Part shown: in pieces, positions 1 through 64,000 of the stretch
How the letters are laid out: each line of letters begins with the position of its first letter
How positions within the stretch are numbered: the first letter of the stretch is position 1
Virus record (IMG/VR): IMGVR_UViG_3300021255_003103
Location: 44,954-108,953 of that record
From: a virus
Lineage: Duplodnaviria; Heunggongvirae; Uroviricota; Caudoviricetes
Strand: one strand, 5' to 3'
DNA length: 64,000 nt
The notes under the pieces: model-generated
Seen by the model: only the letters and a program-made list of their open reading frames with translations
The model's database searches: none
Told to the model about the DNA's origin: nothing
Position numbers and translations under genes: made by a program

Positions 1-486
1 GGAGACTTTTCACTTGAACGTATGATACTGAATAATTCTGCGTTAGCTTCAGGAGCTGGTGGTTCATTATCTGATGTTTTTGGTTCAGGAACTGGTTATA
101 ACTTAACAGATGTAATGGGAGCATTATATGAAGTGCAGACATATAAAGCAATGTTTGATGTACCGTTGACATTCAATTATAATCCAAATTCACATAAACT
201 TGTAATACTTGGTGCATTAGGTCATTCAGATTTGATTTTACAATGTTTTACAAGATGTAAGATACAAGATTTATATAATAATTATTATTTCTTTAGATAT
301 TGTGTTGCACTGGGTATGAGAGGATTAGCAACAATTATAGGGTCATACGAATTTAAAATGCCAGGTAATGTAGCTATCAATTATCAAAGATTTCATGACA
401 TGGCAGTTGAAGAATTAGATAAGATAGACGAATATATAAGAACACAGCATTCAGCTGATTATTTCTTCAATAGTAATACTATATAA
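1..486 (+). CDS. Hypothetical protein, 5'-truncated at window edge (C-terminal ~161 aa)
   Basis: Open frame runs from nt 1 in frame 1 with no stop before 484-486, so the first Met in the ORF track is probably internal. Confidence 0.4.
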   Translation, partial: GDFSLERMILNNSALASGAGGSLSDVFGSGTGYNLTDVMGALYEVQTYKAMFDVPLTFNYNPNSHKLVILGALGHSDLILQCFTRCKIQDLYNNYYFFRYCVALGMRGLATIIGSYEFKMPGNVAINYQRFHDMAVEELDKIDEYIRTQHSADYFFNSNTI

Positions 487-500
487 TTAATAAGAAGAAT

Positions 501-740
501 ATGGATATAAAACAAAATTTAATATATAGAAGTGAAGAATTAAAACAATTTGAATTCTTAGGTGAAAACAAATATAATTATGCTAAAAATGGCATATTGA
601 ATAAAACATTACCTAAGATATTATTTAAAGGAAATTCTATTTTGGTGACATTCTTACAACTTATAGACTTAAGAATAATAATGTTATTAAAATATGTTGA
701 TCGATTAAAACGATTCAAATATATAACATGGTATGATTAA
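501..740 (+). CDS. Hypothetical small protein (79 aa)
   Basis: ATG-initiated ORF whose stop codon sits inside a downstream terminator hairpin. Confidence 0.4.
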   Translation: MDIKQNLIYRSEELKQFEFLGENKYNYAKNGILNKTLPKILFKGNSILVTFLQLIDLRIIMLLKYVDRLKRFKYITWYD

Positions 741-770
741 AGAGGTTCTCATGAACCTCTTTAATTTTCT
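739..770 (+). terminator. Intrinsic terminator hairpin (aaagaggtt..aacctcttt) with a weak T-rich tail
   Basis: 9-bp perfect inverted repeat directly after the ORF stop, followed by a T-rich run. Confidence 0.5.
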
Positions 771-872
771 TGTAATTAAATAAATTAAATTATTTTAATC
801 ATACTGAAGTTATGATATATAATAATATAAAATTATTTTTATATATAGTAAATAAACAATAAATCACACTTA

Positions 873-3800
873 ATGGAATTTGTAGATAACACTGGACATA
901 TTTTTAGTTTACCTTCATATAATGAAAAACCTATAGGATATGAATATGATGAATACTCATATATATTTTGGATAGATAGTAATAATACATCAAAACTATC
1001 TATAAATAATTTTTATTCTAAACCAATATATGCATTATATGAGTTAAATAAAAATTTTGATATTGAAGACTTACAAGATGATTATAATTCTGTATTAGAT
1101 ATTGAAATATATTTTTCAAATTCTAATATATATAAGTTGATTTCTTCGAATGAATTACAAAAATCAATATCAAAAGAAAATTTTAATTTAACTGATTATG
1201 TTGATCTTAATATATTTGAAAATAATAATGAAAAATATAGTTTCTTACGAGATAGATTAACAAATGAAGATCTTTATTGTATTAAGACAACAGAAATAAA
1301 ATCTGTTGAAAATGATACTGGAAGTGTTGAAATCAATTATCTTATGATTCCTATATATCCAATTGCTATGTCTAAAGAACCAGGCACTTGGATATCAAAC
1401 TTAATGATTCATATATATAATAAATCAAATAATACTGATGAATGGTGTTATATATCTGTAGGTGGAGAATTTATCGATGAATATGAAGAACTAATTATAA
1501 ATGGACGTAACATGGGTATATCTTTGCCTAAAGACATACTTAAGTCTATTTATTCTGAAAGTTTGTATAATGAAGAATATAATGAAGCATTATTTAATGA
1601 AAAAATGAAAGAGTATATGCTTAATTATATGAATATAAAAGGTAACATTGGTAATTTTAAATCTGCAATTAATTCATTAAAATGGTTTGGTTATGGAGAT
1701 AGAATAACAATATCGAAATTATTAAAAACTGATAATGAATTCAAACAACAATATGTATTAGATTATTTTGATATATCATATGACATAATTGAATCATTTA
1801 AGACATTTGTTGCTACTGCATTTATTTCATTAATGATAATGATTAATAAAGAAACAGATTACCAATATCCGTTTAATTTCAAAGATAGTGATGATAACTG
1901 GGATGATTTGTCATTAATATCTTTAGAAAGAAATATGAGTACAAAATCATTCTTTTATGGTGAAAACAAACCAAAATTATTATCTTTATTAGATTATTAT
2001 CAGAAAATCAAAATAGGTAATCATGATATGCCTATTGAAAATGATGATGAAAAATATTGGTATTGGAAACCTTATTTTGATTTTTCATTTAATGAACTGG
2101 GTGTAAAACTTGTATGTTTGTCATATTATTACAAGAAATATTTTCTACCAATACATTTAAATATACATTCAACATCATTAGGATATAGAGTATTTGCTAA
2201 TAATATAAAGTTAACAAATACATTACACATAATTGAAAATCAGCCTTCAATTATGCTAAATGATAAAAATGAAGTTATATTTAAAGGAAATGGCATACAT
2301 TATTTTACAAAGCAAATACATTATATTGATGAATATTTTAATGAATTTAACTTAAGTAATTTAGATATAGAGAATGATATAAGAGAATGGTATTATATTA
2401 ATGATACATGTGTAAATATTCCTATTAGCTTTAAGACAAATGAAGTTAACAAAGGATATTTTAACTGCGTGCTATTACTTCAAAAACAATCAAATAATGA
2501 AGTATTATATGAGTCACATTTTAATTTTAACCAAAACAATAATAAAATATATCATAATTTTATAATATATCCAAAGAAATTAAATGTTATAGTAAGTAAA
2601 AATAATGTAGAAACTAAATATTTTGAATATTGGGTTAATAATGACTTTAGAATTAATTTATTAGTCAATAATAAATGGTATACTTATGATTTTAAATTAA
2701 AGATACATAATCCAACTATTGATTTTGGAACTCTTAAATATCGTTATTATTTTAATGATCATAATTATCTATTTAGTAAAATTATAAATAATAATACAAA
2801 TAATATACATAATATTGTATTTTGTGGAACTGAAGATATTGATAAAATCCAAAATAAAAAAATTAACGAATATAAAGGATTATTCATAACACCAAATATA
2901 TTCAATAATTATATATTAGGTCTTCCTGAAAATTATACATGTTATTTATTAGATTCTACATTTATTAAAGAAAAAGATGAATATGACAATGATATTGATT
3001 TATCATGGTCTATTAACTGGGATTTTGAAACAGAAAATAAGACATGTTATTTATATGAGTACACAAATGATCCAGTATTAAATATAAATAATGCATCAAT
3101 ATATAATGAACAAATAAAATATATAAATATTGAAAATCAAACATTATTAATATGTCCAAATGACTGGGGAACACCATTATTTATAAAAAATGATTTATTA
3201 AAAATCAATGAATATATATATTATACATATAATTTAAATAATGTATCGTATAATGAATGGAATCAAAATACATGGATTCAATCATTCAATTTAAATGAAG
3301 CAGAACATATATATCAGTTTTTTAAAGAAAACTATAATTTATTATCACCATTCAAACAAATAAGACACATAGATAATGAACATAATCAGATTATGTTTAA
3401 TTCATATATGCATAATAAACAGTTAGTAAATATGAATGATGTTAATTTTGACATTAACTTTTCAATAATATTAAAATATCATTTAGATCATAATCTTCTT
3501 TATATTGATGGAACACTAACTGATGGAGAATTTTATCAATATATTATATATGAAGATACTATGGGTAATTCACATGAAGTATATATTCATAAAGACTTAA
3601 TAGGATATGATATTAGTTTCTTCCCAGATTATCTTAATGGTAATGATAAAGTCTTATTATGTGCATATCAAGGAAATATATTTATATTATCTGAAAATGC
3701 AGGAGATTCAAATAATGAAAATAACTATGAAATATTAAATATTAGTCAAGATGATCGAGATCTTTTATTTATTACAGAAGATACTAATGAATATTTGCAA

Positions 3801-6119
3801 TATGATACAATTGATATTAAATATGATTATTTAGATAATACATACAAAGAATATAATGAAAATGGACATATTATTCATACTTATGAAATATATGATAAAC
3901 TATATTCTAATACTGATAAAATATATTCAAAATATTCATCATTGGTAAACTTACCTAATAGTCCTAAATATAAAAATTCATTACATTTATTTGGTATTTA
4001 TAAAAAAGAGACAAAAGAATCTAATATATTAATATTTCATAATAATATTGATATGCATATTGATGGTCTTCGTTTTACTCATGGAATCACTAAAGATTTG
4101 AATGATGATGAACAATTGAAAATATATATACAAGGAACATTAGATTCTAACATTGATACTAGATATCCCGATACTTACGGATTATATTGGACTCACCCAT
4201 TATCTGATGGGTTTAAACCAATTTTGCCACAACAAGTAACTGAGATAAAAGATAGATTAGGATTTTATGTTAAACGTAATGCTAGACAACATTATGATCC
4301 ATTAATAGGACAATCACCAATAAATTTATGGGAAGTATCTAATTTGTATGAATATGATACTAATGAATTTACATATTATACAGAATATAAAGAAATATGC
4401 ATAGGATCTATTTATTATAAAACATTAGATGATTTTTATAATAATCGCCAGTTTAAGAATGATCTTTATAAAGAATATAGTGATATAAATATTTATTTAA
4501 AGAAAATTGGAGATGAAAACATATATTGTTTTGATGATACAGAAATAGTAGACTTAAATGATTTATCAAAACCTTATGCAAATAAATTAAGTTATTCAAT
4601 TTCATTTTTTGATGCTTTAGATAATAAAATAGAAAACGTAACATTAAATAAAATAGATAATATTGAATATAATAAGATAATGGTTACATTCTATTATAAT
4701 AAAACTCATATAGTTAGAAATAGATTCTATATACTTAGTGATTATATAAAATATTTGGATGAAAATAACATTAAGAATAATTCTGTTATTACTATAAAAG
4801 ATGATAAATATTATTTAATATTAGAAATTGATGATTCAGAGTATACAATAGAGCTTATTAAATATGACAATAAGTTTATGTATAAGAACTTAGAATATAA
4901 TCATTTAGTTTCTATACAAAATCCATCAATGTATTGGTATAATGCAGATAAGTTATCATTAGAATCATTACCATCATATTTGAATGAAATTGAAAGATAC
5001 GTATATAATGAAAATGATTCTTATGAAGACATTAAAGCAAGTTTAGATAAATATTTAATAGAATTTAATGGTAATAGATATGTTAATGATGAAGATATAT
5101 CAAGATATAGATTTAAGAATTATTTAGTAAAAGACTTAACTGGTATCATCGGTAAATATAGAATGGAATTTTTAACAAATATTCAAGCGTATGCTAGAAT
5201 GCATGTTGAAGTTATAGATGAAAATGGAAACATTAATAATTATATTGAACCAGGAACTAAGTTTGAATTTAATGGTAAAGAAAAGAAAATAACAATATTC
5301 ATATCTATTAATAGTAATCATAATATTAATTGGATTGATAGAAAAGATATATATGTTATTCCTAAATTTATTAAGATTGATGAATATGAGCAAAGATTAA
5401 AATATACACCATCAGATTATGGAAAATCTATTATTAACACAAAATATTTAAATAAAGAATTCCAATATGGTGATAATGAAAACAAAAAGACATATGACTT
5501 ATATAATGAATTCTTTAAGTTAAAATTTAATATATATGATTCATATTTTGATAATAAGACAATAAAAAATATATTATTGCATAGTGTATATGAATATGAT
5601 GAATCAATTAAGTTAAATACATATTTGAACTATGATTTTTATTTAATGCATGATGAACAATATTGGTATGGAATTTATATATCTCAAGAAACTTGCGATA
5701 AAATACGAAATAATGATGATCTTAAGTTAAATGATGATGATAAGAAAAAAATATTAAATAATAAATATATATTAAACTATGAAAAAAGTTCAGAGGAATA
5801 TTTATTAAATAGATTAGAGTTTAATACATCAAATGGGTTTAACCAATTTAAGAATGATGATATTATATGCTGTTATTTACATAATAATGATAGACTTCCA
5901 TTTAATTCACAAATAAGTTCAAAATGGAATATACATCCAATGTCATTAGGTATGTCAACAGATACACATTTTGATTCAAATGGTGAAATGACAATTATAT
6001 CATTACCTAAAAATGATTCAAAATATGAAAAAGGATATTATCAAGTAACTGTCAAATATTCATTAGATAGAGATATACAGCATCAATTTAAAAATACAAG
6101 TATACTTAAAATATCATAA
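873..6119 (+). CDS. Very large (1748 aa) Asn/Tyr/Ile-rich hypothetical protein, possibly a virion or tail component
   Basis: Uninterrupted 5.2 kb ORF with ATG start, followed by strong terminators; no recognisable catalytic motifs. Confidence 0.6.
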   Translation: MEFVDNTGHIFSLPSYNEKPIGYEYDEYSYIFWIDSNNTSKLSINNFYSKPIYALYELNKNFDIEDLQDDYNSVLDIEIYFSNSNIYKLISSNELQKSISKENFNLTDYVDLNIFENNNEKYSFLRDRLTNEDLYCIKTTEIKSVENDTGSVEINYLMIPIYPIAMSKEPGTWISNLMIHIYNKSNNTDEWCYISVGGEFIDEYEELIINGRNMGISLPKDILKSIYSESLYNEEYNEALFNEKMKEYMLNYMNIKGNIGNFKSAINSLKWFGYGDRITISKLLKTDNEFKQQYVLDYFDISYDIIESFKTFVATAFISLMIMINKETDYQYPFNFKDSDDNWDDLSLISLERNMSTKSFFYGENKPKLLSLLDYYQKIKIGNHDMPIENDDEKYWYWKPYFDFSFNELGVKLVCLSYYYKKYFLPIHLNIHSTSLGYRVFANNIKLTNTLHIIENQPSIMLNDKNEVIFKGNGIHYFTKQIHYIDEYFNEFNLSNLDIENDIREWYYINDTCVNIPISFKTNEVNKGYFNCVLLLQKQSNNEVLYESHFNFNQNNNKIYHNFIIYPKKLNVIVSKNNVETKYFEYWVNNDFRINLLVNNKWYTYDFKLKIHNPTIDFGTLKYRYYFNDHNYLFSKIINNNTNNIHNIVFCGTEDIDKIQNKKINEYKGLFITPNIFNNYILGLPENYTCYLLDSTFIKEKDEYDNDIDLSWSINWDFETENKTCYLYEYTNDPVLNINNASIYNEQIKYINIENQTLLICPNDWGTPLFIKNDLLKINEYIYYTYNLNNVSYNEWNQNTWIQSFNLNEAEHIYQFFKENYNLLSPFKQIRHIDNEHNQIMFNSYMHNKQLVNMNDVNFDINFSIILKYHLDHNLLYIDGTLTDGEFYQYIIYEDTMGNSHEVYIHKDLIGYDISFFPDYLNGNDKVLLCAYQGNIFILSENAGDSNNENNYEILNISQDDRDLLFITEDTNEYLQYDTIDIKYDYLDNTYKEYNENGHIIHTYEIYDKLYSNTDKIYSKYSSLVNLPNSPKYKNSLHLFGIYKKETKESNILIFHNNIDMHIDGLRFTHGITKDLNDDEQLKIYIQGTLDSNIDTRYPDTYGLYWTHPLSDGFKPILPQQVTEIKDRLGFYVKRNARQHYDPLIGQSPINLWEVSNLYEYDTNEFTYYTEYKEICIGSIYYKTLDDFYNNRQFKNDLYKEYSDINIYLKKIGDENIYCFDDTEIVDLNDLSKPYANKLSYSISFFDALDNKIENVTLNKIDNIEYNKIMVTFYYNKTHIVRNRFYILSDYIKYLDENNIKNNSVITIKDDKYYLILEIDDSEYTIELIKYDNKFMYKNLEYNHLVSIQNPSMYWYNADKLSLESLPSYLNEIERYVYNENDSYEDIKASLDKYLIEFNGNRYVNDEDISRYRFKNYLVKDLTGIIGKYRMEFLTNIQAYARMHVEVIDENGNINNYIEPGTKFEFNGKEKKITIFISINSNHNINWIDRKDIYVIPKFIKIDEYEQRLKYTPSDYGKSIINTKYLNKEFQYGDNENKKTYDLYNEFFKLKFNIYDSYFDNKTIKNILLHSVYEYDESIKLNTYLNYDFYLMHDEQYWYGIYISQETCDKIRNNDDLKLNDDDKKKILNNKYILNYEKSSEEYLLNRLEFNTSNGFNQFKNDDIICCYLHNNDRLPFNSQISSKWNIHPMSLGMSTDTHFDSNGEMTIISLPKNDSKYEKGYYQVTVKYSLDRDIQHQFKNTSILKIS

Positions 6120-6122
6120 ATC

Positions 6123-6151
6123 AGAGTAGCTTCGGCTACTCTTTTATTTTT
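6123..6151 (+). terminator. Intrinsic terminator (agagtagc-ttcg-gctactct + TTTTATTTTT)
   Basis: Perfect 8-bp stem with UUCG tetraloop and T-run, 3 nt after the stop of the 1748-aa ORF. Confidence 0.8.
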
Positions 6152-6225
6152 AATTATATGGAAATTATTACTTAGCCAAATATAATTGGACTAAGGTAGA
6201 ACAATAATTTATACAATACAAATAA

Positions 6226-6256
6226 GAGAGTAGCTTCGGCTACTCCTTTTTATTAT
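6226..6256 (+). terminator. Second near-identical intrinsic terminator (gagtagc-ttcg-gctactc + TTTTTATT)
   Basis: Same stem/loop as the 6123 hairpin, about 100 nt downstream. Confidence 0.75.
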
Positions 6257-6284
6257 TTTTAAATATAGATTTTAATAAAGATTT

Positions 6285-6698
6285 ATGATATCATTAAAAG
6301 ACTACATAATTAACGAATCGAAAGAAGACTATGTAAACTCTTTCGCAATATTAAAACCAGGATTTTTAGAACATGAAGAAGCTTGGCTTAAAATGTTAGA
6401 AGATGATGAATGGGATATATTAGACAAAAAGAAATTAACATTATCTAAAGAGCAAGCTGAACAATTATATATGATGCATAAAGGAAAAGACTTTTATGAT
6501 GATCTTGTTGAATATATGTCATCTGGAGAATGTTTATGCGTAAAATGCTATAAGGAATGCGAAGATCCAATTGAAGAAATGGATTCACTTAAAGATAAAG
6601 TTAGAGACACATGGGGAAAGAACGATATGAAAAATGCTATGCATAGTTCTGACTCAATTGAAAATGTAAAACGAGAGACACACATAGTTTTCAAATAG
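6285..6698 (+). CDS. ndk: Nucleoside diphosphate kinase with N-terminal MISLKDYIINES tag (CTS-like family member)
   Basis: NDK motifs are present: FAILKPG (cf. F-I-A-I-KPDG), LVEYMSSGECLCV (cf. L-V-x-YM-SGPVVA) and the active-site H in MHSSDS (cf. IHGSDS). The N-terminus matches the MK-x-L-x-x-YILES family tag. Confidence 0.75.
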   Translation: MISLKDYIINESKEDYVNSFAILKPGFLEHEEAWLKMLEDDEWDILDKKKLTLSKEQAEQLYMMHKGKDFYDDLVEYMSSGECLCVKCYKECEDPIEEMDSLKDKVRDTWGKNDMKNAMHSSDSIENVKRETHIVFK

Positions 6699-6730
6699 TA
6701 TAATGTATAAAAATATATAATATTTGATAA

Positions 6731-6880
6731 ATGATAACAGATTTATGTGGAAATTGCAAATTTTTTAATGAACGTCAACAAATGATAAATGGGAGTTACA
6801 TGTGTGATTATCATATGTTAACAACACTACCAACAAATTTAGGATGTTATAAGATACAATTTAATAAAAAATCAATATAA
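6731..6880 (+). CDS. Small Cys-rich protein (49 aa; CGNC...C), member of a 3-copy small CxxC family
   Basis: Hand translation gives MITDLCGNCKFFNERQQMINGSYMCDYH...; it shares the CxxC-(F/Y)-x(~14)-C pattern with ORFs 59150..59377(-) and 62777..63007(-). Below the 60-aa ORF-track cutoff. Confidence 0.35.
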   Translation: MITDLCGNCKFFNERQQMINGSYMCDYHMLTTLPTNLGCYKIQFNKKSI

Positions 6881-6894
6881 TATATAAAAAATAA

Positions 6895-6926
6895 TCCAGA
6901 AATTTGAATAATTTCTGGATTTTTCT
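6895..6926 (+). terminator. Intrinsic terminator (tccagaaat..atttctgga + TTTTTCT)
   Basis: 9-bp inverted repeat followed by a T-run. Confidence 0.6.
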
Positions 6927-6961
6927 ATATTATATTTATAATTTAACAAACAATATATAAT

Positions 6962-7339
6962 ATGAATAAGATCACAGAACAGCTTGCAACAATTTTCAAT
7001 GATAATCAAATTCAGGCTATGAAGGATGCCTGGAGATATGGACAGTGGGGAGACTGTGAAATTTCATTCAATGGAGATGATGAAGATTCTTGGGCACTCG
7101 GAGCATGTACTAATGACATCAAGAAAGGTAAGAATTTCAATGGTCGACAGATTTCTGGAATTATGAGTGGTATTTCCAAGAAGATTGCTGAAACCAAGAC
7201 AAACATGGTTGAGAATATTCCTGATTGGTGGGGAGATGGTTCTGGTGATATGATTTTCTTCAATTATGGAGTATTTGGGCTTGGTGATTCAACTGTTGCA
7301 TGGAATGCTTTTGATGAATGGTCTAAGTCTAACGATTAA
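6962..7339 (+). CDS. Hypothetical protein (125 aa; Trp/Gly/Asp-rich) with higher GC than surrounding genes
   Basis: ATG ORF; codon usage shifts to G/C-ending codons relative to its neighbours. Confidence 0.5.
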   Translation: MNKITEQLATIFNDNQIQAMKDAWRYGQWGDCEISFNGDDEDSWALGACTNDIKKGKNFNGRQISGIMSGISKKIAETKTNMVENIPDWWGDGSGDMIFFNYGVFGLGDSTVAWNAFDEWSKSND

Positions 7340-7348
7340 ATAATTTAT

Positions 7349-8011
7349 ATGACACCAAATAAGTTCCTTAGTATAGTTTTTTGCGGTGCAATATGTTATC
7401 AGTTGTTCTGTGTAAGTTTCATGGCAGCTGAAAACAATACAAATTTTATGAAAACAAATAAGTGTTCAAATAATTCTATAAGTTCAAAAATTCATGAACT
7501 TGGTGAAAATATTGAACATCTTAATCGTCCTAAAAAGTATAAGTTATCAAAAACAGGTAAAGATTATATTAAGTCACATGAGACTTGTGTACTTCATGCA
7601 TATAATGATCCAGATCCAAATAGACGTTCTGTTGGATGGGGACATCAAATACAACCTGGAGAAAAGTTAGAACATATAACCCAAAAGAAAGCAGATGAGT
7701 TATTTGAAAAAGATATTGAATGGGTTAATGATGCTATTAATAGATTGATATCACAGAATGATAAAAGATTCATATATACACAAGGATTTATTGATGGACT
7801 TGGTGATATGATATATAACTGTGGTGAACGTGGTGTTACATTAACAGTATTCTGGGAACGTTGGCAACGATGTAGATATGACAAGAATGAACCAGGATAT
7901 ATAAATAAAAATGATTTGAATTTTACTATTGCAGGAATTAAGACATCTAGAATATCTGCTCCTGGACATATTGAACGTAGATATAATACTCATAAGATGA
8001 TGCTAGATTGA
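7349..8011 (+). CDS. Endolysin, GH24 (T4-lysozyme-like) with an N-terminal signal-arrest-release-like hydrophobic segment
   Basis: Catalytic spacing E-x8-D-x5-S/T sits in HETCVLHAYNDPDPNRRSVGWGH, aligning with the T4 lysozyme E11..D20..T26 region and its GIGH block. The N-terminal segment FLSIVFCGAICYQLFCVSFMAA is weakly hydrophobic and Gly/Ala-rich, as in SAR domains. Confidence 0.7.
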   Translation: MTPNKFLSIVFCGAICYQLFCVSFMAAENNTNFMKTNKCSNNSISSKIHELGENIEHLNRPKKYKLSKTGKDYIKSHETCVLHAYNDPDPNRRSVGWGHQIQPGEKLEHITQKKADELFEKDIEWVNDAINRLISQNDKRFIYTQGFIDGLGDMIYNCGERGVTLTVFWERWQRCRYDKNEPGYINKNDLNFTIAGIKTSRISAPGHIERRYNTHKMMLD

Positions 8012-8051
8012 TAAATAATTTTTCTATATTTATAGTATTAAAATTTTAAAT

Positions 8052-8468
8052 ATGAAGGAAAAATTTGCTGAAATATTTGTAGTAAGTTTGTTTATCTTAA
8101 TATTTGGGTTTTGTTTATACTTAATTTTTGGAAAAGCTCTTCAACCTAAAGATTTATTAGTTAAAGAGACTAAAGATTATCTTTATTATAAAGAGTATAC
8201 TTTATATGGAAAAGATTCTGCAATATATAAATATCATAAGCCAATAGTTTATAATGGAATTATTTCTAAAAAAGAACGAAGTTCGCATTGGGTAGGCCCG
8301 TACGGTAAGGGTGGTCATATGAAGCGTTATTATAAAATAATAATTTCTTATCATAATAAGACAGTTAAAGAAACCAGTCGTCAGATGTATAATGATGTTG
8401 AGGAAGGACAGCATATAAAAGTTATTGAAACATTTTATCCAGTATATAAAATTACATATGAATATTAA
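8052..8468 (+). CDS. Small membrane protein (single N-terminal TM); holin/spanin candidate
   Basis: TM helix FAEIFVVSLFILIFGFCLYLIFG immediately downstream of the endolysin. Confidence 0.45.
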   Translation: MKEKFAEIFVVSLFILIFGFCLYLIFGKALQPKDLLVKETKDYLYYKEYTLYGKDSAIYKYHKPIVYNGIISKKERSSHWVGPYGKGGHMKRYYKIIISYHNKTVKETSRQMYNDVEEGQHIKVIETFYPVYKITYEY

Positions 8469-8481
8469 TAAAATATTAAAT

Positions 8482-8841
8482 ATGAGTTGGATTAAGAAAC
8501 ATTTGTTTTTAATTATAATGACAATTATAGTTTCAATTATGCCTTTATGGGTAATTGCTGAAATAATACATTATAATTGTGAACAAGATAGCAAGGTATA
8601 TGTAGAATGGACTGTATATGATGGTTTTTCTCCAAGACGATATTCAGGTACTTATGATATGAAAGGCTCTGAATTTGAAATACAAAACTATTGGCAATCA
8701 GCTGGTAAATATCAAGGTTCATATAGAGTAGTTCGTATTGTAGATAAAGATGTACGGGGTTCATATATTGGTAAACAAAGCGTATGTATTTATACAGGTA
8801 TGAATGATGTAGAAGTTAATGCAATTAAAATTATTAAATAA
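8482..8841 (+). CDS. Small membrane protein (single N-terminal TM); holin/spanin candidate
   Basis: The ORF-track start at 8425 is a TTG. The first in-frame ATG after the upstream stop is at 8482 and gives MSWIKKHLFLIIMTIIVSIMPLWVIAEII (TM helix). Confidence 0.45.
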   Translation: MSWIKKHLFLIIMTIIVSIMPLWVIAEIIHYNCEQDSKVYVEWTVYDGFSPRRYSGTYDMKGSEFEIQNYWQSAGKYQGSYRVVRIVDKDVRGSYIGKQSVCIYTGMNDVEVNAIKIIK

Positions 8842-8844
8842 GAT

Positions 8845-9135
8845 ATGGAATTGACACAGAATATTAAAGATAAGATTAACAGTTATGTTCAAAATCATTC
8901 TAAAGCAGAAGTCAAAGAAGCTTTTGAAAAGATAGGATTGAATTTTGATGATACTGAAAAGGAACCTGATTATGACGAATTGAATCTTCATGATGCATTG
9001 AAGAAACTTCATAAAGAAATCAAAAAATATGGAGAGTATCTTGAGCAATCAACATATCGTCCTTATGACAAAGTACAAGATTTTGAAAGAACATTGAACA
9101 GGATCATTAAGAAACATTGGCCTTATGAACTATAA
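8845..9135 (+). CDS. Hypothetical protein (96 aa)
   Basis: ATG ORF tightly packed after the lysis genes. Confidence 0.4.
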   Translation: MELTQNIKDKINSYVQNHSKAEVKEAFEKIGLNFDDTEKEPDYDELNLHDALKKLHKEIKKYGEYLEQSTYRPYDKVQDFERTLNRIIKKHWPYEL

Positions 9136-9397
9136 AATACGTTTTGAGATTTTTTATTTAGATGGTTCTTCTAGATTTAGTGATACTAAAATTGAAACTA
9201 AAGGAAAGAGCAAGAAAATATTAAGAGCCCATATTAAAGATTATATAAAGAATACCTTTGTTTATGAAAGAGAAAATCATCCTGTTGATATTCATATAGT
9301 AAGAATAGAACGTATTGATGAATTGAATATTAATAACGTATGGAGTAAAGACGGTAGAAAATCATTTATTGATAAGTGTAATTACTTAATAAATTAA
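9125..9397 (+). CDS. Hypothetical protein (90 aa)
   Basis: ATG ORF overlapping the previous stop by 11 nt. Confidence 0.4.
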   Translation: MNYKIRFEIFYLDGSSRFSDTKIETKGKSKKILRAHIKDYIKNTFVYERENHPVDIHIVRIERIDELNINNVWSKDGRKSFIDKCNYLIN

Positions 9398-9400
9398 AAT

Positions 9401-9679
9401 ATGGATAAAGAATTGAAAAATAGATTGTTTAATTTAATCAATCCATTGTATAATATGGTTGATGCATTTGATATGCTATTAACTGAAATTAAATCATTAG
9501 AAGCAGAAAACAGAAAGCTTAAAGAACGATTATCTTTGTATGAAAAATCTTTAGAAGACAACGCAAAAGCTAGTGGAGAAGCTATGCATCATTTTATTTC
9601 AGCATGTATTGAAGGTAGAATTAAAGTAGAAGATAATAAAACAATTATAGAGCATGAAGCACCTTGCAGTTCCAAGTAA
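9401..9679 (+). CDS. Hypothetical coiled-coil protein (92 aa)
   Basis: ATG ORF. Confidence 0.4.
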   Translation: MDKELKNRLFNLINPLYNMVDAFDMLLTEIKSLEAENRKLKERLSLYEKSLEDNAKASGEAMHHFISACIEGRIKVEDNKTIIEHEAPCSSK

Positions 9680-9881
9680 TAATTATTATGAATTAGAAAA
9701 TGGAAGTATAATATGTTTAGATTATATTGTTGCAATTAATCCTACAGATTTAGAAAATTATACAACGTATGAAATTATATTTCCAAATTATAAATTAACA
9801 ATTAGTGATGTTGTTTATGATGATATTGTAAGCATAATGAAAGATTACGCAAATTCATTTCGTGTACAGAAAACATATTAA
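9654..9881 (+). CDS. Hypothetical protein (75 aa)
   Basis: ATG ORF overlapping the upstream gene by 26 nt in another frame. Confidence 0.35.
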   Translation: MKHLAVPSNNYYELENGSIICLDYIVAINPTDLENYTTYEIIFPNYKLTISDVVYDDIVSIMKDYANSFRVQKTY

Positions 9882-9944
9882 AGTAAGCATTATTTTGCTT
9901 ACTTTTTTATTTTTATATATAATAAATATGTAGTTATTAATTTA

Positions 9945-12170
9945 ATGAAATCATTTCCAAGTACATTAAATGAATCACAAAATATGTACGGATCTAATAG
10001 ATCTCAATCATATGAATCAACATTTGATATTGAAAGAATTAAACATGGTGCATTAAATCTTAATAAGAGTGTACCAGTTGTACAAGAAATGCTCAAGCAG
10101 CAAAATATCAATATTTCTAATTATAAGAATTATCCTAGTATGCTTGGAGTTACAAACCCATCAACCATGATTACAGATACTAATCAAATTAATATGACAG
10201 TATCTCAAGGAACCATAACAGAAGAAATTACAGATAAAGATGGTAATGTAACACAAACAACTAAAACTGGTAATTTTGGTGATTTAACATCTACAAAAAG
10301 AGAAAAAGGAGAAGCAATATTCTATGAAAATCCTTTGATGTTGCCAGCAGAAATAATTGCATTAGCTAAAGATTATGACTGGGTATATAAGAAAAGAGTA
10401 AAATCGATTATTAATGCTGAAAAGGAAGGAGATTCAATGAAAGCAAGAATATCTGAAACTGCAGTTGCGCCTTCAATGTTCAATCCAATGTATGGAGTAA
10501 GTGTATGTGGTATAACAAGAAATACTCCGCTTCTTAACGATACTGAAGATATTGAATTAGATCCACAAATAACAGACTGTTCAATTCGTACGTTATGTAC
10601 ATTATCAAAAACAGCAAATTCATCATTAGGACAAGCAAGATATAAATATGCAGATTTTATGTATTGTAAAGATCTTGGAAAAGTATCAAACAATCATTTG
10701 ATTACATTAAGAAAATTTGCTCACCCTATTGGTGATCATATATTTGAATTGACATCTCCTAAATATGTTGCAACTTCTGGTGAGCATTCATTTCAAGTTG
10801 AAGGTGATGTTGGTCGTTTAGTATCATGGTTTGGAACAGATGATAATAGATTGGAAGATATCTGCAAATATAGTTATCATGCTACTTGGAAAGAACTTAA
10901 TGCACAGATTGAAGAACAAGTATCAAAATCGGATGATTCAACTTCAGGCATACTTGGAATGATATCTAATTCATTTAACCCAGTATATAATAATGCAGTT
11001 AATGCTGGTCAAGCAGGTAATCATAGTATATGGGGATGGCTAGGCTCACATTTGTCTTCACATACATATCAAGGTATTGGTCAGAATAATGGTCTATTAA
11101 GAAACTATGACAACAATAAAGTATATACACCAAAAAATACAGTTCAATCAACAAATATATATGAAGGAAAATTAGAGTTTTCACATGAATTCACGTTGAA
11201 TTTTTCATATCAGTTAAGAGCATATGATAATATCAATCCACGAAGTGCATTAACAGATTTGATTGGAAACATACTTGAAGTAACATATAGACGTGGTAAG
11301 TTCTGGGGTGGTGATAGAAAATTAATAGGTCCACCACAAGAATTAGGACCTTTTAATAAGACAAGTGATTTTATTGATAATGCATTTGATAAACTTGGCG
11401 GATTTTTCCAGTCATTAATTAATGGTGGTTTAAATTTCGAAAACATAATAGGAACTATTGGTGCATCGTACGCTAATATACAAGGTGCAGCAATGAACTT
11501 AATGAAAGGCAATGGAATATCTCAAGTAGCAAATGAATTATCTGGTAAAATAAAAGATTTTATTACAACATCAGGTTTTACAGAAGCAGCAAAAGGATAT
11601 TTAAAAAACGCATTAGGTCGTCCAACCTTATATGCATGGCAATCATTATTAAGTGGAGATGATGTTGGATTGTGGCATGTAACAATAGGCAATCCTCGTA
11701 ATCCTATTTTATCAATTGGAAATCTAATATTGACAAATGCAACTGTACAGCACTCAGGTCCTTTAGGAATAGATGATTTTCCATCAGAACTTAAAGTATC
11801 TGTTACATTGAAACATGCTAGACCTCGTGATTTAACAGAAATAAGTCGTATGTATACTAAAGGTGCATCTGCAATATATCATCATTTTGGTCATCATGAT
11901 GTTAATACATTTTTTGGTAATGGTGCATCAACAGTATCTACTGACGGAAAAGATGCTAAGAAAAAGATTAGTGAAGCCTTTAATAAGGATGTTGAATTAT
12001 ACAGTACTACTGATAAAAATAATGAATATAATTTCCAATTTAGACCAGAAATCGATACTGAAGGATTAGTTTCAAATCCATTCTTAAAGACATCTGAAAA
12101 TATTAAGATAATGAGAACTAATAACTGGTCAGATACAATGTTTAGTGTTTCTGTACAAGAAGCAGCTTAA
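9945..12170 (+). CDS. Hypothetical 741-aa protein (possible virion component)
   Basis: Long ATG ORF with no recognisable motifs. Confidence 0.55.
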   Translation: MKSFPSTLNESQNMYGSNRSQSYESTFDIERIKHGALNLNKSVPVVQEMLKQQNINISNYKNYPSMLGVTNPSTMITDTNQINMTVSQGTITEEITDKDGNVTQTTKTGNFGDLTSTKREKGEAIFYENPLMLPAEIIALAKDYDWVYKKRVKSIINAEKEGDSMKARISETAVAPSMFNPMYGVSVCGITRNTPLLNDTEDIELDPQITDCSIRTLCTLSKTANSSLGQARYKYADFMYCKDLGKVSNNHLITLRKFAHPIGDHIFELTSPKYVATSGEHSFQVEGDVGRLVSWFGTDDNRLEDICKYSYHATWKELNAQIEEQVSKSDDSTSGILGMISNSFNPVYNNAVNAGQAGNHSIWGWLGSHLSSHTYQGIGQNNGLLRNYDNNKVYTPKNTVQSTNIYEGKLEFSHEFTLNFSYQLRAYDNINPRSALTDLIGNILEVTYRRGKFWGGDRKLIGPPQELGPFNKTSDFIDNAFDKLGGFFQSLINGGLNFENIIGTIGASYANIQGAAMNLMKGNGISQVANELSGKIKDFITTSGFTEAAKGYLKNALGRPTLYAWQSLLSGDDVGLWHVTIGNPRNPILSIGNLILTNATVQHSGPLGIDDFPSELKVSVTLKHARPRDLTEISRMYTKGASAIYHHFGHHDVNTFFGNGASTVSTDGKDAKKKISEAFNKDVELYSTTDKNNEYNFQFRPEIDTEGLVSNPFLKTSENIKIMRTNNWSDTMFSVSVQEAA

Positions 12171-12251
12171 ATATTTTTTAATATATTTTAACTATATGCA
12201 TATATTATCTATTTTTATATATTAAAGATAAATATATGCATATATTTTTTG

Positions 12252-13310
12252 ATGAATAAACTTTTATACATTGGTCTTAATGGTCTAGCAGGATCTGGTA
12301 AAGATACTGTTGCAAAAATGCTTAAGACAATATTATCTAAAGACTGGGAAACTTTAGATGAATGTAAAGAATATTATTTCTCACGATATACAAATCCTAC
12401 GCAATCTGCAACATTTCCTCCTTCACAATTAGATAAAGATTCTTCAGTATTGTGTATTGCATATGCTGACCAGTTAAAAGAAATATGTTCAACTATATTT
12501 GGTATTCCTGTACAAAGATTTTATCAAAACAAATCAAATGCTTGGATCTGTCTTAATGATAAATTTCAATATACAGAAATAAAACCTGATGAAGAACATC
12601 TTGTAACAGCTGATGATTACTATTATAATCTTTCAGGATATTCTAATACAAATGATATTAAATATTGGATGTCATTAAGAGAAATATTAGTTTACATTGG
12701 CACTTATGTATTACAACAAAATGTAAATAAACAGATTTTTGTAAATATTGTTCGTAATAAAATAAGAGAAGAACAACATAGAAATCCTAATTTAAAATAT
12801 GTAATTATAACAGATAATAGGTTTAATCATGAGCTAAATTATATTTATGAGAATAATGGTATTACAATAACAATTAATCGTAATTCAGTTCAACAGTTAG
12901 ATAATATTGCAGAACATGAACTTGATGATATTGAAGATTATAATTATATAATTGATAATTCAGGTTCTTATGATGAATTATTTAAGACAACATGGGATAT
13001 TGTTCATAATGATGTAATATTTAAGAATAAGACAATTGAATTATATACTCGCGATAACATTGATAATTATCTTAGATTAGTGCAATATGGAAATTCTGAA
13101 AATACAATTTATCAATTATGTTTACCTTATAAGATACAAAAATTATATAAAAATGAAGGTAAGATAACAATGATAGATCCTGTTGGTGGTCCAATTATAT
13201 GTGTAGGACAAGAAATAGAAGGTACTAATATTATTCCAGATTATATATCAATTGATGAACATGAAAATAGAAATGAATTTTTAATATGGGTTAGCAAGGA
13301 GAGTATTTAG
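12252..13310 (+). CDS. P-loop kinase-like protein, T4 gp1 (dNMP kinase)-like N-terminus
   Basis: GLNGLAGSGKDT Walker A resembles T4 dNMP kinase (GVKRSGKDT). ORF-track start 12249 is TTG; ATG is at 12252. Confidence 0.45.
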   Translation: MNKLLYIGLNGLAGSGKDTVAKMLKTILSKDWETLDECKEYYFSRYTNPTQSATFPPSQLDKDSSVLCIAYADQLKEICSTIFGIPVQRFYQNKSNAWICLNDKFQYTEIKPDEEHLVTADDYYYNLSGYSNTNDIKYWMSLREILVYIGTYVLQQNVNKQIFVNIVRNKIREEQHRNPNLKYVIITDNRFNHELNYIYENNGITITINRNSVQQLDNIAEHELDDIEDYNYIIDNSGSYDELFKTTWDIVHNDVIFKNKTIELYTRDNIDNYLRLVQYGNSENTIYQLCLPYKIQKLYKNEGKITMIDPVGGPIICVGQEIEGTNIIPDYISIDEHENRNEFLIWVSKESI

Positions 13311-13326
13311 ATACTCTCCTTTATTA
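13297..13326 (+). terminator. Intrinsic terminator (aaggagagtat..atactctcctt + TTATT) overlapping the stop codon of the upstream gene
   Basis: 11-bp inverted repeat; the TAG stop of the kinase-like gene lies in the loop. Confidence 0.6.
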
Positions 13327-13401
13327 ATTAAAAATACTAATACATAAATATATTATTTTTATTAAATCAAATTAAAAAAATATAAAATTTAAATGATATA
13401 A

Positions 13402-14283
13402 ATGGAATTATCTACTCTATTTGAAATAATAGCAAAATATGGGTGGTGGAGTATTGCTATTGCTGCTGGTATAGGTGCAGTATATCTTTTTGTCAAATTT
13501 TTGGCAAATAAATTGACACATAGTATGAAACATGGATTAGAAGATATGGGTGGCAATATTACAAAATCAATAACAAAACAAATGGAAACTATGTCTGAAT
13601 CAACAGCAACTCAAGTTGAAATGCTATCCAATAATATTGCTAAACAAAATAATGAATTAGTAAAAGCAATAAGTAATCAAAATGAAAAGTTACTTTCTTA
13701 TATTATGCATAGTAAACAAGTTGCTGATGAAATACATGATAAGAGAGTTGAGTTAAGAATGGATATTGCTGAAACTATTATTAATAGGTTAAGAGAGATA
13801 ATGATGACAGCACATGCTCAAAGAGCATTTATTATTGAATTCCATAATTCATTTAAAAATTTAGGTGGAACACCTTTTGCCAAATATACATGTACATATG
13901 AATGGTTTGATAAAGGATTAGACCAAATAGGTTCAAAATGTGTAGCAATGCCATATAGTTCAATGGCAAGAATTGTTGGTGATGTAAAACGTACAGGTGT
14001 TCATCAAAAACTTTATACAGATATTGATTTAATGAAAAATGAAAATCCTCAATTATTTTCATTATTGGGAGATCCTAAAACATTAGCAATATTTTATAAT
14101 ATGCTTTATGATGATAATAATAAAATGACTGGTATGCTTGTTTTAGAATGGCAAACAGATTTTGATATACATGTATGGAATAGAGCAAAAATGCCAGGAT
14201 ATCTTTCACGTGAATCAATACAAATATCGACATGGCTTAATTTGAAATGCCAATCAATTGAATCTAATGAAACAGAAGAATAA
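13402..14283 (+). CDS. Membrane-anchored (N-terminal TM) coiled-coil protein, first gene of a cell-wall hydrolase operon
   Basis: TM WWSIAIAAGIGAVYLFVKFLA followed by coiled-coil-like sequence. Stop overlaps the next start (TAATG). Confidence 0.5.
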   Translation: MELSTLFEIIAKYGWWSIAIAAGIGAVYLFVKFLANKLTHSMKHGLEDMGGNITKSITKQMETMSESTATQVEMLSNNIAKQNNELVKAISNQNEKLLSYIMHSKQVADEIHDKRVELRMDIAETIINRLREIMMTAHAQRAFIIEFHNSFKNLGGTPFAKYTCTYEWFDKGLDQIGSKCVAMPYSSMARIVGDVKRTGVHQKLYTDIDLMKNENPQLFSLLGDPKTLAIFYNMLYDDNNKMTGMLVLEWQTDFDIHVWNRAKMPGYLSRESIQISTWLNLKCQSIESNETEE

Positions 14284-15113
14284 TGCTTGACGAATCTGAA
14301 ATATATATAAAAGAATTATCTCATGCAATTATAAATTTATATAAACTATGCATAGAAGATATGGGATATGATATGGGAGATACTAATAATAAAATTGAAT
14401 ATCGTAATTATCTATTTGATAATCCAATTAAGCTTAAAGATCCATTTTCAGCAGATGATAAATCTATAGACGATGGAACTGGTGGACCACCAACAGTATC
14501 TGCAAGAATTTCTAGTGGTCAAACAAAAGCAAATGCTCTTAAAGTTATTTCAATGCTTATGAGTGATTTAGGATTGACTAAAGCACAAGCTGCTGGAGTT
14601 GCTGGTGTTATGACTGCAGAATCTGGTGTTAATCCTGGCATTGTTAATATTGGAGAAAAAAGAGGCACATACAAGTCTTCAGGGGCAAATAATGAAGGTA
14701 CCCCTTATGGTACTAAGCATTCTCCTTGGAGCTATGGAGCTGGCATATGCCAATGGACATATTGTGATAGAAAAGAAAAAGCAATAATGGGAGGTCTTGG
14801 TGTTTCAAAACAAGAAGCAATAAATATTATAAAGACAAAAGGAATTGAAGGATTATCATTAGAACAGCAAATTAAAATGCTTGAATATGAATTTAAGACT
14901 TCATATAAATATACATTAACTGGCTTAAAGAAATGCACTACTGCTGAACAAGCAGCTGCGACATTTTATTGTCATGCTCTTGCTGGATATTCTACATCAA
15001 CAGAACCAGCAACAAATTCAGAAATAGCAAAAAAGAATGCAGCATATTCTAAAGTTGGAGCTAATTCACAGATTAATAAAGGCATGTCATATGCCAAAGG
15101 ATATATGACATAA
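14283..15113 (+). CDS. Phage tail lysozyme-domain protein (peptidoglycan hydrolase)
   Basis: The AAGVAGVMTAESGVNPG ... GAGICQWT pattern matches the phage tail lysozyme family signature (G-x-x-G-N-x-x-x-ES ... GI-x-QWT). Confidence 0.55.
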   Translation: MLDESEIYIKELSHAIINLYKLCIEDMGYDMGDTNNKIEYRNYLFDNPIKLKDPFSADDKSIDDGTGGPPTVSARISSGQTKANALKVISMLMSDLGLTKAQAAGVAGVMTAESGVNPGIVNIGEKRGTYKSSGANNEGTPYGTKHSPWSYGAGICQWTYCDRKEKAIMGGLGVSKQEAINIIKTKGIEGLSLEQQIKMLEYEFKTSYKYTLTGLKKCTTAEQAAATFYCHALAGYSTSTEPATNSEIAKKNAAYSKVGANSQINKGMSYAKGYMT

Positions 15114-15114
15114 T

Positions 15115-15705
15115 ATGGAAGATACTAATAAGCAAGAAAAACACGAAATATATTTTGATAATGCAAAAAAACAATATTATACAAATGAAAGTATATTAAG
15201 AGGCATTATGTATCATATATTTATGAATACTTCAAAAACGAAAGATCCGAATAATCCATATAGTTCAAATAAACCAGTAGAAAATTTAGATCCTGGTATA
15301 TTTAGAAAAAATCCTAATGGTTGGAATATTCAAAATGCATGCAATTGGATTCATACGCATGCAGCATCATGTTCTAGTCATCAATGTGCAAAATATGTTA
15401 GAATGGGAATTGAAGCAGGAGGCTTATCAACTGCTGGTAGACCTACCTGGGCATGGAAATATATAAATTATTTACCAACAATAGGATTTAAATTTATTGA
15501 TAAAGTTGATAATTCTTATCAAGGAGAAAAAGGTCCTTATAGACCAGAGCCAGGTGATATTGCAGTATATACAAAAGGAGGAGATCAAAGTGTGCCTGGA
15601 CATATATGCATGTGGACTGGAGCTGAATGGGCTTCTGATTTTAGACAAAAAAATATGATTGTATATAAATCAACACATCAAGCTTACATATTTAGATTTG
15701 ATTAA
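15115..15705 (+). CDS. CHAP-domain (Cys/His amidohydrolase/peptidase) protein
   Basis: CAKYVRMGIEAGG (Cys motif) and GDIAVYTKGG...GHICMW (His motif) are in CHAP order. Translationally coupled to the flanking genes. Confidence 0.55.
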   Translation: MEDTNKQEKHEIYFDNAKKQYYTNESILRGIMYHIFMNTSKTKDPNNPYSSNKPVENLDPGIFRKNPNGWNIQNACNWIHTHAASCSSHQCAKYVRMGIEAGGLSTAGRPTWAWKYINYLPTIGFKFIDKVDNSYQGEKGPYRPEPGDIAVYTKGGDQSVPGHICMWTGAEWASDFRQKNMIVYKSTHQAYIFRFD

Positions 15706-15707
15706 TT

Positions 15708-17339
15708 ATGGATTTTAATAATTATAATTGTTTAGGCGGTTGCAATCCACCACAAGAAGTAATATTAACATATGCTATAAACGATATAAGTAAGATTACA
15801 ATTAACAATAATTGTAATCCTTATGATGTGTCAGATTTACAATATAGTTACAGTATTGATGACTTATGCTGGTCATGTTATATGTCATATGATGATTGTT
15901 TATCTAATACAATTGAATTAGATTCTGATTTTTTTATTAAGGTTAAAGTTTCAGGTCCGATATGTAATGTAACTTATGATAATGAATCAGTAGATTATAA
16001 TGTTCAATTAGTACAAGGATTCAATTTCAATAGTGATACCAGTTCAAATACATATGATCCTTATGCAAATTTAGAAGGCGCATTACAATTACAGCAAGCA
16101 TTAGCAGAAAATGTTTCAAATATTGTAGGATTACCAATATATTATTTTAAGTTAAAACCAGAAGCAAATTCTAAAGATTTGACATTTAAAGAATATACAT
16201 TAATGAATGTTGATTCTGTTAAGCAAATAAAGATGGTTATACAAGATGGTGTTATGCCATCGTCAAAACCAGAATTTGCTGATTGGGGATTAGATTTTCA
16301 GAATGACTGGGAACCTGAAATTACTAAACAGTCATTTGCAACTGCATTTGGAATCAATGCACAGCCAATGGAAGGTGATTTTATATATGTTCCTGTAATG
16401 AAAAGAATGTGGATGGTTAATGGAGCATATGAAGAAAAGAATGGTAATTTAATGTGGCAAGCAACAACTTTTAAAGTAATGCTTTCAAAATACCAAGAAA
16501 AAGATTCAGTAAATTTACAAGATACCGAAGATTTAGTTAACACATTAGTTAAGAACAAATATGAAGATTTGTTTGGTGATGATAATAATCAGACATATGA
16601 TTCAGGAGAATCTAGCAATTCAGCTCCAATATATGCAGCAAACAACTTATATAATGTATATGAATCAGATGCAACAAGAAAATACATGACTTGTGATACA
16701 ATATCAATTGAACCAAACAATATATATTATAGAGGTACATTAATTTCAGACTCTAAATATATGTTTATGACAAATACAGTAGAATCAAAAGTTATATATC
16801 AAAAGCAATTTTGTGGAGAAGAATGCACATGTTCTTTTATTATAAATCCTTTAATTGGTGATTATGAAGGCACTATTGTTCATATTGGAAATATTAATAT
16901 AAATATAAAACAAGATATTAATATTGCAAAATTATATATAGATGTTGATACAAATAATACAATAGATTTATATTTGAATGAAATATATTTAGTTATTTTA
17001 CGATTTAGCAAATGCATGAATCTAATAGATTTTAATGCATATAAATATACATTTAATCATAATATTCCATTATATAAGTTGCAAAATAATCATTATTGGT
17101 TTGATATGGATAATCCAATTTCAAGTTATATAAGTAAATATAATATTGAATATTCAACTACAAATAAATCTGATGTTTGGATTAGCAATTTATATGGAAC
17201 ATTAACAAATTTCAAGTTATTTGATGTATATAATGATACTCTTTCAGATATGCTTGAAATGTATCCAACGCATCAGCATTTAATGATTAATGATACTGCT
17301 CGAAAAATTGTTGGTCTTCCAGGAGTAACTCCAAAATAA
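15708..17339 (+). CDS. Hypothetical 543-aa protein (last gene of the hydrolase operon; possibly virion-associated)
   Basis: ATG ORF coupled to the upstream gene and followed by a terminator. Confidence 0.5.
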   Translation: MDFNNYNCLGGCNPPQEVILTYAINDISKITINNNCNPYDVSDLQYSYSIDDLCWSCYMSYDDCLSNTIELDSDFFIKVKVSGPICNVTYDNESVDYNVQLVQGFNFNSDTSSNTYDPYANLEGALQLQQALAENVSNIVGLPIYYFKLKPEANSKDLTFKEYTLMNVDSVKQIKMVIQDGVMPSSKPEFADWGLDFQNDWEPEITKQSFATAFGINAQPMEGDFIYVPVMKRMWMVNGAYEEKNGNLMWQATTFKVMLSKYQEKDSVNLQDTEDLVNTLVKNKYEDLFGDDNNQTYDSGESSNSAPIYAANNLYNVYESDATRKYMTCDTISIEPNNIYYRGTLISDSKYMFMTNTVESKVIYQKQFCGEECTCSFIINPLIGDYEGTIVHIGNININIKQDINIAKLYIDVDTNNTIDLYLNEIYLVILRFSKCMNLIDFNAYKYTFNHNIPLYKLQNNHYWFDMDNPISSYISKYNIEYSTTNKSDVWISNLYGTLTNFKLFDVYNDTLSDMLEMYPTHQHLMINDTARKIVGLPGVTPK

Positions 17340-17364
17340 ATATTATAAAATATTATATAAAAAA

Positions 17365-17400
17365 TATCCCAGTATTTGAAAAAGTACTGGGATGTACTAT
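17365..17400 (+). terminator. Intrinsic terminator (atcccagtact..agtactgggat + T-rich)
   Basis: 11-bp inverted repeat after the 543-aa ORF. Confidence 0.6.
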
Positions 17401-17431
17401 TTTATAAATATAATAAAAATAATTTATATTG

Positions 17432-17986
17432 ATGGCTAAGAACAAAGGATATCAAAAAGAAGGTAAACATGATTATTTTAATCATGGAATATCTTATGCA
17501 GGAGGAAAAAATAAGTCTATACAAGATATTATAGATGATAATGATAAAAGTTTAAAATTATCTTTAAGTAGACTTAAGAAGGCATATGAAATAGCGGAAG
17601 AATACGGAATTACTAATACGACATTAAGAAAAAAATATTCATTGGATCATAATACATGTTCTATTGATTTATTAGAGTTTGATTGGGATTATAATAGTAA
17701 GACGTATTTGCAGTTATTGCCTTATGAAGTAGCTAAGAAAAATGTTATTAATCGTCATCATCGTTGTAATAATATTTATTCATATCAAAAAAGGATAGTT
17801 AATAAAGATAATCAAAAGTTTGTATATAATTCAGGTAGTGGAAGCTCATCATGGCCTATTGTAAGAATTCCATCATTAAAAAGATCTAAACAAGTTTGGA
17901 AAAGATTCTATGAATTATTTCCAAGATATGAAGAGATGAGTCATGATCCAGAATTAAGAAAACGATATTCTTTAAAGAAAATTTAA
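17432..17986 (+). CDS. Hypothetical protein (~184 aa)
   Basis: ORF-track start 17429 is TTG; ATG is at 17432. Confidence 0.45.
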   Translation: MAKNKGYQKEGKHDYFNHGISYAGGKNKSIQDIIDDNDKSLKLSLSRLKKAYEIAEEYGITNTTLRKKYSLDHNTCSIDLLEFDWDYNSKTYLQLLPYEVAKKNVINRHHRCNNIYSYQKRIVNKDNQKFVYNSGSGSSSWPIVRIPSLKRSKQVWKRFYELFPRYEEMSHDPELRKRYSLKKI

Positions 17987-18008
17987 TAATTAAAATTTAT
18001 AATTAAAT

Positions 18009-18371
18009 ATGAGAAATTTGGATTATAGACGTAAGCAAGAAGCAAAGCATTATAAAAAGCGTTTAGAAGTTGCTGTAGCTATACGGCGTTACAAGAAAGT
18101 CAATAATATGATTATGCCAGTGTCAGAAAATAAAAATGATATCCCAGGATATTATCAATGGAGTCATAATAATGTAGATGAAAATAAGATATCATATAAA
18201 CGTTGGAAATATGCATTAAAGAATAATTCAATTAATTCAGATTTGGATCCGTGGATGAAGCGTCATTGTAGGAGAACCAGAAGACATTTTCAGAAAATGG
18301 TTGATTATAAGTTGCCTGATAAGAAATTTCTAGTACGAGCACAAGTAATTTACCCTCGAGATATTGTTTAA
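18009..18371 (+). CDS. Hypothetical basic protein (120 aa)
   Basis: ATG ORF, Lys/Arg-rich. Confidence 0.45.
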   Translation: MRNLDYRRKQEAKHYKKRLEVAVAIRRYKKVNNMIMPVSENKNDIPGYYQWSHNNVDENKISYKRWKYALKNNSINSDLDPWMKRHCRRTRRHFQKMVDYKLPDKKFLVRAQVIYPRDIV

Positions 18372-18396
18372 GGTAGCATAATGCTACCTTTTTTGA
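18371..18396 (+). terminator. Intrinsic terminator (aggtagcat..atgctacct + TTTTTT)
   Basis: Perfect 9-bp stem plus T6. Confidence 0.8.
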
Positions 18397-18641
18397 TTAT
18401 TATTTTTTATTTTTAATTATATAAATTAAAGCAATAAATATTATATGTAAGGTGCTTATGGAATATAGAGGTATTAAAGCATCGGAGCTTATAAAAGAAC
18501 TTAAAAAATATATTCATCAATTTGGTGACTTATATGTGGTTAAAAATAAAAATGGAGATATATGGCCAATTTATTTTATTAATCATTTTCCAAATACTAA
18601 CTATTTTGAATTAACATGAAATAAAAAATATAAATCAAAAC

Positions 18642-19277
18642 ATGAAAAACTTAAGTAATTATATTTTAGAATCATATAACACTGAAAAATGGAGTGGATA
18701 TAATCCGGCATTTAATTTATTTAGCGAAGATCCTATTGATTCTTTTAATTATAATGATATTATTACATATTTAAAAAATTTTCTTAATAATAATATTTAT
18801 TATGAACAAACATTTATAATAAAAGATAGAAATTTATCTGGATTTTGTGATATAACTGATAAACAAAGTAAAGAATGGTTAGATACTAAAAATGATGATC
18901 ATAAACGTAAATTTTCATTAGAAGATATTTTGAGTGTTAAATTATCAGAAAAAATATTTTTTGGCAAATTTACTCAAACAGGAAAAATAACAAAAAATGT
19001 TTATGGTTATTTAAAAATTGGTAAATCTAATAATGAAGTATTAATATTAAGTTATACAGAAAATAAAGATGAAGCAATTTTATTTGATACTGTTAAAGAT
19101 TTATTAGATGAAATCAAAAAATATAAAGAAGTAAAAATAGAATTACCAAAAGGTTATGCTGCAAGTAAACAAAACTATGCAAATAGTGTTGAATTATATG
19201 CAGATTTTTCTATAATGAATAAAAAATTTAAACCTAAACACGATACATGTGAATTAGGTATATTTATATATAAATGA
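18642..19277 (+). CDS. CTS-like-tagged hypothetical protein (MKNLSNYILES...)
   Basis: N-terminus carries the family tag MK-x-L-x-x-YILES. Confidence 0.55.
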   Translation: MKNLSNYILESYNTEKWSGYNPAFNLFSEDPIDSFNYNDIITYLKNFLNNNIYYEQTFIIKDRNLSGFCDITDKQSKEWLDTKNDDHKRKFSLEDILSVKLSEKIFFGKFTQTGKITKNVYGYLKIGKSNNEVLILSYTENKDEAILFDTVKDLLDEIKKYKEVKIELPKGYAASKQNYANSVELYADFSIMNKKFKPKHDTCELGIFIYK

Positions 19278-19495
19278 TATCATTACAACAATTTTTATTG
19301 GAAAATTATGAAATTTCCAAAATTACATTAACTGAAGAACTTCATGACGTAATTGTTAAAGTTGGAGATTATTGGAGAATAAAAGGTCATGCTGGAAAAG
19401 GAACAAATACACCTAAAAGAGGATATTGGAAAGCAAAATATGAAACAAAAGAAAAGGCTGAAAATGCATTAAAAGCATACTTTGCAAATAAATAA
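19274..19495 (+). CDS. CTS-like-tagged small protein (MISLQQFLLENYE...)
   Basis: Degenerate family tag; overlaps the upstream stop (ATGA). Confidence 0.45.
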   Translation: MISLQQFLLENYEISKITLTEELHDVIVKVGDYWRIKGHAGKGTNTPKRGYWKAKYETKEKAENALKAYFANK

Positions 19496-19507
19496 TATGA
19501 TTTAAAT

Positions 19508-19954
19508 ATGAAGGCATTTAAAGATTATATTTTAGAAGATAAAGTTACAGAATTTAATTATGCTTCTGAAGGAGATCATAATTTTATTGATGAGGTAATT
19601 GAATTATTGGAATCTAATGGATTTAATAAGACTGAAAAAAGGATATTAAAACCAAAAGAATATAAGATAGTAAATAATGGTTATGAATTATTTGTACGTT
19701 CTGAACAGCATAAAACTATAAAGAATACTAAATTAGTATGTATTCGTAAAGGAGATAATGGTAAATATGACTATTATTATAAATTTTCAAATGATTCTTT
19801 TTGGAGATATACATTTTCTAATAAACAACAAATAGTTAGATTTAGAGATTATCAACACGCACAAACAGGTATATTTGATGTAAAAGATTCTAAATGGCAT
19901 GATAGAATATTACAATCAATAAGAGGAATATTTAATATTAAAAAGGATAAATAA
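19508..19954 (+). CDS. CTS-like-tagged hypothetical protein (MKAFKDYILED...)
   Basis: Family tag at the N-terminus. Confidence 0.5.
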   Translation: MKAFKDYILEDKVTEFNYASEGDHNFIDEVIELLESNGFNKTEKRILKPKEYKIVNNGYELFVRSEQHKTIKNTKLVCIRKGDNGKYDYYYKFSNDSFWRYTFSNKQQIVRFRDYQHAQTGIFDVKDSKWHDRILQSIRGIFNIKKDK

Positions 19955-20598
19955 TGAAACCAATAACTGCATATATTTTTGAAAAGATAAAAAATCTTCC
20001 TGAATCTATTAAAGGATTGATTGTATTCGATATTGATGATACAATATTGAGAGTTGATCCTTCATTAATGGGTGTCTATAAGAAAGAACCAGGTAAAGAT
20101 GAAATACGATTAACAACTGATGAATTTGCTAAAGATCCAGATGCAGAAGACGAATCTAAAAAATCATGGTTTGATTATAGGGATTTTAGAGACCCTGTAA
20201 AAGTATATAATTCAATTATTTCAGGAACTCCTCTTATAAAGAATTTGAAGATAATGGATGACTATATTAAAGCTGGATATGATTTTTGCTTTTTGACAGC
20301 TCGTGGTTGTGAAGATACAATCAAGAAGGCTATAGGAGATTTCCTGAAGTTCAGAGATAAAGATGGTGCACTAAAAGAACTGGGTGATTCATTCAAGAAA
20401 ACATTTTCTCATGCTGTAAATGATGAAATAAAGAAATATCCAGGTAAGACAGATGCTGAGAAAAAAGGAAATGTATTGAAAAAACTTTGCAAGAAATATG
20501 ACAGAGTGGTATTTGTTGATGATGACCAGAAAAATGTACGTGCTGCTCGAGGATTAAATATAGATAATCTTAAAGTTATCAAAGCATGGGATGAATAA
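19954..20598 (+). CDS. HAD-superfamily phosphatase, T4 Pnkp 3'-phosphatase-domain-like, with CTS-like tag (MKPITAYIFEK)
   Basis: DxDxT motif in LIVFDIDDTIL, plus FLTARG and VVFVDDDQKNV blocks, align with the T4 polynucleotide kinase/phosphatase C-terminal domain. Confidence 0.6.
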   Translation: MKPITAYIFEKIKNLPESIKGLIVFDIDDTILRVDPSLMGVYKKEPGKDEIRLTTDEFAKDPDAEDESKKSWFDYRDFRDPVKVYNSIISGTPLIKNLKIMDDYIKAGYDFCFLTARGCEDTIKKAIGDFLKFRDKDGALKELGDSFKKTFSHAVNDEIKKYPGKTDAEKKGNVLKKLCKKYDRVVFVDDDQKNVRAARGLNIDNLKVIKAWDE

Positions 20599-20631
20599 TA
20601 TTAAAATTAAAATTTGGGATAAATAAAAATC

Positions 20632-21279
20632 ATGAAAACATTGCAATTATACATAAATGAATCTTTATCTAAAGAAATAATCGAATTGAGAAATAAATTA
20701 AAGAAATTGGATAAATCAAAAATTTTTGATGGAAATTACAATTTAGATGATTCTTTAGATAAAGAATTTTATGAAATATTAACTTCATTAAATAAGCCAA
20801 ATTCATCAAATACTACTTTAATTAATACATGGAGAATGTTATTTTCAAAATTAGTTGTGGAACCATTAGTTGGTGAATTGATTGGTGATAGCAAATGTGA
20901 ATATTCCTCTATTGATATTGACAGAACTGAAAAATGGGACATTAAATATAATGGAAATATATTAATAGATGTAAAAGCAACGTATAATAATCATACACAT
21001 AATTTTGGATTTGCAGAAAAAGATGCTAATTACATTATAAATTACAATAAAAATGACATTAATAAAAGATACACATTATTTGTTTACCCAGAAATAAAGA
21101 CATGGGAAGATGCTACAAAATTATATAAAAACAAATCTGAAGTTAATATGTTATTAATTAGTTTTTCAGATTTTAAGGAAATATTAGATGACAATAATTT
21201 TGAAGTAAAAAAATCAAATATAATGATTCCATATTCTTTTATTAATGAAAATAATAAATTTAGAAAGTTTAAAAAATGA
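20632..21279 (+). CDS. CTS-like-tagged hypothetical protein (MKTLQLYINES...)
   Basis: Family tag at the N-terminus. Confidence 0.5.
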   Translation: MKTLQLYINESLSKEIIELRNKLKKLDKSKIFDGNYNLDDSLDKEFYEILTSLNKPNSSNTTLINTWRMLFSKLVVEPLVGELIGDSKCEYSSIDIDRTEKWDIKYNGNILIDVKATYNNHTHNFGFAEKDANYIINYNKNDINKRYTLFVYPEIKTWEDATKLYKNKSEVNMLLISFSDFKEILDDNNFEVKKSNIMIPYSFINENNKFRKFKK

Positions 21280-21418
21280 AAAACATTGAAGAAATTATAA
21301 GTAAAGAATTACTAGAAATGTTTTCTAAAAATTATTTACAAGAAAGATTTGTAAATAAATATAAAAAAATTAAAAGTCATTAAGGCTTGGTAATAATAAA
21401 TAAAATTTTAAATTAAAT

Positions 21419-21883
21419 ATGTTTAATAAACTTAGAGAAAAAATTGGTAAATTTATATTACCAAACACTGTAAGAGTAGTTGATGCAGCAGATATGACTG
21501 TTGATGAATTAATGAATAATCATGTTCAAAAACTTGAGCAATTGCCTGGTGTATTTACTAAAGATTTTCTTGAAGATTTAATTAAAGAATATCCTAAATT
21601 TGATCATCCAAATATTGTTGAATCTGATGGTAAAATAAAATTTACTGATGCTAATGGAAAGACAGTACAACTTAAAGTTCCTCTTTTAACAATTGTTCCA
21701 ATCCCATATATTTCAAAAGATAGTATTGATTTAGATAAATATTATAAAGAAAATTTTGGGGAATCAAATCCACCAAAGAATATGGAAGATATAAAGGGTG
21801 TACAAGTAAATGTTCCTGCATTGAATATTGTTCCTATACCTTCAATTCCAATTAAAGAAGATAAAAAGAAAGAAAATAAATAA
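21419..21883 (+). CDS. Hypothetical protein with internal duplicated VP(L/A)L(T/N)IVPIP(Y/S)I motif (untagged)
   Basis: ATG ORF; two copies of a Pro/Ile-rich 13-aa motif. Confidence 0.45.
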   Translation: MFNKLREKIGKFILPNTVRVVDAADMTVDELMNNHVQKLEQLPGVFTKDFLEDLIKEYPKFDHPNIVESDGKIKFTDANGKTVQLKVPLLTIVPIPYISKDSIDLDKYYKENFGESNPPKNMEDIKGVQVNVPALNIVPIPSIPIKEDKKKENK

Positions 21884-23061
21884 TGAAACACTTAAGTGAA
21901 TATTTTTTTGAATCATTATCAAAAGAAAGTATCAAAAAATTAGAAGAATATATTTCTGATGATAATATTGACGAATATATTAAATTAATAAAACGTCATG
22001 GTGCATCATTAGGAATAGATAATGATTCATATGATAATTTTTTTGAAATACATGGATTATCAAAATTAAATTGGGGTAGAAATAATTCTGCAAAAAAACA
22101 GTTTGTTAAATTATTTAGTGAAGAAGACCATTTAGATATATTGACATCAATTGTTAAAAACAATGGTGTTTTATCAATAAAAGATGTTGAAGAAAATGGT
22201 AATATATTTAATTTATGTAAAATAGAAGACAATGATTTTTCTGATGAGGCAAAAACAATCGCAACTTGGACAAATTCAACATCAGCAAATGCAGGACCAT
22301 GTGAAATGCTTTTAAAATTTATATTAAAAGAAGGTCGTACATTTAAAAGTGGAGATGTGGGTATTCACGATGGCGAAGATAAAGAAATGGAAGTTAAAGC
22401 TGCAACAACTGGTAAAAATGCAAGTGGTGGTCATGCTGCAGGTCAAAAGGAAAACAATGGTCAAAAAATTAGAGGAGCATGGTCAATATATTTATACTTA
22501 AATAATAATTTATTTAATTTAGGAGATGATAATGCAGCTGCAGATAAATCAGCATATTTTCAAAATGATAACGGTATTAAAAATTTTAATCAATTAATAA
22601 AAGATAATAAATTAGATAAAGATGATCAATCGTTAAAAACATTATCAAATGGTATTGTTGATGCATTATGTTTTCAATATAATTTTATAACAAACGAAAA
22701 GGATTCAAAAAATTCATTAAATACAATTGATAAATTATATGATGCTGCATATGTTTATTGTAAAAGTATTTATGATAATGGATTTAAAAGACAAGATTTA
22801 TTTAATTTAGTTGGTTGCATACAATTATATCTTTATTCACAAGTAGAGAAATTCGATTATTTCTTTTGTGTACAAGTAGATAAATCTGATGAATCAACAA
22901 ATGAAAACAATGGCAATTATTGGTGTGCAAAAAACTGTAAATCACAAGATACAAAGCTATTAAAATTTAATATAGTAACAAATAATTTATATTTTGGACA
23001 ATTAGATAGTCCTACATCTTCACAAGGTCGTACAGGAAAAATTTATATGAAACTTAAATAA
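21883..23061 (+). CDS. CTS-like-tagged hypothetical protein, 392 aa (MKHLSEYFFESLS...)
   Basis: Family tag at the N-terminus; start overlaps the upstream stop. Confidence 0.5.
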   Translation: MKHLSEYFFESLSKESIKKLEEYISDDNIDEYIKLIKRHGASLGIDNDSYDNFFEIHGLSKLNWGRNNSAKKQFVKLFSEEDHLDILTSIVKNNGVLSIKDVEENGNIFNLCKIEDNDFSDEAKTIATWTNSTSANAGPCEMLLKFILKEGRTFKSGDVGIHDGEDKEMEVKAATTGKNASGGHAAGQKENNGQKIRGAWSIYLYLNNNLFNLGDDNAAADKSAYFQNDNGIKNFNQLIKDNKLDKDDQSLKTLSNGIVDALCFQYNFITNEKDSKNSLNTIDKLYDAAYVYCKSIYDNGFKRQDLFNLVGCIQLYLYSQVEKFDYFFCVQVDKSDESTNENNGNYWCAKNCKSQDTKLLKFNIVTNNLYFGQLDSPTSSQGRTGKIYMKLK

Positions 23062-23076
23062 TAAAATTAAAGCTTT

Positions 23077-23814
23077 ATGAAACAAGTAAAAGTTTGTTTA
23101 GGAAGATTTATGCCCTTCACATTAGGACATCTTAAGATGGCAACATATAAAGATCTAAAAGGTCCAGATAAGGAGCAGAAAGATGCTTTAAGAGAACAAC
23201 CAGACTTAAAAGAAATAGCTAAGCAAAAAACTATTATATTGTCTATATTGACTACAAAGGATAAAGTTGACACAAGACACCCATTTGATGCAGATTTGAT
23301 GAAAGATGAATTAGAATTACTTAAGAAAAACTATTCATCTGAAATTGAAGATATTCTATATGTTAAGTCTGCTGATATATGTGCATGGGGTGAAATGCTT
23401 AAAGAAAAAGGATATCAAGCATCAGTTTGGTTAACTGGCTCAGATGAGTTTGCTATGTACAAAGGCATGGCTATTAAGGTGCCAGAATATGAAGAACATA
23501 ATAGAAACAACTATGACTGCAAAGGTGCTTATACGAATTCATTCTATGTGGAAGAGATAGAACGTACAGATGATGGTGATTTTATATCGTCAATTTCTGG
23601 TACAAAAGTTCGTCAAGCTTTATTAAATAATGATAAAGAATTATTTACAAAAATGATGCCAAAGGGAGCTGACAAGTATTTTGATAAATTTAAAGAAGCT
23701 GTTGAAAATGCTCCAGAACCTAAGAAAAAGACATCATCTAATAAAAACAAAAATAATAAAGTTAAAGAAGGATTAACATCACTTAAGAAATATATATTAG
23801 AATCAATAAAATGA
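23077..23814 (+). CDS. Nicotinamide/nicotinate mononucleotide adenylyltransferase-like (cytidylyltransferase fold); C-terminus ends with tag-like ...SLKKYILESIK
   Basis: GRFMPFTLGH matches the (H/T)xGH nucleotidyltransferase motif of NadM/NMNAT (GRFQPFHxGH); a later ISGTKVR block is present. Confidence 0.6.
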   Translation: MKQVKVCLGRFMPFTLGHLKMATYKDLKGPDKEQKDALREQPDLKEIAKQKTIILSILTTKDKVDTRHPFDADLMKDELELLKKNYSSEIEDILYVKSADICAWGEMLKEKGYQASVWLTGSDEFAMYKGMAIKVPEYEEHNRNNYDCKGAYTNSFYVEEIERTDDGDFISSISGTKVRQALLNNDKELFTKMMPKGADKYFDKFKEAVENAPEPKKKTSSNKNKNNKVKEGLTSLKKYILESIK

Positions 23815-24212
23815 AATCATTAAATAATTATATTAATAATGAATATGTTAATGAAGGATTAAAAGATTCTTTCATTAATATTATAAAAAATTTTTTTAGT
23901 CATGGAGAAGTTTCAAATAAAAAATTAGTTACTATTGAAATGGATCCTAAGATATTTGGAAAATTAGTTCGTGATAAAGAATATTTTAAATATACTAATA
24001 AAGAATATCCTAAATTAGTGCCAAATCAAGATTATACTGTTGATGATTTATGGGAATTATATAAATGTGAATTAGGTGAAGATAAATATGGAAATGAAAC
24101 AACTATCTTTACTTATATAGGGCATGCAGATTTTAGAAAGGGCAAAAATGTAATTGAAGTTCAAGAAGAATATAAAGATTTCGTAGAAAAAATTTTTGCA
24201 AAATATAAATAA
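23811..24212 (+). CDS. CTS-like-tagged hypothetical protein (MKSLNNYINNEY...)
   Basis: Family tag; start overlaps the upstream stop (ATGA). Confidence 0.5.
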   Translation: MKSLNNYINNEYVNEGLKDSFINIIKNFFSHGEVSNKKLVTIEMDPKIFGKLVRDKEYFKYTNKEYPKLVPNQDYTVDDLWELYKCELGEDKYGNETTIFTYIGHADFRKGKNVIEVQEEYKDFVEKIFAKYK

Positions 24213-24216
24213 AAAT

Positions 24217-24543
24217 ATGAAAGCAATAAGTCAATATATTAATGAGTCTCAAGATACATATTCATTCACATTAGACGAAACGAAAATGCTATATTTTTCT
24301 GAAGATGAAATTGGAAAAATTATGAAAGATACTTGGGATAAGAATGGAAAATTTTATAAATTATTAAAAGAATTGGATTATAAGCCTGTTAATAATGATA
24401 TAAAAGATTTTTTAGAACAATGTTTAGATGATGATAGAGTAGCTGCACAGTTTGCTTCTTATATTGCAGACATAATTGGTAGAGACAATTTTAGTATTGA
24501 GCAAGTTCAAAAATTTATAAAAACAAATGATATTGTTGTGTAA
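24217..24543 (+). CDS. CTS-like-tagged hypothetical protein (MKAISQYINES...)
   Basis: ORF-track start 24196 is TTG; the first ATG, at 24217, gives the family tag directly. Confidence 0.5.
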   Translation: MKAISQYINESQDTYSFTLDETKMLYFSEDEIGKIMKDTWDKNGKFYKLLKELDYKPVNNDIKDFLEQCLDDDRVAAQFASYIADIIGRDNFSIEQVQKFIKTNDIVV

Positions 24544-25427
24544 TGAAACATCTATTAACATTTATAAAAGAATCACTTGGCATATTTGAAGGTGGTAATG
24601 CAGTTAAAGCGAATCCTATACCTGCGGTTATTGCACCTAAAGTATATGATGAAATATACAAGAAGGTGCAATCTAAATTTAAAATAGACATGATTCCGTT
24701 AGGCAGTATTGGTAAGAAAGCTGATGATAAGACTAATGGAGATATTGATGTCGCAGTTAAAATTGATAGTAAGGACAAACTCAATGAAATAGTTGATACT
24801 TGTTTTAGTGATTGTGAAATCAATTACACAACAATGGGTACTATTACATCATTTGGATATCCTTATGACATAGATGGTTATAAAGGAATTGCTCAAGTTG
24901 ACTTTATGATTGTTAAAGACATTAATTGGGCAAAGTTCAGATATCATTCACCAAATTTTAAAAAGAATGAATCAAAATATAAAGGTGGCGCAAGAAATTG
25001 TATGTTATGCGATGTTGTTGCATGTATACCAGTAGAAGATGCAAAAGACGAGTATTTTGAAGATGGGAAAACGGTTAAGCGTCATTGGAAACATACATTC
25101 AATACAGAAGGAATATTTATACAATTAGTAGATTTTTGTGGTAAGAATGGCAAGCCATTAAAGACTGGTAAAAAGTTAAAAGAATTTGAGAAATTAGTTA
25201 CTAATGATCCAGAAAACTGCATTAAGTTTATATTTGGAGACAACGGTACAATAGATGATGCTAATTCAGCTGAATCAATTTGGAAAGCTATTCATGATCC
25301 AAAGAAATTCAAATGGGGTGATGACATTCTTGCAAAAATTGAAGAAAAAGTGTACAATGATAAATCACTTGAAGAGTTTGGTTTAGATTTAGAAAACGAT
25401 TTCCCAACAAAATTCTATAATAAATAA
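24543..25427 (+). CDS. Pol-beta-superfamily nucleotidyltransferase with CTS-like tag (MKHLLTFIKES...)
   Basis: GSIGKKADDKTNGDIDVAV matches the GS-x(9-13)-D-h-D-h minimal NTase motif. Confidence 0.5.
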   Translation: MKHLLTFIKESLGIFEGGNAVKANPIPAVIAPKVYDEIYKKVQSKFKIDMIPLGSIGKKADDKTNGDIDVAVKIDSKDKLNEIVDTCFSDCEINYTTMGTITSFGYPYDIDGYKGIAQVDFMIVKDINWAKFRYHSPNFKKNESKYKGGARNCMLCDVVACIPVEDAKDEYFEDGKTVKRHWKHTFNTEGIFIQLVDFCGKNGKPLKTGKKLKEFEKLVTNDPENCIKFIFGDNGTIDDANSAESIWKAIHDPKKFKWGDDILAKIEEKVYNDKSLEEFGLDLENDFPTKFYNK

Positions 25428-25428
25428 T

Positions 25429-26550
25429 ATGAATCATTTAATAGATAAGTACTTAAAAAAACCCGAATATGTAAAAGAACTTTTTAATAAAGAAGTATCA
25501 ATATCATTAAAGGTTGATGGTGCTGCATTTCAAATATCTTATGATAAAGATCAAGACAAGATAACATATCATAAACGTGGTGGTAGTTCAAAAAGTCTTG
25601 GTCCAATTATTGATGAATACACTCAATTAATGAGAAAGAATGTAAATGATGCAATTGAATATTTTGATAATAAAAAAGATATATTAAAGCAATATAAATT
25701 CTATGCTATTGAAATGTTTAATGATTCATATATTTTATTAACTGTAATTGATAATGATAATAATATTATAGATAATGTTTCAAAACTTAAAGAAATTTCA
25801 AAATCATTGAATATTGATTGTGTTCCTATTTTATTTGATGGTAAATTAAATAAAGAACAAATAGATTCTTTATTAGAAATGATGTCATTAGATCCTGAAA
25901 CAAATAATGATACATATAAAGAATATTTAACAAATATTTTTGGTAAAGGTGAATATCAGAAATTTTTAAATGGAGATGAGGTAGAAGGAATTGTACTTAC
26001 ATGGAATACTGATAAGATTGAACAATATAAGATAATAAATCCAGCATTTAAGACTAGACATGATAAAGAAATTAAACAAGGTAATGAAGAGTTCCAGAAA
26101 GAAATGGAAGAACTTCGTGAACTATTTGAGTTCTTTTATGAAAGTCTTAATAAGTATGGAAAATATTATGGTGATAATTGGATTAAGACATTAAATGATA
26201 ATTTTATAATGATGAATGAACAATCTGATTTTCAACGCAAATTAAAAGAATTTAATAATTCTATTAAGCCAAAATTCAAAGATTTCTTTACATTACAATC
26301 AAATAAAATCGATAAAAGAATACAAAAGTTAATTGATGAATATGGAGATAACATGAAATTTTATTATGAAAAATATTTATCATTATTTAATAAACAAAAG
26401 AAACGTAATTTTACAATTTCAAAAGAATTTCAAATGAAAGTCAATGATTTGATTGAAAAATTACAATCAAAAAATGAATCATTAAAATTATATACAAAAT
26501 ATCATATAAAAGCATTAAATAATTATATATTAGAATCAAAATATAAATAA
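25429..26550 (+). CDS. ATP-dependent polynucleotide ligase (Rnl2/DNA-ligase-type nucleotidyltransferase; KxDG motif I); C-terminus ends with tag-like ...KALNNYILESKYK
   Basis: EVSISLKVDGAAFQI aligns with the T4 Rnl2 motif I region (EWVAREKIHGTNFSL). Size is 373 aa. Confidence 0.55.
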   Translation: MNHLIDKYLKKPEYVKELFNKEVSISLKVDGAAFQISYDKDQDKITYHKRGGSSKSLGPIIDEYTQLMRKNVNDAIEYFDNKKDILKQYKFYAIEMFNDSYILLTVIDNDNNIIDNVSKLKEISKSLNIDCVPILFDGKLNKEQIDSLLEMMSLDPETNNDTYKEYLTNIFGKGEYQKFLNGDEVEGIVLTWNTDKIEQYKIINPAFKTRHDKEIKQGNEEFQKEMEELRELFEFFYESLNKYGKYYGDNWIKTLNDNFIMMNEQSDFQRKLKEFNNSIKPKFKDFFTLQSNKIDKRIQKLIDEYGDNMKFYYEKYLSLFNKQKKRNFTISKEFQMKVNDLIEKLQSKNESLKLYTKYHIKALNNYILESKYK

Positions 26551-26555
26551 TTATA

Positions 26556-27062
26556 ATGAAAAATATTATTAAATTTATCTTAGAAAAATTATTACCATTT
26601 AATGTTTGGATAATGGTTGGATTACCAGGTTCAGGTAAGTCAACATATATTAAAGAAGAACTTCCAAAGAATATTGAAATTATAAACCAAGATTCAATTA
26701 GAGTTGAACTTGGTATAATGAAAGATGATGAGCATAAAGCAATTGGAAATTCCGAACAAGAAAAAGAAGTTGCAAGAATTTGTTTAGAACGAATTGATAA
26801 AGCAATTAAAGATAAAAGAGATTTTGTTATTGATAATACAAATATTAAAGCAGGAAGAGTACAAAATTATTATGATAAGTTAAAGAAAGCTAATGCTAAT
26901 GTTCAAATAATCATTATTGATACTCCTAAAGAAATTTGCAAAGATCGTCGTAAAGAACATATACCAGAAAAGGTTATTGATGATATGCAATTAGGTCTTG
27001 ATAAAGTAAAGGATAAATTTAAGAATAATAAAGATACAATAATAGTTACAAATAGATATTAA
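26556..27062 (+). CDS. Polynucleotide 5'-kinase (T4 Pnkp kinase-domain-like) with CTS-like tag (MKNIIKFILEK)
   Basis: Walker A GLPGSGKST; IINQDSIR (cf. T4 INRDDYRQ); FVIDNTNIKAGRV (cf. VIISDTNLNPERR). Confidence 0.7.
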   Translation: MKNIIKFILEKLLPFNVWIMVGLPGSGKSTYIKEELPKNIEIINQDSIRVELGIMKDDEHKAIGNSEQEKEVARICLERIDKAIKDKRDFVIDNTNIKAGRVQNYYDKLKKANANVQIIIIDTPKEICKDRRKEHIPEKVIDDMQLGLDKVKDKFKNNKDTIIVTNRY

Positions 27063-27095
27063 ATAATTATTTTTAATAAATAAATAAATTATAAT

Positions 27096-27473
27096 ATGAA
27101 ATCAATAAGTAAATATATTTTAGAGTCAAAAAATAATAAAGAGTTAGTTAATTTTATTCATAAATTTGGATCAAAAGATGAGCAAAAATTTGATAAATTT
27201 ATTAATAATTTAGATATTAATAATGATGCTATAAATTTATTAAAAAAGAATTTTAATAATGATTCAGAATTTTATTATATAAATAGTGAATATTCAGATT
27301 CAGATTCATTTCAAGATAAATTACAAGATTTAATCGATGAAATTGAAGATAATGGAGAATTAATTGATGAATGGGATAATGAAGAAACATATATAAAAAT
27401 ATATAATCATTCTGATTTTGGAAAATTAATTTATATTGATATGTATGTACAAATAATTTTAATAGAAAAATAA
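27096..27473 (+). CDS. CTS-like-tagged acidic hypothetical protein (MKSISKYILES...)
   Basis: Family tag at the N-terminus. Confidence 0.5.
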   Translation: MKSISKYILESKNNKELVNFIHKFGSKDEQKFDKFINNLDINNDAINLLKKNFNNDSEFYYINSEYSDSDSFQDKLQDLIDEIEDNGELIDEWDNEETYIKIYNHSDFGKLIYIDMYVQIILIEK

Positions 27474-27496
27474 TTTTAATAATATATGAAATTTTT

Positions 27497-27529
27497 AAGC
27501 TGGAATTTGAATATTTCCAGCTTTTTTCT
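27497..27529 (+). terminator. Intrinsic terminator (aagctggaaat..atttccagctt + TTTTTCT)
   Basis: 11-bp inverted repeat plus T-run. Confidence 0.8.
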
Positions 27530-27580
27530 ATATTATATATATAAAATAAATAATTAATAAACAATAAAAATTTAAAAACA

Positions 27581-27892
27581 ATGAACAAGACAACTGCACG
27601 TTATTTCAATTTAAATGAGTTTAAGGCTGGTAAGAACGCTACTACTAAGCTTGGTAACCCCGTAAAGTTTATTACTATTACAGCCGACGGTAAGTTGCTC
27701 GTAAAGGTTAATCACCGCAGTAAGATTTCAGGTTTTTCAAATAAGGTTATTGTTCCGATGTTTGAAGGTACTGTTGAAAAATATAATATGGATGGTAGCA
27801 AGTACCGCGGAACTGAGACGGAGTTCGACTTGGTAATGGAAGCTCCAAAGCGTCCACGAAATGAAAAGGGACAGTTTGTAAAGATGGGTTAA
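27581..27892 (+). CDS. Hypothetical 103-aa protein with markedly elevated GC and atypical codon usage (possible recent acquisition)
   Basis: Codons such as ccgcag, ccgcgg, gacggag and ctcgta are rare elsewhere in the window; the gene is bracketed by two terminators. Confidence 0.5.
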   Translation: MNKTTARYFNLNEFKAGKNATTKLGNPVKFITITADGKLLVKVNHRSKISGFSNKVIVPMFEGTVEKYNMDGSKYRGTETEFDLVMEAPKRPRNEKGQFVKMG

Positions 27893-27908
27893 AACCCATC
27901 TTCTTTTA
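27882..27908 (+). terminator. Intrinsic terminator (agatgggtt-aaa-acccatct + TCTTTTATT) overlapping the stop codon
   Basis: 9-bp stem; the TAA stop is in the loop. Confidence 0.7.
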
Positions 27909-27946
27909 TTCTCTAATTTAATATGCAATGAAAATTTATCAAATAA

Positions 27947-28159
27947 TTGGGTATCCTATTGATTGTGAAAGGCCGTTCTTTGTTACCTAAAATGATGAAA
28001 GCTTATACATCATATAAGGAAGCTGAAAAATATAAAAAAGCTTGGCTAGATCTTTGGGATAAACATACTGATAATCATGATTTAATATCTCCATGTTGGT
28101 ATGATTATCGAAGATACCTTGATATTAATGAAGTTGAAGTAGAAGAAAAATTTACATAA
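27947..28159 (+). CDS. Hypothetical small protein (70 aa)
   Basis: ATG ORF. Confidence 0.35.
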   Translation: MGILLIVKGRSLLPKMMKAYTSYKEAEKYKKAWLDLWDKHTDNHDLISPCWYDYRRYLDINEVEVEEKFT

Positions 28160-28234
28160 ATCTAAGAAAATATATATAATATATTGAATTTTTTAAATCT
28201 CATACTATATTTATAATATCAAACAATAATTAAT

Positions 28235-28504
28235 ATGAAAAAGATTTTAGACGAAGAAGCAATCCGCAGGCAAGAATGTGCTAAGGCATATAACAATGCT
28301 CGTCGTAAGGTGTGGGATTTAGTTCAAGAAGATTTTAAGATTGATAAAAATTTTAATTTTACTCATGCTACTTGGAAAGGTGTATATGCAATGGGTGGAA
28401 ATACTATAATAGCAACTGTTAAGATTATTAATAGATATATAGATGAATGCAAGAAGCCTTATGGGCAGCGCGATTTATCATTTATTCACCTTGTAAAAGA
28501 CTAA
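28235..28504 (+). CDS. Hypothetical protein (89 aa)
   Basis: ATG ORF. Confidence 0.4.
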   Translation: MKKILDEEAIRRQECAKAYNNARRKVWDLVQEDFKIDKNFNFTHATWKGVYAMGGNTIIATVKIINRYIDECKKPYGQRDLSFIHLVKD

Positions 28505-28797
28505 GAATATGGAATTTTGGGAAAAGTTTGAAATTTTGAGAATTAAACTCGGGGATGAAACTATATTGCAAGAAGTAATCAATTATTTTACTGCTGACCA
28601 AATTAATGAATTTTGTGATTCTGTTGCAACTGATTATGATATTGAAAATCAATTCAATGAAGAATAATGGTACTAGGATTTGATATTGAAACTGATGGAA
28701 TGTTTCCTGAAGGATTTCCAACACCACAAGTAAAAACTCTTAATTAGAGTTCAGAGATGAATAATTATAATAAGTTTTTTGCAAAATTTTATAACAA

Positions 28798-29031
28798 ATG
28801 AATATAGTTGAAATTAAGACAGGACAATATTACGATCCTGAATATTCAGAGTATCATTTTAAGACTAATCATCCTAAAAGAGATATTTATGACGAGAATT
28901 TTAATTTAACTAATGAATTTTTAACATGGCTGCATGTAAATTATCACAATATTTATCGAGCATATTTTGATGATCGTGATAATTTTGAAATTAATTATCT
29001 TCATATTGATGATATGACTTTAATCCCATAA
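28798..29031 (+). CDS. Hypothetical protein (77 aa); its 3' end overlaps a tandem repeat
   Basis: ATG ORF. Confidence 0.4.
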   Translation: MNIVEIKTGQYYDPEYSEYHFKTNHPKRDIYDENFNLTNEFLTWLHVNYHNIYRAYFDDRDNFEINYLHIDDMTLIP

Positions 29032-29106
29032 AATATGATGATATTTTTAATCCCATAAAATATGATGATATTTTTAATCCCATAAAATATGATGATATTT
29101 TTTAAT
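29005..29106 (+). repeat. Direct tandem repeat, ~27-bp unit (taatcccataaaatatgatgatattttt) x3 plus a degenerate leading copy
   Basis: Three perfect head-to-tail copies beginning at about 29021, 29048 and 29075, directly upstream of the gene at 29120. Confidence 0.85.
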
Positions 29107-29119
29107 TCAATAAATATAA

Positions 29120-29620
29120 ATGTTTACTAAAATGGCTGAAAATTTTAGAAATAAACAATGGTTTAAGAATTTGTCGCAAGATCGTAAAGATGAGATCTGT
29201 AAGAAGTTCGATATTGATGAAAAGACTCTAAAGAAAGCTGGACGTCAAACTGATGATGGGAGAATTGTAATTGATATTCTTCGCATAGATAATATATTAT
29301 ATACTCCAGAAATTTGGGATATATGTTTTAAAAACCTAAATATTATTTTACCTAATGATTATATGAATGCATCAGATGTTTTTAAAATGATATCTAATAT
29401 GGAATATATATATTCATTCATGAATAGAGACGCACATTATGCAATATATAAATCAAATCTTCATAATGATTTACTTACTAAACAAGCACATATAAATTTC
29501 ATGTATTGGTATAATGAAAAAAATAATACTTTTGATGAAGAATATAAAAAATTTTGTTGTTTTCAAATGTATACACATTGCAAATGTTTATTAGAATCAG
29601 ATTTAAATTTAATTAAATAA
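29120..29620 (+). CDS. Hypothetical protein (166 aa)
   Basis: ATG ORF immediately downstream of the tandem repeat. Confidence 0.45.
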   Translation: MFTKMAENFRNKQWFKNLSQDRKDEICKKFDIDEKTLKKAGRQTDDGRIVIDILRIDNILYTPEIWDICFKNLNIILPNDYMNASDVFKMISNMEYIYSFMNRDAHYAIYKSNLHNDLLTKQAHINFMYWYNEKNNTFDEEYKKFCCFQMYTHCKCLLESDLNLIK

Positions 29621-29801
29621 TTACAAAAGATATTAAGTCTTTTATGATTTATATATAATTAATTGATGTTACAAGAGTATAAACATGAAACTATAGATTA
29701 TTATACTTATAGATTAACATTTGGAAAATATTTAAAAAAAGAAATTAGTAAATTGAAAATTTAATTAATAATTAATAGTTTCTATAATTTAATTTAATAT
29801 T

Positions 29802-30020
29802 ATGGAAAATTTTGGAAAGATACAAGAACTAGTTCATGAATATGAAGATTTAGAGTCAACACTTAAACTGCTTGCAAATCAGTCAACTGATTTAGCAATT
29901 GCATTTAATAATTGTGATAGTGCAGGTTTAAATTATTGTAAGTGTTCAAAATATGTAAAAGCTTTATTAATAAAATCCATAAATATACGTTTAGAAGATA
30001 TTTGTAAACAATTTAATTAA
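29802..30020 (+). CDS. Hypothetical small protein (72 aa)
   Basis: ATG ORF. Confidence 0.35.
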   Translation: MENFGKIQELVHEYEDLESTLKLLANQSTDLAIAFNNCDSAGLNYCKCSKYVKALLIKSINIRLEDICKQFN

Positions 30021-30030
30021 TAAAATTATT

Positions 30031-30591
30031 ATGACTTGGTATACTATTTTATTTATAACGGTAATTGCTTTATTTATTGTTAAGTTAGGAATATCATTAT
30101 TTGTCGGTGATTTTGATATGGATGTTGATTTTGACGGTGATAGTGATTTTGATTCATCTAGTGCATTTTCATTTAAAGGTGTATTACATTTTTTGGTAGG
30201 ATTTAGTTCTTATTTATTTGCTCGTTCTCATTCTGAGACTATAAATATTGTTGATGGAAAAGCACAATTTAGTTTTGGAGATTTTACTTGGGCAATTGTT
30301 GTAGGATTAATAGTAATGTTTGGTTTGTTTTATGCATATAAATTAGCGCTAAAAGCAAATAATACAACAAAGAATCCTGAAGATTTTATTTTCAATAAGA
30401 ATTTAATTAATAATTTGAATGGTACAATCTATATTAATTTAGGAAATGGTTCATATTCAGTTCAAGTTAATACACCTGCTGGTACTACAAATGTAACTGC
30501 ATATTATTCAAGTGATGAGTTGGAACCAGGAACTAACGTTGAATTAGAGAAAGATGGAAATAATTTATATATAAAAGATATAGATAGATGA
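30031..30591 (+). CDS. NfeD-like membrane protein (N-terminal TM helices + C-terminal beta-barrel/OB-like domain), partner of the downstream flotillin
   Basis: Two N-terminal TM helices are followed by a central hydrophobic segment. A Gly/Val/Thr/Asn-rich C-terminal strand region (GTIYINLGNGSYSVQVN...GTNVELEKDGNNLYIKDI) is typical of short NfeD proteins encoded next to SPFH genes. Confidence 0.5.
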   Translation: MTWYTILFITVIALFIVKLGISLFVGDFDMDVDFDGDSDFDSSSAFSFKGVLHFLVGFSSYLFARSHSETINIVDGKAQFSFGDFTWAIVVGLIVMFGLFYAYKLALKANNTTKNPEDFIFNKNLINNLNGTIYINLGNGSYSVQVNTPAGTTNVTAYYSSDELEPGTNVELEKDGNNLYIKDIDR

Positions 30592-30761
30592 CTATAAAAG
30601 ATTTATTTTGGAGTAACCCAATAAGATATTCTGTTTTAGGAACGGGTGCTATTTTGACATTATTAATTGGTTCAAAAATTTTATATGATTATTCTTTATA
30701 TACAAATTTGAAAGATGTAAAAAAACAATTAGATAATATAAAATATGACACTGAGTGAATT
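30588..30761 (+). CDS. Small membrane protein (~57 aa, one TM), start overlapping the NfeD stop
   Basis: Hand translation gives MTIKDLFWSNPIRYSVLGTGAILTLLIGSKILYDY...; below the ORF-track cutoff. Confidence 0.3.
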
Positions 30762-30939
30762 AATTAAATTTTTATGGAATGGTGTTGATATTCCATTAAC
30801 TAAGGATGAAATACAGCATTCAGTAAATGTTGCAATATGGGCAGCTAAGAGAGATATAGTTGAAGATAAAGAGGTAAAACAATGTAATGATTTGTATAAT
30901 AAATCAAAATTAACATTAAATAACAACATTATTAATTAA
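30745..30939 (+). CDS. Hypothetical small protein (64 aa)
   Basis: ATG ORF between the NfeD-like and flotillin genes. Confidence 0.35.
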   Translation: MTLSELIKFLWNGVDIPLTKDEIQHSVNVAIWAAKRDIVEDKEVKQCNDLYNKSKLTLNNNIIN

Positions 30940-30956
30940 TTAAATTTTTAAACTAA

Positions 30957-33047
30957 ATGAACGAAACAATTTTAACTTTGTGTTTGATTGGTGGTGGTGT
31001 ACTTTTATTTGTACTAACACTTTGGGGAATTCTTTCTCGTTATCGTCGTTCTGCGCCTGATGAACTTTTGGTTGTATTTGGTAAGTCAGGTAAGATTCAG
31101 GTAACTGGAGAAGATGGTAAGCAACAGACTTTAGTTGTGCCTTCTAAGATTATTCAAGGTGGTGGTTCATTTGTATGGCCTATCATTCAAGACTTCAAAA
31201 AGATGTCAATGAAGCCTATTCAGATTAAGGCTACAGTTGATGGTATTGATTCACAAGCAATTCAATTGCACTTGCCAGTTGTATTGACAACCGCAATTTC
31301 TCGTGACAAGGAAATTCAACAGAATGCTGCAACTCGTTTCTTGAGTGCAACACCAGGTGAAATTCAATCACAAATTCAAGAGATTTTGATTGGTGAAACT
31401 CGTGCTATTATGGCAACAATGCTTATTGAGGAAATTAACGCTGACCGTGATAAGTTCTTGACAAAGGTTCGTAATAATCTTGAACAGGAGTTGACAAAGA
31501 TTGGTTATGATGTTACTAATATTAACATTTCAGAAATTACTGATGATGCCAACTATATTAAGAACATGGGTCAAAAGGCTACAACTCGTAAGCAAGCTGA
31601 AGCTGAGGCAGATATTGCTGAACAGAAGAAGCAAGGAAATGTAAAGATTGCTAATACAAAGAAGGAAGAAGAAATTGCTGTTGCTGCTGCTGAAAAGGAA
31701 AAACAAGTTACGGTTAGTCAAACTCGTCAAGAGCAAGAGGTTAATGTTGCTGCTATTGAAAGAGATAAGCAAATTCAATTGGCAGAAGCTGAAAAGGAGA
31801 GAGAATCTGGTATTGCTGAACAGGAAGCTGCTAAGGTAGCAAATATTGCTGAAGCTCAAGCAACAGCTGAATCTGCAAAGGCTACTGCTAAAGCAAAACA
31901 GATTGCAAATGTATCTGCAGCAGAGGCAGATGCTGAATCTAAGAAAGCTGAAGCTGATGCACGTAAGGTAGCTGCAGTTGCTGCTCGTAAAGCAGAGGCT
32001 GAATCTAATAAAGCTAAGTCTGAAGCTGAGCAAACAAAGGCAATTGCTACTGCACAAGCAGATGCTGAAGCAACTGAAAATGAACAGGAAGCTAAAAAGC
32101 AGACACGTATTGCTCAAGCAAATCAGTTAAAGGAAGCAGAAGTTATCAAGGCTACTCAAGAAAAGGAAGCTAAGGCTGCTGAGTATGAATCTAATAAGAG
32201 ACAACGTAAAGCTGAGCAAGATAAGAAGGCAGGTGTTGCTGAGCAAATGGCAAAGATTGAAGTTGCCCAAGCTCGCGCAAAAGCCGGACAAGCTGAAGCT
32301 GATTCTATTAAGGTTGCTGAAAGTGCTAAGGTTGAAGCAGAAATGGCAGTTGAAAAGACTCGTCAGGATCGTCAAATGGAAGTTAATAAGGCTGCTGCAA
32401 AAGCTGCAGAGGAAAAGTTAAATGCTACTGAAATTATTCCTGCGCAAAAGGCTAAGGAGAAGGCAGTTATTGAAGCCGAAGCAATCAAGCGTAAGGCTGA
32501 GCTTGAAGCTGAAGCAATTAAGGCTAAGATGCTTCGTGAGGCAGAAGCAGAAGCAGAAGCAACTCGTATTAAGTTGAATGCAGAAGCTGAAGGTACAAAG
32601 AATAAGTTGATGGCTGAAGCTGAAGGTAAGCGTGCATCTCTTATGGCTGAAGCTGAAGCTAAACAACAAATGGAACTTGCTCCTGCTATGGCTCTTGAAC
32701 GAATGGTTGCAGCTGTAGGTGGTAATCCTGATCTTGTTGTTCAGTACAAGATGGTTGATCAATATAAGGGTATTGCTGAGGCTCAGGCGAAAGTGCTCGA
32801 GCATATTAACATGGGAGAAGTAACGATCTATGGTGATACAAATACTGGAGCAGATTTTGCTAAGAGTTTCATTAAAAACTTTGCCCCTGCTGTGGATATG
32901 ATTAATGGTGGAGTTAAGGATCAATTCAAGAATCTTTTTGGATTGAGTAATAAAAAGGATGAACTTCCTGCACCTGAAGATCCTAAGCCAGACAATGGTT
33001 CAAAAAGGAATAAGAAAGATACAACATCTTTTGAAGAGGTAAAGTAA
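30957..33047 (+). CDS. Flotillin-like SPFH/band-7 protein (696 aa) with N-terminal TM, SPFH domain and long Ala/Glu-rich coiled-coil (EA-repeat) region
   Basis: N-terminal membrane anchor LTLCLIGGGVLLFVLTLWGIL; SPFH-like block; an extended AEAEAEA/KAEAE repetitive coiled coil as in bacterial flotillins (YqiK/FloT). GC and codon usage are higher than in neighbouring genes. Confidence 0.7.
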   Translation: MNETILTLCLIGGGVLLFVLTLWGILSRYRRSAPDELLVVFGKSGKIQVTGEDGKQQTLVVPSKIIQGGGSFVWPIIQDFKKMSMKPIQIKATVDGIDSQAIQLHLPVVLTTAISRDKEIQQNAATRFLSATPGEIQSQIQEILIGETRAIMATMLIEEINADRDKFLTKVRNNLEQELTKIGYDVTNINISEITDDANYIKNMGQKATTRKQAEAEADIAEQKKQGNVKIANTKKEEEIAVAAAEKEKQVTVSQTRQEQEVNVAAIERDKQIQLAEAEKERESGIAEQEAAKVANIAEAQATAESAKATAKAKQIANVSAAEADAESKKAEADARKVAAVAARKAEAESNKAKSEAEQTKAIATAQADAEATENEQEAKKQTRIAQANQLKEAEVIKATQEKEAKAAEYESNKRQRKAEQDKKAGVAEQMAKIEVAQARAKAGQAEADSIKVAESAKVEAEMAVEKTRQDRQMEVNKAAAKAAEEKLNATEIIPAQKAKEKAVIEAEAIKRKAELEAEAIKAKMLREAEAEAEATRIKLNAEAEGTKNKLMAEAEGKRASLMAEAEAKQQMELAPAMALERMVAAVGGNPDLVVQYKMVDQYKGIAEAQAKVLEHINMGEVTIYGDTNTGADFAKSFIKNFAPAVDMINGGVKDQFKNLFGLSNKKDELPAPEDPKPDNGSKRNKKDTTSFEEVK

Positions 33048-33068
33048 AATTTACTAACAATAATTAAG

Positions 33069-33106
33069 AGGTTACTGATTAGTTTCAGTAACCTTTTTTT
33101 ACGCTT
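33069..33106 (+). terminator. Intrinsic terminator (agaggttactga..tcagtaacct + TTTTTTT)
   Basis: 10-12-bp inverted repeat plus T7. Confidence 0.8.
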
Positions 33107-33162
33107 TATGCTTAGAAAACATTATTATTAATAAATAACTAAAAATACTGTAAAAGGCACTT

Positions 33163-34146
33163 ATGGAATTAAATGACGAATATATAATTAAATTATGTTT
33201 TCAAAAAAATTGTGGTCGATTAATTAGAAATTTTAGTTTTGATAAATTAGATAATAATGTTAAAGATTACATAATAAATAGATATAACGATTCATTATCA
33301 ATTGAAGAAACACTAAAAAGAATATATTATAAAATTGAATTTCATCCAAAATGTCCTATATGTGGAAAATTAGTATCTTGGGGTAAATGCGGAAATAATA
33401 AATTTTTTCATAATACATGCAGTTTAAAATGCGCTGGAAAATTAAGTTTGCAAACAATTAAAAAAAAATATGGTTATAGTAATCCAATGGATTTTCCAAA
33501 CGCAAAACAAAATTTAGAAAATACATGTTTAAAAAAATATGGAGTTAAACATGTATTACAAAATAAAGATATAAAGAAAAAACAAGAGCAAACATGTATT
33601 AAAAGATTTGGTACAAATAATATTTTTTCATCCGAAATTGGAAAACAAAAAATAAAAGAATCATTAATAAAACATTTTGGTGTAGATCATCAAATGAAAT
33701 CTCAAGAAATAAAAAATAAATTTAATTGGAAACAATCAGTAGAAAAACAAATTGAAACAAAAAGAAAAAATAATTCTTTTCATATTTCAAAACCAGAGGA
33801 AGAATCTTATATATTATTAAATAATAAATTTAATGATGTAAAAAGACAATACAAATCAAAAAGTTATCCTTATTGTTGTGATTTTTATATTCCAAGTTTA
33901 GACCTATATATTGAATGTAATTATCATTGGACACATGGCGGTCATCCATATAATGAAAACGACATTAATGATATAAATAAAGTAAAAGAATTAAAATCTA
34001 AAAATAAAAAATTTTATAATAATGTTATAATAACATGGACAGTAAGAGATGTTAATAAAAGAAACATAGCCAAAGAAAATAATTTAAATTATTTAGAATT
34101 TTGGAGCATTAATGAATTAAAAAAATGGATAAATATATATAAATAA
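33163..34146 (+). CDS. Zn-ribbon + repeat + Vsr/DUF559-like (PD-(D/E)XK) endonuclease-domain protein; paralog of the N-terminal part of 48997..50763(-)
   Basis: CPICGK...C..C zinc ribbon; tandem (K)KYG(V/Y)-containing ~27-aa repeats; C-terminal CDFYIPSLDLYIECNYHWTHGGHPYNEN ... NVIITWTVRDV fits the DUF559 pattern (DF...l.iE.dG..H ... w.v.R). About 330 aa are strongly similar to the other copy. Confidence 0.5.
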   Translation: MELNDEYIIKLCFQKNCGRLIRNFSFDKLDNNVKDYIINRYNDSLSIEETLKRIYYKIEFHPKCPICGKLVSWGKCGNNKFFHNTCSLKCAGKLSLQTIKKKYGYSNPMDFPNAKQNLENTCLKKYGVKHVLQNKDIKKKQEQTCIKRFGTNNIFSSEIGKQKIKESLIKHFGVDHQMKSQEIKNKFNWKQSVEKQIETKRKNNSFHISKPEEESYILLNNKFNDVKRQYKSKSYPYCCDFYIPSLDLYIECNYHWTHGGHPYNENDINDINKVKELKSKNKKFYNNVIITWTVRDVNKRNIAKENNLNYLEFWSINELKKWINIYK

Positions 34147-34149
34147 AAT

Positions 34150-34779
34150 ATGAAAAATTATGAAGGAAAATATGGAACTGAAGATCCTCAAGATAAAGAT
34201 TCATTAAATGATCTTTTTTTAAAAAGTGAAGCACCTGATTTAGATGATACAGATTCAACTTTAGAAACACCAATATTAGTTATTGATATGAATGAAGTTG
34301 ATGAAAGAACATTAGCAAGAGCAACTGATATAACTAATAAACTTGCAGCATATTATTTTGATCAAAAATATATTGATAATCATCCATATGTTACATCTAA
34401 AATAACACAAGAAATTGATAATATTAGACGATTATTAAAAATGTTATCAGTTAATGAAAAGGCTCAAGATACATTAATATCATCTATAACAATGAATTCT
34501 GGTCGCGGGACTCTCTATTCTTCTTTAACATCATTACAAAATTCAATGCTTCAAATGCAAGCACAATTAAATTCATTAACGACGAATCTTGAAAATATTT
34601 TTAAAGAAATGCAAGAAAATTGTGATAAGACATTTGCTGAAAAAGATAAAGAAGAATCAGAAGATGGATCCATGGTTGTTCGTGGTTCTCGTGACTTCAT
34701 TAAACAAATTGAAAATTCATTAAAAAATAATCAAAATAATAATATTGAAAACAATTCAAATGTTAACATAACTTATTAA
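34150..34779 (+). CDS. Hypothetical acidic/coiled-coil protein (209 aa)
   Basis: ATG ORF. Confidence 0.45.
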   Translation: MKNYEGKYGTEDPQDKDSLNDLFLKSEAPDLDDTDSTLETPILVIDMNEVDERTLARATDITNKLAAYYFDQKYIDNHPYVTSKITQEIDNIRRLLKMLSVNEKAQDTLISSITMNSGRGTLYSSLTSLQNSMLQMQAQLNSLTTNLENIFKEMQENCDKTFAEKDKEESEDGSMVVRGSRDFIKQIENSLKNNQNNNIENNSNVNITY

Positions 34780-34820
34780 AAAATTATTTTTATATATAAA
34801 GAAAGATATTTTTGTATATT

Positions 34821-37169
34821 ATGAATTTTATAGATAATGAAGTAACATTTAAAGATATACTTAATCCTGGACTTATATCTGGTGGTCCTAAAATTGCTAA
34901 AGGTAAATATATTAAAGATAGTAATGATAATATTACTATTAATATGCCTATTGTTAATGCAATTGATATAGATTGGTTGAAAGCAGAAGTTCCAGGAATA
35001 GATGCTCCAATAACTTCAACTGGGCAATTATTATTAATAATTGGTAAAATTAAAGGAATAGTAGGTAATATTGATAGTGCTGATGGTAAGTCATCAATTT
35101 TAGATAGAATTACAACTATTGAAAATTCTATTAAGAATTTACCTACAGGAGAAATACCAGATGATTTAGCTGAAACAATAACTAATTTAACTAGTGAAGT
35201 TTCTGCATTAAAAACTTCAAATACTGATATTTTAACACGTTTAACAACTGTTGAAAATAAAGTTAATAATCAGGGTGATGGTTCAATGCAGCAACAAATT
35301 ATTGATCAAGTTACTTATTTGACCAATAAAGTTGAAAATATTGATAATATTAAACATGTAATTATTGAAAAGGATAGATATGATTCAATGACATCATATG
35401 ATCCAAATACATTATATTTTATTATTGGCGAACCTGATTATATTATAGTTGAAGGTGGTGGTGGCGGAAATACTCCAATATCTACAAAAATTGATTTAGA
35501 CTCTATAACATCACAATTAACTGTTAATGGTCAATTACATAGAGAATCAAATGTTGTATTAGAACCTGGAAATACTTATATTATATCAGGTACATTAGCA
35601 GGAACATTAACTATTGATGCTACACAATATACAAGTACTCAAATGGATCTTATAGGTAACACAGAAATTATATTATCTGATGTTATAATAGTATCTGATG
35701 AAACAAATTATGGAATATTATATAAAACACCAGTTGAAAATAAAGGCTTTAAAGATTTAGTTGTAACAGTTAATAAGAATACTGTTAATATAATATGTTG
35801 TAGAAATGTACAACCAAAAGCTGATGATCAATGGGGAGCAATTCATTCAATGAATAATTTAACCGTTCGCGGAACTGGATATCTTTCAATTAGAAATGAT
35901 GGAGGCCATGGTATAAGATCTACTGAAATTGAATATGCTGGACCACATATGTATGCATCTGTAATACATGATGTTGTACATGCTAAAAAATTATTCTGGA
36001 ATTATGGATCATTATATACAGTAAAAGCAAATGATGTTTTAGGTACTAGTGAAACTGGACGTTTAATTGTATTAGGAGGTACATTTAATTCTTCCGGAAT
36101 TGAAGGACAATTGTTTGATTGTAAAACACAAGGATTTTATAATTCTAATACTTCAATAACTGGTTCAACCTCAATGAATGGTATGGTAGCTTTAAATGCA
36201 CAAAATTTTGCTTCTACAATGAATGTTAATTATCCTGGATATGTTTATAAATTTGCAAATAAAACTGATTATAGTGCTGCTGCAAATGGTGTACAAGTGC
36301 AATTAACTAATGGAGTATATAAAGTATCTGGAAATACTCATCCAATAATATCAATTAATGGTACTATTTCAAATCCTATAGAAATTAATACATCTGGTGG
36401 CGTTGATGCAACAGTTTATTTAAATAATGCATATTTAACAAATAATACAGATTATCCAACTATATATTATAATCCAACAGATAAAAGTGGAAAATTAAAG
36501 ATATTCTGTATGCAAGATAGTATAAATGTAATAGAAAATACATATAGTGAAACATCATTTAACACATCTAAAGATTATGAATGCGACGCAGTAAAATCAG
36601 AAAACAATATAAATATAGAAGTAAAAAATGGATCACACTTATATGTATCATCTAAATTTGCAGATGGTATTGATGGTGGTACAATGAAAATTACTGATTC
36701 AAAAGGTACATTAGTAGTAACACATTGTGGACAGCGTGGATTAAAAGGCAATGTTATTGTTATTGGACCAAACTGTGAAGTTACGGAAAGCCATATTACA
36801 GAATTTCATCAAGATGATACAGATACAGATAATTATACAACATTTGATGGAATATGTGTAGTAAAAGATAATGGAACATTAGGTGAACATGGTCCAGCAA
36901 TAAGTTCAAATCCAAAACATACAGGATTTGCTGATATGTATGCTAGAAATGGTAAAGCATCTAAAGGTGAATTTGCATTAAAAAATGCTGAACTTAATGG
37001 AATTGTTATAACAGGTACAGTTGGTGCAGTTGTTTCTATTGATATGGATAATGCATCAAATATGAATTTTAATAAAATTATAACACCAACAGTACAGCAA
37101 TCAAAAATTGTTACTGTGTCAAATGAAACAACAGTAGCATATAATATATATAAAGAAGCAATAGTATAA
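34821..37169 (+). CDS. Large virion structural protein (tail fibre/spike-like candidate, ~783 aa)
   Basis: ORF-track start 34812 is TTG; ATG is at 34821. Gly/Thr/Asn-rich and beta-rich; lies in a structural cluster. Confidence 0.45.
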   Translation: MNFIDNEVTFKDILNPGLISGGPKIAKGKYIKDSNDNITINMPIVNAIDIDWLKAEVPGIDAPITSTGQLLLIIGKIKGIVGNIDSADGKSSILDRITTIENSIKNLPTGEIPDDLAETITNLTSEVSALKTSNTDILTRLTTVENKVNNQGDGSMQQQIIDQVTYLTNKVENIDNIKHVIIEKDRYDSMTSYDPNTLYFIIGEPDYIIVEGGGGGNTPISTKIDLDSITSQLTVNGQLHRESNVVLEPGNTYIISGTLAGTLTIDATQYTSTQMDLIGNTEIILSDVIIVSDETNYGILYKTPVENKGFKDLVVTVNKNTVNIICCRNVQPKADDQWGAIHSMNNLTVRGTGYLSIRNDGGHGIRSTEIEYAGPHMYASVIHDVVHAKKLFWNYGSLYTVKANDVLGTSETGRLIVLGGTFNSSGIEGQLFDCKTQGFYNSNTSITGSTSMNGMVALNAQNFASTMNVNYPGYVYKFANKTDYSAAANGVQVQLTNGVYKVSGNTHPIISINGTISNPIEINTSGGVDATVYLNNAYLTNNTDYPTIYYNPTDKSGKLKIFCMQDSINVIENTYSETSFNTSKDYECDAVKSENNINIEVKNGSHLYVSSKFADGIDGGTMKITDSKGTLVVTHCGQRGLKGNVIVIGPNCEVTESHITEFHQDDTDTDNYTTFDGICVVKDNGTLGEHGPAISSNPKHTGFADMYARNGKASKGEFALKNAELNGIVITGTVGAVVSIDMDNASNMNFNKIITPTVQQSKIVTVSNETTVAYNIYKEAIV

Positions 37170-37170
37170 T

Positions 37171-37374
37171 ATGATATCATATAATAATATAAAGAATACA
37201 AAGTATAATTTGAATCGCGTCATGATTGGTAAAAATAGTATTGGCGCGATTTATAAAAATGGTATTCAAATATGGCCAATAGCACATAAAGCTGCTATGA
37301 TACTATCATGTTATTACAATGGATATTGGATTGATGAATATCCTTGGACAGATGAAACTGCTTGGAAAGATTAA
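37171..37374 (+). CDS. Hypothetical small protein (67 aa)
   Basis: ATG ORF between two large structural genes. Confidence 0.35.
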   Translation: MISYNNIKNTKYNLNRVMIGKNSIGAIYKNGIQIWPIAHKAAMILSCYYNGYWIDEYPWTDETAWKD

Positions 37375-37397
37375 CAAAATAATAAAATATTTAATAT

Positions 37398-40300
37398 ATG
37401 GCTCTTTTTGATGAAAGAATTAATGAATATGTTAGCTGGAAAGATGGTAAGCATTATTTTTCAGGAAAAAATGTAACTGATAATATGCAGCCTTCGGGAA
37501 GGGTTATTCGTGAATTATTACAAGAAAGATTAAGAAATCCAATTTTTATACCAACAAAAGAATCTGTTGGTACATCTACATTTATTGATGATGGATATTG
37601 GAGAATATTCTCAAGTAAAGATGCATATGATTTATGGCTTACTGATAGAGTTGCATATGCAGAATTAGAATTAGCAAAATTCCCAAAGCAATCAGAATAT
37701 GAATTCCAATTAACTGGATTTGAAAATAATGCAAGATATGTTATTGAGGGTAGTGGGAATCAAGCAAATGCTGAATTAAACTATACTTGGGATATATTTA
37801 AAGGGCAAAATCCAGTAAATGATAGTATTATAGTTACATATACAATTACAAATACAAATACTAGAAAGACACAATCTTTTACAAACATGTTTACAAATGC
37901 ACAAAAGAATGTGTCAATTAATCTTTATGAATATTTAGGAGAAGGTCAAAATGTTGTAAATATTAATTTGCAAGGTATTAATACATCTGTTTCTGCTGGG
38001 CAAACAATATTTATTACAATGTTACAATTTAAAATTGAAGCAGAATGGAATTATTCTGCATATCATAAACAAGGTGATCCTTTAATGATTCTAAATTATC
38101 GTGTTTTAAGAAACGATACAAATGCTGAAGTAACAGTTTTTGGAACTATTGATAATAATGATACTGTTATTACTGATACATTTGGAAAGGGTTTTTCTGA
38201 TATTCAAAAAACAAATATAGCAATACCAAATAATAACAGATGGGTATCATCAAGTGATGGAAACCCAGTTAAGCACAATTTACAAATGTGGGCTCAGACA
38301 TCATATAATGGTACATTATTTACATCAAATATACTTTATTATGAATTTGAGTTTGCATCAGAAGAATCATTAATTAATCACTTTATTAATTTATCGACAT
38401 CAATTTCATCTGAAGATAAATCATCAATACCTGTTATTAATCCAACATTAATAGCAACTCAATATATTTCAACTAAAATATCTTATGGATATTACACTGA
38501 TAGTGCTTCCCTTGATGCTTCAATTTCAGTGAATTGGAAATTAATTAAAGAAAATTCTACAGATGAACAAATAATTGGAACTTACGATATTTCAAAAAAT
38601 ACAACAAGTGTTTTAGAATTTATACCAATTATAGCAACAGAAGCTAAAAAATCAGTATATTTAGTTGCCACTTATGGAAGTGGAGTAGATGAAGAAGAAC
38701 TTTTGAAAATATTAATATCAATTACACCTAATACTGGTTTTATGGAGCAAAGCGGTTATGTATTAAAGTTAAATGCATACGGTAAGCAAAATAATGATAA
38801 TGTAGAACAGACATGGGAATATGGGTCAAGTTCAAATAAAATAATTACAAGATTTGAAGGTATAGATTGGACTGATAATAAAGGATGGTATAATAATTCA
38901 TTTAGAACATTTGGAACAGATTCCTATGCAGAAATTCAATATGCACCATTAGTAGATATATCACAAGGTAAAACTATTGAAATTGATTTTGAATCAGAAA
39001 AGGTTAGTAATCTTAATGATGTATTAATATTAATTGGTAATAAAAATGGTGCTAGAATTGAAATTACACCAAATAGTGCTACACTATATAATGCAGCTAA
39101 TGTAAATGTCATTGAAACAAACTTTAAAGCAAATGAACGTCTTCATTTATGTTTTATCTTTAATAAAACAGAAACTAATTCAGATAAGAGTGATTTGATT
39201 TTTATAACAAACAATGGTATTCTTGAACGTGCTGTTTCTGGATTAGGTTCAACATTTACATCAAATGGTAATATTAAAATTGGTGGAAGTAGATCTGGTG
39301 TAAGGGTGTATAGTATAAGAGTATATGATTTTGCATTATCTTATACAAATGCATATAATAACTATTTATTTGATTCAGAAGATAAAATTGCAATTAAAAC
39401 AAAAAATGCAGTAATTAATGAATCAACAAATATTATAGACTATGATTTATGTCGTAACAAGATTGATACAATTTTAATTAAAGGTGATTTAAGTAATTTA
39501 TTAAAAGCAACAACAGATAAAGACCAATCTACAACAGATGTTGAAATATTACGTGTATGTCCTTATGATTCAAACTATAACTTTACATGCACTGGTGGTA
39601 TGATTAGAAAACACGGTCAGTCAACATTGAACTATCCTGTTCCTTCAATGAAAATTTGGTTTAATAAGTCAAAATCTGGAGCAACTCCAGTATTTCAATG
39701 TTCTGGCCAAGAAAGCGAAGGATATGCAAAGAATAGATATAGAATGAAAGCAAATTCTATACCTTCAAATAAATTTGTATTACAAGCAAACTACTCAGAT
39801 TCATCTGGTGTTCATAATGGATCATTACAAAGATTAATTAATGAGACATGGTATAATGCAAAGATTAATGGTGAATACAAATTAAGAACAATACCTCAGT
39901 TATTTACATCTAATCAAAAAATTACTAGAAATAATTCTAATCTTTATGATCAATTAGATACAAATAGCAATCTTACTTTAGGAACAAATACTGACGGAAA
40001 ACAATGGAAAGATTATACAAATAATCAATTCCCATATATTTATAGTGATTCTAATAACAAAATGCATAATGGATTACAAATTGGCCCAGATTCGTTCCCT
40101 TGCGTAGTTTTCTATGAAGATACATCATCAAGTGGTAACACAACATTCTTAGGATTATATGTATTCATGGAAGATAAAAAGGCAGATTTCATATATGGAG
40201 AAAGATCTATTTATTATTACGATAATGGTTCTGGACATACATTAGCTGATGATCCATTTGTCTTAAAAACAGAAAACACCAAAAAAGGTAAATATGCAAT

Positions 40301-43300
40301 ACAATTGCCAACTGGCGATACTCAAGCTTTAGATAATGATGATAATAAAGTTTGGGATAACGAACATGTTTTAAGAATTGAAGGTTTGACAATTAATACA
40401 CCATTTTCTTCATTTATGTCAAATACTGATAGTGCAGGTGTTTCATTTGATGCTGTATATAATATTGTAGATAAATCAGGCAATGTTACAGATACTATTT
40501 ATAGATGGGAACAAGACTTTGAATTAATTTATCCAGATCCTGACGATATAGTAGGTAAGATTGATAATGTTACAATGAAAGATACGACTAAGTTTGGTTA
40601 TGATTCTAAATTTAAACGTACATGTCAGCCTTGGGTGGATTTCTTTAATTGGGTTACATCAACATATCAAAATCAAGAAAAATTCGAACAAGAAGCTTCA
40701 CAGCATTTTGATATTTATAAGATGGCTGCATATTATATTATGTTCTTAAGATTTGGTCTTGTTGACTCTGTTGAACGTAATGCGCAATGGAAAACATATG
40801 ATGGTAAACACTGGCATTGTGAATCTTGGGATATGGATATTGCTCTTGGTAATATGAACACTGGTGGTATTGCATTTGATCCACCTATTGATCGTAATTC
40901 TACATTTAAAACAGATACCACTACATATGCATATTCTGGTAAGACAACATCAACGTCTAATTGGATATGGGATGCATTTGAAAACTGGACTTATTGGAGT
41001 AAAGAAGTAGTACCAGCAGTAGCACAAGCTTTATATGAAGCTGGATTAACATATAATAACATTTCTAAAATGTTTGATGAAGAATACCAAGATAAATGGT
41101 GTGAAATTCTTTATAATGAATCAATGTCTTTTAAATATATTAAATCAAGAGGTAATAGTGATCAATGGTTAGCATGGTTACAAGGAGCTCGTACATCACA
41201 CAGACACTGGTGGTTAAGTACATCAATGAATTTCTGGGATTCAAAATGGACATGTGGTGATTATAAAAACCACAAAGTAACAATATTTGCAAACCATAAT
41301 AAGAGTACTTCAGGTAAAGAATATATTATTTGTAAGACAAATGGTTCAACGTATTTGTCAATGGTAAGAGAATCTACTACAATTGATTCTCAATACGCAA
41401 CGTTATCATCTCCAGCAAATTTTGATATTACTGATGTTGAAATGTCTAACAAGGTACAATTCCATATATATGGTGCAACATATATTGAAGAATTCGATGG
41501 TAGTGCATTTGCCAATGGTATAAGTACAATTACATTTGCTGGTGCATATGATGATGTATTAGGCGCTCCTTTAAAGAAAGTTAATTTAGGATGCCCTTAT
41601 GAAACATTAGCAACTGGTGAAATGATAGGTACATTTAATGGTATTTTAACAGGTATTACATTCTCAGATAGTTTTGGTAATGATGCTGCAAAGGGCTTAC
41701 AAGAATTAAATGTAACTGGTCAAATTAATTATGGAAGTAATTTATTAGTTCCTGAAATTGAAAAATTAAATAAAACAGAATTAAAGAATTTCTATGGAAA
41801 GGGTTCTGGTATAACATCATTCCATTCATCTCTTTCAGGTAATGCATTTGTCAATATTGAATTACCTGGTCATTTACGTATGTCTGATGGATCAAAAGAC
41901 ATAGGATTTACTGAATTAGTAATGACAAACTCTACATGGGAAAATCTTACATGGTATGATTCAGTTGTTGATTCTCATTATGAAACAATGACATATCTAG
42001 ATGAAAATGGAGTTGAAAAAGAAAAACAAGTACCAGTTGGAACAATTTCTTATGAACGTACATGTGTAGAAAAAGGTGATAGACATAATATACCATTTAC
42101 ATTAACAATTGTTAGATTTATTGGTTCTACAGGTAAGACTGAAAAATCAATGCGATTTGTATTAGATTGGATTAAATCAATTGAAGCATATTTGAGAAAT
42201 GCTATGAACAATGGAGCAATTGCACCAGGTGTAGGTGATTATGCTGAATGTGAAACTTTTGACGATATGTTAAAACATGAACTTAACCGTAGAACATTAG
42301 AAATTGATAATATTAAATGGGATCATACAACTATTAAAGATAATGAATTAATTACATATAAGCAATTACAATATATATCAATGTTTAATGATGGAAGAAA
42401 TAATGCAGATAATAATACACCATTATTAAAAGGATATATTGAAGTAAGTATGGATGATGGTGAACTATCTGTAGAACAATTGACTCAATTAAAAGAATGG
42501 TTTGGTAATCAGATATTTAGTATTAAATCAATTGGTGTTGGTTTAGTTATTGACCAGTCATTAAATTATATTAAAATTAATGTTGGTAATGCAAATGTTG
42601 AAACAAACCCAGATACTGGTGAACTTGAAATTTCAATTGAAGAAGGAAGCAGAGCAACATTATCTGCTACTAGATTCCAATTACAAGAAAACGATACTAC
42701 AACATATTGGGGAATTAAAGCACCTGGTTCAGCTGCTAATGCAGGTACTAGTTGGCAAGGATGTACGATAACAACTGGTAAAGATAAGTTAACATATTTG
42801 GATGTAGCAGAAACAGTATATGGAGATCGTACAATTGAAGTTACATGTTCTATGGTTGGTGAAGAATTATCGTCATCAGTATTAATACATATTAAAGCAG
42901 TTTCATATCCTGCAAGTATAAAATTAGCAGTGGATCAATCACGTAATGGAAGTAATGAAATGAATAGATTACGTGATTTTGCTGGTGCATATGTATATTG
43001 GAAAGGTGGATTAGTGGCAGAATTCTATCCTGAAATCAAATGGATAGAAGAATCATTTTCTGGTGATACTGTTGATGAATCTACTATAAGAAAAGCTAAA
43101 ATTGATGATATTATATATACATTGACAAATTCAAATGGTCAGAACATAATTAATCAAGTTTCATACAATACATTCCAAAAGGGTCAAAATTCAACAGGAA
43201 ACGTTAATGATAATTATATTACATATTATAATAATGCTACTCCAGAGCTTAAAGGTATTGTTTTAGGAGTACAAAATTTACCAGATCAAGGATCTGCAGA

Positions 43301-44045
43301 TTATAAATTAACAATAACTATAAGATATGCATCAAATAAAACTGTTATATTAACGACAAATATTATTATAATTGATGATGCTGTTGAAATAGTACAATAT
43401 AATAGTGGTTTATTGTTTGATGCATTAAAAGATCAATATTTAGCATGTAATAATGCAACAATAACACGTTCATTCTATAAATCAGATTTATTATCATTAA
43501 ATGGAACATTATCATTTACAGATTCAAAATATCAACTTTTGACTGATTTAACAACTATAGATCGTAAAAGTATTTTTGAATATTTACCAAATATTGAAGG
43601 TATTGATTTATCTGGATGCACTTCTCTAGACACATCTCCTGATGCGCCACCAACAGATTCTAGTGACGCACGTAGAAATTTTGTTATGAATAAATGCACT
43701 AAGCTTACAACATTTAATGTTACTGGATGTACATCACTCGGTAATGTATATAATACATTATCAAGATTTTATCAGATTGATTTAAGTAAATGCACAGCAA
43801 TTAAAACTGTAAAAGCGTATGGTACAAAAGTAGATATATTACTACCATCTAGTTCAAGCATACAGACATTAGAATTAGGTACGCCAAGACATATTGCATT
43901 AATAAATCAAAATGAATTATTTACTAATAAAGTTTCAGTACAAAATCCAGATAGTTTGGAAAGTGTTGTATTAAATACTGATTCTCAATCAAAAAATGAT
44001 TTATTTAGTACATTTGCACAAATTATATTAAATACAGAACTATGA
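37398..44045 (+). CDS. Giant (2215 aa) structural protein (tail fibre/baseplate candidate)
   Basis: 6.6 kb uninterrupted ATG ORF; Thr/Ser/Asn/Gly-rich; stop overlaps the next start (ATGA). Confidence 0.55.
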   Translation: MALFDERINEYVSWKDGKHYFSGKNVTDNMQPSGRVIRELLQERLRNPIFIPTKESVGTSTFIDDGYWRIFSSKDAYDLWLTDRVAYAELELAKFPKQSEYEFQLTGFENNARYVIEGSGNQANAELNYTWDIFKGQNPVNDSIIVTYTITNTNTRKTQSFTNMFTNAQKNVSINLYEYLGEGQNVVNINLQGINTSVSAGQTIFITMLQFKIEAEWNYSAYHKQGDPLMILNYRVLRNDTNAEVTVFGTIDNNDTVITDTFGKGFSDIQKTNIAIPNNNRWVSSSDGNPVKHNLQMWAQTSYNGTLFTSNILYYEFEFASEESLINHFINLSTSISSEDKSSIPVINPTLIATQYISTKISYGYYTDSASLDASISVNWKLIKENSTDEQIIGTYDISKNTTSVLEFIPIIATEAKKSVYLVATYGSGVDEEELLKILISITPNTGFMEQSGYVLKLNAYGKQNNDNVEQTWEYGSSSNKIITRFEGIDWTDNKGWYNNSFRTFGTDSYAEIQYAPLVDISQGKTIEIDFESEKVSNLNDVLILIGNKNGARIEITPNSATLYNAANVNVIETNFKANERLHLCFIFNKTETNSDKSDLIFITNNGILERAVSGLGSTFTSNGNIKIGGSRSGVRVYSIRVYDFALSYTNAYNNYLFDSEDKIAIKTKNAVINESTNIIDYDLCRNKIDTILIKGDLSNLLKATTDKDQSTTDVEILRVCPYDSNYNFTCTGGMIRKHGQSTLNYPVPSMKIWFNKSKSGATPVFQCSGQESEGYAKNRYRMKANSIPSNKFVLQANYSDSSGVHNGSLQRLINETWYNAKINGEYKLRTIPQLFTSNQKITRNNSNLYDQLDTNSNLTLGTNTDGKQWKDYTNNQFPYIYSDSNNKMHNGLQIGPDSFPCVVFYEDTSSSGNTTFLGLYVFMEDKKADFIYGERSIYYYDNGSGHTLADDPFVLKTENTKKGKYAIQLPTGDTQALDNDDNKVWDNEHVLRIEGLTINTPFSSFMSNTDSAGVSFDAVYNIVDKSGNVTDTIYRWEQDFELIYPDPDDIVGKIDNVTMKDTTKFGYDSKFKRTCQPWVDFFNWVTSTYQNQEKFEQEASQHFDIYKMAAYYIMFLRFGLVDSVERNAQWKTYDGKHWHCESWDMDIALGNMNTGGIAFDPPIDRNSTFKTDTTTYAYSGKTTSTSNWIWDAFENWTYWSKEVVPAVAQALYEAGLTYNNISKMFDEEYQDKWCEILYNESMSFKYIKSRGNSDQWLAWLQGARTSHRHWWLSTSMNFWDSKWTCGDYKNHKVTIFANHNKSTSGKEYIICKTNGSTYLSMVRESTTIDSQYATLSSPANFDITDVEMSNKVQFHIYGATYIEEFDGSAFANGISTITFAGAYDDVLGAPLKKVNLGCPYETLATGEMIGTFNGILTGITFSDSFGNDAAKGLQELNVTGQINYGSNLLVPEIEKLNKTELKNFYGKGSGITSFHSSLSGNAFVNIELPGHLRMSDGSKDIGFTELVMTNSTWENLTWYDSVVDSHYETMTYLDENGVEKEKQVPVGTISYERTCVEKGDRHNIPFTLTIVRFIGSTGKTEKSMRFVLDWIKSIEAYLRNAMNNGAIAPGVGDYAECETFDDMLKHELNRRTLEIDNIKWDHTTIKDNELITYKQLQYISMFNDGRNNADNNTPLLKGYIEVSMDDGELSVEQLTQLKEWFGNQIFSIKSIGVGLVIDQSLNYIKINVGNANVETNPDTGELEISIEEGSRATLSATRFQLQENDTTTYWGIKAPGSAANAGTSWQGCTITTGKDKLTYLDVAETVYGDRTIEVTCSMVGEELSSSVLIHIKAVSYPASIKLAVDQSRNGSNEMNRLRDFAGAYVYWKGGLVAEFYPEIKWIEESFSGDTVDESTIRKAKIDDIIYTLTNSNGQNIINQVSYNTFQKGQNSTGNVNDNYITYYNNATPELKGIVLGVQNLPDQGSADYKLTITIRYASNKTVILTTNIIIIDDAVEIVQYNSGLLFDALKDQYLACNNATITRSFYKSDLLSLNGTLSFTDSKYQLLTDLTTIDRKSIFEYLPNIEGIDLSGCTSLDTSPDAPPTDSSDARRNFVMNKCTKLTTFNVTGCTSLGNVYNTLSRFYQIDLSKCTAIKTVKAYGTKVDILLPSSSSIQTLELGTPRHIALINQNELFTNKVSVQNPDSLESVVLNTDSQSKNDLFSTFAQIILNTEL

Positions 44046-45106
44046 ACATAAATACTATTAATATTCAACAATCATTAAATGTTACTGAAGAAATACCTCA
44101 TTCTGTATTAGGTGAAATATATAATATATTTAAAAATCCTAATTTTAATATTAGACAATCAATTTTAAGAGGCAAAGTATCAGTTGATTTTTCATATAGA
44201 AGTTGGATATCTGAATTACAAAATAGATGGAACAGTTTTCAAATTACAGCACGTGATTATTATCAGGACTGGGATGATTTAGCTTTTAGAACTGGTATTT
44301 CTAAACTTTGGGGTGACGGATATGGAGTTACACCAACACAATTAAATAAAAGCTTACAGTTTGGATGCTCTGAAAATGAATGTAAAAATGGTCCATTTTG
44401 GCATAATACTGAAGTTGAAGTTGTAGATCTTAGACCTTTTAAAAATATAGATAAAATAGATAGCGAATGGAATAGATTTAGATTTCATGGGCATAATGAA
44501 AACTGGGATTTTTCACAAATGAAATTAAAAGAAATTTATGTTCAAGCTAATTCAGGTACATTAAAGCCAGATTTTTGGGGTGGAAACGATAATGGAGAAC
44601 ATTTAGAAAAACTATGGGTTGAAGGAAATAAAAATCCAGCAATGCCAATCATGAAATGGAGTATTGCTAATGGATATAACACCGGTAAGACAATAATAGA
44701 TCATTTATATTATAGAAATAATTGTACTGTTGATACTGGAAATCAAATTGAAAGGCCAAATGGAACAAAATTTAAATATTTAAGTGTACTTAGTTATGCT
44801 GGCTGGCAATTTAGAGGATGGTATCCTCAAAATATAATATTAGATAGTCCAATACCAATAATGGTTGGAGAAAAATTGAGTTTTGGTAATGGTTTAAGTA
44901 ATACAACAATATATGTTCCAGATCATCAACTAAATGATTATACTATTTTATATAATCAAGTTGGAGATGATCATTCTGTTAGAATATTTTCATGGACTAC
45001 ATATAATGCAAATTTCGTTAAAATGAGAGAATGGTATAAATATGATGGAATAACTTTATATGATGATCCAACAGCATACATGTTTGCTGATGGTAATAAC
45101 TATTAA
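44042..45106 (+). CDS. Hypothetical structural-module protein (354 aa), translationally coupled to the giant ORF
   Basis: ATGA overlap with the upstream gene; a terminator follows. Confidence 0.5.
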   Translation: MNINTINIQQSLNVTEEIPHSVLGEIYNIFKNPNFNIRQSILRGKVSVDFSYRSWISELQNRWNSFQITARDYYQDWDDLAFRTGISKLWGDGYGVTPTQLNKSLQFGCSENECKNGPFWHNTEVEVVDLRPFKNIDKIDSEWNRFRFHGHNENWDFSQMKLKEIYVQANSGTLKPDFWGGNDNGEHLEKLWVEGNKNPAMPIMKWSIANGYNTGKTIIDHLYYRNNCTVDTGNQIERPNGTKFKYLSVLSYAGWQFRGWYPQNIILDSPIPIMVGEKLSFGNGLSNTTIYVPDHQLNDYTILYNQVGDDHSVRIFSWTTYNANFVKMREWYKYDGITLYDDPTAYMFADGNNY

Positions 45107-45109
45107 TTA

Positions 45110-45145
45110 AGAGCGATATACTTTAAAGTATATCGCTTTTTAATA
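45110..45145 (+). terminator. Intrinsic terminator (agagcgatatactt..aagtatatcgct + TTTTAAT)
   Basis: 12-13-bp inverted repeat plus T-run. Confidence 0.75.
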
Positions 45146-45277
45146 CATTATCTCCTAAAATATTTATTTTTATTAAAATATGAAATATAAAATCATTAAA
45201 TATGAATTTAATAATTTATATTTTATTATTTTTATTTGGTTTGTAAATATAACAAATATATACATATTATGTAGCAT

Positions 45278-47014
45278 ATGACAAATAAACGTTGCTTGGT
45301 TTATGAGACTTTAGGAAGCGTTTCAAATCTTCAAGTGTCAGAAGCTAAAGGCGATGGTTTAATGCGTTTGCAAGGTGTATTTGGTGTTTGCGGTGTAAAG
45401 AATCAAAATAATCGTGTATATGACAAAGATAATTATGCACAGATGGTTGAATCTTTACAAAAAAAGATTAAAGAATCTGGTTGTCCAGGAGAATTGGAAC
45501 ATCCTAATTCAATGAACATAAATCTTGAAAATGTATCTCACAAAATTGAAGATATTCAGATGAATGAAGATGGTACAATTACAGGTTCAATTGTTCTTTT
45601 AAATACTCCTAAAGGTCAAATTGCAAAAGCTATCGTTGAAGGCGGTCTTCCACTTTTTATTTCGTCACGTGGTGCTGGTACAATTACTAATGAAGGTCGT
45701 GTAACATTATCTACAATACAGACATATGATTTAGTAGGTACTCCAGGATTTAGTCAAGCTAAGCTCACATTATCAAATAATCAAAAACTTGAATGTTTGA
45801 ATGAAGGTCTAGAAGATAATAATGAAACTTGGGTTATTGTTGAAGGTGATGATCTTTTAGGAGATGAAGATAATAAAGATGATAATAAAGATCCTAAAGA
45901 TAATAAAGATTCAAAAACCAATAAAGATAATGATCCAAAAAATGGTGACAAACCTAAAGATGACGATAACAAAAATAATGACGATAAAGACATCAATATG
46001 AAAGAACTTAAAGAAGCTATTGATAAGCTTACTGAGAAAGTAACATCTCTCGAAGCTGAACTTCATGTAGCTCAAGAATCTTTAAACGAAACACAAAATG
46101 AAGTAAAGTCATTTAAGCCAACAAATTATGACGGTATTCAAAAGTGGGTTGTTGAACAATTTGCTCCAGAGTTCCAAAAAAAAATCAATGAAAGCTTAAA
46201 TACTTTAATAAGTGAAAAGTTTAATGATGATTCTTCAGAAGATATGCAAGAATCTATTAAATCTTGGGTTGTTGAAGAATTTGCTCCATTAGTACAAGGT
46301 TGGATTACTGAAGAATTTTCACCAGAAATTCAAAATTGGATTACTGAAGAATACTCACCAGAAATTCAAAAATGGATTGTTGAAGAATACTCACCAGAAA
46401 TTCAAAAATGGATTGTTGAAGAATACTCACCAGAAATTCAAGGTTGGATTACTGAAGAATACTCACCAGAAATTCAAAATTGGATTACTGAAGAATACTC
46501 ACCAGAAATTCAAGGTTGGATTACTGAAGAATTTGCTCCTACCGTTGAAAATTGGTTAATGGAAGAATATACTCCTGAACAATCATTAATTATTGAAAAG
46601 AAAGTAAATGAAAATGTATCTGCATTTATGGAATCACAAAAAGCAGGTCGTCTTGATGAAATTGACGGTTTACTTGAATCTATTGCTGCTGAAGGAAACA
46701 ATGATGTTCAAAAAATTGTTAAAGAGCAACAAGAGGAAAATAAGTATAAAGGAATATATGTAGTAGAAAATATGCCAGCTGAATATCTTCCATCTTGGAA
46801 TATGCTTAATGAAGCTGCACAACAATTAATTATTAGAAGTTCAAAAATGTATGACTTTACTAAAGAAGGCGTACTTGAATCATTCTGGGCTAATGTAGAT
46901 TTTGGTAAGAATGCTGAAGAAACAAAGCCAGTTGTAGAATCAAAGAATCCTATTCAAAATTATCAAAATAATATTATAGCTAACATGAAGAGACTTCGTG
47001 GTTTGAACTACTAA
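45278..47014 (+). CDS. Prohead protease (T4 gp21-like) fused to an acidic repeat-containing scaffold-like C-terminal region
   Basis: The N-terminal ~180 aa (LQGVFGVCGVKNQNNRVYDKDNY...GELEHP...SSRGAGT) aligns with T4 gp21 (GIFMQAEVVNRNKRLYPKRIL...). Downstream is a poly-acidic KD/ND-rich linker, a coiled-coil segment, and 7-8 tandem 14-aa repeats WI(T/V)EE(Y/F)SPEIQ(N/K/G). Confidence 0.6.
   Translation: MTNKRCLVYETLGSVSNLQVSEAKGDGLMRLQGVFGVCGVKNQNNRVYDKDNYAQMVESLQKKIKESGCPGELEHPNSMNINLENVSHKIEDIQMNEDGTITGSIVLLNTPKGQIAKAIVEGGLPLFISSRGAGTITNEGRVTLSTIQTYDLVGTPGFSQAKLTLSNNQKLECLNEGLEDNNETWVIVEGDDLLGDEDNKDDNKDPKDNKDSKTNKDNDPKNGDKPKDDDNKNNDDKDINMKELKEAIDKLTEKVTSLEAELHVAQESLNETQNEVKSFKPTNYDGIQKWVVEQFAPEFQKKINESLNTLISEKFNDDSSEDMQESIKSWVVEEFAPLVQGWITEEFSPEIQNWITEEYSPEIQKWIVEEYSPEIQKWIVEEYSPEIQGWITEEYSPEIQNWITEEYSPEIQGWITEEFAPTVENWLMEEYTPEQSLIIEKKVNENVSAFMESQKAGRLDEIDGLLESIAAEGNNDVQKIVKEQQEENKYKGIYVVENMPAEYLPSWNMLNEAAQQLIIRSSKMYDFTKEGVLESFWANVDFGKNAEETKPVVESKNPIQNYQNNIIANMKRLRGLNY
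46262..46586 (+). repeat. 42-nt (14-codon) in-frame tandem repeats (x7-8) inside the protease/scaffold gene
   Basis: The repeated peptide WITEEYSPEIQNW is visible in the translation; the same stretch yields a repetitive alternative-frame artefact ORF (46377..46559). Confidence 0.8.
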
Positions 47015-47112
47015 ATTTACTTAAATTTTCAATAGGATAAGAAAATTTTTATTTTTATATAAATTAAAATTCTCAATAGAGAAATAACAAATAAATTTTG
47101 ATTATAAATAAT

Positions 47113-48882
47113 ATGTTTAATGAACAAAATGGCGCAGTTACATGGGAAAAAATGTTGAAGGAAAACTTTAACGTTAATGACCAGGAAAAACTTAACTGGG
47201 TTTCTCAATATGCTGCAATTCATGAAATTCATGAATCACAATTAGGTATTAATACTGGTAATGTAGTTCCATCTACAGCTCATCCAGGTGTTAGCCCTAT
47301 TTATGCAACTCCAATGAATACTCTTGGCATTGGTAATCCAACAGCTCCTAGCCAATTAGATCCAATGAGTACAGCACCTTATAATGCTGCTAATCCAACA
47401 GGTTCATTCTGGGGTCAAACTCCAGGTTCAGGTGATATTCCAGTATCAACACTTCCAATGGCTCTTAACATTGCATTGTTAACTATTGGTCTTGAACTTG
47501 TTCCAGTTATTCCTTCTAAAGGTCCTTGGGCTATGTTAACATATATGGACTTCCCATATGCTGGTGGTAAGCTCGGTCGTGTAAACGAAACATCATTTGA
47601 TGGTAAGGGTGAAGGTAATGAAAACAAGCCTATCTACATTAAGATTAAAGGTCTTACACTTACTCAAATTGCTGGTATTCGTGGAGCAATGGAAGCTGGT
47701 GATGTAAAAGCTGATTCTGTTGTTGAAGTTGGTGGTTTCAAAGGTAAGTTTATCATGCTTGGTCGTATGGATGCTTGCCCACTTGTTAAAGTTGTAGAAT
47801 GCTCTGCTGCTAATAAATCAATTCGTGAAGAATTTGGTGCTGCTACAACAGTTAAGATTGGTACTCACACAATTACATTAGAAGCTGCTTCTGAAGGTAA
47901 GGCTGCACAAGCTGTTGAAGCTGATTTCGTTCAAACTTCAGTTGATTTAGTTGATGGTTTTGCTAACTTCTTTGATGGTAGTAAGAATCCTATGACACGT
48001 GCTCAAAACGAAACTGGTACAGGTAATGTAATTGGTCTTCGTTTATTCAGCAAGTGGATCCAAATGGGTTCATACGAAGTAACTGGTACTGTTACACGTC
48101 AACAACTTCAAGATCTTCCTCTTTATGGTGTTGACGCAGTATCTAAAGTTATGGAAGCTCTCCAAAACGAAATTACACAACACATCAACCAACGTATTCT
48201 TGAAAGAGTATTTGCACTTGGTGTTACTAACGCTGTACAGCAAAAGGCTCGTCAAGGTGTAGATCTTAACCTTTATATGGGTAACGGTGGCGCTGATATT
48301 CCATTTGCTACTGCATTCCCAGGTGTTCCACACTTCACAGATATCTATGGACATGATCATAAAGCTGATTGGGGTAACGTAAAGAATGCTGAAGTTAATA
48401 CTTCTGCTGAAAATCTTGCAACACGTCAACGTCGTATTATGTCTAAGTTACTTGCTGCTGCTAACTTAATCCAATTAGTAGGTCGTCGTGGTCGTCCAAC
48501 ATGGGTTGTAACAAACGGACAAGTTGCTACTGCACTTCAAGATGTTTCAGGTTATGTTGTAGCTCCAATGCTTAACACAATGTCTCAAGCTAATACACAA
48601 AACTTATACCATGCAGGTACAGTTGCTGGTCTTCAAATCTATGTTGATCCATATATGGACTGGAATGATACACGTATCTGTATTGGCCGTAAGGGTGATG
48701 GTAATTCACCAGGTGTTATCTTTATGCCTTATATCCTTGCTGATACAGTTTCTATTACTGCAGAAGGTACAATGGCTCCAAAGATGCTTGTTAACTCAAG
48801 ATATACTATTGCAGAAGCTGGCTTCTATCCAGAACTCCAATATCTCACAATCGCAGTTGGTTCAGCATTTGGAATTATCTAA
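47113..48882 (+). CDS. Major capsid protein, T4 gp23-like
   Basis: Blockwise similarity to T4 gp23: ALNIALLTIGLELVPVIPSKGPWAML vs AIPNLIAFDICGVQPMNSPTGQVFAL; PTWVVTNGQVATALQDVSG vs GNFIIASRNVVNVLASVDTG; LQIYVDPYMDWNDTRICIGRKG vs YRVYIDQYAKQDYFTVGYKG. ORF-track start 47098 is TTG; ATG is at 47113. Gene order protease-scaffold then MCP is as in T4. Confidence 0.7.
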   Translation: MFNEQNGAVTWEKMLKENFNVNDQEKLNWVSQYAAIHEIHESQLGINTGNVVPSTAHPGVSPIYATPMNTLGIGNPTAPSQLDPMSTAPYNAANPTGSFWGQTPGSGDIPVSTLPMALNIALLTIGLELVPVIPSKGPWAMLTYMDFPYAGGKLGRVNETSFDGKGEGNENKPIYIKIKGLTLTQIAGIRGAMEAGDVKADSVVEVGGFKGKFIMLGRMDACPLVKVVECSAANKSIREEFGAATTVKIGTHTITLEAASEGKAAQAVEADFVQTSVDLVDGFANFFDGSKNPMTRAQNETGTGNVIGLRLFSKWIQMGSYEVTGTVTRQQLQDLPLYGVDAVSKVMEALQNEITQHINQRILERVFALGVTNAVQQKARQGVDLNLYMGNGGADIPFATAFPGVPHFTDIYGHDHKADWGNVKNAEVNTSAENLATRQRRIMSKLLAAANLIQLVGRRGRPTWVVTNGQVATALQDVSGYVVAPMLNTMSQANTQNLYHAGTVAGLQIYVDPYMDWNDTRICIGRKGDGNSPGVIFMPYILADTVSITAEGTMAPKMLVNSRYTIAEAGFYPELQYLTIAVGSAFGII

Positions 48883-48941
48883 GATATATATTAAGGCACA
48901 ATTCTCGCCTCTATATATTAATCCGATTCGTAAGAATCACA

Positions 48942-48972
48942 TTAGGAGTAGCATATGCTACTCCTTTTTTAT
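48942..48972 (+). terminator. Intrinsic terminator (aggagtagcat-atgctactcct + TTTTTTATT)
   Basis: Perfect 11-bp palindrome plus T6; the stem resembles the 6123/6226 terminators. Confidence 0.85.
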
Positions 48973-48996
48973 TAATTAATATATTTTTATCATAAT

Positions 48997-50763
48997 TCAT
49001 TTTTTAAATATATATAAATATTCTTTATTATTATGTATAGTTCCACATGCTAGATGTTTTGATTTTTTATTATTAATTTCAAATGATTCAAAGCATTTTT
49101 CTTTATATTTATAATCTAATAAATCTTCTCTTATAACTAAACCAAATATCTTACAAGAATCTTTATAATAAAATACATTAAATAAATTATCTATAAAATT
49201 ATTATATTCTTCTTTATTTTCAAAACTTTTACATTCATATTCTTCAATATTATAATATGGGGGGCATGTAAATATTGCATCAAAGTCAATATTAGGAATA
49301 AAATTATTTGCATCATTATTATAAAATTGAACATTATTAAGATTTAAATCTTTAGAAATTCGTTTTACATTTTTATAAATATTTGGTGATAAATCATTAT
49401 ATATATACAATTCTAAATTTGTACTTCCTAATAATCTGTGTCCCCATCCACCGCATGGATCATAGCATTTTTTTATATTATATTTATTAATAAAATATTT
49501 AAATATAAGCGGATTAAAATGAGAATAACCATAATACATACCAGAATGTTTAAACCCTAAAAGTAAATCATTATTTGTTAATTTTTCTATTTGCTTATTT
49601 AAATATTTACATCTATTTGATATTAGACGTTCTTTTATATTATTATCTTGTATTAATTCATTTTCTTTTTTAAAAAATACATCTTGTTGATAATATTTTA
49701 CAATAAAATTATATGATGTTGAACCATTTAAGTTACCTTTCTTATTCTTATAATAATTATATTCATTTAATATTTTATCCCAATCAAAATAAATATATAG
49801 TGGTAAATTAATCCAATTATATAATTCATCATATGAATAAAATACAAGATAATTTAATTGATTTTCTTTTGCTGTATTTCTTTTATTTACATCTCTTATT
49901 GTCCAAGTATTAATTGCGTTGTTATAAAATTTAGTATTTTTTTCTTTCCATTTATTTAATTTATTTATATCATCTTTATTGTTTTCATTATAAGGATGAC
50001 CACCATGAGTCCAATGATAATTACATTCAATATATAAATCTAAACTTAGTATATAAAAATCACAAACAAAAGGATATTCTTTAGATTTATATTGAGCTGT
50101 AACATCTGGGTATTTTTCTTTCAATAATTTATATGATTCATTTTCAGGTTTAGACTTATTAAATGAATTATTTTTTTTCTTCGTATTGTAAGATTTTTCC
50201 TTAAATTCAATTGAATTAAAAAATAATATTGATTTATTAATAAATGCATTATATTGATCAATATTATTTTTTATTGTGTTCCATCTTTTAGAAATATTAT
50301 TTGATGATTTGTATTTATTGCATTTTGTTTTATTTTGACGTTCTAAAATTTCTTTACGTTGTGCTTGTTCCTCTACACCATATTTAAGTAAATTAGTTTG
50401 CTTTCTTTTATTAATATTATTATTAGATCCGTATTTGTCTATTTTTGTATTACATTGTTTATTATATACTTCTTTATCTTTTTGCTCACAAGATATTGAA
50501 CAATATGTATTATAACATGTATTTTCTTTATATCCAAGATTAAAATTAGTTAATTTTCCACATATTGGACATACTGGTCTAACTTGTATATCAAATAATA
50601 TGCGATATATTGATTCTTTAATATTGTTAGAATCATTAAATCTTAATAATAAATAGTTTCGTAAATTTTCAAATTTCTTGTTTCTAATTAATCTATTATA
50701 GTTTGATAAATTTAATCTATTATCATTAATAAATAAATTAATTATACAATTATCATAATCCAT
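48997..50763 (-). CDS. Vsr/DUF559-like endonuclease domain fused to an amino-(N6A/N4C) DNA methyltransferase; antisense insertion between the capsid and sheath genes
   Basis: The N-terminal ~330 aa are paralogous to 33163..34146 (Zn ribbon; CDFYILSLDLYIECNYHWTHGGHPYNEN; NAINTWTIRDV). The C-terminal half has MTase motif I DPCGGWGHRL and motif IV FTCPPY. It is the only long minus-strand gene in an otherwise plus-strand structural module. Confidence 0.6.
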   Translation of the reverse strand: MDYDNCIINLFINDNRLNLSNYNRLIRNKKFENLRNYLLLRFNDSNNIKESIYRILFDIQVRPVCPICGKLTNFNLGYKENTCYNTYCSISCEQKDKEVYNKQCNTKIDKYGSNNNINKRKQTNLLKYGVEEQAQRKEILERQNKTKCNKYKSSNNISKRWNTIKNNIDQYNAFINKSILFFNSIEFKEKSYNTKKKNNSFNKSKPENESYKLLKEKYPDVTAQYKSKEYPFVCDFYILSLDLYIECNYHWTHGGHPYNENNKDDINKLNKWKEKNTKFYNNAINTWTIRDVNKRNTAKENQLNYLVFYSYDELYNWINLPLYIYFDWDKILNEYNYYKNKKGNLNGSTSYNFIVKYYQQDVFFKKENELIQDNNIKERLISNRCKYLNKQIEKLTNNDLLLGFKHSGMYYGYSHFNPLIFKYFINKYNIKKCYDPCGGWGHRLLGSTNLELYIYNDLSPNIYKNVKRISKDLNLNNVQFYNNDANNFIPNIDFDAIFTCPPYYNIEEYECKSFENKEEYNNFIDNLFNVFYYKDSCKIFGLVIREDLLDYKYKEKCFESFEINNKKSKHLACGTIHNNKEYLYIFKK

Positions 50764-50934
50764 AATAAAACATTTATAGTTAAATATTAAATAGTAAGTT
50801 ATTAAAAATAATTTAATATTTGATTTTCAATTCAGTCTTAATTTTTTTATTTTTATTAAATTGTATCTATTAAGCATCATTTGCTTAAATGTAAATACAA
50901 TAGAATATAATAAATATAAAAAAGATAATATAAT

Positions 50935-53900
50935 ATGGCAATTCCAGTACATTTGCAGCAGTTTAAAGCTGCGGGTATTTACCGTGTAGTTTTTGATCAC
51001 TCAGCAATCTTAAACCAAGATACTCAGATGTTACGTTTAGTTGTTGGATATTCTGAAAAAGGTCCTTTTAATGTGCCTGTACTTGTTAAAGATCCATACG
51101 AGTTCAGATCTATCTTCGGTGATATATCTAAAAGACTTGAAAAACGTGGTATTTATTTCCATCGTTTAGCTTTACAAATGTTACAAGTAAGTCCAATCTT
51201 ATGTCTTAATCTCAAAAAGTTTGATGGTGAAACAGTTCAAGGTGCTACTATTAGCACAGACTTTAATCCAAAGTTTACTCCAATTGACACTGTAACACTT
51301 AATGTTGAAGACATTTACGATACAACTCGTTTCTGGACTCTTGATGCAGAAAAATTAAATGATTTACGTTCAGTTGAAGGTTCATTGTTAGATCAATATA
51401 TCAATATTTCAGCAACTAATGTAAAAGCAACATCTTGTACATATTTTATTCGTAAAGCTTCAGGTACAAAGGTTTCAGGCTATAATATTACAGTTAATGA
51501 CTGGTATTCAGATGAAGAAATGCCAGAATATATGGAACCTTATAAGAATAACTTGATTTCTGACTTCTTTGCAGAAATTTATGTGTTCAAAGGAAAATTT
51601 GAGGCTAAACAAGTTCTTGCTTCAAATACATTAAAAAACTATTTCATTGTTACAAATGAATTAGATGAAGATGGTAACCAAATACTTAAGCTTCGTGATA
51701 AAGTGATTAATGCTTTTGGTGAATCAGTAGATACACTTGATGCATTGTATAAAGATGAAACTTCTGGTGCTTTAGGACACTACATTGGTGCAATCATCCC
51801 ATACTTTAAGAATAAACAAGGTGCATATGCATGTCTTGATGTTGCATTCAATAGCGATATTGATACACATAACATGATGTTATCTTTCAATAAGGATTTA
51901 CTTGAAGAAGAAAATGCTGCTAATCTTGATCTTTCTGGTCGTATCAGAATTCCTTCACCAAAGAATCCTCTTAAAGCAAATAAATCTTTAAGTGTAGATA
52001 AAATATATAATGGTACTGCGTCAACATCTGTATTAGGTAATATAGCTGCTCCAGTTATTGCTGATGTAACTTCATTCTATACTAATGTATGGGATCCAGA
52101 AACAGAAACTCCATTACAAGATGTTTATGTAGGTAAGACACGTATTGCAGGTACTCTTTATGTTAAAGCAATTAAAGAAAATATCGAAGTTGAAGCAGGT
52201 ACAGCAGGTCAAATTGAATTAGCACAAGTTGGTTCAGACCAAACAATTACTATGACATTTAATACTACACAAAATGAATGGAAAGTTCGTGAAGTTGCTC
52301 GTAAGCTTGGTGTTGTATTTGATGAAGAAGGTAATGCTAAAAAAGGTATAGGTACATATTGGCCATCAGGAGATGCATTTATTGATGCAACAGATCCTCT
52401 TCGTGGTCCTCAAAAGGTTATTACTGCTCTTTCTCGTCTTGAGCATAAATCAGCAGATGGAACAGAATATACTGATATTGATGAAAACATTAAGCCTGCA
52501 TTAAAAGAAGTTGAAGTACTTACAAGAATTAAGTATGTTAATACAACTGCAGTTGGTGCTGATGCTGTTTATGGTTCTTCAGTTTCATTTATTGATTTCT
52601 GTGACGATAACTGGGAATATGTTGAAGATGCTGAAATTATTAAGGGTGTAAAACAAGCTGCTCTTATAGGTACAGCTCAATATGATACTTCATTACTTAA
52701 TATTCTCCAAAAGGGTGATTGTCTTCTTGCTGAAGATGGTATGATAGATGAAAACGAAAATGGAGAAGCAGATGATGAAAACGGTTATATTGATAATGTT
52801 AACGTTCAAGAATTTGGCACATTATACTATGAAGAAGGTGAAGAAGATATTCATGAAGAAAAAGATGAAAATGGAGATATAATATTACACCATGCAGGTG
52901 ATTTCAAATTCCATTATATTCTTATTTCTGCTGAACCTTGGTTATATGAAATTCTTGATGAAGAAACTGGTGCAACAATCAATCGTGCTTTAGTTCGTGT
53001 AGATGCTGCTCTTAATCAAGAAATCGGTACAATGGTTCCACAATATCTTCAAGGATATACATATAAGAATGATCGCCCACTTGGAACAGGAATGTATGCA
53101 AAAGTAAAATGGCAAGAATTTATTCTTTCTACAATTACTGATTATAAAGGACTTCGTACTGCATTACTTAATAAATCAGAAATTGATTATCGTTATGTAA
53201 TTGATACATTTGAATCATTCCCAGTATCAAATCTTAAGAATGTTCTTTCATACTTATGTAAAGAAAAGCAATCTGCGTTCTGTATTGCAAACTTCCCATC
53301 AGTTAAGAACTTTATTAAGTGTCCTTATACATCATTTACAGACTCTAAGGGTGTATTTAATGTAGAATATGTTGTTAAAGGTTTCAACAAGAAGAAGTCA
53401 GCTTCAATGATGTTTAGCTTACCATCAGAAAATGACGGTGCTTCATTTATTGCATTCTACACGCCTCTTAAGTTTACTGATGGATATCTTGATACATTAG
53501 TTCCTGCTGCAGGTCTTGTATCTAACTTATTCGTTAACAAGTATATTTCACGTCAACCATATTACATTGTAGCTGGTCCTAACTATGGAGCTATTACTGC
53601 ATCTGGTCTTGTTGGTCCTGATTATAAATACTCAATGGATGAATTACAAATTATTGAACCATTTGGTGTAAATGTTATGGTATATCGTCCAAACTTTGGT
53701 ACATTTATTAATGCTAACCAAACAGCTAAGCAAACTCCAGTTTCAGCTCTTTCTAAAGTTAATGTACGTGAACTTGTTATTTACTTACAAGATGAAATTG
53801 AAAAGGTTCTTCAAGCATATCAATGGGAATTCAATAATCAACGTACACGTAATGCTATACTTGATAGAGCTAATCAAATATGTTCAATAATTGCAGCTAA

Positions 53901-54078
53901 TGGTGGTATTCAAGCTTATAAGAATATTATGGATGAATCTAATAATACACCAGACATTATTGATAATGAAATGGCTGTTATTACAACTCATATTGAACCT
54001 GGCATGGGATGTGGTAAGATGGTACAAGAACTTCATATTTGGAGAACTGGTCAAATGAATGCAAATATTTCAGATTAA
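50935..54078 (+). CDS. Contractile tail sheath protein (1047 aa)
   Basis: The N-terminal region aligns with the T4 gp18 sheath: GYSEKGPFNVPVLVKDPYEFRSIFG vs GKFQWGPAFQIKQVTNEVDLVNTFG; YFHRLALQMLQVSPILCLNL vs YFMSAMNFLQYGNDLRVVRA. A small tube-like gene follows. Confidence 0.7.
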   Translation: MAIPVHLQQFKAAGIYRVVFDHSAILNQDTQMLRLVVGYSEKGPFNVPVLVKDPYEFRSIFGDISKRLEKRGIYFHRLALQMLQVSPILCLNLKKFDGETVQGATISTDFNPKFTPIDTVTLNVEDIYDTTRFWTLDAEKLNDLRSVEGSLLDQYINISATNVKATSCTYFIRKASGTKVSGYNITVNDWYSDEEMPEYMEPYKNNLISDFFAEIYVFKGKFEAKQVLASNTLKNYFIVTNELDEDGNQILKLRDKVINAFGESVDTLDALYKDETSGALGHYIGAIIPYFKNKQGAYACLDVAFNSDIDTHNMMLSFNKDLLEEENAANLDLSGRIRIPSPKNPLKANKSLSVDKIYNGTASTSVLGNIAAPVIADVTSFYTNVWDPETETPLQDVYVGKTRIAGTLYVKAIKENIEVEAGTAGQIELAQVGSDQTITMTFNTTQNEWKVREVARKLGVVFDEEGNAKKGIGTYWPSGDAFIDATDPLRGPQKVITALSRLEHKSADGTEYTDIDENIKPALKEVEVLTRIKYVNTTAVGADAVYGSSVSFIDFCDDNWEYVEDAEIIKGVKQAALIGTAQYDTSLLNILQKGDCLLAEDGMIDENENGEADDENGYIDNVNVQEFGTLYYEEGEEDIHEEKDENGDIILHHAGDFKFHYILISAEPWLYEILDEETGATINRALVRVDAALNQEIGTMVPQYLQGYTYKNDRPLGTGMYAKVKWQEFILSTITDYKGLRTALLNKSEIDYRYVIDTFESFPVSNLKNVLSYLCKEKQSAFCIANFPSVKNFIKCPYTSFTDSKGVFNVEYVVKGFNKKKSASMMFSLPSENDGASFIAFYTPLKFTDGYLDTLVPAAGLVSNLFVNKYISRQPYYIVAGPNYGAITASGLVGPDYKYSMDELQIIEPFGVNVMVYRPNFGTFINANQTAKQTPVSALSKVNVRELVIYLQDEIEKVLQAYQWEFNNQRTRNAILDRANQICSIIAANGGIQAYKNIMDESNNTPDIIDNEMAVITTHIEPGMGCGKMVQELHIWRTGQMNANISD

Positions 54079-54094
54079 GTATATTATTAAATAA

Positions 54095-54120
54095 AGGATG
54101 GTCTTCGGACCATCCTTACA
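54095..54120 (+). terminator. Hairpin (ggatggtc-ttcg-gaccatcc) without a strong T-run; possible attenuator between sheath and tube
   Basis: Perfect 8-bp stem with UUCG loop followed by TTACAT. Confidence 0.45.
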
Positions 54121-54165
54121 TAAAGAAGAAACGTTTTAAAAAATATATATTCATGAATATAGTTT

Positions 54166-54750
54166 ATGCCTAATAATTTAACACACTTACCTCATATATT
54201 GAATGTTGAATCAGGTCGTATGAAATATGATCCAGTGCACAAATCAATATTTGAAGTATATTTTACATTGCCAGCAGCTATTCAGAGTCAGTTCAAAACA
54301 GAAGAATTATTACTTACAGAACAAGTAACAAATGTAGCAGGTCTTGATGTACTTCAAAAGACTACTGATGTTGGAGAACAAAAGTTTTATGGAGTTACTG
54401 TTTCTTATTTGAATCCTGTTCTTGATACAACTGCTGCAGATATTACAATTACATTTAACCTTAACTTACGTAATGTAACAGATAACTTTGTATTGAAAGT
54501 ATTCCGTGCTTGGGAAAATATTTCATATAATCTTGCAGATGGTACACGTTCAATTAAAACAGGTTATATTACAGATAACTTACGTATAGCTGAAGCAACT
54601 CGTAATGGTGATATCTGGAGATCATATATCTTCCATCACGTAATGCTTAGAAGTGTTACTAATATTGACGATTTGGACATTAATGCTAATGACGCACGTC
54701 AATTACAATGTCAATTCCGTTGCGATTATTGGGAAGATGAATTATCATAA
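54166..54750 (+). CDS. Tail tube protein (194 aa), inferred
   Basis: Position immediately downstream of the sheath gene and its size, as for T4 gp19; no strong motif. Confidence 0.5.
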   Translation: MPNNLTHLPHILNVESGRMKYDPVHKSIFEVYFTLPAAIQSQFKTEELLLTEQVTNVAGLDVLQKTTDVGEQKFYGVTVSYLNPVLDTTAADITITFNLNLRNVTDNFVLKVFRAWENISYNLADGTRSIKTGYITDNLRIAEATRNGDIWRSYIFHHVMLRSVTNIDDLDINANDARQLQCQFRCDYWEDELS

Positions 54751-54773
54751 GACAATTTATCATATACAAAATA

Positions 54774-54803
54774 AAAAGGAACTCTTAAGAGTTCCTTTTT
54801 TAG
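54774..54803. terminator. Bidirectional intrinsic terminator (aaaaaggaactctt-aagagttcctttttt)
   Basis: Perfect palindrome flanked by A-run and T-run, between convergent genes. Confidence 0.8.
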
Positions 54804-55159
54804 TTTTCAAATATATCGTCTGTTATTTTTGTTTTTGTACCTTGATATTCCACAAATACTTTAAATATTCCTAAATATTCATTTACATCCATATTATATA
54901 AAACATCATTATTTGTTAATTCAATATTTTCTAATTTATCTAACACTGTACATGGTTTATTAGCATTTTTAGGAACAACTAATACATATGATTTATTGCA
55001 TTTATATGTTATAGGAAATTTATCATTAATAATTGATTCTATTTGATATATAAAATACATTTTATTTTCTGTGTCTTCTCTTTTCATATATATATATTTA
55101 TGTATCATATCTGTCCCTCCATATACATTAACTTTTACATTATTAAAAATTTTATTCAT
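54800..55159 (-). CDS. Hypothetical protein (119 aa)
   Basis: ATG ORF convergent with the tail tube gene; ends at the bidirectional terminator. Confidence 0.45.
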   Translation of the reverse strand: MNKIFNNVKVNVYGGTDMIHKYIYMKREDTENKMYFIYQIESIINDKFPITYKCNKSYVLVVPKNANKPCTVLDKLENIELTNNDVLYNMDVNEYLGIFKVFVEYQGTKTKITDDIFEN

Positions 55160-55208
55160 GTTTAACTATTTTAAATTTATAAATTTAATAAATAATAAAC
55201 AAAATATT

Positions 55209-56030
55209 ATGGCAAAGAAACAATTGACAGTTAAAGAAAAAAAAGAAAGAAAATTACAAAAATTAATGAAAGTGTATGATAATGTAAATGATGAATTACA
55301 TATATCGGGTAAATCAGTAAATGAGCAAATTCATATACTTGTAAATAGATGCTTAGCATTACAATTAGAAATTTGTCAGACATCAGATTCTATTAAGATT
55401 GATGACTTATTAAAAGTTCAAGATATTACAGATATTGATAAGAAGACATATTTGGATTTTGTAAATATATGCGCACTAAAATCAAATGATAAATTAAAAG
55501 AAAAAGCAATTGCAAAATTTGAATCTGATTTTGAAAGTCGTTTATTCATATCAAATTTAAGACATTCATTTTTGGAGTCATATATGTCTGGGTATGATTT
55601 GAAAATTACTGATGAAAGTAATCAAGAATATAAACCATTTGCTGATTATAAATCTGAAGAATTTGAACATATAATGGAAGATTCTGCAAAGAAACGTGAA
55701 TATATTAATAAAGTACTTTATGGGCAATATAAAAAATATGCTAAGGCTGCAGAATATATTACTAAACTTGAATTAAATTATGGAAATTTCAAACAATTAG
55801 TTGACTGGGAATATTATAAAAATGGAGGATATCCAACTCCATCTACACCTGCTAAACTTTGGTCTATATTTAATAGATATAATGAAGCAATAAGATTAAT
55901 GACTAAATATGAATTTACTCAGCAAAATGATCTCAACAAAGAATTCGGATTAGATATTAAATTAAATACACCTGTTCCTGTTAAACATCCTTGGATGATT
56001 AATGAAGAACCAGAAATTGATGAAGAATAA
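55209..56030 (+). CDS. Hypothetical protein (~273 aa; MAKKQLTVKEKK...)
   Basis: The ORF track begins at 55071 (non-ATG), overlapping the divergent gene. The first ATG, at 55209, follows an AT-rich promoter-like spacer. Confidence 0.45.
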   Translation: MAKKQLTVKEKKERKLQKLMKVYDNVNDELHISGKSVNEQIHILVNRCLALQLEICQTSDSIKIDDLLKVQDITDIDKKTYLDFVNICALKSNDKLKEKAIAKFESDFESRLFISNLRHSFLESYMSGYDLKITDESNQEYKPFADYKSEEFEHIMEDSAKKREYINKVLYGQYKKYAKAAEYITKLELNYGNFKQLVDWEYYKNGGYPTPSTPAKLWSIFNRYNEAIRLMTKYEFTQQNDLNKEFGLDIKLNTPVPVKHPWMINEEPEIDEE

Positions 56031-56032
56031 TT

Positions 56033-56208
56033 ATGACTATATTTTTAGTTGGTAGTTGTAGTTTTACAGCGGCAAATTTAGATCCTAAAAGATTAAATAG
56101 TCAAATACAAGAATGTGGATGGTTAATCAATATGGTTGAAGGTATAGGCAAATGGAAAAATCATCCATGTAATTTTATGTACAAAGATCATATTGATTGG
56201 GTGAACTA
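56033..56208 (+). pseudogene. Putative 5' fragment of a gene interrupted by the IS200/IS605 element (MTIFLVGSCSFTAANLDPKRLNSQIQECGW...KDHIDW...)
   Basis: 58-codon ATG ORF ending a few nt inside the IS end. The same frame reopens, with no start codon, exactly at the other IS boundary (58022). Confidence 0.35.
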
Positions 56209-57474
56209 ACACAACGCTAAAGACGTTGTATCTTCCTGCTCAGCAAATTTACTTATAAATTTATTATAAGAAATTTTTACAGGCCCTTTTATACTTGTAT
56301 GATTAGTTCCTAACCTATCAAGTTTATCATATATAAGATAGAAATATATCATGTTATTTGCTGCATGTATGTCTCTATCTTCTTTTGTTTTACATTTAGG
56401 ACATTCAAATATTCTATCTTTTAATTCTAATTCAACTTTAGATCCACATTTATTACAATATTTTGTCGTTGGAAACCATTTGTCTAGTATAACTGTTCTA
56501 TCGCACATACTTAATTTGTACTTTATTCTACCTAATATAGAATGCTGTATTTTAGATCCACTCATTCCATCTTGTCTCCATTCACTTATTTGCTCATCTT
56601 GTATTACTATTGTTTTATTATCATTTAAAATTGAATGAACTATTTTATTTGATATGTCATTTTTCTTGTTATTTATATGGATATACTCTTTTCTGATTTT
56701 CTTAATAGTCTTATATCTGTTGTTTGAGCCTTTTATTTGTTTACTAAGCTTAGCTTGTAATCTTTTAAGTTTCTCACTTTCTTCAATAGATATGTCATAT
56801 TTGATGCCATCAGATAAAGTCAAACTTGTAGACACACCCATATCTATGCCTACTATGTTATTTTTATATTGTTTATTTTTATCTTTATTTATATAACAAG
56901 TTAAACTAATATAATAATCATTTCCATCATATAATAGTTTTGCATTTGCATAATCTATGTTATCGTATTTGTTTAATTGCTTAATCCCGTTAACACGAAT
57001 AAGTTTTTTTATTCCTTGTATTTTAAACTTATTTCCTCTTATGCTATGCGTATTATTATATTGTTTTAATTCAATACAATTAAATTCTGATTTATATTTT
57101 AATTTGCCAACATCATATCCTTTTTTCTTTAATGCAGATAAACCTTTTATTTGGTTTACAATTTGTTTTATTATTCCTTGTTTTAATGCTGAACTAATAT
57201 AAGATATATTTACTTGTATATCATTTCCATACTTATCTTTATGCGTTATTGTGTTTAAATCTTTATAGTCAAAATTAAATACATCTTTATCTAAAAGATA
57301 ATTATATATCCACTTAGCCTCAACAAACTGCATTTTTATCTGTTCGTTTTGCTGTTTAGATAAACTAGATTTATCAACTTTAAACTTAAAGCACTTGCAT
57401 ATCTGAGACTTACGTTTATCATAAGTCTCTCTCATAGTCTGTGCTATATGTTTATTTTTTTCTAATCTATCCAT
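56206..57474 (-). CDS. tnpB: TnpB (IS605 OrfB-family RNA-guided nuclease-like; RuvC-like + Zn ribbon)
   Basis: C-terminal CNKCGSKVE...CPKCKTKEDRDIHAANNM (Zn ribbon plus RuvC-III DxxAAxN) and the central GIDMGVS (RuvC-I). Divergent from tnpA. Confidence 0.75.
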   Translation of the reverse strand: MDRLEKNKHIAQTMRETYDKRKSQICKCFKFKVDKSSLSKQQNEQIKMQFVEAKWIYNYLLDKDVFNFDYKDLNTITHKDKYGNDIQVNISYISSALKQGIIKQIVNQIKGLSALKKKGYDVGKLKYKSEFNCIELKQYNNTHSIRGNKFKIQGIKKLIRVNGIKQLNKYDNIDYANAKLLYDGNDYYISLTCYINKDKNKQYKNNIVGIDMGVSTSLTLSDGIKYDISIEESEKLKRLQAKLSKQIKGSNNRYKTIKKIRKEYIHINNKKNDISNKIVHSILNDNKTIVIQDEQISEWRQDGMSGSKIQHSILGRIKYKLSMCDRTVILDKWFPTTKYCNKCGSKVELELKDRIFECPKCKTKEDRDIHAANNMIYFYLIYDKLDRLGTNHTSIKGPVKISYNKFISKFAEQEDTTSLALC

Positions 57475-57531
57475 TTAATTAATAATAAAATATTATTTTT
57501 AATAAAGTACAAATAATTTTATTTTTTTACT

Positions 57532-57951
57532 ATGGAATTTGAAGATAATAGTAGAACTAGAAATCATTATAAAGGTGATTTAAATTATCATATAATATTT
57601 TCTACTAAATTTAGAAGAAAATGCTTGTCTAATATAGAAAATGAATTATATGATGCATTTAGATATTGTGAATCTAAATCACATTTTAATATTAAAACAA
57701 TGAAACAGGATAAGGATCACATACATTTATTAGTTAATATAAAACCAACATATAGTTTAGGGCAAACTATAAATAGAATGAAACAGATGACAACAAACTA
57801 TTTATATAGAAATGACAAGACTAGAACGTGGCTTAGAAATTTTTACTGGGCTAAACGACTAACATTATGGACACATGGATATTTTGCATCAACTATAGGA
57901 CATGTAAGTGAAGATATAGTATGGAATTATATTGAAAACCAAGGAAAATAA
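57532..57951 (+). CDS. tnpA: IS200-like Y1 (HuH) transposase TnpA
   Basis: HuH motif DHIHLLVNI and catalytic-Tyr region HGYFASTIG; 139 aa. Confidence 0.75.
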   Translation: MEFEDNSRTRNHYKGDLNYHIIFSTKFRRKCLSNIENELYDAFRYCESKSHFNIKTMKQDKDHIHLLVNIKPTYSLGQTINRMKQMTTNYLYRNDKTRTWLRNFYWAKRLTLWTHGYFASTIGHVSEDIVWNYIENQGK

Positions 57952-58021
57952 TATTATTTTAAATTAAAAAATAAGTCAATTCATATACAACACTAAAGAT
58001 GCTGTATCTTTCTGGACTTGA

Positions 58022-58306
58022 TTTGTAAAGAAATATAGAGATTGCCTTGTTGCATATAAAAACAAAGATTATGATAAATGTTTAGAATTATCTGATGAAG
58101 CTGAAAAGATAAAGCCAAGTTTTATATGCGATGAATTATTTATTAATTTCAAAAAACGATTATATGAAAAAGATCCAATTATATATGATAGGTGGTCTCA
58201 TTTAGGTGGTACAACTGCTAATTATTATTTTGTCGATGGTAATTGGTGGAAGTATGAAAATGGTAAAAAAGAAATAGTTGATAAAATACATATAACTTAT
58301 AAATAA
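58022..58306 (+). pseudogene. Putative 3' fragment of the IS-interrupted gene (FVKKYRDCLVAYKNKDYDKC...GNWWKYENGKKEIVDKIHITYK)
   Basis: 94 sense codons with no Met. The frame opens immediately after a TGA that coincides with the IS right boundary, in the same frame (mod 3) as the 56033 fragment. Confidence 0.35.
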
Positions 58307-58307
58307 A

Positions 58308-58381
58308 GTTCCTCTAGCATCATTGGTTAAATCCTATAATATAATTTTATTATTTTATATTATAATGATGCTAGAGGAACA
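58308..58381. repeat. Long inverted repeat (17-bp arms agttcctctagcatcatt / aatgatgctagaggaac) with ~39-nt AT-rich spacer
   Basis: Perfect 17-bp complementary arms between convergent genes. Confidence 0.6.
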
Positions 58382-58431
58382 TTCTACTATATTCTAGACG
58401 ATAATAATATAGTTAATTAATTGTTAAAAAA

Positions 58432-58758
58432 TTAACTATCATTCTGTTGGGTTTCTTTATATTTCTTTTCAATTTCTATATTATGTTTTGTAATATTCAT
58501 ACCTATAATATCATTCATATCAAATCCTAAATCATATGCTATATTACAAATATTATTTAATATATCCCCAATAGATATTGCTGCTTTAGTTTTTGTTATT
58601 TTCGTAAAACTTCCATGATCTTTTATTAGTGCATCATTTAATTTATTTGCTAATGATCCAACATTATTCTGTAAGTCCAATATAACTGAAAATGGACCAA
58701 GTTCTATTGGATAATCTATATATTCACGAATTGTTTTTTGATAATCATTAATTTCCAT
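58432..58758 (-). CDS. MazG-like nucleotide pyrophosphohydrolase-fold protein (second copy)
   Basis: EYIDYPIELGPFSVILDLQNNVGSLANK ... ISIGDILNNICNIAYDLGFD resembles the MazG/NTP-PPase helical core (E-x-x-E ... E-x-x-D). Confidence 0.5.
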   Translation of the reverse strand: MEINDYQKTIREYIDYPIELGPFSVILDLQNNVGSLANKLNDALIKDHGSFTKITKTKAAISIGDILNNICNIAYDLGFDMNDIIGMNITKHNIEIEKKYKETQQNDS

Positions 58759-58775
58759 ATTACTTAAACTTTTAT

Positions 58776-59153
58776 TTAATCATTATACCAACTATCTTTC
58801 ATATATCTTTGTGGATACTGATTTATGTTTTCTCTATTATCTCCATTACCATGAACAGTATTTGTTTCTTGACGTTCTTTAACTTTTATTATTCCAATTT
58901 TCATTATATCTTCTAAAGAACATCCCATATCGTCAGCAGCAGCCCATATATACCATAAAACATCTGCTAATTCTTTTTTTATTGCATATTTTGTTTTATC
59001 ATCAAAAATTTGATTATTATCCCTTAAACATTTTTTAACTTTTTCTGCAGCTTCACCAGCTTCACCATTTAATCCAAGTATCGGATATATAATAGGCAAG
59101 CAATCATATACTTTTGATGATTTCATGAATGTTTCATATTCTTTAAGTATCAT
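58776..59153 (-). CDS. mazG: MazG-family nucleotide pyrophosphohydrolase
   Basis: LGLNGEAGEAAEKVKK ... KELADVLWYIWAAADDMGCSLEDIM matches the MazG EExxE / ELxDxLW motifs. Confidence 0.65.
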   Translation of the reverse strand: MILKEYETFMKSSKVYDCLPIIYPILGLNGEAGEAAEKVKKCLRDNNQIFDDKTKYAIKKELADVLWYIWAAADDMGCSLEDIMKIGIIKVKERQETNTVHGNGDNRENINQYPQRYMKDSWYND

Positions 59154-59377
59154 ATATGTTCATAATTATTTATTTTACATTTTACTAATGCGTTTGTTTC
59201 ATGCTTATCTATTTCACATCTACCATTATAATTACCAAATCTTCCAGCAACTGGCCCATAATCATTATAATGTTTACATGAATAGCACATATTTGTATAA
59301 TCATTTGGATTTAATGAACATAGCTCTCTAAGATCACTCATAATTGCATTTATATATTTATATTTGATAATATCCAA
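59150..59377 (-). CDS. Small Cys-rich protein (CYSCKHY...C), CxxC family copy 2
   Basis: CYSCKHYNDYGPVAGRFGNYNGRCE shares its pattern with 62777..63007 and 6731..6880. Confidence 0.45.
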   Translation of the reverse strand: MDIIKYKYINAIMSDLRELCSLNPNDYTNMCYSCKHYNDYGPVAGRFGNYNGRCEIDKHETNALVKCKINNYEHI

Positions 59378-61229
59378 TTTTAAAAGGATATTGTTCTTCT
59401 GTATATTTTTTACATTTTGCTAATCCTTGTAAATAAATTTTATTAGATATATATTGTTGGTTAAATACATCAATTACATCATATAAAACAAATTCATCTT
59501 TCAAATTAGATAATCCTAGTCCTCTTCCTATTGATTGCATATTGATTACATTAGACTTAAATGATTCAAACAATACACCAAAACAAAGATTCGCCAGTGT
59601 GATTCCAGTTGACAAGGTACCGTAGCTTGCAATTAATATACAATCATTATTTTCTTTAAGCATTTGTTTTATTTGTTCACGTTTCTTTGGAGTTACTGCT
59701 CCAGTAATTGTATCTATATGTCTATTTGGAAATTTTTGTTTTATAATATCAGTTAAATAATATATATATTCTGTATGATGTGCCAAAATTAATGTGTTCT
59801 TATCACATTTAGGTAATATTTCATTACATAAATAATCAACACGTTCTGTCATAAAATGTGTCATCATTCTTTCAATAACTAATAAATTAGTTGATGTTGA
59901 CATTTTAATAATATTTTTAAGTACTTTAATATAATCTAATTGATATTTAATAAACATTGTATCAGCACGTGATTTTAATTTGAATTTACGTTTAATCTTA
60001 TCTAATTCTTTTTGTGTTTCATTATCGGCTAAGTCTGTATAAATACCAGTTTGTAAAAACAATTTTGCTTTAATATCTTCAATACCAGGAGGTAATGATT
60101 TAACATATTGTATTTGAAATTCTGGATCAAATAATTTTATTTTTTTCTTTTGCTCAACTCCTTTTTTATTTACAATAGTTTCATATTGAAATTCTGATAA
60201 TCCATATTCCGCACACCTAATAAATGTTTCTAATTGTTTTTTTAAGTCTTTATATTCTAATCTTACCTGTAAAATATTGACTTTTGAAATATAACCTTCA
60301 TCCATTAGATATCTTGGCTTAATTTCTTGAATTGTGGCGCCAAGTAATGATTTAAGACAATAATATTCAATTGTTTTCTTTTTAGGAATTGTTCCAGTCA
60401 TACCGAAAGCTATCTTTACTTCTTTCATAAATGGCTGACTTATAATATTCTTTATTTGATTTGCTGTTGCACGATGTGTTTCATCTACAAAAACAATATC
60501 ATAGTCATTAAAGAAATTAGGATTATATTTATTATTTGGTTTACTTCTTGTTGGCTTTTCAATGAACTTAATCAATGACTGAAAAGTACCTATTGTAAGA
60601 TTAGCTGACTCAACTAGTTTACCACCACCCCATACACATTCCGTATTGAAAAATTCTGCATATTCTTTGAAGTCATTATATCCTTGTGTTACTAACTGAA
60701 TTGAAGGAACAATCATTAATATTTTCTTTGCCCCTAAATATTCAATACAATATCTAAAAATCATATAAGCAATAAGAGTCTTACCAGCACGTGTTGCTAA
60801 TTCTGAAACTGATTGTTTCCACTGTAATATTTTATATGCAGCTTCATATTGATAAGGGCGTGGTGTATATTTTAATCCCCAGCTATCAACTATAGTCTTA
60901 AATTGCTCAAATGTATGTGGTATGTCTCTTTTGAAAAAATTAGAATGATCTAATAAACCATCAAATGCAATATCGTTATCTTTAAAGAATCTATATATTT
61001 CTTGCCAAAGCCCTATTGCACAATAATAAACAGTTTGACCAGATTGCTGTACATAATCAAATAAAAAGTCTTGTGTATATGGAGGTCCACTATATGTTGG
61101 TAAATAACATATAGGGTCGACTAAATTCAAATGTTCTTTAAGTTTCTTTAAGTTTATTTCATCATATTCAGAATCATATTTAAGAAATAAATATCGTGTA
61201 TCTTTTTCAGTGAATATAAAATGTATCAT
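59358..61229 (-). CDS. SF2 DNA/RNA helicase (UvsW/DEAD-DEAH-like)
   Basis: Q-like motif RPYQYEAAYKI; Walker A ATRAGKTLIA; DExH VFVDETH; later helicase motifs (SYGTLSTGITL, QSIGRGLG). Confidence 0.75.
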   Translation of the reverse strand: MIHFIFTEKDTRYLFLKYDSEYDEINLKKLKEHLNLVDPICYLPTYSGPPYTQDFLFDYVQQSGQTVYYCAIGLWQEIYRFFKDNDIAFDGLLDHSNFFKRDIPHTFEQFKTIVDSWGLKYTPRPYQYEAAYKILQWKQSVSELATRAGKTLIAYMIFRYCIEYLGAKKILMIVPSIQLVTQGYNDFKEYAEFFNTECVWGGGKLVESANLTIGTFQSLIKFIEKPTRSKPNNKYNPNFFNDYDIVFVDETHRATANQIKNIISQPFMKEVKIAFGMTGTIPKKKTIEYYCLKSLLGATIQEIKPRYLMDEGYISKVNILQVRLEYKDLKKQLETFIRCAEYGLSEFQYETIVNKKGVEQKKKIKLFDPEFQIQYVKSLPPGIEDIKAKLFLQTGIYTDLADNETQKELDKIKRKFKLKSRADTMFIKYQLDYIKVLKNIIKMSTSTNLLVIERMMTHFMTERVDYLCNEILPKCDKNTLILAHHTEYIYYLTDIIKQKFPNRHIDTITGAVTPKKREQIKQMLKENNDCILIASYGTLSTGITLANLCFGVLFESFKSNVINMQSIGRGLGLSNLKDEFVLYDVIDVFNQQYISNKIYLQGLAKCKKYTEEQYPFKIGYYQI

Positions 61230-61377
61230 TATAAATTTATGTAAATATAAATATTAATTTAGATTAATTTTAACAATTATTTAATGTATAAAAAACTATT
61301 TTAATTATTTTTATTTATTTACAATTAAATACAGTTTAATTTTGTAAGAATAATTAAATTATTATAACTTCATTCTA

Positions 61378-62601
61378 TTAGCGAAATGAAATTGAATTAA
61401 TTTTTATTCTAACTGGGTTATACACATACCTCTTATCTGCTGGTACTATATTTAGCACATCACAGTTACATTTTTGTATACCTAATCTCATTATATTGAA
61501 TGATCCGTTTACATCAGCATTTATCTTATGTCCATATTTTGATTTAAATAATCCACGTTTGATTCGTTTTCCAAAATAAGTTTTATGCTGACATATTTTT
61601 TCGTTATCAATAAAACTACATTTAGATGTATATGCTTCATTTAGTAAAATCATTTTAATACCTGCTAATTTACATTTATAGTCTAACATACTTATAAGTA
61701 AATTATATGGTATAGCAACAAAATTTTGATTATTAGTTTTTCCTATGTTAATACCTTCTTTCCAACCAAAATTCTTACCTACAAATAATGTATTAAGATT
61801 GTTTGTTTCCATGTATATAACAATAAGATGACTAACTTTATGCATATAATCTTTTATCTTATTATTTCGTCTATAATTTATTCTTTTTATTCTATTGCTT
61901 GTTTTCCTATTTTTATTTAGCTTAGATTGTAATAATGCTTTTCTTTTATTGTAAAAATGATTTATATTTTTTAATTTTTTACCATCATATATAACAGATT
62001 GACATACGTTTGAAGTTAATGTTACTAAATTATTCAATCCTAAATCTAAAGCTGCATATTGTTTATTATCACATTTTAACTTATATTCTTTATTATATAT
62101 CAATTCAATTACTATATGATTTCCTTTATGTATAATTCTAACTATTTGCACATTTAGATTAGTCTCAATGTCAATTTTATTGTTATTATTTATCTTTAAT
62201 GACAATACATTGTTTTTTAATTTAAAACATTGATTTGTATATGTAACTATATTTCTTCCATTTTCTTTATCTTTATATTTAGGTAATCTAATTTTCTTAC
62301 CTTTCATTTTTGGCGATTTCAATACATTATAAAAAGAAACATATTGTTTATCTATTTGTCTTAATACTTGCTGGCTACATTGAGCATAAGGTAAAGATCT
62401 ATAATCAATTTGATTCTCTTTAGATAATAATGTATTAAGTTCATAATAAGACAGATATTTATTTGTATTTTTATAATATTGTCTTATTTGATATAAAGCA
62501 TAGTTATACAAATTCTTAGATTTAAAACACAACTCATCAAGCATAGAATACCATCTATGCTTATTATTTATAATAATTTGTTGTGTTAATTGCATTTTCA
62601 T
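61378..62601 (-). CDS. tnpB: Solo TnpB-like protein (IS605 OrfB family) without an adjacent tnpA
   Basis: RuvC-I AALDLGLNNLVT; RuvC-II NEAYTSKCS; RuvC-III NADVNGSFNI; Cys cluster; 407 aa. Confidence 0.65.
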   Translation of the reverse strand: MKMQLTQQIIINNKHRWYSMLDELCFKSKNLYNYALYQIRQYYKNTNKYLSYYELNTLLSKENQIDYRSLPYAQCSQQVLRQIDKQYVSFYNVLKSPKMKGKKIRLPKYKDKENGRNIVTYTNQCFKLKNNVLSLKINNNNKIDIETNLNVQIVRIIHKGNHIVIELIYNKEYKLKCDNKQYAALDLGLNNLVTLTSNVCQSVIYDGKKLKNINHFYNKRKALLQSKLNKNRKTSNRIKRINYRRNNKIKDYMHKVSHLIVIYMETNNLNTLFVGKNFGWKEGINIGKTNNQNFVAIPYNLLISMLDYKCKLAGIKMILLNEAYTSKCSFIDNEKICQHKTYFGKRIKRGLFKSKYGHKINADVNGSFNIMRLGIQKCNCDVLNIVPADKRYVYNPVRIKINSISFR

Positions 62602-62776
62602 TGTTGTTATGCTTCTAAAATTTCTTCTAATAGTTTAAACTTTTTACGTTTAGATTCTAATATAATGTATATATTTATATAGAAATAATATATTAAGTTT
62701 ATTTATAAATAATGTTTTTATACAAAAATAATTTAAATTATTGTTAATTTATTATTTTATTATATCATCTCTCTAT

Positions 62777-63007
62777 TCATTTCTTTGTTGGATCTATTAA
62801 TTTATATGGTAGATCTAATCTATACCTAAATAACGTATGTGGCCAATGTCTTAATTGTATTGTGCATTTATCATTATAATTCATAAACTTATTTTCCCAA
62901 GGACACCAACCAGTAGGTCCATAAAACATACAATTATAACATATATGTAATTTATCGTTTAATCCTAATTTAGATTTTGGCTCTCTTTGAATTTTTTTTC
63001 TAGCCAT
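62777..63007 (-). CDS. Small Cys-rich protein (CYNCMFY...C), CxxC family copy 3
   Basis: CYNCMFYGPTGWCPWENKFMNYNDKC pattern. Confidence 0.45.
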   Translation of the reverse strand: MARKKIQREPKSKLGLNDKLHICYNCMFYGPTGWCPWENKFMNYNDKCTIQLRHWPHTLFRYRLDLPYKLIDPTKK

Positions 63008-63012
63008 TAATT

Positions 63013-63042
63013 AAAAAATGCGGTACATGTGTACCGCATATA
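63013..63042 (-). terminator. Intrinsic terminator for the minus-strand gene (perfect palindrome atgcggtacatgtgtaccgcat flanked by A/T runs)
   Basis: On the minus strand the hairpin is followed by TTTTTTAAT, directly after the stop of 63044..63565. Confidence 0.75.
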
Positions 63043-63043
63043 T

Positions 63044-63565
63044 TTATTCTGATTTTGGATTTTCATCTGCTTCAGCGGCAGCTTTCTTAATATCTTCCAT
63101 CTTTTGCATTACTGCTTGATGTTTAGATGCAATATCATATGTTTTCTCAGTAGCATCAACATATGCATTATGCAAAGGTTCAAAATATTTATTAATTGCA
63201 ACCACTGCTGCCCATTCTTCGTAACCAGTAAATTGCATGCCTCCTAATGTACGAAGTATAGCATCAAGTTGTGCATAAGGTATTTTCTTTGATTTCTTTT
63301 CAGGATTCCAAAAATCATAAAGACCAACTAAACCTAATGTATATTGCCATTGAACTGTCTGCTTATTCAAAAGCTTACGAATTGACATTGCAACTTCTTT
63401 ATAGTTTTCTTTAGGCAAATCAAATTCAGTTTTTGATACTTTTTGATCATTTTCATCAGCCTCTGCAATTAATTGTGATTCAATTTTTTCAAGTTCTTCA
63501 AAAGTTTTACTGTTTAAAGAATTTTCATAATCTTTAAGCATTTTCTGCTTTTCTTCTAAATTCAT
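63044..63565 (-). CDS. Hypothetical protein (173 aa)
   Basis: ATG ORF followed by a terminator. Confidence 0.45.
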   Translation of the reverse strand: MNLEEKQKMLKDYENSLNSKTFEELEKIESQLIAEADENDQKVSKTEFDLPKENYKEVAMSIRKLLNKQTVQWQYTLGLVGLYDFWNPEKKSKKIPYAQLDAILRTLGGMQFTGYEEWAAVVAINKYFEPLHNAYVDATEKTYDIASKHQAVMQKMEDIKKAAAEADENPKSE

Positions 63566-63619
63566 TTAATCTTATAAGATATATTTATAATTTTTCATAT
63601 GCTTATTTATAAAGCTATG

Positions 63620-63946
63620 TTATAAAAATAATATTAATATTATTGCAATTACTATATATATAAATGCATGTAATAATGTTGCTTTTAAGTTTTTAGCAAA
63701 TTCTTTTCTTGAAACAATATCGAAAATCAATAAATAATTATCTGCATTCTTTGGTCCAACGTGCTTAAATTCTAAATTAATAAAATGATAAAGATTTTCA
63801 ATTGAAAATACTTGTCCAATTATATTAAGTTGCTTATAAGTCCAATGTTTAATATATTCATTATTGTTTGTATTTTCATCATCAAACTCAATTATTGTTT
63901 TTGTAATATCAAATCTTCCTTCTTCATTAATATTTGGATTAATCAC
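63620..63946 (-). CDS. Hypothetical protein with C-terminal TM helix (108 aa)
   Basis: ATG ORF; C-terminal LLHAFIYIVIAIILILFL. Confidence 0.4.
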   Translation of the reverse strand: MINPNINEEGRFDITKTIIEFDDENTNNNEYIKHWTYKQLNIIGQVFSIENLYHFINLEFKHVGPKNADNYLLIFDIVSRKEFAKNLKATLLHAFIYIVIAIILILFL

Positions 63947-64000
63947 ACCATATAGACGTCCTATCCAATCTTTTTTAATATCTACATTTAAATATTCTTT

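Follow-up and report, generated by a model that had tools for sequence, protein, structure and literature searches.

An IS200/IS605-family insertion sequence splits a pyrimidine-dimer glycosylase gene in an uncultured jumbo phage

A gene for a T4 endonuclease V-like DNA glycosylase of an uncultured jumbo phage is split by a mobile element. We conclude with high confidence that this is a complete, apparently functional insertion sequence (IS) of the IS200/IS605 family, inserted, probably by single-strand transposition, 3′ of a TTTAC pentanucleotide. What is demonstrated comprises the genes and ends of the element, its exact point of insertion, the intact open reading frame (ORF) reconstituted on its removal, independent insertions at other places and an empty target that matches in the DNA of a related phage. 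The analysis concerned a 64,000-nucleotide stretch of phage DNA, hereafter referred to as the window, and all coordinates are given in it. The initial annotation of the window had proposed an IS200/IS605 element with divergent tnpA and tnpB genes at this place. Pfam matches were obtained at the expected coordinates, and every part named in that annotation was located where it had been put or at most 1 nt away (Table 1).

The top (active) strand of the element is the minus strand of the window and carries, in this order, the left end, tnpA (reversed), tnpB and the right end. The divergent arrangement of the two genes is that of IS605, while the ends and TnpA resemble those of IS608. TnpA is a Y1 HUH transposase whose closest solved relative is the TnpA of IS608 (2a6m, E 1.9e-13). 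Alignment to the HUH motif and Y127 of the IS608 protein places the HUH motif at H63-I-H65 and the catalytic tyrosine at Y133, in the C-terminal YIENQ. The initial annotation had read a HUH transposase from HIHLL...GYFAS; its HUH motif stands, but the catalytic tyrosine is that of YIENQ and not that of GYFAS.

The TnpB protein contains the OrfB_IS605 and TNB domains, a RuvC D-E-D triad whose RuvC-II register is uncertain, and a zinc ribbon (C340xxC...C358xxC). The acidic residues are D211, D293/E294 (within a QDEQI motif) and D368; alignment to ISDra2 TnpB (structures 8h1j and 8exa) pairs D211 with D191 and D368 with D361. HMMER sets Q292 opposite E278, the RuvC-II glutamate of ISDra2, with the register uncertain. 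The sequence QDEQISEW is invariant down to relatives with 36–47% identity, and this invariance suggests that the neighbouring E294 or D293 may have a catalytic role. A scan for promoters and terminators returned nothing above chance level, and we therefore claim no promoter.

Table 1. Window coordinates of the insertion sequence, its predicted functional parts and the two fragments of the interrupted gene
Feature	Position	Strand	Details
Pyr_excise (T4 endonuclease V-like pyrimidine-dimer DNA glycosylase), 5′ fragment	56033..56200	+	codons 1–56; PF03013 1.9e-6
Predicted TnpB guide portion of omega RNA	56181..56200	-	CCAATCAATATGATCTTTGT, directly 3′ of right end
Whole IS200/IS605-family element	56201..58024	-	1824 bp; limits from empty-site alignment and from the shared ends of at least 13 independent insertions
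Right cleavage site C_R	56201..56204	-	TCAC, final 4 nt of the element
Candidate omega-RNA scaffold	56201..56420	-	tnpB 3′ end to right end; approximate, putative extent
tnpB	56206..57474	-	422 aa, predicted RNA-guided RuvC nuclease; Pfam OrfB_IS605 1.8e-13, Cas12f1-like_TNB 8.6e-13
Right-end subterminal hairpin IP_R	56209..56231	-	ATACAACG-TCTTTAG-CGTTGTGT; within final tnpB codons
Right guide tetranucleotide G_R (putative)	56232..56235	-	GAAG, directly 5′ of hairpin foot; read from sequence
tnpA	57532..57951	+	139 aa, Y1 HUH transposase; Pfam Y1_Tnp 3.3e-27, full profile covered
Left-end subterminal hairpin IP_L	57985..58007	-	ATACAGCA-TCTTTAG-TGTTGTAT; one G.T pair
Left guide tetranucleotide G_L (putative)	58008..58011	-	AAAG, same as G_L of IS608
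Target and left cleavage site	58025..58029	-	TTTAC, 5′ of left end
Pyr_excise, 3′ fragment	58025..58306	+	codons 57–149 and stop; no start codon of its own

The ends of the element have no terminal inverted repeats; instead, similar subterminal hairpins are present at both ends on the same strand. The hairpin-forming motif of about 28 nt that had been noticed at both ends in the same orientation is indeed there (56211–56238 and 57987–58014), and the copies are 86% identical. With up to three mismatches allowed, the motif has just these two copies in 64 kb and none in 100 shuffled sequences. Copies away from tnpA or tnpB had been named as an outcome that would speak against the element; both copies in the window are at the element ends, and in relatives the motif always adjoins tnpB or tnpA. 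One of the hairpins had been placed inside the 3′ coding end of tnpB; the window-left hairpin does lie within the final tnpB codons, and the stop codon of tnpB is 5 nt from the transposon end.

Conservation of pairing was followed in relatives. Changes on both sides of the stem were found in 6 of the 10 pairs of the right-end hairpin, and pairing is kept in 98.8% of cells in 17 relatives. The left-end stems of relatives differ in sequence yet pair (ACAACA/TGTTGT, ACAATA/TATTGT and TTTTACA/TGTAAAA). The right end terminates at ...TTCAC in every main-lineage copy, and TTTAC stands 5′ of the left end in all eight main-lineage insertions (8/8). In IS608 the guide tetranucleotides base-pair with the cleavage sites according to a rule (G_L AAAG, C_L TTAC; PMC3201880, PMC5934647). 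The guide/cleavage pairs AAAG/TTAC, GAAG/TCAC, GAAA/TCAT and ATAG/ATAC all obey this rule (G1:C2, G2:C1, G4:C4), and G_R covaries with C_R: a subfamily with GAAA as G_R has TCAT as C_R. We infer where the hairpin foot lies, and with it the guide tetranucleotides. A divergent copy (L024, position 1185) does not fit the rule cleanly.

The likeness to IS608 (ISHp608 of Helicobacter pylori) comprises the TTAC target core, the AAAG left guide, a TnpA that is the best solved relative, seamless insertion without target duplication, and cleavage sites that lie outside the two hairpins, 5′ of the left one and 3′ of the right one, at very similar distances. In contrast to the present element, tnpA and tnpB of IS608 are codirectional, and its right cleavage site and guide are TCAA/GAAT and not TCAC/GAAG. 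Further differences are a conserved fifth target base here (T at −5, in 8/8 insertions), an extra outer stem AAGTCCA/TGGACTT around the left-end hairpin here, and low protein identities. With IS605 of H. pylori the element shares divergent tnpA and tnpB between the ends and a tnpB 3′ end at the right end. IS605 targets TTTAA(C), whereas the target here is TTTAC.

The same lineage has inserted independently at least 13 times, with identical ends (TTTAC|A... and ...GTTAGTTCAC|) and different flanks. Several of these sit among homologues of other window genes. The insertion sites in the lineage are all different, and one contig holds two copies. Lineage members with inspectable flanking genes are in phage-like contexts, nearly all of them in AT-rich DNA. 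A search of 185,579 representative cellular genomes gave no match to TnpB peptide patterns or to a 32-nt degenerate right-end pattern; the identical copies in host genomes that the initial annotation had proposed to look for were thus not found among them, a weak negative, since IS copies are often lost from MAGs. Megablast of window positions 55000–59500 against reference phages produced no match, and hence there is no close cultured relative among them. No TnpB match in the reference phages exceeds 31% identity, and tnpB is present in hundreds of reference phage genomes. The window's own junction is absent from IMG/VR. An IS-free allele with near-identical flanks was not found: every place retrieved with the exact upstream 273-aa protein either carries the IS or is on a contig that stops there, which leaves recent mobility at this particular site conjectural.

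There is a slight chance that tnpB encodes a domesticated, nuclease-dead TldR-like regulator or is a decaying relic, and that the element has ceased to be mobile and to guide cleavage. The canonical RuvC-II position does align with a glutamine, Q292, and no IS-free allele was seen in the same phage lineage. Against this stand the invariant QDEQISEW, with D and E beside the Q, intact D211, D368 and zinc ribbon, an intact tnpA with HUH and Y, two intact ends and the occurrence of the lineage at many different sites, including both copies in one contig.

The gene that received the element was then reconstructed from its two sides. The left ORF (56033..56209, 58 aa) matches positions 1–57 of the 81 in the Pyr_excise profile, and its final two sense codons and TAA stop (56207–56209) belong to the IS. 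To the right, a TGA (58019–58021) is followed by 94 sense codons without ATG, GTG or TTG and by a stop at 58304–58306. The first of these codons, TTT, is IS sequence, and the gene resumes at 58025 with GTA (Val57). The insertion point is therefore between codons 56 and 57. Both the 58-codon ATG ORF running a few nucleotides into the IS and the Met-less 94-codon frame reopening after the boundary TGA, in the same frame as the left ORF, had been described in the initial annotation and are as described. The two fragments share a frame (mod 3) because the IS is 1824 bp, or 3 × 608 bp, long.

Uninterrupted homologues of the gene, 61 in number, are single ORFs of 143–167 aa that cover both fragments across the junction; PF03013 was precomputed for 58 of the 61 listed. 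The best intact homologue (P0001) is 150 aa long and 93% identical. A join of ...KDHIDW to FVKKYRD had been predicted for such proteins. Uninterrupted homologues do bridge the fragments, but the F is absent and the join is ...KDHIDW|VKKYRD.... A homologue failing to bridge the fragments had been named as the contrary outcome, and the 61 intact homologues all span the junction. Empty-site DNA (L001, L003, L005, L053 and L054) sets the limits of the IS given in Table 1 with a 2-nt ambiguity, and carries an unduplicated TTTAC with the right flank directly after it. Three hallmarks of IS200/IS605 insertion are thus seen together: insertion 3′ of a specific tetra- or pentanucleotide, no target-site duplication, and an intact ORF, here of 450 nt, after in silico deletion of 56201–58024.

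Both gene fragments still look coding. Compared with the intact homologue, they contain 23 synonymous and 9 non-synonymous codon differences and no frameshift or stop. T4 endonuclease V has an N-terminal Thr2 and a conserved Glu23. In the Pyr_excise alignment M1, T2 and E27 are invariant, so that PF03013, Thr2 and a conserved Glu occur together in this predicted glycosylase. For annotation, this means that a single repair gene, now inactivated, accounts for both the 58-aa ORF and the startless 94-codon frame, and that 56201–58024 is a mobile element.

It is very improbable that the insertion is IStron-like or otherwise self-splicing and is removed from RNA, with the glycosylase still being produced. 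An element length that is a multiple of 3 would suit such an arrangement, and IS605-derived IStrons are known within genes. However, the element's top strand, on which tnpB lies, runs antisense to the interrupted gene, neither strand matches any intron or ribozyme family at E ≤ 1, the 73 nt between the left terminus and the tnpA stop leave no room for an intron, and the element is bracketed by in-frame stops (TAA 56207, TGA 58019). The group I intron that marks an IStron, at the 5′ end and in the orientation of the interrupted gene, was not found. We see next to no chance that the flanking ORFs are separate small genes with the IS in an intergenic spacer and no gene interrupted: although the left ORF begins with an ATG and ends with a stop, a start codon is lacking in the right fragment, deletion of 56201–58024 yields one intact 450-nt ORF, and this reading is refuted by the bridging single-ORF homologues, an alignment continuous over the junction and the empty-site DNA. 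An assembly chimera, with a repeated IS contig misjoined into a phage scaffold, is extremely improbable, since the interrupted allele with the same junction (58-aa truncated ORF, then tnpB) was assembled independently in at least three samples and the junctions are nucleotide-exact at TTTAC with a canonical right end, which is not expected of misassembly, even though many relatives assemble as isolated contigs of ~1.8 kb, typical of assembly-breaking repeats.

TnpB systems encode their omega RNAs at the right end, which here holds the window-left hairpin. The region of the candidate scaffold folds better than 200 of 200 shuffled sequences (z = −4.18). When the MFE fold was projected onto 17 relatives, covariation was clear for the terminal hairpin alone and weak for one internal helix. 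The terminal hairpin is also the TnpA DNA site, and its covariation therefore provides no independent support for an RNA scaffold. With little covariation in helices beyond the terminal hairpin in the 17 relatives, a full omega-RNA scaffold is not claimed. An Rfam scan of 55500–58800 at E ≤ 1 revealed no intron and no curated omega-RNA family.

In TnpB systems the guide portion is taken from the flank 3′ of the right end (PMC8612924; PMC13565253). For the present element, the TnpB target is predicted to be TTTAC and the 20 nt beyond the right end, CCAATCAATATGATCTTTGT. The empty site of L054, a related phage contig, consists of TTTAC and the exact 20-nt predicted guide. In L001 the counterpart of the target sequence is a variant, CCAGTCGAT....

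TnpB of ISDra2 from Deinococcus radiodurans has the same domain order, with the RuvC D..E..D and the zinc ribbon alignable (8h1j/8exa, E 6e-12). In ISDra2 the omega-RNA locus overlaps both the 3′ end of tnpB and the right end, as is predicted here, and the TAM here would be the transposon target site, as it is in ISDra2. The two systems differ in the TAM (predicted TTTAC here, TTGAT in ISDra2) and in RuvC-II (QDEQI here, TEHL in ISDra2). In addition, the tnpB ORF traverses the right-end hairpin here and ends 5 nt from the transposon end.

The scheme that follows involves putative present-day activities of TnpA and TnpB, a putative omega RNA and putative homing. Judging from the anatomy of the element and the mechanism of IS608, insertion would be of the "peel and paste" single-strand type, through the circular ssDNA intermediate characteristic of the family, directly 3′ of a minus-strand TTTAC. 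This TTTAC lies within the glycosylase gene, which the insertion splits after codon 56; the phage is an uncultured jumbo myophage with AT-rich DNA. By homology to IS608, TnpA would bind both subterminal hairpins, and it would cleave where the 4 nt 5′ of the hairpins (AAAG, GAAG) pair with TTAC and TCAC. Excision would leave no scar, and the glycosylase gene would be intact again. TnpB may be loaded with an omega RNA, transcribed from the 3′ end of tnpB and the right end, that extends ~20 nt into the flank (CCAATCAATATGATCTTTGT), and the complex may cut IS-free copies of the site, in which TTTAC is followed by CCAATCAATATGATCTTTGT. Recombinational repair could then reinstate the IS or copy it into a co-infecting relative.

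More tentatively, the IS lineage may reside mainly in the jumbo-phage clade and not in the hosts, with TnpB and its omega RNA acting as a homing or competition nuclease between co-infecting phages; we consider this possible but rather doubtful. Relatives with an empty site would be cut and then converted to IS carriers or excluded, much as happens with T4 homing endonucleases. The exact TAM and 20-nt target in L054, the lack of a match in the cellular genomes searched and the phage-like contexts all bear on this reading. No two of the observed insertions share a site, and this favours transposition of the ordinary kind over homing as the main route of spread. A review treats "transposon non-restorative homing" between co-infecting phages as theoretical (PMC13565253). 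Cleavage by TnpB of the corresponding empty site in relatives of this phage would, if it occurs, provide a natural instance of this process in phages.

Elements of the IS200/IS605 family are resident in other large myophage genomes. ISCaje1-4 of the virulent Campylobacter phages CP220 and CPt10 include tnpB-only and tnpA+tnpB forms, and their positions differ between closely related large virulent myophages (PMC2853527). The present element differs from these in the clade and habitat of its carrier, a jumbo phage that is uncultured and, to judge by sample names, apparently comes from metagenomes of the rumen or animal gut. It differs also in that a conserved gene is demonstrably split and empty sites are on hand. 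Phage-borne IS605-family elements and tnpB are already documented, and in this respect the finding is correct but ordinary. At the same time, the locus is a natural data set, with exact ends, many insertions, empty sites, guide/cleavage covariation and a predicted TAM (TTTAC) and guide. With these features, the activities of TnpA and TnpB from a phage-borne IS605-type element can be put to a direct test.

Downstream of the split gene and outside the IS, a terminator-like inverted repeat of 20 nt (58305..58383, 95% complementary) lies between convergent genes. The sole match in the Rfam scan of 55500–58800, a chance miRNA-like one, fell on this palindrome.

The pyrimidine-dimer glycosylase gene of the window (Pyr_excise, T4 endonuclease V-like) is split after codon 56 by an IS200/IS605-family element. 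Both gene fragments described in the initial annotation, an ATG-started left ORF and a Met-less right frame opening after a TGA at the element boundary, were found where claimed. Their shared reading frame was also borne out and is due to the element length of 1824 bp (3 × 608), a multiple of 3. The left ORF matches the first 57 positions of the Pfam Pyr_excise profile (1.9e-6). A search with both fragments joined as a query revealed 61 single-ORF homologues, mostly 143–150 aa long, with PF03013 precomputed in Pfam for 58 of them; the best intact homologue (150 aa) is 93% identical to the joined fragments. The homologue alignment crosses the junction without a break, and reference Bacteroides phages yielded a single tblastn segment covering residues 17–127. 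The junction is thus bridged as predicted, but the joined sequence reads KDHIDW/VKKYRD and not KDHIDW/FVKKYRD. Alignment of empty-site (IS-free) DNA from three relatives (loci L001, L003 and L005) to both window flanks placed the insertion point between GATTGG and GTAAAG, with an ambiguity of 2 nt because GT is present on both sides. When the element is removed, an intact 450-nt ORF is obtained. The joined gene differs from the intact homologue by 23 synonymous and 9 non-synonymous codons, with no frameshift or stop, and therefore both halves still look coding. The left and right fragments are one gene. Intact homologues are found on contigs as long as 442 kb and on one 410-kb IMG/VR contig. 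Assemblies from at least 3 samples contain the same interrupted allele; no IS-free allele with an identical upstream gene was found.

Features of the element and its surroundings (window positions)
Feature	Position	Strand	Remarks
Left glycosylase ORF, 58 aa	56033..56209	plus	ATG start; six-frame ORF list
IS200/IS605-family element	56201..58024		
28-nt direct repeat, first copy	56211-56238		
tnpB, 422 aa	56206..57474	minus	Pfam OrfB_IS605 1.8e-13, Cas12f1-like_TNB 8.6e-13
tnpA, 139 aa	57532..57951	plus	Pfam Y1_Tnp 3.3e-27, full profile
Outer left-end stem	~57970-58020	minus	AAGTCCA ... TGGACTT
28-nt direct repeat, second copy	57987-58014		
Right glycosylase frame, 94 codons	after TGA 58019-58021, to stop 58304-58306	plus	no ATG, GTG or TTG; six-frame ORF list
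20-nt inverted repeat	58305-58383		95% complementary; between convergent split gene and minus-strand 108-aa gene
Two small MazG/dUTPase-like pyrophosphohydrolase genes	58432..59153	minus	downstream neighbours
ResIII/DEAD helicase, 623 aa	59358..61229	minus	downstream neighbour
3′ end motif of second tnpB	61367-61391		
Second tnpB, 407 aa	61378..62601	minus	OrfB_IS605 and TNB domains

The Pfam matches of both proteins confirmed the tnpA plus tnpB assignment. Along the minus strand the order is left end, tnpA (reversed), tnpB, right end. The two copies of the direct repeat are 86% identical. The proposal that the ends carry the same motif in the same orientation was upheld, and the likeness is not due to chance: at up to 3 mismatches only these 2 copies occur in 64 kb, and none was found in 100 shuffles. 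On the minus strand, with slashes marking the element boundaries, the left end reads tttcTTTAC / AAATCAAGTCCAG-AAAG-ATACAGCA-TCTTTAG-TGTTGTAT... and the right end CAG-GAAG-ATACAACG-TCTTTAG-CGTTGTGT-TAGTTCAC / ccaatcaatatg. The tnpB stop codon and the transposon end are 5 nt apart, and therefore the right hairpin (at the left in the window) is located inside the tnpB coding sequence, as the initial annotation had it.

The ends closely follow those of IS608, which inserts 3′ of TTAC, its cleavage sites lying 19 nt from the hairpin on the 5′ side at the left end and 10 nt from the hairpin on the 3′ side at the right end (PMC3201880, PMC5934647). In IS608, a guide tetranucleotide immediately 5′ of each hairpin serves to recognise the cleavage site of that end (G_L AAAG for C_L TTAC; G_R GAAT for C_R TCAA), G1 pairing with C2 and G2 with C1 (PMC3201880, PMC5934647). 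C_L TTAC and G_L AAAG are identical in the window element, and its G_R GAAG and C_R TCAC obey the same pairing rule. Counted from a 6-bp stem, the spacings come to the 19 and 10 nt of IS608; counted from the 8-bp stem, the version backed by covariation, they come to 17 and 8 nt. An outer stem was also observed around the left-end hairpin, with one mismatch in the window copy; it is present in L011, L012 and L021 (loci of relatives), and in the last two both sides are changed with pairing kept (AAGCCCA ... TGGGCTT). This stem may be the counterpart of an accessory structure that has been discussed for the left end of IS608.

IS608 TnpA is the best solved relative of the window TnpA, with its HUH motif and Y127 aligning with H63, H65 and Y133. 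The GYFAS motif noted initially is a family signature but not the site of the nucleophile. In TnpB, both CxxC pairs are present, and D211 and D368 are opposite D191 and D361 of ISDra2 TnpB (8h1j, 8exa). HMMER set Q292 opposite E278 of the latter. QDEQISEW is invariant down to TnpB relatives of 36–47% identity, and a 2-residue shift sets D-E-Q-I opposite T-E-H-L; judging from this alignment, the RuvC-II glutamate is therefore likely E294.

Relatives' loci were drawn from protein look-ups, IMG/VR and JGI metagenomes. TnpB had 2384 matches at E ≤ 0.001, the best 120 of the 2384 being 69–96% identical. Many matches are on contigs of ~1.8 kb, as expected since repeats break assemblies. At least 13 different right flanks follow an identical ...GTTAGTTCAC/ end, and a sister subfamily adds five more after ...GCTAGTTCAT/. 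In eight of eight main-lineage copies, the left end is immediately preceded on its 5′ side by TTTAC. In the right hairpin, 6 of 10 pairs are changed on both sides, with 98.8% of cells paired. Covariation of guides with cleavage sites agrees with the pairing rule: G_R is GAAA in the TCAT subfamily, and one copy, apparently inserted after ATAC, has G_L ATAG. Loci L007-L010 (ERZ932213 and others), where the copy has a recA-like phage gene on one side and a clpX-like one on the other, encode a TnpB 96% identical to that of the window and keep both ends with no tnpA; this is a tnpA-less derivative, which would need TnpA in trans. One 160-kb contig (Ga0310695_10000194; L020, L021) carries two lineage copies 80 kb apart, and locus L024 has two tandem lineage tnpB genes (~1266 and ~3001; 70% and 86% identical to window TnpB). 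Copies of the lineage therefore multiply inside individual phage genomes. Homologues of other window genes flank several relatives, and the lineage is therefore found at varying positions in related phages. A search of 185,579 species-representative genomes with TnpB peptide patterns and a degenerate right-end DNA pattern gave no match.

By homology with IS608, TnpA would bind the two minus-strand hairpins, cleave after TTTAC and after TTCAC and release a single-stranded circle, with the donor sealed seamlessly and the gene restored; re-insertion of the circle would then take place in single-stranded DNA, 3′ of a further TTTAC. By homology with ISDra2 and Geobacillus elements, TnpB should carry an omega RNA (PMC8612924; 10.1101/2023.03.14.532601; review PMC13565253), with the tnpB 3′ end and the right end as the predicted scaffold and the 3′ flank CCAATCAATATGATCTTTGT as the guide. 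Such a complex would cut TTTAC followed by the guide sequence, i.e. the empty site. None of 200 shuffles folds as well as the putative omega-RNA region (z = -4.18); covariation is solid for the terminal hairpin only, and no Rfam family matches the region. The empty site of L054, a related IMG/VR contig whose glycosylase gene is 82% identical in nucleotides to that of the window, is exactly TTTAC plus the 20-nt predicted guide. The guide is mismatched at positions 4 and 7 in empty site L001 and at positions 14 and 19 in empty site L053. Phage-to-phage RNA-guided homing or exclusion by TnpB would be a rather doubtful reading; its two bases are this matching target and the lineage's apparent confinement to phage contigs.

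Every sequence-testable defining feature of the IS200/IS605 family was found, and the element is a member with IS605-type gene order and IS608-type ends. The finding is correct and well resolved, and it is ordinary, because such elements are already described in virulent phages and tblastn found tnpB in 314 reference phage records. In virulent Campylobacter phages, ISCaje1-4 occupy different sites in near-identical genomes (PMC2853527).

Among the genes of the window (G+C content 20–33%) are those for a head maturation protease, a major head protein and a tail sheath. The nearest reference-phage relatives of the capsid protein are from jumbo phages (31–37% identity): an uncultured 462-kb phage, Tenacibaculum pT24, Sphingomonas PAU and Prevotella Lak phages. 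Between 54 and 58 kb, gene orientation and GC skew both flip sign near the IS, with plus-strand genes up to ~56 kb and minus-strand genes after ~58.4 kb. The inverted repeat beyond the split gene looks like a bidirectional terminator and gave the sole Rfam match, weak and due to chance, to a plant miRNA family. In L001 the homologue of the window helicase and the glycosylase gene share a strand, with the helicase upstream and a D12 methyltransferase in between, and the locus is therefore rearranged between relatives.

The second tnpB is unrelated to the first (only 27% identical), has no adjoining tnpA and is probably an IS1341-type solo element, ~3 kb from the studied IS. The hairpin-like motif at its stop region, TTTCATTTCGCTAATAGAATGAAGT, is unique in the window. 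In L024 and L033 the tnpB of the studied lineage is interrupted by a ~35-nt insert, TATAATTCTATTTCACTTCGTTCATAGAATGAAGT, with TATAAT on both sides (columns 108-142 of A3, the alignment of relatives); L022 has a different insert at that place. The ~35-nt insert is very similar to the 3′ end motif of the second tnpB locus and may be a footprint or mini-element of the IS carrying that gene. In P0111, a protein of a relative, it shortens TnpB to 390 aa.
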